Source: Acidobacteriota bacterium (GTDB taxonomy: Bacteria; Acidobacteriota; Thermoanaerobaculia; UBA5066). Taken from it: a DNA stretch of 44,728 nt. Below the pieces are notes generated by a model. The model ran no database searches, was not told the DNA's origin, and saw only the letters and a list, made by a program, of their open reading frames with translations. Position 1 is the stretch's first letter. Every line of letters begins with the position of its first letter. This document shows positions 1 through 44,728 of this stretch, in pieces. The position numbers and the translations under genes were made by a program. The stretch is from assembly GCA_039934255.1 (NCBI GenBank), contig JBDTML010000073.1:1-44728 (forward strand), read 5' to 3'.

Positions 1-1
1 G

Positions 2-694
2 AATCCGGTCCTCGGCCTCCGGGGCGTGCGGCTCTGCTTCGCGCGGCCCGAGATGTTCTCGACACAGCTGCGCGCGCTGCTCGCGGCCGCGGCGGGGGGC
101 AACCTGCGCATCCTCGTCCCGATGGTCTCGGGAGTCGAGGAGATCCGGCGCGTGCGGACACTTCTGAAGGAAGCGCGCGAAGACGTTCTCGAACGGGGGA
201 TCTCCGTGCCCGACGACATCCCGCTGGGCGCGATGATCGAAGTTCCGTCGGCGGCGATGACCGCCGACCTGCTCGCGCCCGAGGCCGATTTTCTCGCTCT
301 CGGCACGAACGATCTCATCCAGTACACGCTCGCCGTCGACCGCGCGAACGAAACCGTCGCGGACCTCTTCCGGCCGACTCACCCGGCGGTGCTCCGCCTC
401 GTCGCGCGTGTCGCCGAGGCCGCCCGCAACGCGAAGAAGCCGCTCTCCGTATGCGGCGAGATGGCCGCGGACCCGGCTCTCGTCGTGCTTTTCCTCGGGC
501 TCGGAATCCGCGAATTCTCGATGGGGCCGCGCACCGTTCCGGTGGTCAAGGAGTTCCTGCGCGGGATCTCGATCCCGGATGCCGAACGCGTCGCCCGCGC
601 GGCATTCTCGCTTTCCACGGCCGACGAGGTCGCGGCGTTCCTCGCGCAGGAACTGCGCGATCTCGAGAGAAGCGCCGCCGGAGTGCGCGCATGA
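2..694 (+). CDS. ptsI: PTS enzyme I (phosphoenolpyruvate-protein phosphotransferase), C-terminal part; 5' truncated by the window
   Basis: Frame open from base 2 (NPVLGLRGVR); motifs GAMIEVPSAA, LGTNDLIQYTLAVDR and SVCGEMAADP are characteristic of the EI C-terminal domain. Confidence 0.95.
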   Translation, partial: NPVLGLRGVRLCFARPEMFSTQLRALLAAAAGGNLRILVPMVSGVEEIRRVRTLLKEAREDVLERGISVPDDIPLGAMIEVPSAAMTADLLAPEADFLALGTNDLIQYTLAVDRANETVADLFRPTHPAVLRLVARVAEAARNAKKPLSVCGEMAADPALVVLFLGLGIREFSMGPRTVPVVKEFLRGISIPDAERVARAAFSLSTADEVAAFLAQELRDLERSAAGVRA

Positions 695-1074
695 GCGAAC
701 CGCTTTCATCGCGCCGTCCCCGGATCGTGCCGAAGCCCTGGGGCGAGGAGCGGATCTTCGCGGAAACAGGGCGATACGCCGGCAAGTTGATCCTGATCCG
801 CGCGTCGGAATCGCTCTCTTACCAGTATCACAACCGCAAGGAAGAGACGATCCACGTGCTCGAAGGAACGCTTGGGCTGGAGCTCGAGAGAGAAGGCGAG
901 AGAGCGGACCTTCGGCTGGGCCCGGGGGAGACCTTTCACGTGACCCCGGGGACGCGCCACCGAATGTATGCGGAAGGCGCCGACTGCCTTCTGGTTGAAG
1001 TCTCGACGCCCGAGCTCGACGACGTCGTCAGGCTCTCGGACCGCTACGGGCGGGAAGGAACGACCAAGCCATGA
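691..1074 (+). CDS. Cupin-domain protein (mannose-6-phosphate isomerase-like cupin)
   Basis: ATG at 691 overlaps the ptsI stop (ATGA); KPWG, LSYQYHNRKEET, HRM and EVSTPELDDVVRLSDRYGR are typical of small cupins. Confidence 0.85.
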   Translation: MSEPLSSRRPRIVPKPWGEERIFAETGRYAGKLILIRASESLSYQYHNRKEETIHVLEGTLGLELEREGERADLRLGPGETFHVTPGTRHRMYAEGADCLLVEVSTPELDDVVRLSDRYGREGTTKP

Positions 1075-1778
1075 AGTGCAGGATCGGGGCCCCACTTCTC
1101 ATCCTCGCCGTTCTTTGCTCGTTCCGGGCGGACGCTCAGACGGCCGCTCTGTCCGGGCTGGCCGTCGAACCGACTCCGGCCTCCGCGACGTCGCTCACGC
1201 CCACACCAGCCCCGGCTTCGTCGCTGTCCGGAGGAAAGACGGAGATACCGGGTGCCGCACGTGGCAGTTCCCTCGCGGACGTCGTGAAGCTGTCGAAGGA
1301 GAATCGCAAGGACCAGCGTCCGAAGAAGTCCCTCGGGGCGATCACGAACGACTCGATCCGGAAGGGCGCGTCCCCGACGCCGGCCTCCGGGAAGGGAGCA
1401 ACGGTAAGAGCGACCCCGGGCAAGCCCGCGAAGAGCGCGGCCTCGCCGACGCCCGCACCCGTCGCCTCTGACGCCCCTCGCGACGACAAGGGCCGGAATG
1501 AAGACGACTGGAAGACCCTCATGGCCCAGAAGAAGGGCCTCGTCACCAATGGAGAGGCTCGTGTGCGGGAACTCGAAACAAAGTCGAAGCAGCTCGAGAA
1601 CGATTTCTACGCGATGAGCGACGGCAACCGCCGGGATGCCGTCGTGAAGCCCGCCTGGGACCGCGCCCGCGAAGACCTGACGAAGGCCCGGCAGGAGCTC
1701 GAGGACGCGCGGAGGGCCGTGGACGACCTCCAGGAGGACGCCCGGAAGTCGAATACCCCGCCCGGTTGGCTGCGGTAA
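1071..1778 (+). CDS. Hypothetical secreted protein with Pro/Thr/Ala linker and C-terminal coiled coil
   Basis: Signal-peptide-like N-terminus (..FRADA-Q), low-complexity linkers, heptad-rich C-terminus ending PPGWLR; ATGA overlap with the cupin gene. Confidence 0.75.
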   Translation: MKCRIGAPLLILAVLCSFRADAQTAALSGLAVEPTPASATSLTPTPAPASSLSGGKTEIPGAARGSSLADVVKLSKENRKDQRPKKSLGAITNDSIRKGASPTPASGKGATVRATPGKPAKSAASPTPAPVASDAPRDDKGRNEDDWKTLMAQKKGLVTNGEARVRELETKSKQLENDFYAMSDGNRRDAVVKPAWDRAREDLTKARQELEDARRAVDDLQEDARKSNTPPGWLR

Positions 1779-1809
1779 GTTCGCTCGGACGTCCTGCTAA
1801 GCTCCCGTG

Positions 1810-3252
1810 GTGAGAGAGCTCTCGCTTCCCCGAAAGGCCCGAAGCGTTTTCGTGGAGACGTGGGGCTGCCAGATGAACGTGCTCGACGGGCGGCGATTCG
1901 TCGGGCTCCTCGGGCGCGAGGGAATCGTCGAGGCCGGCTCGGCCGAGGAGGCCGACGTCGTCCTTCTCAACACGTGTTCGGTGCGCGACAAGGCGGAGCA
2001 GAAAGTCTACGACCGGATCGGCCGCCTCGCGAAGCTGAAGCGCGACCGTCCGGGGATGGTCCTCGGAATCTGCGGCTGCGTCGCGCAGCAGGAAGGGGAG
2101 AGCCTTCTGGAGCGGCTCCCTCTCGTCGATTTCGTCCTCGGCACGGGGCGCATCGAAACCCTCCCCTCGGTTCTGCGCCGGGTGGACGAAGAGGGCGACC
2201 GGCCCTGCGAGACGGGCTTCGACCCGGACGAGGTTGTCTACACACCGGGCGCCGTCGCGCACGCGGTTCCGTACCGCGCGGGAATCACTGTGATCGAGGG
2301 CTGCAACAAGAACTGCACGTTCTGCGTGGTGCCCCGCACCCGCGGCCGCGAGCGCAACCGCCGGCTGCGCGACGTCGTGGACGAAGCGCGCGGCCTCGTC
2401 GAGGCCGGCGCCCTCGAGATCGAACTGCTCGGGCAGACCGTAAACGCGTTCCGGGATCCCGAGACCGGCGAGGATCTCGCCGACCTTCTGCGCGCGGTCG
2501 GTGAGCTGCCGGGAATCCGGCGCCTGCGCTTCGTGACGTCCCATCCACGCAACTTCTCGGACCGGCTCATCGCCGCGATGTGCGAAACACCCGCTGTCGT
2601 CGCGGCGCTTCACTTGCCCGTGCAGTCGGGCTCCGATGCGGTTCTCAACCGGATGAAACGTCAGTACACCCGGGCGGAGTATCTCCATCTCGTCGCGCGG
2701 CTCCGTGCAGAGGTCCCCCGCCTTGCCCTTTCGACGGACGTCATCGTCGGGTTTCCGGGCGAAACGGAGGCCGACTTCGTCGAGACGCTGTCTCTCTTCG
2801 AAGAGGTTCGTTTTGCCGGCGTCTTCTCCTTCACGTACTCGCCGCGACCGCTGACGGCGGCACTTCGGTGGGAGCACGATGTGACGCCGCAGGAGGCCTC
2901 CCAGCGCCTCCTGCGCCTCGAGGCGCTTCAGCAGGGCATTCAAAGGGAACTGAACCGCGCTCTGGAGGGCCAGACGCTCGAGGTACTCGTGGAGGGCCTC
3001 GACCGCAAACGGCGCAACAGCTCCGGCCGGTCGCGCTGTGGCCGCGTCGTGAACATCGCGGGAGAATCGAAACTCGCGCCTGGGACTCTCGTGGACGTTC
3101 GGATCGAACGGGGATTTCCGAATTCTCTGCTCGGAAGAAGACGGGAGAAGACTCAAGACAGGGACGAGGAAGAGATTTCGTTGAAAGGCACTTCCGGCGA
3201 CCGATCTCCCGCCGAAGTTGCGTTTTCCTTCGGCGCGCAAAATCTACCCTAA
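1810..3252 (+). CDS. miaB: tRNA-2-methylthio-N6-dimethylallyladenosine synthase MiaB (radical SAM)
   Basis: ETWGCQMN, LNTCSVRDKAEQK, CGCVAQ, CNKNCTFC radical-SAM motif, LHLPVQSGS and a TRAM domain; start is GTG 1810 or 1807. Confidence 0.93.
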   Translation: MRELSLPRKARSVFVETWGCQMNVLDGRRFVGLLGREGIVEAGSAEEADVVLLNTCSVRDKAEQKVYDRIGRLAKLKRDRPGMVLGICGCVAQQEGESLLERLPLVDFVLGTGRIETLPSVLRRVDEEGDRPCETGFDPDEVVYTPGAVAHAVPYRAGITVIEGCNKNCTFCVVPRTRGRERNRRLRDVVDEARGLVEAGALEIELLGQTVNAFRDPETGEDLADLLRAVGELPGIRRLRFVTSHPRNFSDRLIAAMCETPAVVAALHLPVQSGSDAVLNRMKRQYTRAEYLHLVARLRAEVPRLALSTDVIVGFPGETEADFVETLSLFEEVRFAGVFSFTYSPRPLTAALRWEHDVTPQEASQRLLRLEALQQGIQRELNRALEGQTLEVLVEGLDRKRRNSSGRSRCGRVVNIAGESKLAPGTLVDVRIERGFPNSLLGRRREKTQDRDEEEISLKGTSGDRSPAEVAFSFGAQNLP

Positions 3253-3309
3253 ACCATTCTAAAAAAATAAGTTAACGGCTGTCTAGACGCGCCATCTGCG
3301 GCGCTCGCC

Positions 3310-3338
3310 TTGCATTCGGCTCTCTCTCTACCTAGATT
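3310..3338 (+). promoter_or_regulatory. Putative sigma70 promoter of the DUF151 gene
   Basis: TTGCAT (3310-3315), 17 nt, TAGATT (3333-3338); AGGAG SD at 3346-3350 precedes TTG 3359. Confidence 0.55.
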
Positions 3339-3358
3339 GAGTCTTAGGAGAATTCAAT

Positions 3359-3844
3359 TTGGCCGTCAGGATGGACATCAAGGCTCTGATCGTGGATCCG
3401 ATCGCAAACATGCCGGTCGTGATCCTTCGGGATGAAGAGGAAAAGAACTTCCTTCCGATTTGGGTCGGGATCTTCGAGGCCAACGCGATCGCGCTGCAGA
3501 TGGAAGGCGTCACGACGCCGAGGCCGATGACCCACGATCTCTTGAAGAACCTCATCACGCAGATCGAGGGAGATGTCTTGCGCGTCGTCATCAACAACCT
3601 CAAGGAAAATACGTTCTACGCACAGATCCATCTCCGCGTCGCGAACCGCGAGGTGCTCGTCGACAGCCGCCCGTCCGACGCGATCGCGCTGGCGCTGCGG
3701 GTCGCCGCTCCGGTGTTCGTGGAGGAGTCGGTCCTGGAGAAGAGTCGCAGCGGGGAAGACACCTCGGACGCACAGAACTCCGAGCGTCTTCGAAAGTGGC
3801 TCGAGGAAGCCGACCCGGACACGCTCAGCAAGTACCGGATGTAG
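3359..3844 (+). CDS. Bifunctional nuclease family protein (DUF151/BFN)
   Basis: PVVIL, LPIWVGIFEANAIA, PRPMTHDLL and DSRPSDAIALALR motifs; TTG start with SD. Confidence 0.92.
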   Translation: MAVRMDIKALIVDPIANMPVVILRDEEEKNFLPIWVGIFEANAIALQMEGVTTPRPMTHDLLKNLITQIEGDVLRVVINNLKENTFYAQIHLRVANREVLVDSRPSDAIALALRVAAPVFVEESVLEKSRSGEDTSDAQNSERLRKWLEEADPDTLSKYRM

Positions 3845-3872
3845 TTTTCGGGGTCCGGCACGATTTTCGTCC

Positions 3873-3901
3873 TTGATGCGCTCTCGAGCCCCCCGTATCA
3901 T
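3873..3901 (+). promoter_or_regulatory. Putative sigma70 promoter of the parAB operon
   Basis: TTGATG (3873-3878), 17 nt, TATCAT (3896-3901); 15 nt upstream of the parA ATG, no SD. Confidence 0.55.
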
Positions 3902-3916
3902 CCGCGACTCCATCAA

Positions 3917-4678
3917 ATGATCATCACCGTTGCGAACCAGAAGGGCGGCGTCGGGAAGACCACGACGGCGATCAATCTCGCCGCTGCGCTAGCCCAGAAG
4001 GGCCTCCGCACACTCCTCGTCGACCTGGACCCGCAAGGCAATTCGACCATGTCCTTCCTCGACCGCAAGGATGTGGACAAGTCGATGTACGACGTCCTGA
4101 CCGACCCGAACGTTTCGGTATTCGACATCATCAAACCCACGAAGCTGCCGAAACTCACCGTCGCTCCGGCTCGCATCTCGCTCGCAAAAGTCGAGTCCAA
4201 GCTCCTGGGAGAGATCGACGGCCACTTCAGGCTGAAGGACAAGTTTCAGGTCGTTCGGGAATCCGGGGAGTACGACGCCATCCTCATCGACACGCCGCCC
4301 ACGCTCGGCATGATCACGGTGAATGCGCTCGTCGCCTCCACGCACATCCTGATTCCGATCCAGTCATCCTATTTCGCGCTGGAGGGAACGGACGACCTGC
4401 TCGAGACGATTGAGAAGATCAAGAGCCGTCCGAATCCGAATCTCCAGATCCTCGGCGTCGTGATCACGCTGCACGACAAGCGCACGACCTTGGGAAAGGA
4501 CATTCAGGGCCAGATCGAAGGTGTCTTCAAAGGCAAGCTGTTCAAGACGACGATTTCGAAGTCGATACGCCTCGAGGAGTCGCCCGCGTACCGAGAATCC
4601 ATCTTCACGTTCGCTCCGCGTTCGTCAGGCGCGCTCGAGTACTACAGCCTGACGGAGGAGATACTTTCCCGTGTCTAA
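3917..4678 (+). CDS. parA: ParA/Soj family partitioning ATPase
   Basis: Deviant Walker A (ANQKGGVGKTTT), VDLDPQGN, IDTPP and IRLEESP. Confidence 0.93.
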   Translation: MIITVANQKGGVGKTTTAINLAAALAQKGLRTLLVDLDPQGNSTMSFLDRKDVDKSMYDVLTDPNVSVFDIIKPTKLPKLTVAPARISLAKVESKLLGEIDGHFRLKDKFQVVRESGEYDAILIDTPPTLGMITVNALVASTHILIPIQSSYFALEGTDDLLETIEKIKSRPNPNLQILGVVITLHDKRTTLGKDIQGQIEGVFKGKLFKTTISKSIRLEESPAYRESIFTFAPRSSGALEYYSLTEEILSRV

Positions 4679-5582
4679 GCGCCGTGGCCTTCCCGAAACC
4701 TCGCGTATGCGGCACGACTCGCACTTCGTCGACCAGCTCGTTCGCGCCGACGAACTTCCGGTCGGGCGCCGCATTCCAATTCACCTCATCGAAGCGAATC
4801 CGGATCAGCCCCGGAGTGTCATGGGAGACCTCTCGGAGCTCACGAAGTCCATCGTCGATAAGGGCGTTCTCGAGCCCATTCTGGTCCGCCCCCGCGGCGA
4901 TGGGCGTTTCACGATTATTTCTGGAGAGCGTCGATTTCGAGCCTCCCTTGATGCGGGTCTCGCTGAAATACCGTGCATTGAAATGGACGTCCCGGATAAC
5001 GAGCTTCTCGAAATCGCACTCATCGAGAATCTACAGCGCAAGGATCTCAGCCCATTCGAAGAAGCGGAGGGGTACCGGGCTCTTCAGGAGCGCCACGGAT
5101 ACACGCATGAGCAGGTCGCGGATGCGGTGGGGAAGTCGCGTGTCACGATCACCGAGGCGTTGTCCATCGCGCGACTGCCGGATCGTGTCCAGGCCGAATG
5201 TCGGCGCGCCGACATTGGCTCTCGATCCTTCCTCCTGGAGCTCGGACGCCTCAAGGACGAGGACCTAATGCTCGCTGCCGTGGCGGAAATGGCGGGCGGC
5301 GAAGGCTTCAGTCGCGACGCCCTTCGGGAGGCGAAGAAGGACGCCCGCCGAGGAACCGGAGCAGGCACAAAACTCGGTGGGCTCAAGAAGGCGTACTCGC
5401 TCGACTTCAGTCCGGCGAACAGGAACTACAAGGTCAGTCTCGTCCTCAAGGGGCGCATGCACAAGAAGGACGAGATCCTCGAAGCGATCAGGGATCTCGC
5501 ACGCCGGATCGAGGCAGGAGACATCGACCTCGAGACGCAGGGCCGCTTCGTGAAAGTTAAAGCGAAGAAGAGAACTTCTTAG
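4671..5582 (+). CDS. parB: ParB/Spo0J family partitioning protein (divergent HTH region)
   Basis: NPDQPR, GVLEPILVRP, ISGERRFRA (CTP-binding box), ENLQRKDLSPFEEA and an HTH; overlaps the parA stop. Confidence 0.9.
   Translation: MSKRRGLPETSRMRHDSHFVDQLVRADELPVGRRIPIHLIEANPDQPRSVMGDLSELTKSIVDKGVLEPILVRPRGDGRFTIISGERRFRASLDAGLAEIPCIEMDVPDNELLEIALIENLQRKDLSPFEEAEGYRALQERHGYTHEQVADAVGKSRVTITEALSIARLPDRVQAECRRADIGSRSFLLELGRLKDEDLMLAAVAEMAGGEGFSRDALREAKKDARRGTGAGTKLGGLKKAYSLDFSPANRNYKVSLVLKGRMHKKDEILEAIRDLARRIEAGDIDLETQGRFVKVKAKKRTS
5197..5216. repeat. Perfect 20-bp palindrome inside parB; candidate non-canonical parS site
   Basis: AATGTCGGCG|CGCCGACATT; the 16-bp core TGTCGGCGCGCCGACA has the length and TGT..ACA ends of canonical parS. 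The palindrome is certain; the parS role is inferred. Confidence 0.55.
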
Positions 5583-5600
5583 GAAGAGAATCCGGACTAG

Positions 5601-5626
5601 GACTTCTTAGAACAGGAGAAGAGGGG
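5601..5626 (-). repeat. Copy of dispersed purine/pyrimidine-asymmetric motif
   Basis: Reverse complement CCCCTCTTCTCCTGTTCTAAGAAGTC; shares TTCTAAGAAGTC exactly with the copy at 10472-10495. Confidence 0.6.
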
Positions 5627-5746
5627 CTCCGCACGCGCGCTCGGTTGCGGCTAAATACTTACACTCCGGGGCGCGTGAACCCGCTTCGATCCTTTTATTG
5701 CTTCCCGAATGGGTCGCCTTATCTTTTCTGGTTGCCGGCACCAGTT

Positions 5747-5774
5747 ATTTAACATAATAAATATTATCGGACAT
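5747..5774 (-). other. dif: dif site (XerC/XerD chromosome dimer resolution site)
   Basis: Minus strand ATGTCCGATAA-TATTTA-TTATGTTAAAT, an 11-6-11 layout; the XerD arm is identical to E. coli dif (TTATGTTAAAT); intergenic AT-rich island in a GC-rich genome. Confidence 0.9.
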
Positions 5775-5818
5775 TGCGTTATGGCGTAAGAATCGGGATT
5801 ACTCGGCTACGATCTGCC

Positions 5819-10430
<4,612 letters not shown>

Positions 10431-10448
10431 CCGAAAAGCATATCACAG

Positions 10449-10466
10449 GATCATGCTTTCCTGATA
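10449..10466. promoter_or_regulatory. Candidate SahR operator overlapping the sahR promoter
   Basis: ATCA-N8-TGAT (ATCATGCTTTCCTGAT, 10450-10465), just upstream of an extended -10 box TGaTATGCT on the minus strand (10437-10445). Confidence 0.5.
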
Positions 10467-10471
10467 CCAAG

Positions 10472-10495
10472 CCCTCTTCCCTTCTAAGAAGTCTC
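10472..10495 (+). repeat. Copy of dispersed purine/pyrimidine-asymmetric motif
   Basis: CCCTCTTCCCTTCTAAGAAGTCTC in the metK-sahR intergenic region. Confidence 0.6.
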
Positions 10496-10509
10496 CCTTT
10501 CGCCTCTGC

Positions 10510-11676
10510 CTACGCGGTCGCGGGAACCGCCGCCCTGAACGCCGCCGCGAGCGCCGGAGCCTTGTCGGTGCGTTCCCATGTGAACTCGGGAAGGTTGCGG
10601 CCGAAGTGTCCGTAGGCTGCCGTCTTGCGGAAGATGGGCCGCCTCAAATCGAGAGACTCGATGATCCCCTGCGGCGTGAGCTTGAAGTTATCCCGCACGA
10701 CTTGCGCGAGCACATCCGGATCGACGTTCGAAGTTCCGAACGTCTCGACGAGGACCGACACCGGGTCGGCGACGCCGATCGCGTACGCGAGCTGAACCTC
10801 GACCTTGTCGGCGAGGCCGGCCGCCACGATGTTCTTCGCGATGTAGCGCGCCATGTAGGAAGCCGACCGGTCCACCTTCGTCGCGTCCTTGCCGGAAAAT
10901 GCGCCGCCGCCGTGCCGCCCGTAGCCGCCGTAGGTGTCGACGATGATCTTCCGGCCCGTGAGGCCCGTATCGCCCTGAGGGCCGCCCGTGACGAAACGGC
11001 CCGTCGGGTTGATGTGGAATTTCGTCCTGTCGTCGAGAAGGGCCGCGGGAACGACCGGCCGGATGATCTCTTCGCGAATCGCCTCGCGGAGTTCGGGCGT
11101 CGGAACCGACTCGGCATGTTGCGTCGAAATCACGACGGCTTCCACGCGCACCGGCCGGTCTCCCTCGTACTCGACCGTCACCTGGCTCTTGCCGTCGGGG
11201 CGAAGCCACTCGAGCGACTTCGATTTGCGGGCGTCGGCGAGGCGCATCGTGAGCTTGTGCGCGAGCGTGATCGGGAGCGGCATGAGCTCCTCGGTCTCAC
11301 GCACGGCCAGGCCGAACATGAGGCCCTGGTCGCCCGCCCCGCCCGTGTCGACGCCCATCGCGATGTCCGGTGACTGTTTGTCGATCGTCGAGATCACGGC
11401 GCACGTCTCGTAGTCGAACCCGTACTTCGCGCGCGTGTAGCCGACGTCTTTGATCGTCTCCCGCACGATGCCGGGGATATCGACGTACGTCTTCGTCGTG
11501 ATCTCGCCCGCGATGAGCGCCAGCCCCGTCGTCACCAGCGTCTCGCACGCGACACGCCCCATCGGATCATCTTTCAGGATCGCGTCGAGGATGGCGTCCG
11601 AAATCTGGTCGGCGATCTTGTCCGGATGGCCTTCGGTCACGGATTCCGACGTGAAGAGACTGTGGCGCTTGCCCAT
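10510..11676 (-). CDS. metK: S-adenosylmethionine synthetase
   Basis: [30 protein letters not shown] and GGGAFSGKD; GGAG SD before ATG 11676. Confidence 0.97.
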
Positions 11677-11726
11677 GTTTCTACGCTCCAAAGCCGCAGT
11701 GCGGCGAGGCGTGAGTCTAGCAGGCG

Positions 11727-12314
11727 TCAGGGTCGAAAAATGAGGAGGCGCGTCGTGCCGTAACGGCGGCGATCGGCGGGCTCCAGACCCGACGGCCGGT
11801 AGACCTCGTCGTCACCCCGTTCGTGAAACAGCCATCCCCCGGGGCCGACGAGCGAGAGGAGAAGCTGAAGATCGGATTCGGAATCTTCCTTGAAAGGGGG
11901 ATCGTGCAAGATCACGTCAAACGAGGCGTCCGGCGGCGCGACGGCGTGGCTCGCGGCCGGGACGACACCCCCCCGAACCGCGGTTCTTCCCTCTTGCCCC
12001 TTCGAAGAAAAACGGGCCACGGACATCTCTTCGACGCGGGCCCTGGTCCCCGCGCCCAGGGCCGCCACATTCCCCCTCAAAGAATTCGCGACCTTCCTGC
12101 CGGATTCGACGAACGTCGCGTGCGCCGCGCCCCTCGAGAGCGCTTCGAGGCCGTACGCGCCCGACCCCGCACACGCGTCGAGGACTCGCGCGCCCCGGAT
12201 CGTGTCGCCGAGAATGTCGAACACGGCCTTGCGCGCGAGCTCGGTCGTCGGGCGGATGCCTTCGGGGACCTCGAGCTTCCGTCCGCGCCACACGCCTCCC
12301 GTCAGGCGGACCAC
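11727..12314 (-). CDS. rsmD: 16S rRNA m2G966 methyltransferase RsmD-like
   Basis: [40 protein letters not shown] and RRYGTT; GTG start at 12314. Confidence 0.85.
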
Positions 12315-12316
12315 GT

Positions 12317-13081
12317 TCAGCGCCTCATCGCCGGCGTCGCTTCCGGCGGGCGTTGCCCGGCCACGGAGGGATCCTCGAAGAGACGCGGCAGGTCGCCGCG
12401 GTACGCGAACATTCTCATCTTGGGGCTCCCCGGCGCCCCCCCGGCGGCGAGTTCCTCGAGCTCGAAATCGTGATCGAGGGCGTCGTCGTGCACGACGCGA
12501 TACCAGACTCCGTCCGATCGCCGCCGGAGAAGCGAACCGGGCCTGAGACCTCCCGTGTCCCACTTCGTCTCGGCCAGATCCTGCTTGTCGAATCGGCTTC
12601 GAAGGTCCTCCAGCGCCCCCCGGGCCCTCCCGACGGCGAGGGGAAGCGAGGCGAAATCGTCGTACGTGTACACGCGGCTTCCGCCTCCGGGTACGGCGAT
12701 CTCGAGCGTGATCCTCCGGCCGCCCGCGTCGCCGAGCACCGAACGACTCGGGTCGTCCACGTCCTTCGACCGCACGGTGAGCGCCTCGAGGCAGACCCCG
12801 CGGACCACCGCCACCTCCTCGATCGCCAGCGCCTTTCGATCGACGAGGCGCTCGTCCCGAAACCCCCGGACGTGCACGAGCGAGCCGTCGTCGAAGAGGG
12901 CGACGCGGTCCATGCCCAGACCCTGCCGCGACTCGAGAGCGGCAACGAGGCGCGGGTCGCGCTTCTCGGGCGTCGGGGTGACGGTCGGGAGCTGCGTGGT
13001 CGACGGGGCGGGCGCCGGGACGGGCGTCGGAACGGGCGACGCGGCAAGAAGGGCCAGGAGAAGAACATGGCCTCCCGTCAT
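12317..13081 (-). CDS. Hypothetical exported protein
   Basis: Hydrophobic signal-like N-terminus, Pro/Thr linker, then a globular region; ATGA overlap with the upstream gene. Confidence 0.65.
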   Translation of the reverse strand: MTGGHVLLLALLAASPVPTPVPAPAPSTTQLPTVTPTPEKRDPRLVAALESRQGLGMDRVALFDDGSLVHVRGFRDERLVDRKALAIEEVAVVRGVCLEALTVRSKDVDDPSRSVLGDAGGRRITLEIAVPGGGSRVYTYDDFASLPLAVGRARGALEDLRSRFDKQDLAETKWDTGGLRPGSLLRRRSDGVWYRVVHDDALDHDFELEELAAGGAPGSPKMRMFAYRGDLPRLFEDPSVAGQRPPEATPAMRR

Positions 13082-14049
13082 CGAGGCTCGACCCCCGCGG
13101 CACGCCTCAGGGCTTTCGAGAAGTTCAGCCGTGACGCGACAGCGGCGCGATCGGGCGGCGGCAGCGCCTCGAGCAGCCGGCGCCAGATTTCGTCCTGCTT
13201 CGGACGCGCATCCCCGGGAAGGGGCGCGGCGACAGATGCAGCAGCCGCCTCACCGCTGTTTTTCTTCTTAGAGGGTAAGAGGGGAAGTGCCCAGCCTGGA
13301 AGCAAGTCGCCAAAGAGTTCAAGCTCCGCCGCGAGCCCGAGCGACCGGTCCCAATCACCTTCTAAGAAAATGTCCTCTATTCCCCTCCTCATCCGATCGC
13401 CCGAAAGAGCCTGAAACGCCTGTGCACGTCTCGCCGCCTTAAGTGCCTTCTCGAATTCTTCGTCCCAGCTGAACTCCAGCCGCACCGCATATTTCACCGC
13501 CCGGTACGCGCGTGTCGGGTCGTCCACGAGCGACTTCGGATGGAGCAGACGGATCTTCCTTTTCTCGAGGTCGCTCTTTCCCCCGAAGGGATCGAGGACG
13601 CGCCCGAGGAGGCCGCGGCGTCCGATCCGACGCGCCATCGCGTGAATCGTGAAGTCCCGGCGTCCGAGGTCGTCGTCGATCGTGGCCGTGCCCGTCACGA
13701 CGGGCAGGCTGCCCGGCGCCGGATATTCCTCGCGGCGGGTCGCGGCGAGATCCAGACGGAGGCCGCCGGGCGTCCGGAGCGTCGCAGTTCCGAAACGGGC
13801 GTGCGTCTTTTCGAGCGTCCAACCGGAGAGGGCGCCGAGGCGTGACGCGAGCTCCAGCGCGTTCGCCGCGGCCGCCTCGACCGCCAGATCCACGTCGCGG
13901 AGCGGCCTCGCGAGGAGCAGGTCGCGCAGAGCCCCTCCGACGAGCCACAGGCCCACCTCGCGCCGTTCCGCGACTTCGCCCGCGCGCGAAAGCTGCGCGC
14001 GGACTTCCTCGGCATCGAATCCAGGAGCGGCCGCGCCGCCTTCGCTCAC
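13078..14049 (-). CDS. tRNA nucleotidyltransferase / poly(A) polymerase family (compact, A-adding-like core)
   Basis: VGGALRDLLL, DVD, FGTA, RREEYPAPGSLP, DLGRRDFTIHAMA, DPFGG and DDPTR motifs. Confidence 0.88.
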   Translation of the reverse strand: MSEGGAAAPGFDAEEVRAQLSRAGEVAERREVGLWLVGGALRDLLLARPLRDVDLAVEAAAANALELASRLGALSGWTLEKTHARFGTATLRTPGGLRLDLAATRREEYPAPGSLPVVTGTATIDDDLGRRDFTIHAMARRIGRRGLLGRVLDPFGGKSDLEKRKIRLLHPKSLVDDPTRAYRAVKYAVRLEFSWDEEFEKALKAARRAQAFQALSGDRMRRGIEDIFLEGDWDRSLGLAAELELFGDLLPGWALPLLPSKKKNSGEAAAASVAAPLPGDARPKQDEIWRRLLEALPPPDRAAVASRLNFSKALRRAAGVEPR

Positions 14050-14062
14050 GCGCCGTGCTCGC

Positions 14063-17000
14063 TCACGGAGACGCCGGGTAGGAGTATCGAACGGACCTCG
14101 GCCCGAGCAATTTCTCGAGGTCCGCCGTGAAGTCGGGCGTGGGCCGCACCCACAGCCGCGGGTCGATCTTCTGGAGGGCCGCGAACTGACCCGGCCTGCG
14201 CATCTCGAGAGAGACGGGCATCGACCCGGGATACCTCCTCAGAATCTCCTTCATTCCCGATTCGTCGAAGGTATCGAAGTTCGACGGTGCGATGACGACC
14301 TCCCGCGCCGCGAGCTCTCGCATGCCGTCGAGCGGCTGGATCTCCCGGGCGATGACCTCGATCGGCATGCCGGCGGTTTCGCCTTCGGACGCGTCGTGCG
14401 TTCCCCCGCCCGGCGACATCGAAAGGCGCACGGTTCCCGACACGAGCACGGCCTTGCCCGGCGCGAGCCACGACCCCACCCGCTCGAGAAGGCTCGCGAA
14501 TACCGTGACGGGCACGGATCCGGTCAGGTCCTCGACGACGGCCTTCGCCATCATCTTTCCTTCGTTCTGCCCCTTCTTGATCTGGTTCTTCTTGATCGCG
14601 CCGACGAGGCCCACGAGCTTCACTTGCGCGTCGAGACGATCGCGCAGCGTCTCGCACGTCACGTCGCCGAACATCCGGATCTCGTCTTCGAAGCGCGCGA
14701 GCGGGTGGCCGGTGATGTAGAAGCCGAGCGTCTCCTTCTCGTAGCGGATCTTCTCGTCGACGCTCCACTCCGGCTCGTCGGGAAAATCGTCGTTGAACTG
14801 CGTCTCCTCCGGGACCTCAAAGAGGAGGCTCTGGCTCGACGCCGCGGCCTCGCGAGCCGCCGCCGCGACATCGACGGCGTGGTCGAGCCCGCCGAGGAAC
14901 GCCGCGCGGCTCTTTCCCAGAGAGTCGAAGCAGCCGGACTTGATGAGAGCCTCGATGACCCTCTTGTTGTTCAGGCGAAGATCGACGCGCGAGCAGAAGT
15001 CCGTGAGCGACTTGAACGGCCCGTCACCGGCGCGCGCCGCGAGAACGGACGCGACGGCGCCTTCACCGACCCCCTTGACGGCCCCGAGCCCGAAGCGGAT
15101 GGCGGGCCCGTCCGGCGCGAACGAGAGATCCGAGGCATTCACGTCGGGCGGCAGCACGGGGATCTTCATCTCCCGGCAGGTGTTCACGTACTTCACGACG
15201 TCGTCCGAGCTCCCCGAGCTTGCCGTGAGCGTGGCCGCGAGGAACTCGACCGGGTAATGCACCTTCATCCAGGCGGTGCGATAGGCGAGAAGCGCGTAGA
15301 CGACCGAGTGCGACTTGTTGAAACCGTACCGGCCGAACGGCAGGATGAGGGCCCAGAGCTCCTCGGCCTTCTTCTTCGACGTCCCGTTCGCGACGGACTT
15401 CTTGATGAACTTGTCGCCCTCGGCCTTGAGAAGCGCCTCGTCCTTCTTGCCGATCGCCTTCCGGAGCTTGTCCGCTTCGCCCGGCGTGTAGCCCGCCACG
15501 ACCCGCGCCGCGAGCATGACCTGCTCCTGGTAGACGAGGACGCCGTGCGTCTCCTTGAGGATCGGCTCGAGCTGGGGCAGCGGATACTCGAACTTCGTCC
15601 CGCGGCGACGCTGGATGTAGACCTCGACCGTCCCCGCGTCGAGCGCGCCCGGCCGATAGAGGGCGTTGAGGGCAGCCAGGTCGTCGAAGACCTCAGGCTT
15701 CACGCGGCGGAGGAGGTCGCGCATCCCGGACGACTCGAACTGGAAGACGCCGTCGGTCCGCCCGTCCGCGAAGAGCCGGTAGACCTCGGGATCGTCTAGC
15801 GGAATCGCGTCCACGTCCGGACGCTTCCCGTCCTTCTTCTCCACGAAGCGCAGCGCATCGTCGAGGATCGTCAGAGTGATGAGCCCGAGGAAGTCCATCT
15901 TCAGGAGACCCATGCGGTCGACGGACTTCATCTCGAACTGCGTCGTGATCTCGTCGTTGCTGTTCCGGTAGAGCGGGAGATACTCGACGAGCGGCCGCGG
16001 CGCGATGAGAACGCCGGCTGCGTGGACGCCCGCGTGGCGCGAGACTCCCTCGAGGCGCTCTCCAAGGTCGAAGAGCCGCCGGTAGGTCTCGTTGTCGCGA
16101 AGGGCGTCGGCCAGCTCCTTCACGTCGCGGCGCGCCTCGGCGAGCAGCGTGGGTTTTCCGGGGTTCGCGGGGATGAGCGAGCAGAGGCGGTTGATCTCGG
16201 CCAGAGGAACGTCGAGGACGCGCCCCACGTCGCGGATGACGGCCCGCGCCTTCATGGAATTGAACGTGATGATCTGGCCGACGTTCTCCCGCCCGTATTT
16301 CGTGCGCACGTACTCGATGACCTCGCCGCGGCGGCGCTCGCACAAGTCGACGTCGATGTCCGGCATCGAGATGCGGTCCGGGTTCAGGAAGCGCTCGAAG
16401 AGCAGGTCGTAGACGAGGGGATCGACGTCCGTGATCGCGAGGGCGTACGCGACGAGCGAACCAGCCGCGCTCCCCCGCCCGGGACCCACCGGGATCTTCT
16501 GGTCCTTCGCGTACTTGATGAAGTCCCACACGATGAGGAAATAGCTCGACAGCCCCATCTTCCGGATGACGGACAGCTCCCACGTGAGGCGCTCGTCGTA
16601 CTCGGTGCGCGGCTTCTTCGCGGTGCCGTTCTCGAATGCCGCCCGCTGCGGCTCGAGGCGGCGCTCGAGGCCCTCCTTCGCGAGATCCTCGAGGTACGCC
16701 TCGGGGGTCCGGTCGCCGCCGGGAACGGGAAACGCGGGGATCTTGAGGCCCGTATCCAGGATGACGCTCGGCGTGACGCGCTCGGCGATCGCGGCCGTGT
16801 TCTTCACCGCCTCGAGCGTGTACGGCCGGAACACGTCGCTCATCTCCTCGGGGTTCTTCACGTAGAACTCCGAGTTGTAGAACTTCATCCGCTTGGTGTC
16901 CGTGAGCGTCTTGCCCGTGCCGATGCACAGGAGGACGTCCTGCGCCGCCGCGTCGTCACGGGTGAGGTAGTGCGAGTCGTTCGTCGCGACGGGCGGGATG

Positions 17001-17608
17001 CCGGTCTCCTGCGAGAGGCGCAGGAGGTCGGGCAGGATCTGCCGCTGCTCGGGCAGGCCGTGATCCATGATCTCGATGAAGTAGCGGTCCTTCCCGAAGA
17101 GGTCGCGGTACTTCAGGGCCGTCTTCTTCGCGCCTTCGTAGTCGCCCATCCGGAGACGCTTCGAGACCTCGGAGTTCAGGCAGCCGGACAGCGCGATGAT
17201 TCCTTCGTGGTACTTCTCGAGAAGCTCCCAGTCCATCCGGGGCTTGTAGTAGAAGCCGGACAGGAACGCCTCCGACACGAGCCGCGCGAGATTCCGATAG
17301 CCGTCGGGAGTCTCGACGAGGAGCGTCAGATGGTAGTTACTCCCTTCGCCGTCGAGCGTCTTTACGTTCTCGCGGTCGAAGCGCGAGCCGGGCGCGATGT
17401 ATGCCTCCACTCCGAGGATGGGCTTGATTCCCGCCTCGAGCGCGGAGGTCTGGAGCTCGTACGCTCCGAACATGTTCCCGTGATCAGTCACCGCGACCGC
17501 GTCCATGCCCGACGACTTGACCTGCCTGATCAGATCCTTGAGCCGGCTCGCGCCGTCGAGGAGGGAGTACTGGGTGTGAAGGTGGAGGTGAACGAAGTCG
17601 CCGGACAT
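14063..17608 (-). CDS. dnaE: DNA polymerase III alpha subunit
   Basis: PHP domain (HLHLHTQYSLLDG), VGPGRGSAAGS, FERFLNPDRISMPDIDVD, LKMDFLGL, YGFNKSH and a C-terminal OB fold. Confidence 0.97.
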   Translation of the reverse strand: MSGDFVHLHLHTQYSLLDGASRLKDLIRQVKSSGMDAVAVTDHGNMFGAYELQTSALEAGIKPILGVEAYIAPGSRFDRENVKTLDGEGSNYHLTLLVETPDGYRNLARLVSEAFLSGFYYKPRMDWELLEKYHEGIIALSGCLNSEVSKRLRMGDYEGAKKTALKYRDLFGKDRYFIEIMDHGLPEQRQILPDLLRLSQETGIPPVATNDSHYLTRDDAAAQDVLLCIGTGKTLTDTKRMKFYNSEFYVKNPEEMSDVFRPYTLEAVKNTAAIAERVTPSVILDTGLKIPAFPVPGGDRTPEAYLEDLAKEGLERRLEPQRAAFENGTAKKPRTEYDERLTWELSVIRKMGLSSYFLIVWDFIKYAKDQKIPVGPGRGSAAGSLVAYALAITDVDPLVYDLLFERFLNPDRISMPDIDVDLCERRRGEVIEYVRTKYGRENVGQIITFNSMKARAVIRDVGRVLDVPLAEINRLCSLIPANPGKPTLLAEARRDVKELADALRDNETYRRLFDLGERLEGVSRHAGVHAAGVLIAPRPLVEYLPLYRNSNDEITTQFEMKSVDRMGLLKMDFLGLITLTILDDALRFVEKKDGKRPDVDAIPLDDPEVYRLFADGRTDGVFQFESSGMRDLLRRVKPEVFDDLAALNALYRPGALDAGTVEVYIQRRRGTKFEYPLPQLEPILKETHGVLVYQEQVMLAARVVAGYTPGEADKLRKAIGKKDEALLKAEGDKFIKKSVANGTSKKKAEELWALILPFGRYGFNKSHSVVYALLAYRTAWMKVHYPVEFLAATLTASSGSSDDVVKYVNTCREMKIPVLPPDVNASDLSFAPDGPAIRFGLGAVKGVGEGAVASVLAARAGDGPFKSLTDFCSRVDLRLNNKRVIEALIKSGCFDSLGKSRAAFLGGLDHAVDVAAAAREAAASSQSLLFEVPEETQFNDDFPDEPEWSVDEKIRYEKETLGFYITGHPLARFEDEIRMFGDVTCETLRDRLDAQVKLVGLVGAIKKNQIKKGQNEGKMMAKAVVEDLTGSVPVTVFASLLERVGSWLAPGKAVLVSGTVRLSMSPGGGTHDASEGETAGMPIEVIAREIQPLDGMRELAAREVVIAPSNFDTFDESGMKEILRRYPGSMPVSLEMRRPGQFAALQKIDPRLWVRPTPDFTADLEKLLGPRSVRYSYPASP

Positions 17609-17648
17609 GCCGGTGCCGATTGTAATGCCTCATAATTCGGGGTTTCCG

Positions 17649-18812
17649 ATGCGCTTCCTGCCTCTCGTCCTCAAGAACCTCTTCCGCAAGAAGACGCGTA
17701 CGCTTCTGACGGTCGGTTCGGTCCTGTTCCCCGTCTTCCTCGTCGCCTTCATGGCGACTTTCCTGAGGACGTTGAACCTCCCCGACCCCGCGAAGGAGCG
17801 CGGTCTCTACCGTCTCGTGACGCGGCACAAGGTGGGACTCACGACGCCGCTCCCGTATGCAATCCTCGCGAAACTCGCTCCGCTCGATGGCGTCCGCGCG
17901 ATCACGCCCATCGACCGCTTCGGCGGCCTCTACCGCGACGCGAGCGCCGGGAACGTCTTTCCGCGGTTCGCGGTCGATGCGACGACGTTCCTCGACGTCT
18001 TCGACGACGCGACGATCGTGAAGGGGTCGGCGGAAGACTGGAAGAAGGACCGGGCGGGCGGCCTCGTCGGCATCGCCCTCGTGAAGAAGTACGGCTGGAA
18101 GATCGGCGACCGCGTCACGATCACGGGGACGCTCTATCCCGTCGACCTCACGTTCACGGTCCAGGCCGTCTACAGCCTTCCGTACGAGAACTCGGCGAGC
18201 ATCTTCTTCCACCGCGCGTACCTCGAGGAGGCGTACCCGCCGTTCCGCGGAAACGTCTCGACCGTGTGGACCCGCTGCACGGACGCCGCGTGCGCCGAGC
18301 GCCTTCCGCGCAAGATAGACGCCTTCTTCGAGAATTCGCCCGCCCCCACGAAAACGGAGAGCGAGAACGCCTTCACGATGGGCTTCGTCTCGCTCCTCGG
18401 GAACGTCCAGCTTCTCCTGACCTCGATGGGCGCGATCATCATCGGCGTCGTCGTCCTGGTCGCGGCGAACACGATGGCCCTCGCCGTGCGTGAGCGCGTC
18501 GTAGAGGTCGCGGTCCTCCGGACACTCGGCTTCTCGCGCAGCCGGATCGTCGGCCTCATCGTGAGCGAGAGCCTCGCTCTCGCATGCGTTGGAGGCGGTT
18601 TCGGCTTCCTCCTGTTCGTCGCGGCGTTCTCCCGTCTCAAGGGCGCGCTCATGGAGACGCGAATGTCGCCTTTCGCGGCGGGGATGAAGATCTTTCCCGA
18701 GGTCGTCGCACTCGCGGCCGGCGTCGCTCTCGCCGTCGGCCTTTTCGCGGCGATCGTCCCGGCCGTGAGAGCCGCGCGACGGCCGATCGTGGACGGCCTG
18801 CGCGCGGCCTGA
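17649..18812 (+). CDS. MacB/FtsX-type ABC transporter permease
   Basis: KNLFRKKTRTLLT, one TM, a periplasmic domain, then ANTMALAVRERVVEVAVLRTLGF and three TMs. Confidence 0.88.
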   Translation: MRFLPLVLKNLFRKKTRTLLTVGSVLFPVFLVAFMATFLRTLNLPDPAKERGLYRLVTRHKVGLTTPLPYAILAKLAPLDGVRAITPIDRFGGLYRDASAGNVFPRFAVDATTFLDVFDDATIVKGSAEDWKKDRAGGLVGIALVKKYGWKIGDRVTITGTLYPVDLTFTVQAVYSLPYENSASIFFHRAYLEEAYPPFRGNVSTVWTRCTDAACAERLPRKIDAFFENSPAPTKTESENAFTMGFVSLLGNVQLLLTSMGAIIIGVVVLVAANTMALAVRERVVEVAVLRTLGFSRSRIVGLIVSESLALACVGGGFGFLLFVAAFSRLKGALMETRMSPFAAGMKIFPEVVALAAGVALAVGLFAAIVPAVRAARRPIVDGLRAA

Positions 18813-18832
18813 CCCGGCGGGCGCGTCGAGCT

Positions 18833-19315
18833 CTAGACCCAGCGGCGCGTGCGCGCCTTGTACGCCCCGTACTTCTCCCCGAACTTACGATCGAGGTAGG
18901 CCTCCTCCCGGTCGACGACGAGGCGGCGGAGCGCAAGCCACACCGGCGGGAGGACTGCAAGAAGCCAGGGCGTGTTCGCGACGAGCGCGAACCCCGCCAT
19001 GCCGATCGAGAGCCCCACGTACATCGGGTTGCGCGAGAACCGGTAGGGCCCCCGGGTCACGAGGGCGTTCACCGGGTGGTTCGGATGCGGCGTCGTCCGC
19101 GCCCGCAGGAACGTCACGAGCGCCCATCCTCCGAACGCGAGGCCGAAGAGGGAAAGCGCCCCGCCCGCGAAACAGGCTTGCCGCTCGAGGAGCGGTGGGA
19201 CGAGGCGTACCGGGACGAGCCACCTCAGGAGAAAACCCACTCCGAGTCCAAGTCCGAAGAGGATCGGGGGAATCACCGGGACATTTGCGTGGTCTTCGGT
19301 TTGCGCGGCTAACAT
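18833..19315 (-). CDS. Isoprenylcysteine carboxylmethyltransferase / PEMT family membrane protein
   Basis: LVTRGPYRFSRNPMYVG and REEAYL..KFGEKY..YKARTRRW. Confidence 0.88.
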   Translation of the reverse strand: MLAAQTEDHANVPVIPPILFGLGLGVGFLLRWLVPVRLVPPLLERQACFAGGALSLFGLAFGGWALVTFLRARTTPHPNHPVNALVTRGPYRFSRNPMYVGLSIGMAGFALVANTPWLLAVLPPVWLALRRLVVDREEAYLDRKFGEKYGAYKARTRRWV

Positions 19316-19337
19316 TCGCGTCGAAGGATACCGGGGC

Positions 19338-20072
19338 TCAGCGCACGTCGCCGTACCAGTAGCGGTCGAGGAAACGGGACCCCTTCTGGCCGCGGCGCAG
19401 CACCTCGAGCGCGACCGCCGGAGCCAGGCGGAAGTAGTGCCAGTCGCCGAAGGCGTCGAACTTCCGGACGGACGCGATCGCCTTGGCGCTTCGCAGCCGC
19501 GTCAGGCGTTGGCCCCGGGGCCGGCCGAGGCGATCGAGCGCGAAGAGGAGCGCCACGTCTTCGGCGACGAGCAGACTCTCGTCGTAGCCTCCCATCGCCT
19601 CGAAGTCGGCTCTCAGGCAAAACGTCGGGCCCGTGTCCATGCGCATGAGCCACACCATCGGCATGAGGGCGGCGTAGGTCACGGCGAGGCCGGCCGACAT
19701 TCGCTCCAGCCGGACTCCCGTCGCGCCGCCGACGACGCGGCCCGTCGCGAGCGCGGCGTCGATCGCGTCGAACGTCCCGGGGTGCATGCGAATGTCGGCG
19801 TCCACGAAGACGAGGACCTCGCCGCGAGCCTCGCGCGCTCCCCCGTTGCGGACGGCCCCGATCACGCGCTTCTCGACGCTCACGACCCGTGCGCCCCTCG
19901 CCCGCGCGACCTCGACCGTGCGATCGATCGAGACGTTGTCCGCGACGATCACTTCGACCCGCTCCGCGCCCCCGCGGTAGGCCCGGCGTGCCGCCTCGAC
20001 CGTGTCGAGCAGTCGCGGCAGGACTTTCTCTTCGTTCCGGGCCGGGACGACGACCGAGAACCTCACCTCCAT
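19338..20072 (-). CDS. Glycosyltransferase family 2
   Basis: FSVVVPARNEE, VIVADN.S.D.T, RNGGA, FVDAD, GGYDE and AED; ATG at 20072. Confidence 0.88.
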   Translation of the reverse strand: MEVRFSVVVPARNEEKVLPRLLDTVEAARRAYRGGAERVEVIVADNVSIDRTVEVARARGARVVSVEKRVIGAVRNGGAREARGEVLVFVDADIRMHPGTFDAIDAALATGRVVGGATGVRLERMSAGLAVTYAALMPMVWLMRMDTGPTFCLRADFEAMGGYDESLLVAEDVALLFALDRLGRPRGQRLTRLRSAKAIASVRKFDAFGDWHYFRLAPAVALEVLRRGQKGSRFLDRYWYGDVR

Positions 20073-20158
20073 TCGAGTGTGCCGAATGCCATGGCAATTC
20101 AGAATAGCAGTCGAGGAGCTACACGACTCGATCGCCGCCCGAGGAGACCTCAGGTCGT

Positions 20159-20554
20159 CTATGCCGCGCCCGGCGATCCGGGATTCTGCGGCGGCGCCTC
20201 TCTCTTCTCGTCGAGAAGGTGCCGGATCGCGAGGACGGGGTGACGCAGGAGCATGCGAGGGCCCGCGAAACGCATGACCTCGTGCATCTGCTCGCGCTTG
20301 TCCCTCGTGTAGCAATGGATCGGGCACTTCTTGCAGGTTGGCTTCTCTTCGCCGTACGGGCACTTGAGGAGGCGGTAGCTCGCGTATTCGAACAGACCCG
20401 CGCAACCCAGGCAGAGCTCCCGGTAGCGCGCGCGAACGTGGAGGGGATGCGCTTCACACCAGATCTGGAGCATCGCCTCGATCGTGCGCTGCTCGCGGCG
20501 GAGGCGCGGGGTCGTGAGGAGGACGTCCCGGTATTCCTTCGGAACGGCGCTCAC
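20159..20554 (-). CDS. YgbA / nitrous oxide-stimulated promoter family Cys-rich protein
   Basis: REQRTIEAML.IWC, CLGC, RLLKCPYGEEKPTCKKCPIHCY and VMRFAGPRMLLRHP; GTGA overlap with the upstream gene. Confidence 0.85.
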   Translation of the reverse strand: MSAVPKEYRDVLLTTPRLRREQRTIEAMLQIWCEAHPLHVRARYRELCLGCAGLFEYASYRLLKCPYGEEKPTCKKCPIHCYTRDKREQMHEVMRFAGPRMLLRHPVLAIRHLLDEKREAPPQNPGSPGAA

Positions 20555-21882
20555 GGGAGCTTCAGGCCCCGGTCGAGGTGCTCCATGAGAATCTCCGGCC
20601 CCTCGAGGCCCACGCTCATGCGAATGAGACCGGGCGTGATGCCGCGAGCGAGGCGGTCGGCCTCGGGGACGACCGCGTGCGTCATCGTGGCAGGTTGCTC
20701 GACGTACGTGATGGCCCCGCCGAGACTGACGGCCAGCTCCATCGGGACGTCCTTGCGCGCGAGGTAATTCATCAGCTTCTCGCCCGCGGCCGCTCCGCCT
20801 TTCACTTCGAACGAGATGAGAGACCCGCCGTCGCGCATCTGCTTTTTCACGATCTGCCGCTGCGGGAAGTCTTCGAAGCCCGGATAGATGACGCGCGCGA
20901 CCCTCGGATGTTTGCTCAGGAACGCCGCGATCGTCGCCGCACTCTCGCTCTGCTCCTTCTGGCGGACGGCGAGGGACTGGACCGTCATCGAGTTCAACCA
21001 CGAGTCGAAGGGCGACGGCGTCGCGCCCAGGTCCTTGTACCAGGGGAACAGGTCCGCCTTGAGAAAGCGGAACGGCCCGAGGAGAGCGCCGCCGACGGAC
21101 GTCGAGTGCCCGTTGATGAACTTCGTGAGCGAGTGGACGACGAAGTCTGCTCCGAGTCGGAACGGCTGCTGGAGGTACGGCGAGCAAAACGTGTTGTCGA
21201 CGACGAGCGGAATTCCGCGCGCCTCGGTGAGGCGCGAGATGGCCTCGATGTCGCAGATACGAAGTGTGGGGTTCTCGGGCGACTCGAGAAACACCGCCGC
21301 GACGTTCGGGTGCCTCTCGAGGTGCCGCGCGACGTCGTTCACGTCCCCCGTGTCGCAGAAGACGGCGTCGACGCCGTATTTCGACATGTTGCGGAGCAGG
21401 CTGTCGGTGCACCCGTAGATGTTTCCCGCAAGGACGGCGTCGCCGGCCCTGAGAAGCGAGAGGAGGAGCGTCGAGATCGCGCCCATGCCCGACCCGAAGA
21501 TGAGGCAGCCGATCGTCGGCTCCTTCTCGTCGGCCGCGAGCGCCTTGTCGATGACGTGCTGGGCCTCGAGACGGAACAGGACGCGCTCGAGATACTCGGA
21601 AGTGGGGTTGCCGAGGCGCGTGTAGATGCGCGCGTAGGGCCGCTCGCCTCCCTTGGACATGCCGAGAAAACGATCGGCGCCGTCTTTCACGTTGTGGAAC
21701 GGGAACGTCGAGCGCTGGTGGATCGGCGGCAGCCCGGTGCCCGCCGCGATCGCGCGAAAGACGCCCTCGTCCATCTGATGGACATCGTCGCGCACCCAGC
21801 GGGTCTTTCGGTCGACCCACCAGTCCCAGAACGAGAAGCGCGCGGCACCGTGGAGGGCAAGGGTTGACGTCGCGGTACTCAT
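20551..21882 (-). CDS. Methionine gamma-lyase-like PLP-dependent Cys/Met metabolism enzyme
   Basis: YTRLGNPT, SGMGAI, YGCT (MGL-type Cys), ESPENP, VDNTF, HSLTKFINGH (PLP Lys), AVSLG and LIRMSVGLE. Confidence 0.85.
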   Translation of the reverse strand: MSTATSTLALHGAARFSFWDWWVDRKTRWVRDDVHQMDEGVFRAIAAGTGLPPIHQRSTFPFHNVKDGADRFLGMSKGGERPYARIYTRLGNPTSEYLERVLFRLEAQHVIDKALAADEKEPTIGCLIFGSGMGAISTLLLSLLRAGDAVLAGNIYGCTDSLLRNMSKYGVDAVFCDTGDVNDVARHLERHPNVAAVFLESPENPTLRICDIEAISRLTEARGIPLVVDNTFCSPYLQQPFRLGADFVVHSLTKFINGHSTSVGGALLGPFRFLKADLFPWYKDLGATPSPFDSWLNSMTVQSLAVRQKEQSESAATIAAFLSKHPRVARVIYPGFEDFPQRQIVKKQMRDGGSLISFEVKGGAAAGEKLMNYLARKDVPMELAVSLGGAITYVEQPATMTHAVVPEADRLARGITPGLIRMSVGLEGPEILMEHLDRGLKLP

Positions 21883-21980
21883 ACGGTCGAATTTAGGCGT
21901 TTTTCGCCCGCCGTGCACTGATGCGGGTGGCGGATGGGCCGCTCCCCAAACCGGACGGGAGGAACAAGCGTAAGGAACGC

Positions 21981-22607
21981 ATGACGCAGATGCGTTTCGC
22001 CCCGATCCTCCTCCTGCTTCTCGGGGCATCGGGAGACTCCATGGCCGTCGAAGAACCGAAATACCGCGTCGAGAAGGACTACGGGACGTTCGAGGTTCGC
22101 GTATACCGGCCCGTGATCGTCGCGGAAACCGACGTGACCGGCGCCTTCGGCGAAGGGACGAACGAGGGATTCCGCCGTCTCGCGGGCTACATCTTCGGCG
22201 CCAACGACGGCGGCCGGAAGATCGCGATGACCGCGCCCGTCGGAGCCGAGCCGGCGAAGGGAGCGAAGATCGCCATGACGGCGCCCGTCGGCACGGAGAA
22301 GGGAACGAACGGCTGGATCGTGAGCTTCACGATGCCATCTTCCTTCACGATGAGAACGCTGCCGGTTCCGGACGACGCACGCGTGCGGCTGCGCGAGGTT
22401 CCCGCGCGTCGCGTCGCGGCCGTGCGATTCTCGGGAACGTGGGGGGCCGAGAAGTTCGAGGCCGCCGCGCGCACCCTCGCCGCGGGGGCGAGGGACGCGG
22501 GCCTCGCCCCCGCGGACGGACCGCCCGTCTTCGCCCGTTATGACCCGCCGTGGACACCCTGGTTCCTTCGGCGAAACGAGGTCCTGATGGCTCTCGAGGG
22601 GCGCTGA
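21981..22607 (+). CDS. SOUL heme-binding family protein
   Basis: EEPKYRV, FEVRVY, GFRRLAGYIFG.N, KIAMTAPV (twice) and ARYDPPWTPWFLRRNEV; AAGGA SD. Confidence 0.9.
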   Translation: MTQMRFAPILLLLLGASGDSMAVEEPKYRVEKDYGTFEVRVYRPVIVAETDVTGAFGEGTNEGFRRLAGYIFGANDGGRKIAMTAPVGAEPAKGAKIAMTAPVGTEKGTNGWIVSFTMPSSFTMRTLPVPDDARVRLREVPARRVAAVRFSGTWGAEKFEAAARTLAAGARDAGLAPADGPPVFARYDPPWTPWFLRRNEVLMALEGR

Positions 22608-22641
22608 CGCCCTTACCGCGCCCGCCGACGCATTCCCGGCG

Positions 22642-23127
22642 TCAGCGAACGGTCATCACCGGGCAGGGCGCGATCGCGATCACCTGGCTCGCGATGCTTC
22701 CGATCACGAGCTTCTTCAAGCCGGTGCGGCCGTGTGTGCCGAGGATGACCAGAGACGCGCCGCTTTTCTCGGCCAGGTCGGCGAGCCGCTTCGCCGCATG
22801 GCCCGCGAGGATCTCGCCGCGAACGCGCACGCCCTCGGCCCGGACTTGGGCGAGAACCGGCTCGAGCTGCTTCTCGACGTCCTTGCGGATCGTGCCCTCG
22901 AGGTCGGCGGCGATGACGTCGTCCGCGATGCCCGAATGGCCCATGGAGGCGGGGGGCTCGTAGACGTGGGCCACGATGAGCTCCGCGCCTTCCTTACGCG
23001 CCATCTCGACGGCCTTCAGGAGCGCGGGGCCGGAGGCAGCTGAAAAATCCGTGGCGAAGACGATGGGGTTGAGGGCGACCGCCTTGGCGGCCGGGGTTCC
23101 GGGCTGGACGATCTGGAGCGTTGCCAT
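22642..23127 (-). CDS. Universal stress protein (UspA family)
   Basis: IVFATDFS, AHV, LVILGTHGRTG and GSIASQVI..APCPVMTVR; AGGAGG SD. Confidence 0.92.
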   Translation of the reverse strand: MATLQIVQPGTPAAKAVALNPIVFATDFSAASGPALLKAVEMARKEGAELIVAHVYEPPASMGHSGIADDVIAADLEGTIRKDVEKQLEPVLAQVRAEGVRVRGEILAGHAAKRLADLAEKSGASLVILGTHGRTGLKKLVIGSIASQVIAIAPCPVMTVR

Positions 23128-23248
23128 GGGACGCCTCCTTCTGAGCCTCTAAGGGTCTGATAGGTCCCACGTGCATAACCCGGCCATGAAGCAGATGAAT
23201 CACAACAGGGCTCGGCCGTGTGCGCCGAGTCGTAGACTAGCGGTTGCC

Positions 23249-25108
23249 GTGAAGCCAGGCCCCTATCGCTCGATCCCGGATCTTTTTCTTGCCCGCGTCA
23301 GCGCGACTCCGGAAGCGCCCGCGTTCCTCTACCCCGAAGAAGGTATCTGGAAGAGCCTGTCGTGGCGCGAAACCGCCTCGCGCGTGCGCGAGCTCGCGTG
23401 CGGACTCCTGTCCCTCGGTCTCTCGGCTGGCGATCGCGTGGCCATCGTCTCGTCCACGCGCCTCGAGTGGATCCTCGCCGATCTCGCCATCGCCTGCGCG
23501 GGCGGCGTGACGGCCACCGTCTACCCGGTCTCGACCGAGGAAGACACCTCCTTCATCCTGACCGATTCTCGGGCCGCGATCGTCTTCGCCGAGGACGCCG
23601 CCCAGGCCCGGCGAATCGTGAGCCGCCGCGACGCGCTCCCCCGCCTCCGCCAGCTCGTTCTGTTTGATGCGTCGGCGGGCCTTCCGGGCGACACGATGTC
23701 CCTCCTCGACCTCGCGGCTCTCGGCCGCGCGTGGGACGCGGCGCGTCCGGGCGGCTTCGACGCGGCGGCCGGGGCAGCCGGACCGTCCGATCTCGCGACG
23801 CTCATCTACACCTCCGGCACCACCGGCCGCCCCAAGGGAGTCGAGCTGCCGCACGACTGCTGGCTCTTCGAAATCGAGTCGATCGGCAAGCTGAATCTCC
23901 TCGGCCCGTCCGACCTTCAGTTCCTCTGGCTCCCGCTCGCGCACGTCTTCGGCAAGGTGTGCGTGACCCTCGGGATCGGCTTCGGATTCCCGACGGCCGT
24001 CGACGGACGCGTGGACCGCATCGCGGCTAACCTCGCGTCCGTCCGGCCCACGTTCGTCTGCGTCGTGCCGCGCATCTTCGAAAGGGTGCACGGGAAGATC
24101 CTCGAGCAGGCGCTCGCGGGCGGGAAGGCGAAGGCCGCGATCTTCCGGTGGGCGCTGCGGATCGGCACCGAAGTCGCACGGCGTCGAAGCGACGGCCGTG
24201 GCGTCGGGGTCTTCCTCGAAGCAAGGCGGCGGGTCGCGGACGCCCTCGTCTTCGAGAAGGTACGCCGGCGTTTCGGCGGACGCCTCCGCTTCTTCATCTG
24301 CGGCAGCGTCGCCCTGGCGCGCGAGCTCACCGAGTTCTTCGCGGCGTTCGGCGTCACGATCCTCGAGGGCTACGGCCTCTCGGAGTCGACGGCGATGACG
24401 GTCTCAAACCTTCCGGATCGAAACCGCTGGGGCACCGTCGGCCTCCCGATTCCCGGCATCGAGGTCTCGTTCGCGGGGGACGGGGAAATCCTTCTCCGCG
24501 GACGAGGGATCATGCGCGGCTATTTCGGCCTCCCCGAGGAAACGGCCCGCGTGATCGACCCGGACGGCTGGCTCCATACGGGCGACATCGGCGCCCTCGA
24601 CGCCGCGGGTCATCTCACGATCACCGACCGCAAGAAGGACCTCATCAAGACCTCGGGAGGGAAGTTCGTCGCGCCGCAGCACGTCGAAGGAAAGCTGAAG
24701 CTCGACATGCCGCTCATCGCGCAGGCGCTCCTGCACGGCGAAGGACGCCGATTCTGCATCGCGCTCATCAGCCTGTCCGAGGAGGAGCTTCTCGGGTGGG
24801 CGCGCGCCGAGGGGATACAGGGCCTGTCGTACGCGGAACTCGTGCGCGATGCGCGGGTCGTCGAGATCATCCACCGGCACGTCGAGCACGTGAACGCGCA
24901 CCTGGCGCGTTACGAGGCAATCCGGCGGTGGGCGATCCTGCCCGCGGAGCTGAAGATCGAAACGGGCGAGTTGACGCCCAGCCTGAAGGTCCGCCGGCGG
25001 GTCGTCGAGCAGCGCTACCGTGACGTGCTGGAAGGCCTGTATGCCGAAGTCCCCGCGGGCATTCAGGCGGATTCTCCCGAAGCCGTCACGGATTCGCGAT
25101 CGCCCTGA
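23249..25108 (+). CDS. fadD: Long-chain fatty acid-CoA ligase (AMP-dependent synthetase)
   Basis: IYTSGTTGRPKG, LPLAHVF, EGYGLSE, GWLHTGDIG, DRKKDLIKTSGGK and ELTPSLKVRR; start uncertain. Confidence 0.88.
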   Translation: MKPGPYRSIPDLFLARVSATPEAPAFLYPEEGIWKSLSWRETASRVRELACGLLSLGLSAGDRVAIVSSTRLEWILADLAIACAGGVTATVYPVSTEEDTSFILTDSRAAIVFAEDAAQARRIVSRRDALPRLRQLVLFDASAGLPGDTMSLLDLAALGRAWDAARPGGFDAAAGAAGPSDLATLIYTSGTTGRPKGVELPHDCWLFEIESIGKLNLLGPSDLQFLWLPLAHVFGKVCVTLGIGFGFPTAVDGRVDRIAANLASVRPTFVCVVPRIFERVHGKILEQALAGGKAKAAIFRWALRIGTEVARRRSDGRGVGVFLEARRRVADALVFEKVRRRFGGRLRFFICGSVALARELTEFFAAFGVTILEGYGLSESTAMTVSNLPDRNRWGTVGLPIPGIEVSFAGDGEILLRGRGIMRGYFGLPEETARVIDPDGWLHTGDIGALDAAGHLTITDRKKDLIKTSGGKFVAPQHVEGKLKLDMPLIAQALLHGEGRRFCIALISLSEEELLGWARAEGIQGLSYAELVRDARVVEIIHRHVEHVNAHLARYEAIRRWAILPAELKIETGELTPSLKVRRRVVEQRYRDVLEGLYAEVPAGIQADSPEAVTDSRSP

Positions 25109-25514
25109 GGATGTTGACGACCATCCCCGGCAGGCGACCCGGTTCGCTCTCGAGAGAGGACAGGAGGTTTCCCATCGTCGTGGCGCCATCCAGCTCCGCC
25201 CACCGGGAGACTTCCTTGGCGCTGGGACTGAGGTAGGCCATGTTCCAGGACCCGAATGCGCGCTCGTCGGTCTCTTCCTCGTGGAACACCTTGATTCCGC
25301 GGTGTCTCGGGTCGCGCTCGATCCTCTCCATGAGGTCGAGGACGTCGTCCTTCTCCCCCTCGAGGATCTGAAGGAACGCGCCGTCGACGAAGATGAGCAC
25401 GCCGGTGATGCCCCGCGACCGATTGCGGATCCGGGACTCCGCGAGCATTCCCTCGAGGTCCGGAGCGGCCAGGTCCGGCGCCGCCTCGGAGGAGTAGATC
25501 AGCCGAAAGGGCAT
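25086..25514 (-). CDS. Stand-alone BLUF blue-light photoreceptor
   Basis: LIYSS (Tyr), SR.RN...GITGVL, FLQILEG (Gln), RIERDPRH and RAFGSWNM (Trp/Met); AGGAGG SD. Confidence 0.92.
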   Translation of the reverse strand: MPFRLIYSSEAAPDLAAPDLEGMLAESRIRNRSRGITGVLIFVDGAFLQILEGEKDDVLDLMERIERDPRHRGIKVFHEEETDERAFGSWNMAYLSPSAKEVSRWAELDGATTMGNLLSSLESEPGRLPGMVVNILRAIANP

Positions 25515-25563
25515 GGAGGGCCTCCTGTGAGTGCGAGTCTAGAGCCCCGGGCCTCCCGTTCGT

Positions 25564-26112
25564 TCAGGTTCTCGCGGCCGCGCCGATCAGCCTCGCCCGG
25601 GTGAAGGGAATCAGCCCTCCCGCGTCGATGATCGCCTGCCGCGCCAGTGGAAGTGGCGTGATGTCGAATGCCGTGCGCTTCGTGCGATTCTCGACACACC
25701 CGCCGTCGAACAGAATCTCGTCCCCCTCGTCCGCCGCGAAGCCCGGCGCCACGACCACCTTGAGCCCGAGGTTGATCGCGTTCTGCAGGAAGATGCGCGC
25801 GAAGCTCTTCGCAACCACAACGACGCCGAGCCCCTTGAGGCACGACGCGGCCTGCTCGCGAGAGGAGCCGCAGCCGAAGTTGCTCCCCGCCGCGATGACC
25901 GCGCCCGGCGGGATGGACTTCGCCTTCACGGCCGCCTGGAAGCCGGCGTGGTCCGCGAACGCGAACGCGGGGGTCTCCGACGGAAGGACGGTCGCCATGT
26001 AGCGGCCCGGATAGACGAGGTCCGTCGAGACGTCGTCACCCAGGCTCAGGATGACGCGGATCATCTCGATGTTTTTGACACGGGTCTTGTCGGCCTTTCT
26101 GACGCGGGCCAT
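25564..26112 (-). CDS. 3-isopropylmalate dehydratase / homoaconitase small subunit (LeuD/HacB-like)
   Basis: GDDVSTDLVYPGRY, NFGCGSSREQA, AKSFARIFLQNAINLGL and IIDAGGLI. Confidence 0.88.
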   Translation of the reverse strand: MARVRKADKTRVKNIEMIRVILSLGDDVSTDLVYPGRYMATVLPSETPAFAFADHAGFQAAVKAKSIPPGAVIAAGSNFGCGSSREQAASCLKGLGVVVVAKSFARIFLQNAINLGLKVVVAPGFAADEGDEILFDGGCVENRTKRTAFDITPLPLARQAIIDAGGLIPFTRARLIGAAART

Positions 26113-26113
26113 C

Positions 26114-27421
26114 TCAGCGCTCCTTCCGCGGGTCGGTGATGACGCCGGTGAGGGCGGACGCCGCCGCGACGGCGGGCGACGCGAGGTAGACGTCGGCACC
26201 CGGGTTTCCCATCCGTCCCTTGAAATTCCGGTTCGTCGTCGAGATCGCCGTTTCGCCGTCGCCGAGAGCGCCCTCGTGGATTCCGAGGCAGGGGCCGCAG
26301 CCCGAGTTCATGACGACGGCGCCGGCGGCCATGAAGTCTCCGAGGTAGCCGAGACGCATCGCCTCGGCGTAAATCTTCGCGGACGCCGGGAAGACGAGCA
26401 TGCGCGTTCCGGCCGCCACGTGCCGGCCCCTCACGATGCGCGCAGCATCGGCGAGGTCGTCGAGCCGCCCGTTCGTGCACGACCCGAGGACGACCTGATG
26501 GACGGGGATTCCCTCGACCGCCGAGACGGGCTTGACGTTGTCGACCGTGTGCGGGCATGCAATGAGGGGCTCGAGCTCCGAGATGTCGACGGAGATCGAC
26601 CGCTCGAAAGACGCGTCGGCGTCGCTCGTCACGAGGTCGAGCGGATCGGTCACTCCCGCCTCCTCGCGAAGGTACCGCACCGTCTCCGCGTCGGCCGGAA
26701 CGATGCCCGACGTCGCGCCCGCCTCGACGGCCATGTTGCAGAGGACGAGGCGGCCCGACGTCGAGAGCCGCGCGATCGCGTCACCGGCAAACTCGAGGAC
26801 CCGAAAGTTCCCGCCCTGCGCCGTGAGGAGGCCGATGAGGTGGAGGATGAGGTCCTTCGGGCCCACGAAGTCCGCAAAGCGTCCCGAGACCTCGATGCGG
26901 ATCGTCGCGGGGACCTCGATATTCACGGCGGCACCGAGCGTCCAGGCGCTCGCCATCTCCGTGGCGCCTATCCCGAACGCGAACGCGCCCAGCGCGCCGT
27001 GGGTCGTCGTGTGGGAGTCGGTCCCAACGACGACCATGCCAGGCCGCACGTAGCCGCGCTCCGGGAGAATCTGGTGGCAGATGCCGCCCGTGTCGCCGCG
27101 GATGTCGTGGAATTTCTCGATTCCGTGCTCGGTGACGAAGGCGCGGACTCTCTTCTGGTTCGTGGCGGTCTTCGCCGACTCGGCCGGGACGCGGTGGTCG
27201 AAGATGATCGCAATGCGAGATGGGTCCCACGGCTTCGCCGCGATTCCCGTCCCTTCGTGGATGTCTTCGAACTGGTTGATGACGAGGGCGGCATTCTCGT
27301 GCGACATCGCGAGATCGACGCGCGGCTCGACGACGTCACCGGCGCGCACGAACCCCCGGCCCGACGCGCGCCCGAGGATCTTCTCGACGACGGTGGAGCC
27401 TCCGTTGCCTTTCTTCTTCAT
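26114..27421 (-). CDS. 3-isopropylmalate dehydratase / homoaconitase large subunit (LeuC/HacA-like)
   Basis: DHRVP, GICHQ, GTDSHTTTHGALG, GSCTNGR, CGPCLG, STTNRNFKGRMG and YLASP. Confidence 0.92.
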   Translation of the reverse strand: MKKKGNGGSTVVEKILGRASGRGFVRAGDVVEPRVDLAMSHENAALVINQFEDIHEGTGIAAKPWDPSRIAIIFDHRVPAESAKTATNQKRVRAFVTEHGIEKFHDIRGDTGGICHQILPERGYVRPGMVVVGTDSHTTTHGALGAFAFGIGATEMASAWTLGAAVNIEVPATIRIEVSGRFADFVGPKDLILHLIGLLTAQGGNFRVLEFAGDAIARLSTSGRLVLCNMAVEAGATSGIVPADAETVRYLREEAGVTDPLDLVTSDADASFERSISVDISELEPLIACPHTVDNVKPVSAVEGIPVHQVVLGSCTNGRLDDLADAARIVRGRHVAAGTRMLVFPASAKIYAEAMRLGYLGDFMAAGAVVMNSGCGPCLGIHEGALGDGETAISTTNRNFKGRMGNPGADVYLASPAVAAASALTGVITDPRKER

Positions 27422-27432
27422 GGTCCTTCCCT

Positions 27433-28560
27433 TCAATCTCGCGGGAGGGCGCGGGTGACCGCCTCGGCCATCTCACGGCACGTAGAGGTGCCTCCCATGT
27501 CGTACGTGCGGACCCTTCCCTCGCGGATGACGCCGGCGACGGCCTCTTCCACGGCGCGGCCCTTCGCGCCTTCCCCCAGCCAGTCGAGCATCATCCTCGC
27601 GGCGAGGATCGTCGCGATCGGGTTGACCTTGTTCTGTCCCGTGTACTTCGGCGCCGAGCCGTGGGACGGCTCGAACACGCCGAGCTTCACGCCGATGTTC
27701 CCCGAGCAGCCGAACCCGAGGCCGCCGACCATCTGCGCGCAGAGGTCGGAGATGATGTCTCCGTAGAGGTTCGGAGCGACGAGGACGTCGTAATTCGCGG
27801 GGTTCTTCAGGAGCCACATGCAGATCGCGTCGACGTTCGCTTCGTCGACCTGGATCCCGGGATACTCCGCCGCGACCTTCCGGGCCTCCTCGAGGAAGAT
27901 GCCGTCCGACGCGCGGACGACGTTCGCCTTGTGGACGATCGTGACTTTCTTGCGGTTGTTCGTTCGTGCGAACTCGAACGCTGCACGGGCGATTCGCTCG
28001 GAGCCCTTGCGCGTGTTGATCTTGCACGAGATTGCGTATTCGTCCCCTCGGAGGCCCTTGAATGGCGCGAAGGCCGGCGACAGATTCGCGAGCGTCCCGG
28101 AGAGCTCCGGGGGCACCGGCGAGAACTCGACGCCCGCGTACAGATCCTCGGTGTTCTCGCGGAACACGACGAGATCGAGGCCTTCCTTGAAGTTGAGCGG
28201 GTTGCTCGGGTAGGCCTTGCACGGCCTCAGGCAGACGTACAGATCGAAGAGCTGCCTCATCCGCACGATCGGCGAGCGATAGACGAGACCCTTGTCCCGA
28301 AGCGCTGGGGCCAGTTCGTCGAGGGCGGCTTTCGATGGTTTGGACGTGATCGCGCCGAACATCGCGGCATTAACGTTCTTCAGGAGCTCGATCGTCCGGG
28401 CCGGGAAGGCATCACCTTCGGCGCACCAGAAATCCCACCCGATGTCGCCGTGGGGGTACTCGGCGTCGAGGCCCACCGCGTCGAGGACGAGCCGCGTCGC
28501 GTCCATGACCTCCACGCCCACGCCGTCCCCCGGGAGCCACGCGATCCGGTAACGAGACAT
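27433..28560 (-). CDS. Isocitrate/isopropylmalate/homoisocitrate dehydrogenase family
   Basis: LPGDGVGVEV, FRENTEDLY, VHKANV, NLYGDIISDL, FEPSHGSAP and NPIATIL. Confidence 0.92.
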   Translation of the reverse strand: MSRYRIAWLPGDGVGVEVMDATRLVLDAVGLDAEYPHGDIGWDFWCAEGDAFPARTIELLKNVNAAMFGAITSKPSKAALDELAPALRDKGLVYRSPIVRMRQLFDLYVCLRPCKAYPSNPLNFKEGLDLVVFRENTEDLYAGVEFSPVPPELSGTLANLSPAFAPFKGLRGDEYAISCKINTRKGSERIARAAFEFARTNNRKKVTIVHKANVVRASDGIFLEEARKVAAEYPGIQVDEANVDAICMWLLKNPANYDVLVAPNLYGDIISDLCAQMVGGLGFGCSGNIGVKLGVFEPSHGSAPKYTGQNKVNPIATILAARMMLDWLGEGAKGRAVEEAVAGVIREGRVRTYDMGGTSTCREMAEAVTRALPRD

Positions 28561-28690
28561 AGACGCCCCTCCGACCGAAGTGTGTCCGATTGCGCCCGAC
28601 ATGTTCGTAACGCAGGTGCATCAGGTACCGCGCGCCGGGACGACCCTGGGCTCTGCGTGGCCTGCGATCCCGGGGGTTACAGGGAGAATC

Positions 28691-30229
28691 TCACTCCCAT
28701 TCGATCGTTCCGGGAGGCTTGGACGTGACGTCGTAGACGACGCGGTTGACGCCCCGCACCTCGCCCACGACGCGACGCGACACGCGGTCGAGAAGGTCGT
28801 GCGGGAGGCGCGCCCAGTCGGCGGTCATGAAGTCCTCGGTCGTGACGGCGCGGAGCGCGAGAACGTCCTCGTACGTCCGGCCGTCGCCCATGACACCAAC
28901 CGTCTTGACGGGGAGGAGAACCGCGAACGCCTGCGACGTTCGTTCGTACCAGCCCGAGTCGCGCAGCTCCTCGATGAAGATCGCGTCGGCTTCCTGGAGG
29001 ATGCGCACGCGTTCTTTGGTGATCTCGCCCGGCATGCGCACGGCGAGGCCGGGGCCCGGGAACGGATGCCGATGGAGCATCTCCTTCGGAATCCCCAGCT
29101 CCTCGCCGAGATGGCGGACCTCGTCCTTGAACAGCTCGCGAAGCGGCTCGAGGAGCTTGAATCCGAGTTTTTCGGGGAGGCCACCGACGTTGTGATGCGT
29201 CTTGATGACGGACGACGGGCCCTTGATCGAGACCGACTCGATCACGTCGGGATAGAGCGTCCCCTGCAGCAGCCACTCGGCGCCGTCCACCGCCTTCGCG
29301 TTCTCGGTGAAGACGTCGATGAAGAGGCCGCCGATGATCCTCCGCTTTCGCTCGGGCTCGATCACGCCCGCGAGGGCCGACAGAAACCGCTCCGACGCGT
29401 CGACCGCCGTGACGGGCAGCCCGAGGTGGCGGAACGCCTCCATCACCTGCCGGCCTTCGTGCTTGCGCAGGAGGCCCGTGTCGACGAAGACGCCGCGGAA
29501 GCGTTCCCCAACCGCCTCGCGGATGAGGACCGCCGCGACCGTCGAGTCGACGCCGCCCGAGAGCGCGCCGAGGACGAGGCCTCGCTTCACCTCGTCCCTG
29601 AGGTGCGCGACGGTCGCATCCCGGAATCCCGCCATCGTCCACGTGGGTTTCGCGCCGCAAACGTCGTAAAGGAAATTCTCGATCATCTGGGCGCCGTGCT
29701 CGGAGTGATGGACCTCCGGATGGCCCTGAATGCCGTACAGGCCGCGCTCCCCGTCTTCGAAGGCCGCGACCGGTGCGTTCTCCGTGTGGGCCGTCACGGC
29801 GAAGCCCACGGGCGGCGCTTCGACGTGGTCGCCGTGGCTCATCCAGACCGTTTCGACCGGCCCGAGGCCGCGGAAGAGACGCCCGCCTCGAACGTGCACG
29901 GAGGCCCGCCCATATTCCCGCCCGGGCGCGCTGCCGACGCGCCCCCCGAAACGCTGCGCGATCCACATCATTCCGTAGCAGAGCCCGAGCACCGGGACGC
30001 CGAGGTCGAAGAGTTCGGCGTCGCCCTGCGGCGCCCCGCCGTCGTAAACGCTCGAAGGGCCACCCGACAGGATGATTCCCTTGGGGCCGAGCTTCGCGAT
30101 CTCGGCGGCTTTCGCGTCGAACGGAAGGACGACCGACCGGACCCGCGCTTCGCGGATACGGCGCGCGATCACCTGCGTGAATTGGGAGCCAAAATCGAGA
30201 ACAACGACGGTGTCGACGGCGGCGCTCAC
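28691..30229 (-). CDS. guaA: GMP synthase (glutamine-hydrolysing)
   Basis: LDFGSQ, ILSGGPSSV, GLCYG, HPEV, ALSGGVDS, QGTLYPDVIES, HPFPGPGLA and KPPGTIEWE. Confidence 0.97.
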   Translation of the reverse strand: MSAAVDTVVVLDFGSQFTQVIARRIREARVRSVVLPFDAKAAEIAKLGPKGIILSGGPSSVYDGGAPQGDAELFDLGVPVLGLCYGMMWIAQRFGGRVGSAPGREYGRASVHVRGGRLFRGLGPVETVWMSHGDHVEAPPVGFAVTAHTENAPVAAFEDGERGLYGIQGHPEVHHSEHGAQMIENFLYDVCGAKPTWTMAGFRDATVAHLRDEVKRGLVLGALSGGVDSTVAAVLIREAVGERFRGVFVDTGLLRKHEGRQVMEAFRHLGLPVTAVDASERFLSALAGVIEPERKRRIIGGLFIDVFTENAKAVDGAEWLLQGTLYPDVIESVSIKGPSSVIKTHHNVGGLPEKLGFKLLEPLRELFKDEVRHLGEELGIPKEMLHRHPFPGPGLAVRMPGEITKERVRILQEADAIFIEELRDSGWYERTSQAFAVLLPVKTVGVMGDGRTYEDVLALRAVTTEDFMTADWARLPHDLLDRVSRRVVGEVRGVNRVVYDVTSKPPGTIEWE

Positions 30230-30254
30230 GCCGCGAAGTATAGGGGCGCGGCCG

Positions 30255-30821
30255 TCAGGTCGAATTTCGCCCGGGCCCGTTCTCGACCGCTCTCGCCCGC
30301 TGACGAAACCAGCCGATCAACGCGCGAGGTCCCGCCGCGATGCCGCCCGCGAAGAGCCCGGCCGCCACGGCCGCAAACGCGGCGAGCGCGACGAGAAGCG
30401 GCCCGACGTTGATGCCCCCCGGAAGGTCCCCGCCATGCGCGACGCGATGCAGCGATGCGCCGAAAGCGATGGCGGCCAGAGCGGTAACGGCGAGGAACGA
30501 CCAGCGGCTCTCAGGCGGCAGGGATGGGTCGGCTCGGCGGGCTCGGCCCCGCGCCCAGAGGGGCGCCGCTGCCGAGGCACCGACATCGGCGAAGAAAAGC
30601 AGGAGACCCGCCATGAGGTAGGGCGGCAGGAAGAACACGGTCGACGCCGTGATGAAGCGCACGAGGGGCCTCCTCGTGAGAGCCGCCCCGAGGGCGTCGG
30701 CGAGGATCGGATACGGCGCGAAGGACTCGGCGGCTCGAGGGTGGACCACGAGGTACGTGCCGAGAACGAGGAGGAAGGCTCCGGGAACCGCCAGAAGAAA
30801 TGCGCGCGCCGTCCGAAACAT
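30255..30821 (-). CDS. Hypothetical membrane protein
   Basis: About four hydrophobic segments; starts 2 nt after the SLT gene stop on the same strand. Confidence 0.6.
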   Translation of the reverse strand: MFRTARAFLLAVPGAFLLVLGTYLVVHPRAAESFAPYPILADALGAALTRRPLVRFITASTVFFLPPYLMAGLLLFFADVGASAAAPLWARGRARRADPSLPPESRWSFLAVTALAAIAFGASLHRVAHGGDLPGGINVGPLLVALAAFAAVAAGLFAGGIAAGPRALIGWFRQRARAVENGPGRNST

Positions 30822-30823
30822 CG

Positions 30824-31591
30824 TCAGAGCGCCGCGCGCCCGAGCCGCGCCGGAGGGCCCCAGAACGCCAGAACACGCCTCACGTACTCGCGGGTCTCGC
30901 GGTACGGCGGCACGCCTCCGTACTCCTCCACGGCGTTCTCCCCCGCGTTGTAGGCCGCGAGGATGAGGTCCGCGTTCGTCTCACCGAAGCGCTCGGCCAG
31001 CTCGGCGAGGTACGCGGCACCTCCCCGGATGTTGTCCTTCGGGTCGAACGGGCGTTTCACGCCGAGGCGTTGCGCGGTGGCCGGCATGAGCTGCATGAGT
31101 CCGCGTGCGCCTTTCCGCGAGACCGCGGTTGGAACGCCGTTGGATTCAGCGCGAATGACCGCCGCGATGAACGCGGGGTCGACCCGGTGCTCCTTCGCAG
31201 CGGCGAGAATCTGCGCGGAGTAGGGGGATGAGAAGGAAGAGGAAGAGAGAGAGAGAGTCTCCGAGAAGGCGCGGACGGAGCGGCTCGCTCCGGCAGACGG
31301 CTCGGGGGCGGGTCCGGCTTCTTTGGCGTCCTCAGGGAGGATCGGAGCGGGGCGCTCATACTCCTCGTCCACGATGCGCTCGACGACGTCGAGCGGGATC
31401 GTCATGGAGCCGCCACCGTGGAGCCCGACCGTGAGTCGGTCGCCTCCGACGACTTCGTAGCTCGCGACCCGTATGTGGCGACCGTCCTCGAACACGACGA
31501 GGGTGGCAGCCGCAGGCCGTGAAAAAAGAGAGATGCTGAGAACGGCGAAGGCAAGGCCCGCGGCTCTGGTCGCTCTTCCCTTTCTAAGCAA
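30824..31591 (-). CDS. Lytic transglycosylase (SLT domain) with signal peptide
   Basis: AVIRAES, AVSRKGARGLMQLMP, NIRGG, LAAYNAGE, YGGVPPYRETREYV; start uncertain. Confidence 0.9.
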   Translation of the reverse strand: MLRKGRATRAAGLAFAVLSISLFSRPAAATLVVFEDGRHIRVASYEVVGGDRLTVGLHGGGSMTIPLDVVERIVDEEYERPAPILPEDAKEAGPAPEPSAGASRSVRAFSETLSLSSSSFSSPYSAQILAAAKEHRVDPAFIAAVIRAESNGVPTAVSRKGARGLMQLMPATAQRLGVKRPFDPKDNIRGGAAYLAELAERFGETNADLILAAYNAGENAVEEYGGVPPYRETREYVRRVLAFWGPPARLGRAAL

Positions 31592-31612
31592 GACTTTCTT
31601 CTCCTTCTTCTT

Positions 31613-32539
31613 TCAAGCCCGGGGGTGCGTCCGGTCGTAGACCTTCCGGACCCGCGAACGTGAGACGTGGGTGTAGATCTCGGTCGTCGCGATGTCCGCG
31701 TGGCCGAGCATCATCTGCACGGCCCTGAGATCGGCGTCGTTGTCGACGAGATGGGTGGCGAACGCATGCCGAAGGACGTGTGGCGACACGGCGGACGCCG
31801 CCAGGCCCGCCTTCCGCGCGGCGGCCTTGAGCGCCAGGAAGACGGTCTGCCGCGTGATCGGCTTCCCCCGTGCGCCCGGGAACACCCATCGCCCCGCGGC
31901 ACCCGATGCTTTGGACCGTGCGGCCTTCAGATAGCGCGCCACCCAGCGCGCCGAGGAATCTGCGATCGGCACGACCCTCTCCTTCGCGCCCTTGCCGCGT
32001 ACCACGATGAATCCTTCAGGCAGGCGCAGCGCTTCGACGGGCAATCCGGCGACCTCGGAGACGCGGAGGCCGCACGCATAAAGCAGCTCGAACAAAGCGC
32101 GGTTGCGCAGACCCTTCGGCGTCGTCACGTCGGGCCCGTCCAGGAGACGGGTCACTTCCTCCGGCGAGAGGACTTTCGGCAGCATCGCCCACCGGCGGGC
32201 GTTCGTGAGGTCGGCCGTCGGATCCATCTCGAGAATCTTCTCGGCGGCGAGAAATCCGTAAAGACCGCGGAGCGCCGAAGTGAGTCTCGCGAGGGTGCGC
32301 GGCGACATTCCTTCCGCGCGTCGGATCCCGAGATAGGCGACGATGTCGCCCCGCTGGACCCGGGACGGATTCGCCCGCGAGGACACGAGATGCGCCCCGA
32401 ACGCCGCGAGATCGCGGTGATAAGCCTCGAGCGTGTTCGAAGAGAGGCCCTTTTCCGCCGAAAGATAGTCGAGGTAGAGCGGGAGGTGCTTCTGAAAGAA
32501 GACGCCGGCCGGCGTTTTGGCAGGAGATCCCGAACTCAC
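31613..32539 (-). CDS. xerD: Tyrosine recombinase XerD
   Basis: LSSNTLEAY, LLYACGLRVSE, GKGAKERVVP and SPHVLRHAFATHL..ADLRAVQMMLGHADIATTEIYTHV (XerD-type tail). Confidence 0.9.
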   Translation of the reverse strand: MSSGSPAKTPAGVFFQKHLPLYLDYLSAEKGLSSNTLEAYHRDLAAFGAHLVSSRANPSRVQRGDIVAYLGIRRAEGMSPRTLARLTSALRGLYGFLAAEKILEMDPTADLTNARRWAMLPKVLSPEEVTRLLDGPDVTTPKGLRNRALFELLYACGLRVSEVAGLPVEALRLPEGFIVVRGKGAKERVVPIADSSARWVARYLKAARSKASGAAGRWVFPGARGKPITRQTVFLALKAAARKAGLAASAVSPHVLRHAFATHLVDNDADLRAVQMMLGHADIATTEIYTHVSRSRVRKVYDRTHPRA

Positions 32540-32576
32540 TCGTCGATTCTACGGAAGCCGGCCCCCCAGCGTCGGG

Positions 32577-33851
32577 TCACGAGCCCGGACGGCGTTCTAC
32601 GGCCGGAACCTCCGCGCCCGCAGGATCGGGTAGGGTCGACAGCAACGTCCGGATTTCAGCCTCGGAAAGGACGTGGTCGGAGGCCTTTGCGGCCCGGTAG
32701 AGAGCGGCGACCCGCCGGGGCGTCGGTTCGATGCCCCGTTCCCGCAGCCAGAAGATCACGTTGGACTCTCCGGACATGGGGCCCACTTCGATCACCTGCG
32801 CGAGGCCCACCATGGCGGCGGGGACGCCGGAGTAGATCCGGTCCGCGAGCCAGTCGTCGCCCTTCTCGCGCGCTTTCACGATCGCGGCCGCGTGACCGCC
32901 GGTTCCGGTCCGGAACGCATCGCGCCCGACGACCGGGTAGCCGTCGGGGATCGGCACCTTCAGGTACGCGGACACCTTCGCGACGTAACGCGAGAGAGCG
33001 GACAAGTCGCGATCGATCCAGCCGAGGAGCTGGAGGTTCACGAGCAGGAGATCGAGCGGCGTGTTTCCCACACGTTCGCCGACGCCCAGCCCGCATCCGT
33101 GAATGCGGTGCGCCCCGGCGCGGAGGGCGGCGAGAGAATTCGCGATGGAGAGCCCGCGGTCCTCGTGGCCGTGCCAGTCGATTCGCACGCTCGGGTTCTC
33201 CCGCGCCACGAATTCCGCGAGGAAGCCAACGAGCGCGGCGGCTCCTTCGGGCGTCGCGTGGCCCACCGTGTCGCAGACACAGATGCGAGACGCTCCCGCG
33301 GCGATCGCGGTCCCGTAAAGAGCGACGAGGTCCTCGGGGCGAGCGCGCGTCGTGTCTTCGGTCACGTACGTGACGTGGAGTCCGTGGCGCACGCCGAGCG
33401 TCACAGCATCGCGCGTCAGCTTCATCATGCGCGAGAGTTCCCAGTCCTCGACGTATTGCCGGATCCGCGAAGACCCGATGAAGGTGGTCATCTCGAGAGC
33501 CCGTCCCACGCGCTGGGAAATCTCGATGATCGGCTCGACGTCGGAGGCGAGCGTACGGGCCGCGCATCCCGGGCGCAGCGTGAGACCCGACTCCGTCATG
33601 CGGCGAACGAGCCATTCGACGTCCTCGCGCGAGCTCCCGCCCGCGGCCGGAATGCCGATGACGGCGGTGTCGATCCCCAGCCTCTCCATGAGGACGATCA
33701 GTTCGAACTTCTCGTCGAGCGTCGGCGTGACCGCCGACGGCGACTGGAGGCCGTCGCGGAGCGTCTCGTCGACGAGCCCCACGGGGACGTGCCGGGGCCG
33801 GCTTTCGCCGGCGGCGCGGTTCCAGTCGTAGACGAGGCGCTGAGTGTCCAT
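32577..33851 (-). CDS. 2-isopropylmalate/homocitrate synthase family (DRE-TIM metallolyase) lacking the LeuA regulatory domain
   Basis: DETLRDGLQS, CDTVG, HGHEDRGL, GVGERVGN and GPMSG; 424 aa with no C-terminal allosteric domain. Confidence 0.88.
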   Translation of the reverse strand: MDTQRLVYDWNRAAGESRPRHVPVGLVDETLRDGLQSPSAVTPTLDEKFELIVLMERLGIDTAVIGIPAAGGSSREDVEWLVRRMTESGLTLRPGCAARTLASDVEPIIEISQRVGRALEMTTFIGSSRIRQYVEDWELSRMMKLTRDAVTLGVRHGLHVTYVTEDTTRARPEDLVALYGTAIAAGASRICVCDTVGHATPEGAAALVGFLAEFVARENPSVRIDWHGHEDRGLSIANSLAALRAGAHRIHGCGLGVGERVGNTPLDLLLVNLQLLGWIDRDLSALSRYVAKVSAYLKVPIPDGYPVVGRDAFRTGTGGHAAAIVKAREKGDDWLADRIYSGVPAAMVGLAQVIEVGPMSGESNVIFWLRERGIEPTPRRVAALYRAAKASDHVLSEAEIRTLLSTLPDPAGAEVPAVERRPGS

Positions 33852-33868
33852 CGGGATAAGATCGCATT

Positions 33869-35029
33869 ATGGTCGATTCACTCGGTATCGTGGGCTACGA
33901 CTCGTTCCATTTCGTCGTCAAGGACCTCGAGCGGAGCCGCCGGTTTTACGCGGAAGCACTCGGCTTCTCGGAGGTCGCACGCGCGTCCGCTTCGAAGATC
34001 GAAAAGGGCGGCGAGGTCGCCTCGGTCTTCGGCGCCGGGCAAATCCGTGTCCTCGTGTCCAGTCCGAACCGAGCCGACTCCCGGGCGGCGCGCTTCCTGA
34101 AGATCCACCCTGACGGCATTTCCTCTCTCGCCTTTCGCGTGCGGGACATCCAGGCCGCCTGGGACTTCCTGGCCTCCCGGGGCGCCACGTTCCTGTCGGA
34201 CATTGCCGTCGACGAGGTGGAAAGCGGCGCGTTCCGTACCTTCAACATCGCGACACCGCTCGACGACACGACGTTTCGCTTCATCGAACGGGACGGGAAA
34301 TATCCGCGCTTCGCGCCCGACTTCGAGGACGTGGGAGACGGCAACCCGCGCGAAAGCCCGCACGGCTTCGCCACGATCGACCATGTGACGTCGAACGCCT
34401 ACACGATGCTGCCCGTCGTGAACTGGTACCGGGACGTCCTCGGTTTCTCGCATTACTGGGACGTCGAGTTCCACACGGCCGAGCGGGGCGGCCGCCGCAT
34501 GACGGGATCGGGCCTCCGCTCCATCGTCATGGCTGACCCCGGCAGCGGTGTGAAGTTCGCCACGAACGAGCCCATGCGGCCCTTCTTTCGCGACAGCCAG
34601 ATCAACCGCTTCTGCGAGGACCATCATGGCGCGGGCGTGCAGCACATCGCCTTCCTCGTGAAGGAGATCATCCCGGCCGTGGAGGCCCTGCGCGGTAAAG
34701 GCATCCAGTTCCTTCCGGCGCCGGGGGCGTATTACGACCGGCTTCCGAAGCGCCTTGAAGACGTGAAGATCACGAACCTCCGGGAGCCCGTGGACGCGCT
34801 GCGCAGGAACCACATTCTCGTGGATGGTGCCGACGACAAATACATGCTCCAGATCTTCATGCTCGACGCGATGGCGATGTACGGCGACGAGAACGCCGGT
34901 CCGTTCTTCTACGAAATCATCCAGCGCGAGGGCGACCGTGGCTTTGGCTACGGGAACTTCCGTGCGCTTTTCGAGTCGATCGAGGCCGCCCAGCGGTCGG
35001 ACTCGTCCGCGCTCGAAGTCGTTGGTTGA
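33869..35029 (+). CDS. hppD: 4-hydroxyphenylpyruvate dioxygenase
   Basis: Two VOC domains; IDHV, SGLRSIVM, NEP, GVQHIA, LQIF, FFYEIIQR and GFGYGNFRALFESIE. Confidence 0.93.
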   Translation: MVDSLGIVGYDSFHFVVKDLERSRRFYAEALGFSEVARASASKIEKGGEVASVFGAGQIRVLVSSPNRADSRAARFLKIHPDGISSLAFRVRDIQAAWDFLASRGATFLSDIAVDEVESGAFRTFNIATPLDDTTFRFIERDGKYPRFAPDFEDVGDGNPRESPHGFATIDHVTSNAYTMLPVVNWYRDVLGFSHYWDVEFHTAERGGRRMTGSGLRSIVMADPGSGVKFATNEPMRPFFRDSQINRFCEDHHGAGVQHIAFLVKEIIPAVEALRGKGIQFLPAPGAYYDRLPKRLEDVKITNLREPVDALRRNHILVDGADDKYMLQIFMLDAMAMYGDENAGPFFYEIIQREGDRGFGYGNFRALFESIEAAQRSDSSALEVVG

Positions 35030-35030
35030 C

Positions 35031-35071
35031 AAGGAAAGAGAAAGAGAGATTCCTGGAATGAGTAAGAGGGG
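35031..35071 (-). repeat. Copy of dispersed motif with pyrimidine tail
   Basis: Reverse complement CCCCTCTTACTCATTCCAGGAATCTCTCTTTCTCTTTC; closely matches the copy starting at 39179. Confidence 0.6.
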
Positions 35072-35085
35072 ACCTCGGACGACAC

Positions 35086-36237
35086 ATGATTGATCGCATG
35101 CAGCTCGGCGAGGTGCCGGCAAAGCCGCACACGGCCTTCCGCTCGCCTTCCGGCGCGCTCCGCTTCGAGGAGTGCCTCACGCGGCGCGGCTTCGACGGCG
35201 AGTTCTCGATCCTCTACCACGAGGGCCCGCCCATGACGGACTCCCTCATTGGCCCGGCGGCGCCTGGCCGATGGGACCGCCAGGCTCCGCGGCCCGCGGA
35301 ACACCAGCCTCTCCGCCGCCGCCTTCTCCTCGGCGACAAGGCACCCGAGGGATTTACGCCGATTCTCTTCAACGACGACGTGACCGTCTCCTTGTTCCGG
35401 CTTCCCCGGGAAGCGGAGTCGCCCGACGGGTTTTCGAACGGCGACGGGGATGATCTTTTTTATTTCCATGAAGGAGAGGGAACGCTGGAGTCGCCTTTCG
35501 GCGATATCGCGATCCGCGGCGGGGACTACCTTGCCGTTCCGCGAGGCGTCGTCCATCGCCTCCGCATCTCTTCACCTTTCGAAGGAATTCTCTTCGAGAT
35601 GCGCGGAGGACTGCACCTGCCCCGCGAGTTCCGGAATCCCGTGGGTCAGCTGCGGATGGACGCGCCGTACACGCACCGCGATTTTGTCCGGCCCGTCTTC
35701 AAGGGCCCTCGCCCGGGACCGAAGCGCGTCCTCGTCAAGAAAGACGACGCTTTCGTCGAGCGCTTCCCGGTCGCATCGCCGTTCGACGTCGTCGGTTGGG
35801 ACGGAACTGTCTGGCCTTTCGCGTTCGACATCCTGAAGTACCAGCCGAAGACGGGCCTCATCCACCTGCCTCCCACGATCCATTCCACGTTCGCGGGGCG
35901 GAATGCGCTCGTCTGCTCGTTCGTGCCGCGCGTGACGGACACGCATCCCGACGCGATTCCCTGCCCCTATCCACACGCCTCAGTGGACTGCGACGAGATC
36001 ATCTATTACGTCCGTGGCAACTTCACGAGCCGGAAGGGCGTCGGGCCGAAGGCCGTCTCGCTGCACCCCGCGGGCGTTCCGCACGGCCCTCACCCGGGCG
36101 CGTACGAAGGGTCGATCGGCACTCGTTCGACCGACGAAGTCGCGGTCATGATGGACACGTTCGCGCCGCTCCGCCTGACCGAGCAGGCGCTCACCCTCGA
36201 ATCCCCCGGTTACCACGACAGCTGGATCCCGGGCTGA
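35086..36237 (+). CDS. hmgA: Homogentisate 1,2-dioxygenase
   Basis: KPHT, GF.G.FSILYH, NGDGD, FDVVGWDG, IHLPPTIH, PYPH, DEIIYY and LHPAGVPHGP; follows hppD. Confidence 0.92.
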   Translation: MIDRMQLGEVPAKPHTAFRSPSGALRFEECLTRRGFDGEFSILYHEGPPMTDSLIGPAAPGRWDRQAPRPAEHQPLRRRLLLGDKAPEGFTPILFNDDVTVSLFRLPREAESPDGFSNGDGDDLFYFHEGEGTLESPFGDIAIRGGDYLAVPRGVVHRLRISSPFEGILFEMRGGLHLPREFRNPVGQLRMDAPYTHRDFVRPVFKGPRPGPKRVLVKKDDAFVERFPVASPFDVVGWDGTVWPFAFDILKYQPKTGLIHLPPTIHSTFAGRNALVCSFVPRVTDTHPDAIPCPYPHASVDCDEIIYYVRGNFTSRKGVGPKAVSLHPAGVPHGPHPGAYEGSIGTRSTDEVAVMMDTFAPLRLTEQALTLESPGYHDSWIPG

Positions 36238-36261
36238 GGAGTGAAAGGGCGGACTGAGCCG

Positions 36262-36696
36262 TTACCCGACGAGCGGGTTTCGAACCTTTAGACCGCGGAA
36301 GCGGCCGAAGTCGCGATCGGCCGACCACAGTTCCTTCACGCCGTGGAGGACGCAGAGCGCCGCGATCCGCGCGTCGTGGATGCGGGGCCCGGTCACCCCG
36401 CCCGCGCGGATCAGGGAGGAGAGCGCGTCCCAGTAGCCAGACCCCTCATCGAGGAGCGCCAGCGAGGGAGACTCCATCCAGAAGGAAACCTGTTGCAGCG
36501 CCCGCTCCATCGGGGTCGGCGGCCTAAAGATCCTCGGATGGGTCACCACCGCCAGGAACTCGTGAACGCAGGGCCACGGGATCGCCCAGGTCTCGTCTGA
36601 GCCGGCCAGCTCTGCGACGCGGGCCTTCGCCCGTGCGTGCCATTCCGACTCGGCACGGTGGGCATGCACCAGGATGTTGGTGTCGACGGCGATCAA
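36262..36696 (-). CDS. vapC: VapC PIN-domain toxin
   Basis: MIAVDTNILV, EF, HDARIAA and SADRDF acidic PIN residues. Confidence 0.92.
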   Translation of the reverse strand: MIAVDTNILVHAHRAESEWHARAKARVAELAGSDETWAIPWPCVHEFLAVVTHPRIFRPPTPMERALQQVSFWMESPSLALLDEGSGYWDALSSLIRAGGVTGPRIHDARIAALCVLHGVKELWSADRDFGRFRGLKVRNPLVG

Positions 36697-36938
36697 CCGC
36701 CGCGTTCCTCATAGATCAGGGACCGCATCGTCTCCCAGTCGGAGAGGTCGACGCCGGGCTGAACGCCCTTTCCCTTGAAGCTGCCGTCGCGCAGCCGGAA
36801 TTCTTGCTTTCGCTCCCGCCCGGAGAGGACCTCGCGGAGTCCCTCCTCGAGGAGGGAGCGCAGGGTGCGCCCCTCCCTTTCCGCAGCTTTCCGCGCCTCA
36901 CGCATCAACGGGTCGCTGATCTCGACCGTCGTCTTCAT
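36693..36938 (-). CDS. vapB: VapB-type RHH antitoxin
   Basis: MKTTVEISDPL..ARKAAEREGRTLRSLLEEGLR ribbon-helix-helix; overlaps the vapC start. Confidence 0.88.
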   Translation of the reverse strand: MKTTVEISDPLMREARKAAEREGRTLRSLLEEGLREVLSGRERKQEFRLRDGSFKGKGVQPGVDLSDWETMRSLIYEERGG

Positions 36939-36974
36939 ATGGGTGACTATATCACCTGATACGGCGACCCATAT
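36937..36974. promoter_or_regulatory. vapBC promoter with inverted-repeat operator
   Basis: ATATGGGT (36937-36944) and ACCCATAT (36967-36974) flank an extended -10 box TGaTATAGT on the minus strand (36946-36954). Confidence 0.65.
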
Positions 36975-36990
36975 TGGCGACGCCGCCGCG

Positions 36991-37785
36991 TCAGCGGCCG
37001 GTAAATTTCGCCGGCCGCTTCTCGAGGAACGCGGCCACGCCCTCCTTCATGTCATCCGTCGAGGCGCAGAGCCCGAAAAGCGTCGCCTCGTAGTCCTCGG
37101 CCGCGGGAAATGGCATGTCGATGCCGCGGTTCACGGCGTCGAGGACGCAACCGACGGCGATCGGGGCGCGAGAAAGGATCTTCGAAAGGATCGCGCGGGC
37201 CGTCGTGAGAAGCTCGCCGGGCTCGACGACGCGGTTCACGAGGCCGATGCGAAAGGCTTCGTCCGCCGTGACGGGATCGCCCGTGAGGAGAATCTCGAGC
37301 GCCCGGCCCTTGCCGACGAGCCGCGGAAGCCGCTGCGAGCCCCCGTAGCCCGGCATCACGCCCAAATTCACTTCGGGCTGCCCCAGCTTCGCCGTCTTCG
37401 ACGCGACGCGGAGCGTGCACGCCATCGCGAGCTCGCAGCCACCCCCGAGCGCGAAGCCGTTCACGGCCGCGACGACGGGCTTGCCGAGGTTCTCGATTCG
37501 GTCGAAAAGGGTCTGTCCCTTCTTCGCGAAAGCGCGGGCGCCGGCCGGCGTCAGCGTGGTGAAGACGCGAATGTCGGCGCCCGCCACGAACGCCTTCTCG
37601 CCCGCTCCGGTCAGGATCACGCCCCCGACCGCGTCGTCCTGCCGGGCGCTCTCGAACGCGGCGGCGAGCGCATCCATGACCTCGGGGTTCAGGGCATTGA
37701 GCTTGTCCGGACGGTTGATCGTGATCGTGAAGATGCGGTCCGAAAGCTCGGTGACGACGATGTTCGCGGTGCTCTCGGCGCTCAT
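36991..37785 (-). CDS. crt: Enoyl-CoA hydratase (crotonase)
   Basis: INRPDKLNALN, AFVAGADI, VNGFALGGGCELAMAC, GQPEVNLG.MPGYGGSQRL and EGVAAFLEKR. Confidence 0.92.
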   Translation of the reverse strand: MSAESTANIVVTELSDRIFTITINRPDKLNALNPEVMDALAAAFESARQDDAVGGVILTGAGEKAFVAGADIRVFTTLTPAGARAFAKKGQTLFDRIENLGKPVVAAVNGFALGGGCELAMACTLRVASKTAKLGQPEVNLGVMPGYGGSQRLPRLVGKGRALEILLTGDPVTADEAFRIGLVNRVVEPGELLTTARAILSKILSRAPIAVGCVLDAVNRGIDMPFPAAEDYEATLFGLCASTDDMKEGVAAFLEKRPAKFTGR

Positions 37786-38288
37786 GCGAAAGGGTTCTCG
37801 TCGGCTGTGGGCCCGTAGATGGGAGGAAGCGGGACGTCGAGAAGCCGCAGGTAGACGGAGAGCTGCCCGCGATGGTGGATGACGTGGCTCAGGATAAAGC
37901 TCCTCACGACCGCGACACGCGGCATCGTGAAGAGCGTCTTCGACCCCATCGAGAGGCTCCAGCCGCCCATCGCCTTCGCGTCGTCGATCTGCGCCAGGGC
38001 CGCCTTGGCGTCCGCGACGACCTTGTCGAAGCGTTCGACGATGGCCGCAGCCCGCTCGGGAACGGCGCGCGAGGGATCCGGGGGCGCCGCCGCGGCGTCG
38101 AAGCCGTCGCCGAGGAGCGACTTCGTCCACTCCGGGAGAGTCGCGACGTGCATCGCGAGCTTGCCGAGAGACATGGACTTCGGGTGCGGCGCCCAGTCGA
38201 GCTTGCCGTCCGGCACGCGTTCGAGGAGCTTGCGGGTCGTCGCGCTTTCGCGGTCGAACTCCATGATGTAGGGATCGATCAGTTTCAT
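37782..38288 (-). CDS. DinB family protein
   Basis: E...TRKLLERVP, W.PHPKSM..LAMH, HVIHHRGQLSVYLR and YGPTADE. Confidence 0.88.
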   Translation of the reverse strand: MKLIDPYIMEFDRESATTRKLLERVPDGKLDWAPHPKSMSLGKLAMHVATLPEWTKSLLGDGFDAAAAPPDPSRAVPERAAAIVERFDKVVADAKAALAQIDDAKAMGGWSLSMGSKTLFTMPRVAVVRSFILSHVIHHRGQLSVYLRLLDVPLPPIYGPTADENPFA

Positions 38289-39157
38289 TTCCGGTTTCCC
38301 TTCTCGTCGTACTCGAAGAATCCCCTTCCGCTCTTCCTCCCGAATCTTCCGGCCAGCACCAGTCTTCGAAGGAGCGGCGGCGGCGCGAACCGCGCTTCGC
38401 GATATTCCGCGAACATGATCTCCGCGATCGCGTACACCGTGTCGAGCCCGACGTAGTCGAGGAGCTCGAACGGACCCATGGGATGCGCACAGCCCAGCTT
38501 CATTCCCGTGTCGATGTCCCGGAGCGAGCCCACTCCCTGCTCGTAGGCGCGAATCGCGTCGAGAAGAAAAGGCACGAGCAGCCGGTTCACGACGAAACCC
38601 GAGTTGTCGCCACACGCGATCGGCGTCTTGCCGAGCGACGTCGCAAAGGCCGTGACAGCCGCAAGCGTCTCGTCGGAGGTTTCGATGGCCCGGACGACCT
38701 CCACGAGCTTCATGACGGGGACGGGGTTGAAGAAATGCAGACCGGCGAAGCGATCGGGCCGTTTTGTCCCGGCCGCGAGCTCCGCGATCGTCAGGGACGA
38801 CGTGTTCGAGCAGAAGATTGCGTGCGGCGCGCACGCCTTGTCGAGCGCATCGAACACCTCGCGCTTGGCGCCCAGATTCTCGACGATCGCTTCGATGACG
38901 AGATCGGAAGAGGAGACTTCTGCTATAGAGGAAGAGAAGAGAAGACGGCGGCGAATCTCGTCTCCTGCTTTGGCGTCCAACTTGCCGCGTTCGATTGCCT
39001 TCGAAAGTGAATTCTCGATGCGGCGGCGGCCCGTGGCGAGCGCCTTTTCGTCGACCTCACGGACGACGACCGAGTACCCCGCCTTCGCGCACACCTCGGC
39101 GATGCCCGATCCCATGAGCCCGGCGCCCAGAACCCCAACCGTACGGATTTCAACCAA
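38285..39157 (-). CDS. hbd: 3-hydroxybutyryl-CoA dehydrogenase
   Basis: GAGLMGSGIA, EAIVE, SNTSSL, GLHFFNPVPVM, GFVVNR and HPMGP. Confidence 0.93.
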   Translation of the reverse strand: MVEIRTVGVLGAGLMGSGIAEVCAKAGYSVVVREVDEKALATGRRRIENSLSKAIERGKLDAKAGDEIRRRLLFSSSIAEVSSSDLVIEAIVENLGAKREVFDALDKACAPHAIFCSNTSSLTIAELAAGTKRPDRFAGLHFFNPVPVMKLVEVVRAIETSDETLAAVTAFATSLGKTPIACGDNSGFVVNRLLVPFLLDAIRAYEQGVGSLRDIDTGMKLGCAHPMGPFELLDYVGLDTVYAIAEIMFAEYREARFAPPPLLRRLVLAGRFGRKSGRGFFEYDEKGNRK

Positions 39158-39178
39158 CAGCCGGCCCCTGCCTTTCTT

Positions 39179-39242
39179 CCCTCTTAACCATTCAAAGAAA
39201 TCTCTTTCTCTTTCTCTCTTCCTTTCTCTCTCTTATTTTTTC
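39179..39242 (+). repeat. Copy of dispersed motif with long pyrimidine tract
   Basis: CCCTCTTAACCATTCAAAGAAATCTC followed by about 38 nt of almost pure C/T. Confidence 0.6.
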
Positions 39243-40427
39243 TCACGAGAGCGCTTCCACGACCAGCGCGATGCCCTGCCCGCCGCCGATGCACGCCGAC
39301 GCGAGGCCCCAGCGCTTCCCGCGGCGGCGCAGCTCCTTGAGGAGAGTGAGCGTCAGGCGCGCGCCGCTGGCCCCCAGCGGGTGCCCGAGAGCGATCGCGC
39401 CGCCGTTCACGTTCATTCTTTCGCGATCCACCCCGAGCTCCTTCACGACGCCCAGGATCTGCCCCGCGAAGGCCTCGTTGATTTCGATGAGATCCATCTC
39501 TCCGAGGGTCTTCCCGGCCTTCGCGAGCGCCGCGCGGCAGGCCGACACCGGGCCCATGCCCATCTCTGCGGGATCGCAGCCGGTGACCGCTTCCGACACG
39601 AGACGCCCGAGCGGGACGATTCCCTTTGCGCGGGCCCTTTCCTCCGTCGTCACGATCACCGCCACGGCCCCGTCCACGATGCCCGACGCGTTGCCCGCCG
39701 TCACCATCCCGTCTTTTCCGAAAGCGGGAGACAGCTTCGCGAGTCCCTCGAGGGTCGTGTCCGGCGTCAGGTGGTCGTCCTCCGTCACGGAGACGGTCTT
39801 GCGTCCCTTCTTCGCGTCGACGGAGACGATCTCCTCGGCGAGCCGACCTTCCGCCCGGGCGGCTAGTGCCTTCTGCTGGCTTTCGAGGGCGAATGCATCC
39901 TGTTCGGCGCGTGTGATCCCGAGGCGGCGCGCGATGTTGTCGGAGGTTTGCGCCATGGCGATCCCCGGCACGGTGTCGAAGAGGCCGCTCATGAGCGCGT
40001 CCTCGAGCTTGCCCTGCCCGAGCCGGAGCCCGGTGCGCGCGCCGCGGATGACGAAGGGCGCCTGGCTCATGTTTTCGGTGCCGCCCGCCAGAACGGCTTC
40101 CGTCTCTCCGAGCAAAATGCGGTGCTTCGCTTGGATGATCGCCTCGAAGCCGGAGCCGCAGAGGCGATTCACCGTCAGCGCGGGGACCTCTTTCGGCACC
40201 CCCGACCGGAGGCCGACGTGACGCGCGAGATAAATCGCGTCCGGCGAGGTCTGGAGCACGTTCCCGAAAATCACGTGTCCGATCTCCTCAGGGGAGAAAC
40301 GCGCGCGCCGCAGGGCTTCCTGGGACGCGGCGACGGCGAGGTCGGTGGCGCTCATGTCGGCGAAAAGGCCGTTGTAGTCGGCCATCGGCGTGCGGATTCC
40401 TTCGGCAAGAACAATTGTGGTCGTCAT
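39243..40427 (-). CDS. Acetyl-CoA C-acyltransferase (thiolase)
   Basis: NRLCGSG, TAGNASGIVDG, EINEAFA, NVNGGAIALGHPLGASG and SACIGGGQG. Confidence 0.94.
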   Translation of the reverse strand: MTTTIVLAEGIRTPMADYNGLFADMSATDLAVAASQEALRRARFSPEEIGHVIFGNVLQTSPDAIYLARHVGLRSGVPKEVPALTVNRLCGSGFEAIIQAKHRILLGETEAVLAGGTENMSQAPFVIRGARTGLRLGQGKLEDALMSGLFDTVPGIAMAQTSDNIARRLGITRAEQDAFALESQQKALAARAEGRLAEEIVSVDAKKGRKTVSVTEDDHLTPDTTLEGLAKLSPAFGKDGMVTAGNASGIVDGAVAVIVTTEERARAKGIVPLGRLVSEAVTGCDPAEMGMGPVSACRAALAKAGKTLGEMDLIEINEAFAGQILGVVKELGVDRERMNVNGGAIALGHPLGASGARLTLTLLKELRRRGKRWGLASACIGGGQGIALVVEALS

Positions 40428-41047
40428 TGGGTCCTCGGAGTCGGTTTTTCCAGTGCTTCCTGCGCGGCGGTGAGACGCGCGCGGAAGGGCTCGAGCGTTT
40501 TCATGTTCGCGCGGACGGAATCGGGCTCACGCACCTTCGATTCCCGGCGGATGCGCTCCGCCTCGCCTTCGAACTGCGTCGTCTGTTCGGCCAGCAGCTT
40601 CCGGGACCCCTCGTCGGCGGCGTCCGCCCGCCGGGCCTTCAAATCGCCCAGAGTCTTCTCGAGCATGGCGAGGGCCGACGCATTCAGCCGCGCCGTCATC
40701 GCGGCGGCGTCGGCTTCGAGCACGCGCTCTTTCACCCACAGGAACTCCTCGACGTTCACGCCGCGACCGCGGGCGGCCGCGACATCGGCGGGCACGGTCG
40801 TGAGCGGATCGCCCGCCGGAGTCGGGCGGGCACCACGGAGGTCCAGACGCACGCGGTCCAGGATCGAGAGGTAGGTCTCCACCTGGGCGACCGTCACGCG
40901 CCCGTCGGCCGGTGGCCGGTACACATCGCGAGTTTCGGCCCGGGAGAGCGGCGCGCTCGCCGGAATCCCCGATCCGCCGTCTTTCGGGCCGCAGCCCGTG
41001 CAAACCGTTGCGAGGGCCGCCGCGACGCAGAGAAGCAGAGGTCGCAT
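40424..41047 (-). CDS. Hypothetical lipoprotein
   Basis: Signal peptide with lipobox-like VCTG-C, helical body; stop overlaps the thiolase ATG. Confidence 0.7.
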   Translation of the reverse strand: MRPLLLCVAAALATVCTGCGPKDGGSGIPASAPLSRAETRDVYRPPADGRVTVAQVETYLSILDRVRLDLRGARPTPAGDPLTTVPADVAAARGRGVNVEEFLWVKERVLEADAAAMTARLNASALAMLEKTLGDLKARRADAADEGSRKLLAEQTTQFEGEAERIRRESKVREPDSVRANMKTLEPFRARLTAAQEALEKPTPRTQ

Positions 41048-41085
41048 ACCCGAATGATAGCCGCGTGGTACGATTTTTTGGTTCC

Positions 41086-42867
41086 ATGCTGACGCAGGTC
41101 GGGAAGTACCAGATCGTCGAGAAGATCGGTGTGGGCGGGTTTGGCACCGTCTACAAGGGGCGGGATCCATTCATCAAGCGAAACGTCGCGATCAAGACCT
41201 GCCAAAGCGAAGAAGAGGAGATCAAGAAGCGCTTCTTCCGCGAGGCCGAGTTCGCGGGAAACCTCCATCACCGCAACGTCACGACGATCTACGACTTCGG
41301 CGTCACCGACGACGGCACCCCTTACATCGTCCAGGAGTTCCTGACCGGCGACGACCTCGACAAGGCGATCAAACAGAAGGAACCGCTGACGCTCGCACGC
41401 AAGCTGCAGATCCTGATCGACGTATGCGAGGGCCTCGGCTACGCGCACGCGGCCGGCATCATCCACCGCGACATCAAGCCGTCGAACATCCGCATTCTCG
41501 AGGACGGGACCGTCAAGATCATGGATTTCGGAATCGCGAAATCCATGGTCTCGCAGTCGACGCTCACGCAGACCGGCATCACGCTGGGCACGGCGTCCTA
41601 TCTCGCTCCCGAGCAGATTCGAGGCGAGGATCTCGACCCGCGAACGGACATTTTCTCGCTCGGCGTTCTCGCCTACGAGATCGTGACCGGACAGAAGCCC
41701 TTCACGGGCGACCACATTTCCACGGTTCTCTACAAGATCATGAACGAAGTGCCCCCGCCGCCGAGCTCACTCGACTCGGCTTTGCCCCGCAGCCTCGACG
41801 CCATGATCCTCAAGGCTCTCGAAAAGGACCGCACGAAACGCTTTGCCTCCTGCGCCCAGCTCCGCGCCGAGTGCCTCACGCTTCTCCAGACCGTTCCGGA
41901 GGGGCCCGCCTTCCAGATGCCGCCCGAGAGCGACATGGACAAGACGGTCGCGACGCCGTCCGCCGGATTTCAGCTCTCGAACGCGGCCTCTCTCGGGGCG
42001 GCCCCGGCGGCAAAGTCCTCCCGTGTTCTCGACACGCCGCTCAGCCCACCCGCGTCCGCCCGGGCGACGGTCGGAGGCGTCGCGGACGTCCACCTCCGCA
42101 CGGACGGTGCGGCGGCAGGCCACCGGGTCGCGCGTGAAGAGGGCGGATCCGCTCTGAAAGTGTTTCTCGCCGCGATCGTGCTGGTGGCGGTTGCGGGAGG
42201 CACCTGGCTCGTCGCACAGAGGAGACACGCCGCGGCCCCGCTGTCGGCCGCGCCCACTCCTGGGGCGGACGCGTCGACGGCGGGAAGTCCGGCTCTTCCG
42301 CCTTCCACGGCTCCCGCGACGGCGAGCGTCCAGCCGGCCACGGCCTCTCCGCCGCCAGCACCCGAGCCCTCTCCCCCACCGGTAGCCGAGCCGACGGCCG
42401 CGCCCGTCAGGGTGAAAGAAGTCGCCACGACCGCGCCCGTCACCTTCAAGTCGAACATCTACGCCGAGCTGTTCATCAACGGAAAGCGCCAGAGCGCGAA
42501 CCTGCCGAGGGCGACCACCGTCACGCTCAAGCCGGGCCGGTATTCCGCCGTCTTCGACGCGCCGGGTTTCATGAAGATCACGAAGGAATTCGAGATCTCC
42601 GCTGCCGACCCTAGAGCCCTGACCGTGCCTTGCGAGTTTCCGGGGCGCGGCATCGTCTCGTTCACCGCTCTTCCCGCGGGCGCGGAGATCCGCGTCGACG
42701 GCGTCCTGATCGGTGCCTCCACGGGCGGGCCCATGAAGAAGACACTCCGCGCCGGTCCCCACGAGATCAGCGTGAGTCTTCCCGGCTACAGGACCGTCAT
42801 GAAGCCGTTCGACGTCGCCGAAGACGACTCGTTCGCGATCCCCCGTATCGAGTTGAAGAAGGAATAG
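41086..42867 (+). CDS. Hanks-type Ser/Thr protein kinase with TM segment and extracellular PEGA-like beta domains
   Basis: IGVGGFGTVY, VAIK, IHRDIKPSN, DFGIA, GTASYLAPE, a TM helix, a Pro/Ala linker and PAGAEIRVDG..GPHEISVSLPGY. Confidence 0.92.
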   Translation: MLTQVGKYQIVEKIGVGGFGTVYKGRDPFIKRNVAIKTCQSEEEEIKKRFFREAEFAGNLHHRNVTTIYDFGVTDDGTPYIVQEFLTGDDLDKAIKQKEPLTLARKLQILIDVCEGLGYAHAAGIIHRDIKPSNIRILEDGTVKIMDFGIAKSMVSQSTLTQTGITLGTASYLAPEQIRGEDLDPRTDIFSLGVLAYEIVTGQKPFTGDHISTVLYKIMNEVPPPPSSLDSALPRSLDAMILKALEKDRTKRFASCAQLRAECLTLLQTVPEGPAFQMPPESDMDKTVATPSAGFQLSNAASLGAAPAAKSSRVLDTPLSPPASARATVGGVADVHLRTDGAAAGHRVAREEGGSALKVFLAAIVLVAVAGGTWLVAQRRHAAAPLSAAPTPGADASTAGSPALPPSTAPATASVQPATASPPPAPEPSPPPVAEPTAAPVRVKEVATTAPVTFKSNIYAELFINGKRQSANLPRATTVTLKPGRYSAVFDAPGFMKITKEFEISAADPRALTVPCEFPGRGIVSFTALPAGAEIRVDGVLIGASTGGPMKKTLRAGPHEISVSLPGYRTVMKPFDVAEDDSFAIPRIELKKE

Positions 42868-42881
42868 CTAGAATCTCGCTC

Positions 42882-44594
42882 GTGAAGCGGGCCCTTCTCT
42901 TGTTTTCCCTTACGTCTCTTGTCGCGTTGGTTCTCCTCGCACCGCCCGCCCGCGCGCAGGAGGGCTCGGAATCGCTCGAGAAAGAGGCGCGGAAGGCCGT
43001 GAACGCCGGCCAGTTCCGCAAGGCCGCGCTCAAGTTCGAAAGCGCGGCTTCCGCCGCGAGCGACCCGCAGCGCCGCTCGCGCATGCTGGTGCAGTCCGCC
43101 TGGGCGAGCTTCAACGACGCGAAGAAGACCGACGCGCAGGACGCCCTGAGGCGCGCGTTCACCGCCAGTCCCGACCTCGAGGTCGTGGCCGACTTCTTCT
43201 CGCCCGACTTCGTGAAGCTCGCGGCCGACGTCCGCACCTCGGCGGTGGCCGCGCTACCTCCGCCCGCCGCCGACCTCGGAGAACTGAAGCGCGTCGCGAG
43301 GGAAAAGCTCGCGGACGGGAACACCGAGGACGTCATTCACGACCTGCTCTACAACGTGCCGCGCGAAAAGCTCGATGCCGAGGCGATCGAACTCCTCGCC
43401 CAGGCATACGAGAAGGCGGGCAAGTTCGCCGAAGCTACGCGCGTGCGCGCGGCCGGCTCCGAGGCGTCGAAGGCCGGTTCCGTTGCGGGGAAGGCCGGAC
43501 CCGCGACGCCACCGGCATCCGCCCCGCCGGCCTCCCCGGCCACCGGGACGGGCGTGATCCGAGCCCCCGCGGGAGCCGCAGCGCTGCCCGCGATGTCCTC
43601 GGCCGACTACCTCGCCGCGGGCCGCGGCGCGCTGTCGCGAGGCGACGCTCTGACCGCGCAGTCGGCCGCAAACCGCGCGCTCGAGATCGACCCTCAGTCG
43701 AGCGATGCCTACCGCCTCCTCGGAAATGCGGCCGCCCTGCGCGGAGAGAAGGCTTTCGCCAAGGCCAATCTCGACCAGTCGCTGAAGTACAACGAGAAGA
43801 ACGAAGGAACGCTCCTCGACCTCTACGAGCTTTCGATGGGCGACAGGAACTGGGACGCCGCGCTCGACGCGCTGCGCCGGGCGACCGAGGTCAATCCGGA
43901 GAACGGATCGAAGCTCGTCGCCCTCGGACGCAAGGCCCGGGCGGACGGGGATCTCGCCCGCGCGCGACAGGTCTTCGCCACGGCCGCCGTGGCGTCGCCG
44001 AAGGACGTCTCCGTCCTGACCGAATACGCGGGCATTCTGATTCAGGCGAAGGATCTCGACGCCGCCCTCGAGCCCCTCATGAAGGCCGCCGCCGTCGAGC
44101 CGGACCGCGAGATCGTGCGCGCAAACCTGGCGTCGACGCTCCGGAGGAAGGGCCTCTGGAAAGACGCCGAAAAGGAATACCGCGAGGCCGTTCGCGCGGA
44201 CCCCGACTACTCCACCGCCCTGCGCGGCCTTGGCACTCTCCTCCTCGAGCGCGGCCAGGCCGCACAGGCCATCGAGCCGCTCAAGAAAGCCGTCCTTCGC
44301 GACCCGACGAACGTCGAGAGCGCGTGGGCGCTCGCGCGCGCGCAACGCCAGACGGGCGCTCTCAGAGACGCCGCCGAGAGCCTCGCCGCGTCCGCAGCCC
44401 TCGACAAGGCGCCGCTCGACGACGAGGCCGGGGCCGTGGCCTACGAGCGCGGCCGCTACCAGGAGGCCGTCGGGTTCTTCGACCGCGCGCTCTCGAAGGA
44501 GCCGGGCTCCGCCCTTTACAAGGCGAACCGCGAGAAGGCGGCCGCCGCCGCTGCTTTCATCAAGGGATCGGGGCTCAGCGTTCCGGAGAAGTAG
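42882..44594 (+). CDS. Exported tetratricopeptide repeat protein
   Basis: Signal peptide (..PARA-Q) and many TPR-like helical repeats ending in A...DP/NP; GTG at 42882. Confidence 0.85.
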   Translation: MKRALLLFSLTSLVALVLLAPPARAQEGSESLEKEARKAVNAGQFRKAALKFESAASAASDPQRRSRMLVQSAWASFNDAKKTDAQDALRRAFTASPDLEVVADFFSPDFVKLAADVRTSAVAALPPPAADLGELKRVAREKLADGNTEDVIHDLLYNVPREKLDAEAIELLAQAYEKAGKFAEATRVRAAGSEASKAGSVAGKAGPATPPASAPPASPATGTGVIRAPAGAAALPAMSSADYLAAGRGALSRGDALTAQSAANRALEIDPQSSDAYRLLGNAAALRGEKAFAKANLDQSLKYNEKNEGTLLDLYELSMGDRNWDAALDALRRATEVNPENGSKLVALGRKARADGDLARARQVFATAAVASPKDVSVLTEYAGILIQAKDLDAALEPLMKAAAVEPDREIVRANLASTLRRKGLWKDAEKEYREAVRADPDYSTALRGLGTLLLERGQAAQAIEPLKKAVLRDPTNVESAWALARAQRQTGALRDAAESLAASAALDKAPLDDEAGAVAYERGRYQEAVGFFDRALSKEPGSALYKANREKAAAAAAFIKGSGLSVPEK

Positions 44595-44600
44595 AAGCCG

Positions 44601-44726
44601 TCAGTCTCCGGCAGAATCCGCCTCATCGCCATTCCGCATCACCGTCAGGAAGTCCGCGAGAATGCGCGCCGTGGCGCCCCAGATCGCGTGGCCCTTGTAG
44701 TGGTAGACGAGCGTCATCACGTCCTT
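44601..44726 (-). CDS. NUDIX CoA pyrophosphatase (NudL-like), C-terminal fragment; 5' truncated by the window
   Basis: Translated by hand: KDVMTLVYHYKGHAIWGATARILADFL..; IWGATA is the CoA-pyrophosphatase C-terminal motif; TGA at 44601-44603. Confidence 0.75.
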   Translation of the reverse strand, partial: KDVMTLVYHYKGHAIWGATARILADFLTVMRNGDEADSAGD

Positions 44727-44728
44727 GC

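What the first reader, a model, noticed from the sequence alone, without database searches (positions are those of the whole stretch)
3873..5774. A ParA-ParB operon next to the chromosomal dif site: candidate terminus-segregation ParABS system
Seen: parA-parB with its own -35/-10 promoter ends at 5582, and a near-canonical 28-bp dif lies at 5747-5774. Established: chromosomal parAB normally sits near oriC (for example after mnmG/rsmG), while dif marks the opposite pole. No origin-type neighbours are present; the neighbours are miaB, DUF151 and lptFG. Inference: this is a second, dedicated ParAB pair that positions or segregates the ter region, or couples it to XerCD/FtsK dimer resolution. I do not know of such a system being described.
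Basis: partly seen in the sequence, partly recalled or inferred. Interest (0 to 1): 0.85.

Follow-up and report, generated by a model that had tools for sequence, protein, structure and literature searches.

The report
Second ParABS system at the terminus
This soil acidobacterium and many relatives carry, besides the usual origin-side chromosome-partition genes, a second complete set with its own DNA docking site right next to the site where replication ends, which hints at an undescribed way of handling the chromosome terminus.

Summary
parA2 (3917-4678) and parB2 (4671-5582) follow a conserved promoter, and a 28-bp dif-like site lies at 5747-5774, the only one in the assembly.

The genome (a Thermoanaerobaculia MAG, Acidobacteriota) also has the canonical yidC-mnmE-mnmG-rsmG-parA-parB cluster with a perfect parS on another contig.

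New here: parB2 contains a perfect 20-bp palindrome (5197-5216, core TGTCGGCGCGCCGACA).
- It is unique in the assembly.
- Its synonymous sites are frozen.
- In other lineages it lies in non-coding DNA upstream of parA2 instead.
I read it as the system's own centromere, parS2.

In 10 closed replicons parB2 lies 0.42-0.50 of the replicon length from dnaA. All 15 exact parS2 sites found in 8 of them lie within 231 kb of parB2, while canonical parS sits beside dnaA. GC skew in one closed genome switches sign at dif.

ParB2 occurs in 150 of 151 class genomes and 148 of 251 phylum genomes sampled.

Function is inferred: positioning or segregation of the terminus. Nine literature searches found no description. 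I rate it a new variant of a known kind, of high interest.

The parts
3873..3901 (+). sigma-70-type promoter of parA2-parB2 (TTGATG, 17 nt, TATCAT)
   Evidence: Found by the consensus scan. Both hexamers are conserved in an alignment of 29 orthologous loci while the spacer varies.
3917..4678 (+). parA2, a Soj-type ParA ATPase of 253 aa
   Evidence: Pfam AAA_31, E 2e-56. Best solved relatives are ParA/Soj chains at E 1e-54 to 1e-46. The deviant Walker A NQKGGVGKTTT is invariant in 23 sequences. It is 42% identical to the origin-side ParA1.
4671..5582 (+). parB2, a ParB-family CTPase-type protein of 303 aa. It has a family-specific N-terminal peptide and a non-canonical C-terminal beta-beta-alpha domain.
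   Evidence: Pfam ParB_N and HTH_ParB, but no ParB_C. TIGR00180 passed. The QPR, GERRxRA and ENLQR motifs are invariant. The AF2 model has pLDDT 85, and Foldseek's top hits are ParB and Noc.
5197..5216 (.). candidate centromere parS2: a perfect 20-bp palindrome with 16-bp core TGTCGGCGCGCCGACA at 5199-5214, inside parB2
   Evidence: Single match in the assembly, with 0 hits for the reversed control. Synonymous-site entropy is 0.18 bits in its codons against 1.06 bits elsewhere in 44 genes. Other lineages carry the same core upstream of parA2. In closed genomes the sites cluster near ter.
5728..5744 (+). terminator-like hairpin whose T-run runs into dif; a conserved inverted repeat lies just upstream of dif
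   Evidence: Found by the scan (the number of such sites does not exceed shuffles). An inverted repeat of the GCCTAA...TTAGGC type lies at a fixed distance upstream of dif in genus-level loci. Its function was not tested.
5747..5774 (.). dif, the XerC/XerD chromosome-dimer resolution site
   Evidence: Unique in the assembly at up to 7 mismatches. It is conserved next to parB2 in relatives. It is unique per closed genome and lies opposite dnaA.
3359..3844 (+). BFN/DUF151 bifunctional-nuclease-domain gene, the constant upstream neighbour
   Evidence: Pfam BFN_dom, E 3e-42. The order miaB-BFN-parA2-parB2 is kept in 15 of the 16 20-kb loci examined, from several families (12 of them with parA2).
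5774..8128 (+). fused lptF/lptG permease gene, the downstream neighbour. The true start is probably downstream of 5774.
   Evidence: Pfam LptF_LptG, two stretches, E 1e-139. Synteny shown.
31616..32476 (-). xerD, one of the recombinases expected to act at dif
   Evidence: TIGR02225 at 334 bits, above the cut-off of 329.6.

Best explanation
The locus is a second, complete ParABS system anchored at the replication terminus.

**Shown:**
- ParB2 belongs to the chromosomal ParB/Noc CTPase family, and its nucleotide-pocket motifs are intact.
- The assembly holds one copy of a 16-20 bp palindrome, parS2, that differs from canonical parS. It lies inside parB2, 533 bp from dif.
- Relatives carry 1 to 7 copies of the palindrome, clustered around dif and parB2.
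- ParA2 is a Soj-type deviant Walker A ATPase.

**Inferred mechanism:**
1. ParB2 dimers load at parS2 and spread as CTP-gated clamps, building a partition complex on terminus DNA.
2. ParB2's conserved N-terminal peptide stimulates nucleoid-bound ParA2-ATP.
3. The resulting ParA gradient holds the single terminus complex at mid-nucleoid, which places dif at the closing septum where FtsK and XerCD act.
4. The same gradient pushes the two sister termini apart once they are unlinked.

The origin is handled separately by the canonical ParAB1-parS.
For: **Two systems in one genome.**
- The canonical cluster and a perfect parS lie on contig C113.
- ParB2 and ParB1 fall in separate clades. The ParB2 group has SH-aLRT support of 92, and the clade holding ParB1 has 96.

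**Terminus location.**
- parB2 or dif lies 0.417-0.497 of the replicon length from dnaA in 10 of 10 closed replicons (using).
- G028 GC skew, in 20-kb samples, is negative in 11 of 11 samples from 0.68 to 2.42 Mb and positive in 7 of 8 samples on the other arc. The sign changes bracket dif (0.59 Mb) and dnaA (2.49 Mb).

**parS2 is a selected cis element.**
- It is unique in G000, with 0 control hits.
- Third-codon-position entropy is 0.18 bits in its 6 codons against 1.06 bits in 104 other conserved codons, the lowest of all sliding windows across 44 genes.
- There are 111 hits in 101 of 137 ParB2 loci and 0 hits for the reversed pattern. The sites lie either in parB2 (+513 to +531) or 57-180 nt upstream of parA2, in lineages whose ParB2 lacks the coding version.

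**Genome-wide distribution.**
- All 15 exact core matches in 8 closed genomes lie within 231 kb of parB2, and 14 of the 15 lie within 80 kb.
- Canonical parS variants lie within 25 kb of dnaA in 5 of the 6 closed genomes examined.

**ParA2-ParB2 coupling.**
- The genes overlap.
- The N-terminal peptide and an adjacent parA2 co-occur in 118 loci. Both are absent in 17, 2 have parA2 only, and none has the peptide only.
- Genus g31 ParB2 starts right after the peptide.

**Supporting machinery.** XerD, an XerC-like gene and FtsK with a gamma domain are present.

**Conservation.** ParB2 was found in 41 of 41 relatives, 150 of 151 class genomes and 148 of 251 phylum genomes.
Against: - **No direct evidence.** There is no binding, localisation or expression evidence. 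No RNA runs were listed.
- **Not everyone needs ParA2.** Genus g31 and at least one locus labelled Aminicenantes keep ParB2, dif and parS2-like sites but have no parA2. At least part of the function is therefore motor-independent.
- **Not universal.** 103 of 251 phylum genomes lack a ParB2 match at E <= 1e-40, so the system is dispensable in whole families.
- **The dif link may be inherited synteny.** The whole block miaB-BFN-parA2-parB2-dif-lptFG is syntenic. One ParB2-less genome (G192) has miaB-BFN-dif without parAB2. Closeness to dif may therefore come from a conserved block and not from a mechanistic link.
- **Exceptions in genus g38.** dif lies 3-5 kb from parB2, and the only exact parS2 lies 22 kb or 231 kb away.
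- **No site found in some loci.** 36 of 137 loci showed no parS2 within the DNA held.
- **Unclassified C-terminal domain.** It matches no Pfam ParB_C model, so dimerisation and clamp formation are not shown.
- **An operator role is possible.** A single palindrome near a promoter could be just an autoregulatory operator.
Confidence: 0.6

Rival explanations
1. ParB2-parS2 is mainly a static landmark or organiser of the terminus domain, working like MatP/matS or Noc. Alternatively it marks the division site, with ParA2 acting on the divisome as MipZ or PomZ do, and not as a DNA-segregation motor.
For: - Lineages without parA2 keep ParB2, dif and several parS2-like sites. G059 has 5 of its 6 one-mismatch sites spread over 0.8 Mb around parB2.
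- The site arrays span 80-130 kb around dif in G251 and G287.
- ParB2's best NCBIfam hit by E-value is the Noc model, though it scores far below that model's cut-off.
Against: - 118 of 137 loci keep an overlapping, highly conserved parA2, 57-80% identical across the phylum.
- The N-terminal peptide is lost only together with parA2.
- Most genomes have only 1-2 sites right at the operon, which is typical of a centromere.
- The Noc family cut-off is not met: 145.9 bits against 315.
Confidence: 0.2
2. The terminus-side ParB2-parS2 complex is a loading or unloading station for SMC-type condensin or another DNA-processing factor such as topoisomerase IV, FtsK or XerCD. ParA2 only regulates it.
For: It is established for canonical systems that ParB loads SMC at parS (abstracts in the listing, PMC4536313 and PMC9564211). 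The site lies 533 bp from dif, and xerD is in the same window.
Against: Nothing in the sequence links ParB2 to SMC or Xer. No such gene is part of the conserved block. No interaction was tested.
Confidence: 0.08
3. The locus is a domesticated or relic partition cassette of a plasmid or Xer-exploiting element that once integrated at dif. Today it does little beyond repressing itself through the palindrome.
For: - The sister clade of ParB2 includes a Binatia locus whose parB carries the same palindrome and sits next to an HTH_36 protein. The reading of that context as plasmid-like is my own recollection and is weak.
- G192 has miaB-BFN-dif with nothing between BFN and dif.
- parAB2 has a lower GC content than its flanks in the window, 0.59 against 0.67.
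Against: - There is a single copy in 150 of 151 class genomes, and it extends across several classes.
- All catalytic motifs are intact.
- Extra parS2 copies lie tens of kb away on both sides of dif.
- No second dif flanks the genes.
- No PLSDB plasmid encodes a ParB2-like protein over at least 80% of its length: 0 of 28 matching records.
- The GC dip is general for these conserved genes in high-GC relatives.
Confidence: 0.07

Closest known systems
Chromosomal ParABS (Soj/Spo0J type, ParB CTPase clamp loaded at parS)
   Same: - Both have a Soj-type ParA with a deviant Walker A.
- Both have a ParB N-terminal CTPase domain with the GERRxRA and ENLQR motifs plus an HTH.
- Both have a 16-bp palindromic site in or beside the operon.
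- Both are parA-parB operons.
   Different: - It sits opposite the origin, next to dif.
- Its palindrome is TGTCGGC-NN-GCCGACA and not the canonical parS, which these genomes also have at the origin.
- The N-terminal peptide is family-specific, of the RGLP...MRHDxH[FY]V type.
- The C-terminal domain does not match Pfam ParB_C.
- It co-exists with a canonical system on the same chromosome.
MatP/matS Ter macrodomain system of enterobacteria, and ZapT of Caulobacter
   Same: A sequence-specific protein with sites confined to the terminus region around dif. Ter-to-septum alignment is the plausible role; the comparison with MatP and ZapT rests on my recollection of those systems.
   Different: There is no homology. 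ParB2 is a ParB-family CTPase with a partner ATPase. Most genomes have 1-7 sites, not about two dozen.
Noc, the ParB paralogue of Firmicutes that mediates nucleoid occlusion
   Same: Both are ParB paralogues with changed DNA specificity that co-exist with the canonical ParB. The fold matches Noc structures.
   Different: - The Noc family cut-off is not met.
- From recollection, Noc has no dedicated ParA, is encoded near the origin, and binds many sites that avoid the terminus. ParB2 sites are the reverse: few in number and at the terminus.
Secondary-replicon ParABS systems (for example ParAB2 of Vibrio chromosome 2, or megaplasmid parABSm)
   Same: They are a second ParAB pair with a private parS in one cell.
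   Different: Those serve a separate replicon and sit near its origin (abstracts of PMC10085754 and PMC9140986 in the listing). Here both systems are on one chromosome, at opposite poles of the replication map.

Membership tests
ParABS partition system | ParA with deviant Walker A (KGGxxGK[ST]) and Walker A'/B aspartates | tested here: met
   NQKGGVGKTTT, D36/D38 and D125 are invariant in 23 aligned ParA2/ParA1 sequences. The closest solved chains are ParA/Soj.
ParABS partition system | ParB N-terminal ParB/Srx CTP-binding domain with GERRxRA and ENxQR motifs | tested here: met
   Pfam ParB_N, E 3e-26. Q46-P47-R48, G85-E86-R87-R88 and E119-N120-R123 are invariant or nearly so in 39 sequences. 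The fold matches CTP/CDP-bound ParB structures. CTP binding itself was not tested.
ParABS partition system | Helix-turn-helix DNA-binding domain | tested here: met
   Pfam HTH_ParB, E 4e-15, covering positions 1-63 of the 102-position profile. The model has helices at 128-208.
ParABS partition system | C-terminal dimerisation domain (Pfam ParB_C) | tested here: inconclusive
   There is no ParB_C hit for ParB2, whereas ParB1 has one. The model shows a confident beta-beta-alpha unit at 241-282. Dimerisation was not tested.
ParABS partition system | Cognate palindromic centromere near the genes, bound by ParB | tested here: inconclusive
   A candidate site was found with strong comparative support. 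Binding by ParB2 cannot be tested with these tools.
Canonical chromosomal ParABS (origin type) | Canonical parS (TGTTNCACGTGNAACA) and origin-proximal position next to rsmG/mnmG | tested here: not met
   There is no canonical parS in the window. The locus lies 0.42-0.50 of the replicon length from dnaA in 10 closed replicons. The canonical set is elsewhere, on C113.
XerCD/dif chromosome dimer resolution site | 28-bp site of two 11-bp arms around a 6-bp centre, one per chromosome | tested here: met
   It is the single match in G000. The degenerate pattern gives a single hit in 8 of 10 closed genomes, with 0 hits for the control.
XerCD/dif chromosome dimer resolution site | Located at the GC-skew switch opposite oriC | tested here: met
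   Shown by the G028 skew samples and by the dnaA distances. It cannot be tested in the window's own fragmented assembly.
XerCD/dif chromosome dimer resolution site | XerC/XerD recombinases and FtsK with a gamma domain are encoded | tested here: met
   XerD lies at window 31616-32476, above the cut-off. A second Xer-type gene is on C321 (302 bits, below the XerD cut-off). FtsK gamma is on C103.
Noc (nucleoid occlusion protein) | Score above the NCBIfam TIGR04285 cut-off | tested here: not met
   145.9 bits against a cut-off of 315.

The most novel reading that the evidence does not exclude
Many Acidobacteriota run a chromosome with two centromeres: the canonical ParABS at the origin and a dedicated ParA2-ParB2-parS2 machine at the terminus. 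The terminus machine actively centres dif at the division plane and drives apart the last-replicated DNA. It would be an active, motor-driven counterpart of MatP-type Ter organisation. Lineages that lost ParA2, such as genus g31, would show it turning into a static Ter organiser with more widely dispersed sites.
Probability: 0.45. Interest if true: 0.9.

Novelty: new variant of a known kind. Interest (0 to 1): 0.85.

Why it matters
Textbook bacterial chromosome biology ties ParABS to the origin. How the terminus reaches and leaves midcell is explained only in a few proteobacteria, through MatP and ZapT, which are unrelated to ParB.

A phylum-wide ParABS with a private centromere beside dif would be a new solution to terminus positioning. 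It would also be a natural example of two orthogonal ParB-parS pairs on one chromosome. The predictions are sharp and testable:
- the binding site;
- the N-terminal ParA2-contact peptide;
- terminus localisation.

It would also supply a new orthogonal ParB/parS pair for DNA labelling.

Tried and rejected
- **AT-rich repeat as the ParB2 site.** I tested the motif TTCTTAGAA between parB2 and dif. It has 210 copies across the assembly and is a dispersed intergenic repeat, so I rejected it as a specific site.
- **A flanking second dif.** I looked for a second dif around parAB2, as an IMEX signature would require. None was found at up to 7 mismatches.
- **Plasmid origin.** 0 of 28 matching PLSDB records cover at least 80% of ParB2, and the best identity is about 44-50% over the core only.
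- **Complex prediction.** I ran two ParA2 chains with ATP plus ParB2 residues 1-45. The verdict was 'no answer' with score 0.00. This is not evidence either way.
- **Expression.** No RNA holder was listed among the 15 runs returned. I did not lay reads.
- **GC skew in the window.** It is uninformative, because dif lies 5.7 kb from the contig end.
- **Literature.** Nine searches found no terminus-located ParABS, no acidobacterial ParB study and no paper containing the 16-mer.
  - Of 10.64898/2026.07.20.739713 I saw only the outline and abstract. It is origin-based and not relevant.
  - Of PMC3025954 I saw only passages. dif was predicted in 3 of 3 Acidobacteria, and the words 'ParB' and 'neighbo' do not occur in its main text.
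  - Supplements are closed and could hold dif coordinates that I did not see.
  - About 1.7 million PMC articles and subscription journals are not covered by these searches.
- **Rows dropped.**
  - In one search only loci with a ParB2 tblastn score of at least 130 bits were counted. L002, L003 and the skew samples L151-L170 were left out.
  - Some loci come from the same genome (L033/L065, probably L009/L066), so the 137 loci are not 137 genomes. Kin are not independent.
  - In the tree I used 29 full-length representatives and 47 of the lower-ranked hits of 260-330 aa, and I left out fragments.
- **Unpublished genomes.** G025, G030, G154 and G282 are counted in the tallies. No sequence-level claim rests on them.
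Full report
**What is in the window**

The window is a whole 44.7-kb contig (C73) of a 3.43-Mb, 375-contig assembly that is 82% complete. Record titles of close relatives name the group as Thermoanaerobaculia, Acidobacteriota.

- ORF 3917-4678 is a ParA-type ATPase.
- ORF 4671-5582 overlaps it by 8 nt and carries ParB_N and part of HTH_ParB, but no ParB_C. It passes the general ParB model TIGR00180 and fails the Noc model.
- A sigma-70-like promoter (TTGATG, 17 nt, TATCAT) lies at 3873-3901. Its two hexamers are kept while the spacer varies in 29 orthologous loci.
- The 28-mer at 5747-5774 has the dif architecture and is the only such site in the assembly at up to 7 mismatches.
- XerD is encoded in the same window (31616-32476). 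A second Xer-type recombinase and an FtsK with a gamma domain lie on other contigs.

**It is a second system**

Contig C113 carries yidD-yidC-mnmE-mnmG-rsmG-parA-parB. It also holds the only perfect canonical parS of the assembly, between rsmG and parA.
- ParB2 is 45% identical to ParB1 over residues 33-203.
- ParA2 is 42% identical to ParA1.
- In a quick maximum-likelihood tree of 81 ParB sequences, 31 of my 32 ParB2-labelled rows form one group (SH-aLRT 92). The genome's own ParB1 lies in a separate clade (SH-aLRT 96).

**A private centromere candidate (new in this stage)**

Inside parB2, at 5197-5216, lies a perfect 20-bp palindrome with the 16-bp core TGTCGGCGCGCCGACA.

1. *It is rare.* It is the only match to TGTCGGC-NN-GCCGACA at up to 1 mismatch in the assembly. 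The reversed control pattern has none.
2. *It is selected at the DNA level.*
   - In 44 distinct parB2 genes of the order, third-codon-position entropy is 0.18 bits in the six palindrome codons. It is 1.06 bits in 104 other codons with conserved amino acids.
   - This is the lowest of all sliding windows. Only 2% of the outside codons are as fixed.
3. *It moves independently of the coding sequence.*
   - Over 137 ParB2 loci (1.08 Mb) there are 111 matches in 101 loci, and none for the reversed control.
   - Where ParB2 does not encode the ..CRRADI.. stretch, the same core lies 57-180 nt upstream of parA2 in non-coding DNA. Some loci have both positions, or a copy downstream.

I call this site parS2. 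Its binding by ParB2 is inferred, not shown.

**Position on the chromosome**

- In 10 closed replicons, from five families of the class and three families of other classes, parB2 or dif lies at these fractions of the replicon length from dnaA: 0.496, 0.489, 0.497, 0.495, 0.417, 0.470, 0.476, 0.473, 0.497 and 0.488.
- ParB1 lies 9-16 kb from dnaA in the five genomes examined.
- In G028, 20-kb samples give negative GC skew in 11 of 11 samples between 0.68 and 2.42 Mb. They give positive skew in 7 of 8 samples on the other arc. The switches bracket dif (0.59 Mb) and dnaA (2.49 Mb).
- A 21-nt degenerate dif pattern hits once in 8 of the 10 genomes, with 0 control hits. In 7 of those 8 the hit lies next to parB2. 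In G287 the only hit is on the second contig. In the two g38 genomes there is no strict hit, only a weak dif-like site 3-5 kb from parB2, directly upstream of lptFG.

**Two site families, two poles**

Exact parS2 cores in closed genomes:

| Genome | Exact parS2 cores | Position |
|---|---|---|
| G028 | 1 | in parB2 |
| G159 | 1 | upstream of parA2 |
| G239 | 1 | in parB2 |
| G359 | 1 | in parB2 |
| G111 | 1 | 22.5 kb from parB2 |
| G084 | 1 | 231 kb from parB2 |
| G251 | 5 | within 875-1005 kb, with parB2 at 928 kb |
| G287 (first contig) | 4 | within 1260-1313 kb, with parB2 at 1299 kb |

- All 15 exact sites lie within 231 kb of parB2, and 14 of them lie within 80 kb.
- One-mismatch sites add to these clusters and also give a few scattered hits. 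The reversed control likewise gives 0-5 hits per genome at this stringency.
- G059, which has no parA2, has no exact site. It has six one-mismatch sites, five of them between 0.74 and 1.54 Mb around parB2 at 1.06 Mb.
- Canonical parS variants lie within about 25 kb of dnaA in G028, G251, G359, G239 and G059. None was found in G159.

**Conservation**

- A ParB2 match was found in 41 of 41 close relatives.
- At E <= 1e-40 it was found in 150 of 151 class genomes, one match per genome in all but one (G055, two matches on two contigs), and in 148 of 251 phylum genomes of at least 95% completeness. Whole families have none.
- Loci labelled Vicinamibacteria, Aminicenantes and Pyrinomonadaceae mostly show dif within about 1 kb of parB2. 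Those labelled Blastocatellia, Chloracidobacterium, Terriglobia and Acidiferrales did not, within 3 kb of flank and with my pattern.
- The order miaB-BFN-parA2-parB2-(dif)-lptFG, often followed by metK, is kept across these classes.
- Of three ParB2-less genomes examined, one (G192) has miaB-BFN-dif with no parAB2 between. The other two show no dif-like site there.
- Tight linkage to dif may therefore partly reflect an old syntenic terminus block.

**The proteins**

*ParB2*
- It keeps the QPR, GERRxRA and ENLQR motifs of ParB CTPases.
- Its AlphaFold model has mean pLDDT 85. Its best structural matches are CTP/CDP-bound ParB, Spo0J and Noc, at 34-44% identity.
- The family has its own N-terminal peptide (K/R-R-G-L-P, four residues, M-R-H-D-x-H-[FY]-V) and a C-terminal beta-beta-alpha unit at 241-282.
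- About 541 of 1.84 billion cluster representatives match at E <= 1e-30. The ParB2-like ones with the N-terminal peptide fill roughly the top 60-100.

*ParA2*
- It is a 253-aa Soj-type ATPase with an invariant deviant Walker A. It also has an invariant arginine (R189 in its numbering) that, from memory, corresponds to the DNA-binding arginine of Soj.
- It is 57-80% identical across the phylum, which is more conserved than ParB2.

*Coupling of the two*
- The N-terminal peptide and an adjacent parA2 are both present in 118 loci and both absent in 17. Two loci have parA2 only, and none has the peptide only.
- In genus g31 parA2 is cleanly missing between BFN and parB2, and ParB2 starts just after the peptide.
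- These loci are kin. The double loss is seen in at least two separately labelled lineages: g31, and one locus labelled Aminicenantes.

**Interpretation**

*Shown*
- A second parA-parB pair is present.
- It has intact catalytic motifs.
- It has its own conserved palindrome.
- It lies at the replication terminus next to the single dif.
- It has been inherited across much of a phylum alongside a canonical origin system.

*Inferred*
- ParB2 loads at parS2 and forms a partition complex on ter DNA.
- ParA2, through the N-terminal peptide, positions that complex at mid-nucleoid and separates the sister termini. This would align dif with the FtsK/XerCD machinery.

*Main reservations*
- There is no binding, localisation or expression evidence.
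- Some lineages lack ParA2.
- Many Acidobacteriota lack the system.
- Adjacency to dif may be inherited synteny.

*Rivals*
- A static Ter organiser or division landmark.
- A condensin or Xer/FtsK loading station.
- A domesticated mobile-element cassette.

The third is disfavoured. The system is found throughout the class, nearly always in single copy, extra sites lie tens of kb away on both sides of dif, there is no flanking second dif, and no plasmid relative was found.

**Novelty**

Nine full-text searches found no report of a terminus-located ParABS, of acidobacterial ParB biology, or of the 16-mer. In the passages I read, the 2011 dif survey predicted dif in three Acidobacteria without mentioning ParB. 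Coverage is limited to open-access papers and preprints, and supplements were closed.

I rate it a new variant of a known kind. The parts are ParABS parts. What is new is the terminus location, the private centromere and the co-existence with the origin system on one chromosome.

Noticed in passing
window 5604, 10482, 13360 and about 207 further places in the assembly: A dispersed intergenic repeat with the core TTCT-N-AGAA (typically ATTTTCTTAGAAGGTGAAGA) occurs 210 times in the 3.43-Mb assembly. Copies often form inverted pairs 70-150 nt apart. It looks like a REP- or MITE-type element or a bidirectional terminator.
   Followed up: partly
window 31616-32476 (-): xerD, above the NCBIfam cut-off, lies only 26 kb from dif on the same contig.
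   Followed up: no
window 5774-8128 (+): lptF and lptG appear fused into one 784-aa ORF with two LptF_LptG stretches. The fusion is kept in relatives.
   Followed up: no
L047-L061 (genus g31 of the class), L128, L130: These genomes keep parB2, dif and parS2-like sites but have lost parA2 and the ParB2 N-terminal peptide. A one-mismatch parS2 lies about 5.2-6.0 kb beyond dif in 11 of the 12 g31 loci L047-L061 with a call, and sites are spread over 0.8 Mb in G059.
   Followed up: partly
window 1807-8128 and L046-L065, L146-L150: The block miaB - BFN/DUF151 nuclease-domain gene - parA2 - parB2 - dif - lptFG is syntenic across several acidobacterial classes. That is unusual for a terminus region. 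The BFN gene always directly precedes parA2 and could belong to the system.
   Followed up: partly
L133 (Binatia MAG contig), L135: A sister clade of ParB2 outside Acidobacteriota carries the same palindrome inside its parB. In L133 it is followed by an HTH_36 protein, which may be a plasmid-type context.
   Followed up: partly
G287 contig 1, 1,260,076-1,340,758, and contig 2, 533,272: In this two-replicon genome, five parS2 sites and parAB2 lie opposite dnaA on the large replicon. The strict dif pattern, however, hits only the small replicon.
   Followed up: no
window about 5710-5746 and the genus-level loci: A short inverted repeat of the GCCTAA...TTAGGC type lies at a fixed distance of about 12 nt upstream of dif, with compensating changes between species. 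It may be a terminator or an accessory site for dif.
   Followed up: no
window 3001-6000: parAB2 has a lower GC content (0.59) than its surroundings (0.67). In 10 of the 13 relatives' 20-kb loci with parA2, the genes lie 2-6 points below their flanks, and the dip is largest in the high-GC ones, so it is a property of the genes and not a sign of recent transfer.
   Followed up: yes

Follow-up and report, generated by a model that had tools for sequence, protein, structure and literature searches.

The palindrome and the gene that contains it

The question raised by this locus is whether a perfect palindrome, nested in the reading frame of a parB gene and close to a dif-like site, is the DNA site on which the encoded ParB would load, and whether the replication terminus could thereby possess a partition system of its own. 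The window, i.e. the whole stretch of 44,728 nucleotides that was analysed, contains at positions 5197-5216 the 20-mer AATGTCGGCGCGCCGACATT, which the original prediction took as its unit and described as a perfect dyad within parB encoding E-C-R-R-A-D-I. This could be confirmed. The 20-mer comprises the in-frame codons 176 to 182 of the ORF 4671-5582 on the plus strand, and the resulting peptide stands just past the helix-turn-helix proper, yet within the Pfam HTH_ParB match. The element considered below as a candidate parS2 is the slightly shorter 18-bp palindrome A-TGTCGGC-GC-GCCGACA-T at 5198-5215 (no strand assigned), with a 16-bp core at 5199-5214. As had been claimed, this core has the length of parS and its TGT and ACA ends together with other inner bases: 6/16 positions are common to canonical parS, both ends included, and the inner 10 bases differ. 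The canonical consensus, TGTTNCACGTGAAACA, is not matched by the window palindrome.

A palindrome alone is weak evidence here, because 20-bp palindromes are not rare in a genome of 68% G+C. Indeed, the assembly to which the window belongs (G000; 3.43 Mb in 375 contigs, 82% complete) holds 33 perfect palindromes of at least 20 bp, for about 11 expected from base composition, and the bare palindrome was dropped as evidence on that account; its weight comes from conservation. The window itself includes one perfect palindrome of at least 20 bp. At a length of at least 18 bp, it has a second one, centred near 36848, and no others. The 16-bp core occurs a single time in the 3.43-Mb assembly, which extends to the whole of G000 the earlier statement that only one copy was seen; when up to two mismatches are allowed, three further places appear, every one with a damaged arm.

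The host gene, parB2 (P0001; 4671-5582, plus strand), encodes a ParB paralogue of 303 residues, whose N-terminal domain is of the CTP-binding type and is followed by a helix-turn-helix, the C-terminal part being basic. Pfam ParB_N (PF02195) is matched over residues 33-122 (3e-26, 91.7 bits for a cut-off of 26.3) and HTH_ParB (PF17762) over residues 124-186 (4e-15, 56.2 bits for a cut-off of 22.6); residues 190-303, where a C-terminal dimerisation domain would be expected, are without a Pfam match. ParB2 passes the TIGR00180 model (140.7 bits, cut-off 58.45) and fails the Noc model TIGR04285 (145.9 bits for a cut-off of 315), so that it is not a Noc. GERRxRA (GxxRxxA) and ENLQR are the CTP-binding and hydrolysis motifs of ParB proteins. 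In ParB2, they are present as GERRFRA and ENLQRKDL, which align with the same motifs in the closest solved structure, T. thermophilus Spo0J (1vz0, 7e-39), and in the ParB family protein 7bnk. The last 8 bases of parA2 (3917-4678, plus strand) are shared with the beginning of parB2. The parA2 gene encodes a ParA/Soj-type ATPase of 253 residues with the deviant Walker A motif KGGVGKT, matching Pfam AAA_31 (2e-56) and CbiA (1e-27) as well as NCBIfam ParA_partition at 6e-33, under the cut-off of that model. In a comparison of 29 loci of the class, ParA2 (59-75% identical, with KGGVGKT) is encoded directly upstream of parB2 in 24, and the five loci without an adjacent ParA2 all belong to the family designated f14.

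Two ParB genes are carried by G000, namely parB2 in the window and parB1 on contig C113, where mnmG, rsmG, parA1, and parB1 stand in a row of the classical origin type. The only perfect canonical parS of the assembly, TGTTTCACGTGAAACA, lies on the same contig (L007) at 5395-5410, at the junction of rsmG and parA1. ParB2 and ParB1 are about 45% identical in their N-terminal and helix-turn-helix parts. The recognition helix of ParB2 reads SRVTITEALSIA and its next helix SRSFLLEL, the canonical counterparts being ARSTVANALRLL and GHARALL. Since a canonical ParB1 and a canonical parS exist elsewhere in the genome, ParB2 is a paralogue for which a separate site is required. A third, distant ParB (33% identity) was noticed at G614:C2:726171-726953 and G572:C2:920-1702, in both cases on the second contig of a two-contig genome, which is possibly a plasmid or a second replicon.

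Conservation of the site within and beyond parB2

Within the family of the window, 62/63 genomes have a ParB match, and in nearly all of them ParB1 is accompanied by a ParB2 orthologue (59-94% identity). The codon alignment comprises 55 ParB2 orthologues, the interrupted gene of G032 being excluded, and provides the check suggested along with the original prediction, namely whether palindromy persists at synonymous positions across parB orthologues; it is kept across the 55. Codons 177-181 read TGT CGG CGC GCC GAC in 55/55, except at codon 179 (52 CGC, 2 CGT, and 1 CAC); codon 176 is GAA in 49/54, and codon 182 is free, with ATC in 30, ATT in 23, and ATA in 2 of the 55 orthologues. Invariant residues close by (V173, S184, L188, L189, and L194) use three to five codons each. 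Among the 139 degenerate columns conserved in at least 50/55 sequences, only six (1, 2, 177, 178, 180, and 181) are restricted to a single codon, columns 1 and 2 corresponding to the overlap with parA2. Third-position diversity, computed in six-codon windows over the gene, reaches its minimum at codons 176-181, with 0.04, the mean over the gene being 0.49. In the remainder of these genes, TGT represents 7% of the Cys codons, CGG 21% of the Arg codons, and GAA 28% of the Glu codons. As the third base of codon 182 varies and codons 177-181 are fixed, the constrained unit is 18 bp long, A-TGTCGGCGCGCCGACA-T; the 20-bp unit thus stands as a palindrome and has to be shortened as a unit under constraint. 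These alignments show that selection holds the sequence at the DNA level and not via the protein.

The 16-mer, with at most one mismatch, was found in 57/63 genomes of the family, and its reversed control in 2/63. Of the 57, 56 have a match within parB2, i.e. in 55 intact genes and in the broken gene of G032. One additional place with one mismatch occurs in G012, and a one-mismatch match of G011, lying in a non-ParB gene (L063 scores 52), was rejected as a site and taken as chance. The six genomes devoid of the 16-mer are those devoid of a ParB2-type match; this co-absence was not retained as independent evidence and is uninformative because, in this family, the site is within parB2. Scanning genomes for the core and for its distance to dif, which had also been suggested, yields for the family one copy per genome, in parB2 and near dif.

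Beyond the family, ParB2 orthologues (E of 1e-40 or better) occur in 292/301 genomes of the class sample, and the 16-mer with at most one mismatch in 188/301. In the phylum sample, the exact motif TGTCGGC-RY-GCCGACA is present in 109/401 genomes (reversed control 2/401) and missing from 292/401, counted irrespective of ParB2 content; related genomes are not independent, so that such counts overstate the number of independent events. Across the phylum, there are one or a few copies per genome. The class and phylum tallies include the unpublished genomes G066, G157, G185, G220, G223, and G469, and no claim depends on one of them.

The place of the site differs between families. In the sister family f2, three loci have it within parB2 (about 55% identical), with K176 coded AAA, the A being retained. 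In f8 and f11, TGTCGGC-AT-GCCGACA stands at +528 from the parB2 start in 7/7 loci, an offset as in the window, where the encoded peptide is CRHADI. Past dif, some 3 kb on from this site, there is a second copy, which is an exact AT-centre copy in three loci, a CA-centre copy in one, and a 14-bp core in two; the seventh locus ends at a contig end, where the region of the second copy is cut. This second copy falls about where an LptF_LptG-type gene would end. With the start of parB2 as reference, the site of f10, f15, f17, and f20 (7/7 loci) falls at -834 to -877 and the start of parA2 at -745 to -786, which puts the site 75-115 bp upstream of parA2; the internal ParB2 peptide is there VQALGI or similar. 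The site is also upstream of the operon in f16, f19, and f21, and clusters are found in f19, with seven copies within 1.6 kb in G316, three in G292, and two in G320. The seven copies of G316, a 10-Mb genome, occupy positions 10167-11795 of L176 (G316:C15), upstream of parA2-parB2, with the centres GC, AC, and GT, and this cluster looks like a multi-site centromere. In f5 and f13, a single copy stands in the AT-rich spacer preceding rnpB, the gene for the RNase P RNA (Rfam RF00010, 241-317 bits), at a distance of 81-302 bp from the 5' end of that gene, for instance at 10561 in L170, 10115 in L183, and 10181 in L185. Where both are on the same contig, this copy is about 23-230 kb away from parB2, whose internal peptide MCREAGI is encoded by the non-palindromic codons TGC CGC GAG GCC GGC. 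In one f13 genome (G081), ParA2 and ParB2 are present and the site was not found. Finally, two other classes have the site at +528 within parB2 (G336 and G595) or 1.5-5 kb upstream (G614, G572, and G350).

Both 7-bp arms are identical in all these copies, variation is confined to the central two bases (GC, GT/AC, or AT), and the flanks of the copies are mostly A and T. Copies lying outside parB2 in other families exclude a purely coding explanation, and the AT-centre copies of f8 and f11, which have changed jointly, point to one binder with two-fold symmetry. By this comparison, the motif is older and wider than its place within parB2, and it travels with the parA2-parB2-dif module across Acidobacteriota. 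The original prediction of a site belonging to this parB gene therefore needs to be divided: the site is present in the gene, and it is not private to it, the motif being phylum-wide.

The family f14 forms an exception. ParB2 is found beside dif in its 5/5 complete genomes (L186-L190), in a more divergent form (about 46% identical), and ParA2 is absent from the 20 kb fetched around parB2 in 5/5 loci. No RY-centre site was found in this family; 3/5 genomes have sites with exact arms and a different centre, located 165-400 kb away from parB2. A replacement palindrome was sought by a half-site search over the five loci and was not retained, the search giving only the inner part of dif and the 14-bp CCGATCnnGATCGG, which is conserved within the gene upstream of parB2 in 4/5 loci. 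These features fit a decaying or rewired system.

dif and the position of the terminus

The original prediction placed a dif site about 530 bp from the palindrome, and a dif-like site indeed lies about 550 bp downstream. This XerC/XerD-type site, ATTTAACATAA-TAAATA-TTATCGGACAT, covers positions 5747-5774 (no strand assigned), has an 11-6-11 architecture, and is conserved beside parB2 across the class; it resembles the dif of E. coli. It stands immediately behind parB2, in a spacer that is the only AT-rich one here. An ORF encoding 784 residues and starting right after it (5774-8128, plus strand) has two LptF_LptG matches, so that lptF and lptG appear to be fused. On the same contig, xerD (31616-32476, minus strand; TIGR02225, 334 bits for a cut-off of 329.6) lies 26 kb from dif and encodes the recombinase expected to act there; a second Xer-like gene of G000 is on contig C321.

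The linkage between the two sites is maintained among relatives. In the family, a dif-like site occurs 423-899 bp after the palindrome in 29/30 loci, the thirtieth ending at a contig end. It follows parB2 in 20/20 further loci of the class, 16 of them within 260 bp of the stop codon, and in nine more loci at 0.1-5.3 kb. The dif-like site is single in 4/5 near-complete genomes (G031, G055, G054, and G009). In the fifth, G010, a weaker copy exists in addition to the main site, about 1 Mb away from it (G010:C1:2715946-2715971), with the arms kept and another central region; this copy is possibly the attachment site of a Xer-using element. In f5, dif-like sites are located 3-5 kb after parB2; dif was also sought near the palindrome of this family, and none occurs within 20 kb when up to eight mismatches are allowed.

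In five complete genomes made of one contig, the distance from parB1 to parB2 is 0.42-0.50 of the circle, i.e. the parA2-parB2 module is opposite the origin-type parAB1 locus, and neither the site nor the genes of the parB2 system are origin-proximal. G-C skew was sampled in G031, which belongs to the genus of the window, with ten 20-kb samples on each side of the site. The skew is weak, averaging +0.018 on the left and -0.011 on the right (Mann-Whitney p = 0.026 on 20 samples), and the cumulative skew peaks at 2.04-2.09 Mb, the site being at 2.038 Mb. In G055, the skew is noisier and the turn, which is approximate, falls about 60 kb from the site. The G-C skew within the window was set aside as evidence for the terminus, the left flank of dif being too short and the signal noisy. 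The placement at the terminus that had been predicted agrees with these positions, parB2 and dif being opposite parB1 in complete genomes and at the skew turn in G031.

A candidate partition system of the terminus

A ParA gene adjoining the ParB gene and a conserved palindrome in or beside the operon are both found here, as expected of ParABS systems. The palindrome is very probably the cognate cis site of ParB2, hence the designation candidate parS2, and we infer from linkage that ParB2 is the binder. Comparison across genomes thus lends support to the loading site at the terminus that was predicted for this ParB, all the computational checks suggested along with it having turned out favourably. 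We propose that ParA2 and ParB2 would form a second ParABS-type system, linked physically to dif at the terminus and orthogonal to that of the origin.

A conserved DNA site of the terminus could also be recognised by another binder, for instance a protein that organises Ter, a transcription factor, or a factor accessory to XerCD/FtsK, with ParB2 loading elsewhere or non-specifically. Families f5 and f13, whose sole copy is upstream of rnpB and tens of kilobases from parB2, speak for this explanation, as does f14, which retains ParB2 at dif without a clear site. We nevertheless hold it to be rather improbable, since in most families the site is either internal to parB2 or 75-115 bp ahead of parA2, where a cognate centromere or operator is usually placed, and has a parS-like geometry, i.e. 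a 16-bp dyad with TGT and ACA ends. Moreover, the same f14 that is devoid of the RY-centre site is also devoid of ParA2 in the 20 kb around parB2, and ParB1 is already the partner of the canonical parS in G000.

The explanations that invoke the transcript or the protein fare worse. It is very unlikely that the palindrome acts as an RNA hairpin of the parB2 mRNA (8-bp stem and 4-nt loop) controlling translation, stability, or processing. Indeed, whereas a 60-nt stretch folds with the palindrome as a hairpin (-26 kcal/mol) and synonymous-site conservation would be compatible with such a role, the arms never covary and are identical in every copy seen, the same sequence recurs in untranslated spacers upstream of parA2 and rnpB and in clusters, the would-be loop has changed symmetrically from GC to AT in f8 and f11, including in the extragenic second copy, and no Rfam family is matched there. 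As for a by-product of the conserved peptide ECRRADI combined with codon bias, in other words chance, it is already refuted and keeps a negligible probability. The excess of perfect palindromes of at least 20 bp in G000 (33 for about 11 expected) and the preferred status of the codons CGC, GCC, and GAC are in its favour, but the non-preferred TGT (7%), CGG (21%), and GAA (28%) are fixed or nearly so and the motif occurs outside genes as well. Furthermore, orthologues without the site have other peptides at this place, VQALGI or MCREAGI (TGC CGC), and the peptide therefore follows the DNA. Taken together, identical arms without covariation, untranslated copies, clusters, and jointly changing copies indicate the site of a dimeric DNA-binding protein and not an RNA stem or a coding constraint.

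If the palindrome is indeed the cognate site of ParB2, a ParB2 dimer would read both TGTCGGC arms through its helix-turn-helix, close as a CTP-dependent clamp, and spread over a few kilobases including dif, clamp closure being suggested because the GERRxRA and ENLQR motifs are intact in ParB2. Before termination, nucleoid-bound ParA2 would bring this single cargo to mid-nucleoid; afterwards, it would part the sister termini as type I systems do low-copy plasmids. In this way, FtsK and XerCD would find dif at the septum as it closes. The sites located upstream of parA2 would probably serve as the operator of the operon too, allowing autoregulation. It is conceivable, although we put it forward tentatively and would not bet on it, that many Acidobacteriota have two orthogonal ParABS systems on one chromosome, the second of which, at dif, positions and separates the terminus.

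Active partition systems are textbook devices of origins or plasmids, and to our knowledge, the holding and separation of the terminus outside enterobacteria and Caulobacter are largely open. If the proposal is true, it would reveal a new use of ParABS, with a ParA-ParB pair and its own site joined to dif across a major soil phylum, and a partition machine would take over the task that MatP or ZapT accomplish through tethering in other phyla, handing dif to FtsK and XerCD. A testable handle on terminus segregation is offered by two small proteins and an 18-bp site, and a new orthogonal ParB/parS pair for the labelling of DNA loci could be gained. Likewise, the ECRRADI of ParB2 would be an amino-acid sequence dictated by the binding site of the protein itself, and thus a clean example of a coding sequence shaped by the DNA target of its product. 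The literature searched, which lacks most subscription journals, contained no account of a dif-linked ParABS or of this motif, absence from print being thus unproven, and the 16-mer searched as text was likewise found in no paper. In the parts of the review PMC7022226 reached by a term search, Acidobacteria and a terminus parS are not mentioned. What is new here is the site and its chromosomal address, the ParABS machinery itself being known.

Compared with the chromosomal ParABS systems, i.e. Soj/Spo0J-parS of B. subtilis and T. thermophilus and ParAB-parS of Caulobacter, the locus shares the succession of a small KGGVGKT ParA and a ParB with ParB_N, helix-turn-helix, GERRxRA, and ENLQR, as well as, within or close to the operon, a perfect dyad of 16 bp that opens with TGT and closes with ACA. 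The B. subtilis spo0J gene provides a precedent for a parS within a parB gene. Unlike in these systems, however, the candidate parS2 differs in its inner 10 bases, with 6/16 positions in common, ParAB2 is at dif and the terminus and not near oriC, and it shares its chromosome with a canonical origin-type ParAB1-parS, usually with one site per genome.

Orthogonal ParABS systems are also known from multipartite genomes, such as ParAB2-parS2 of Vibrio cholerae and the replicon-specific parS of Burkholderia, where they belong to separate replicons and lie near the origins of these. The Acidobacteriota locus resembles them in having a second ParB paralogue with its own palindromic site and, presumably, no cross-talk between the systems, whereas both loci appear on one chromosome, as in the five one-contig genomes, and the second system marks the terminus. 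The Noc-NBS system of Firmicutes is likewise based on a ParB duplicate with a different palindrome of the 16-bp class, binding being predicted in the present case, and the solved structures of Noc are matched by ParB2 at about 1e-30. Noc uses many sites, from which the terminus is left free, and is not known to have a ParA partner, whereas ParB2 has a dedicated ParA2 and would use one or a few sites at the terminus. Finally, MatP-matS of enterobacteria and ZapT of Caulobacter, which organise Ter or link it to the divisome, offer a functional parallel, as a sequence-specific mark of the terminus near dif with a possible coupling of Ter to the division site. MatP acts throughout a macrodomain by way of some two dozen matS sites. 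These proteins have folds unrelated to the present ones, and the Acidobacteriota locus would instead employ a ParB/ParA pair and one to seven sites, no more than a few kilobases away from dif.
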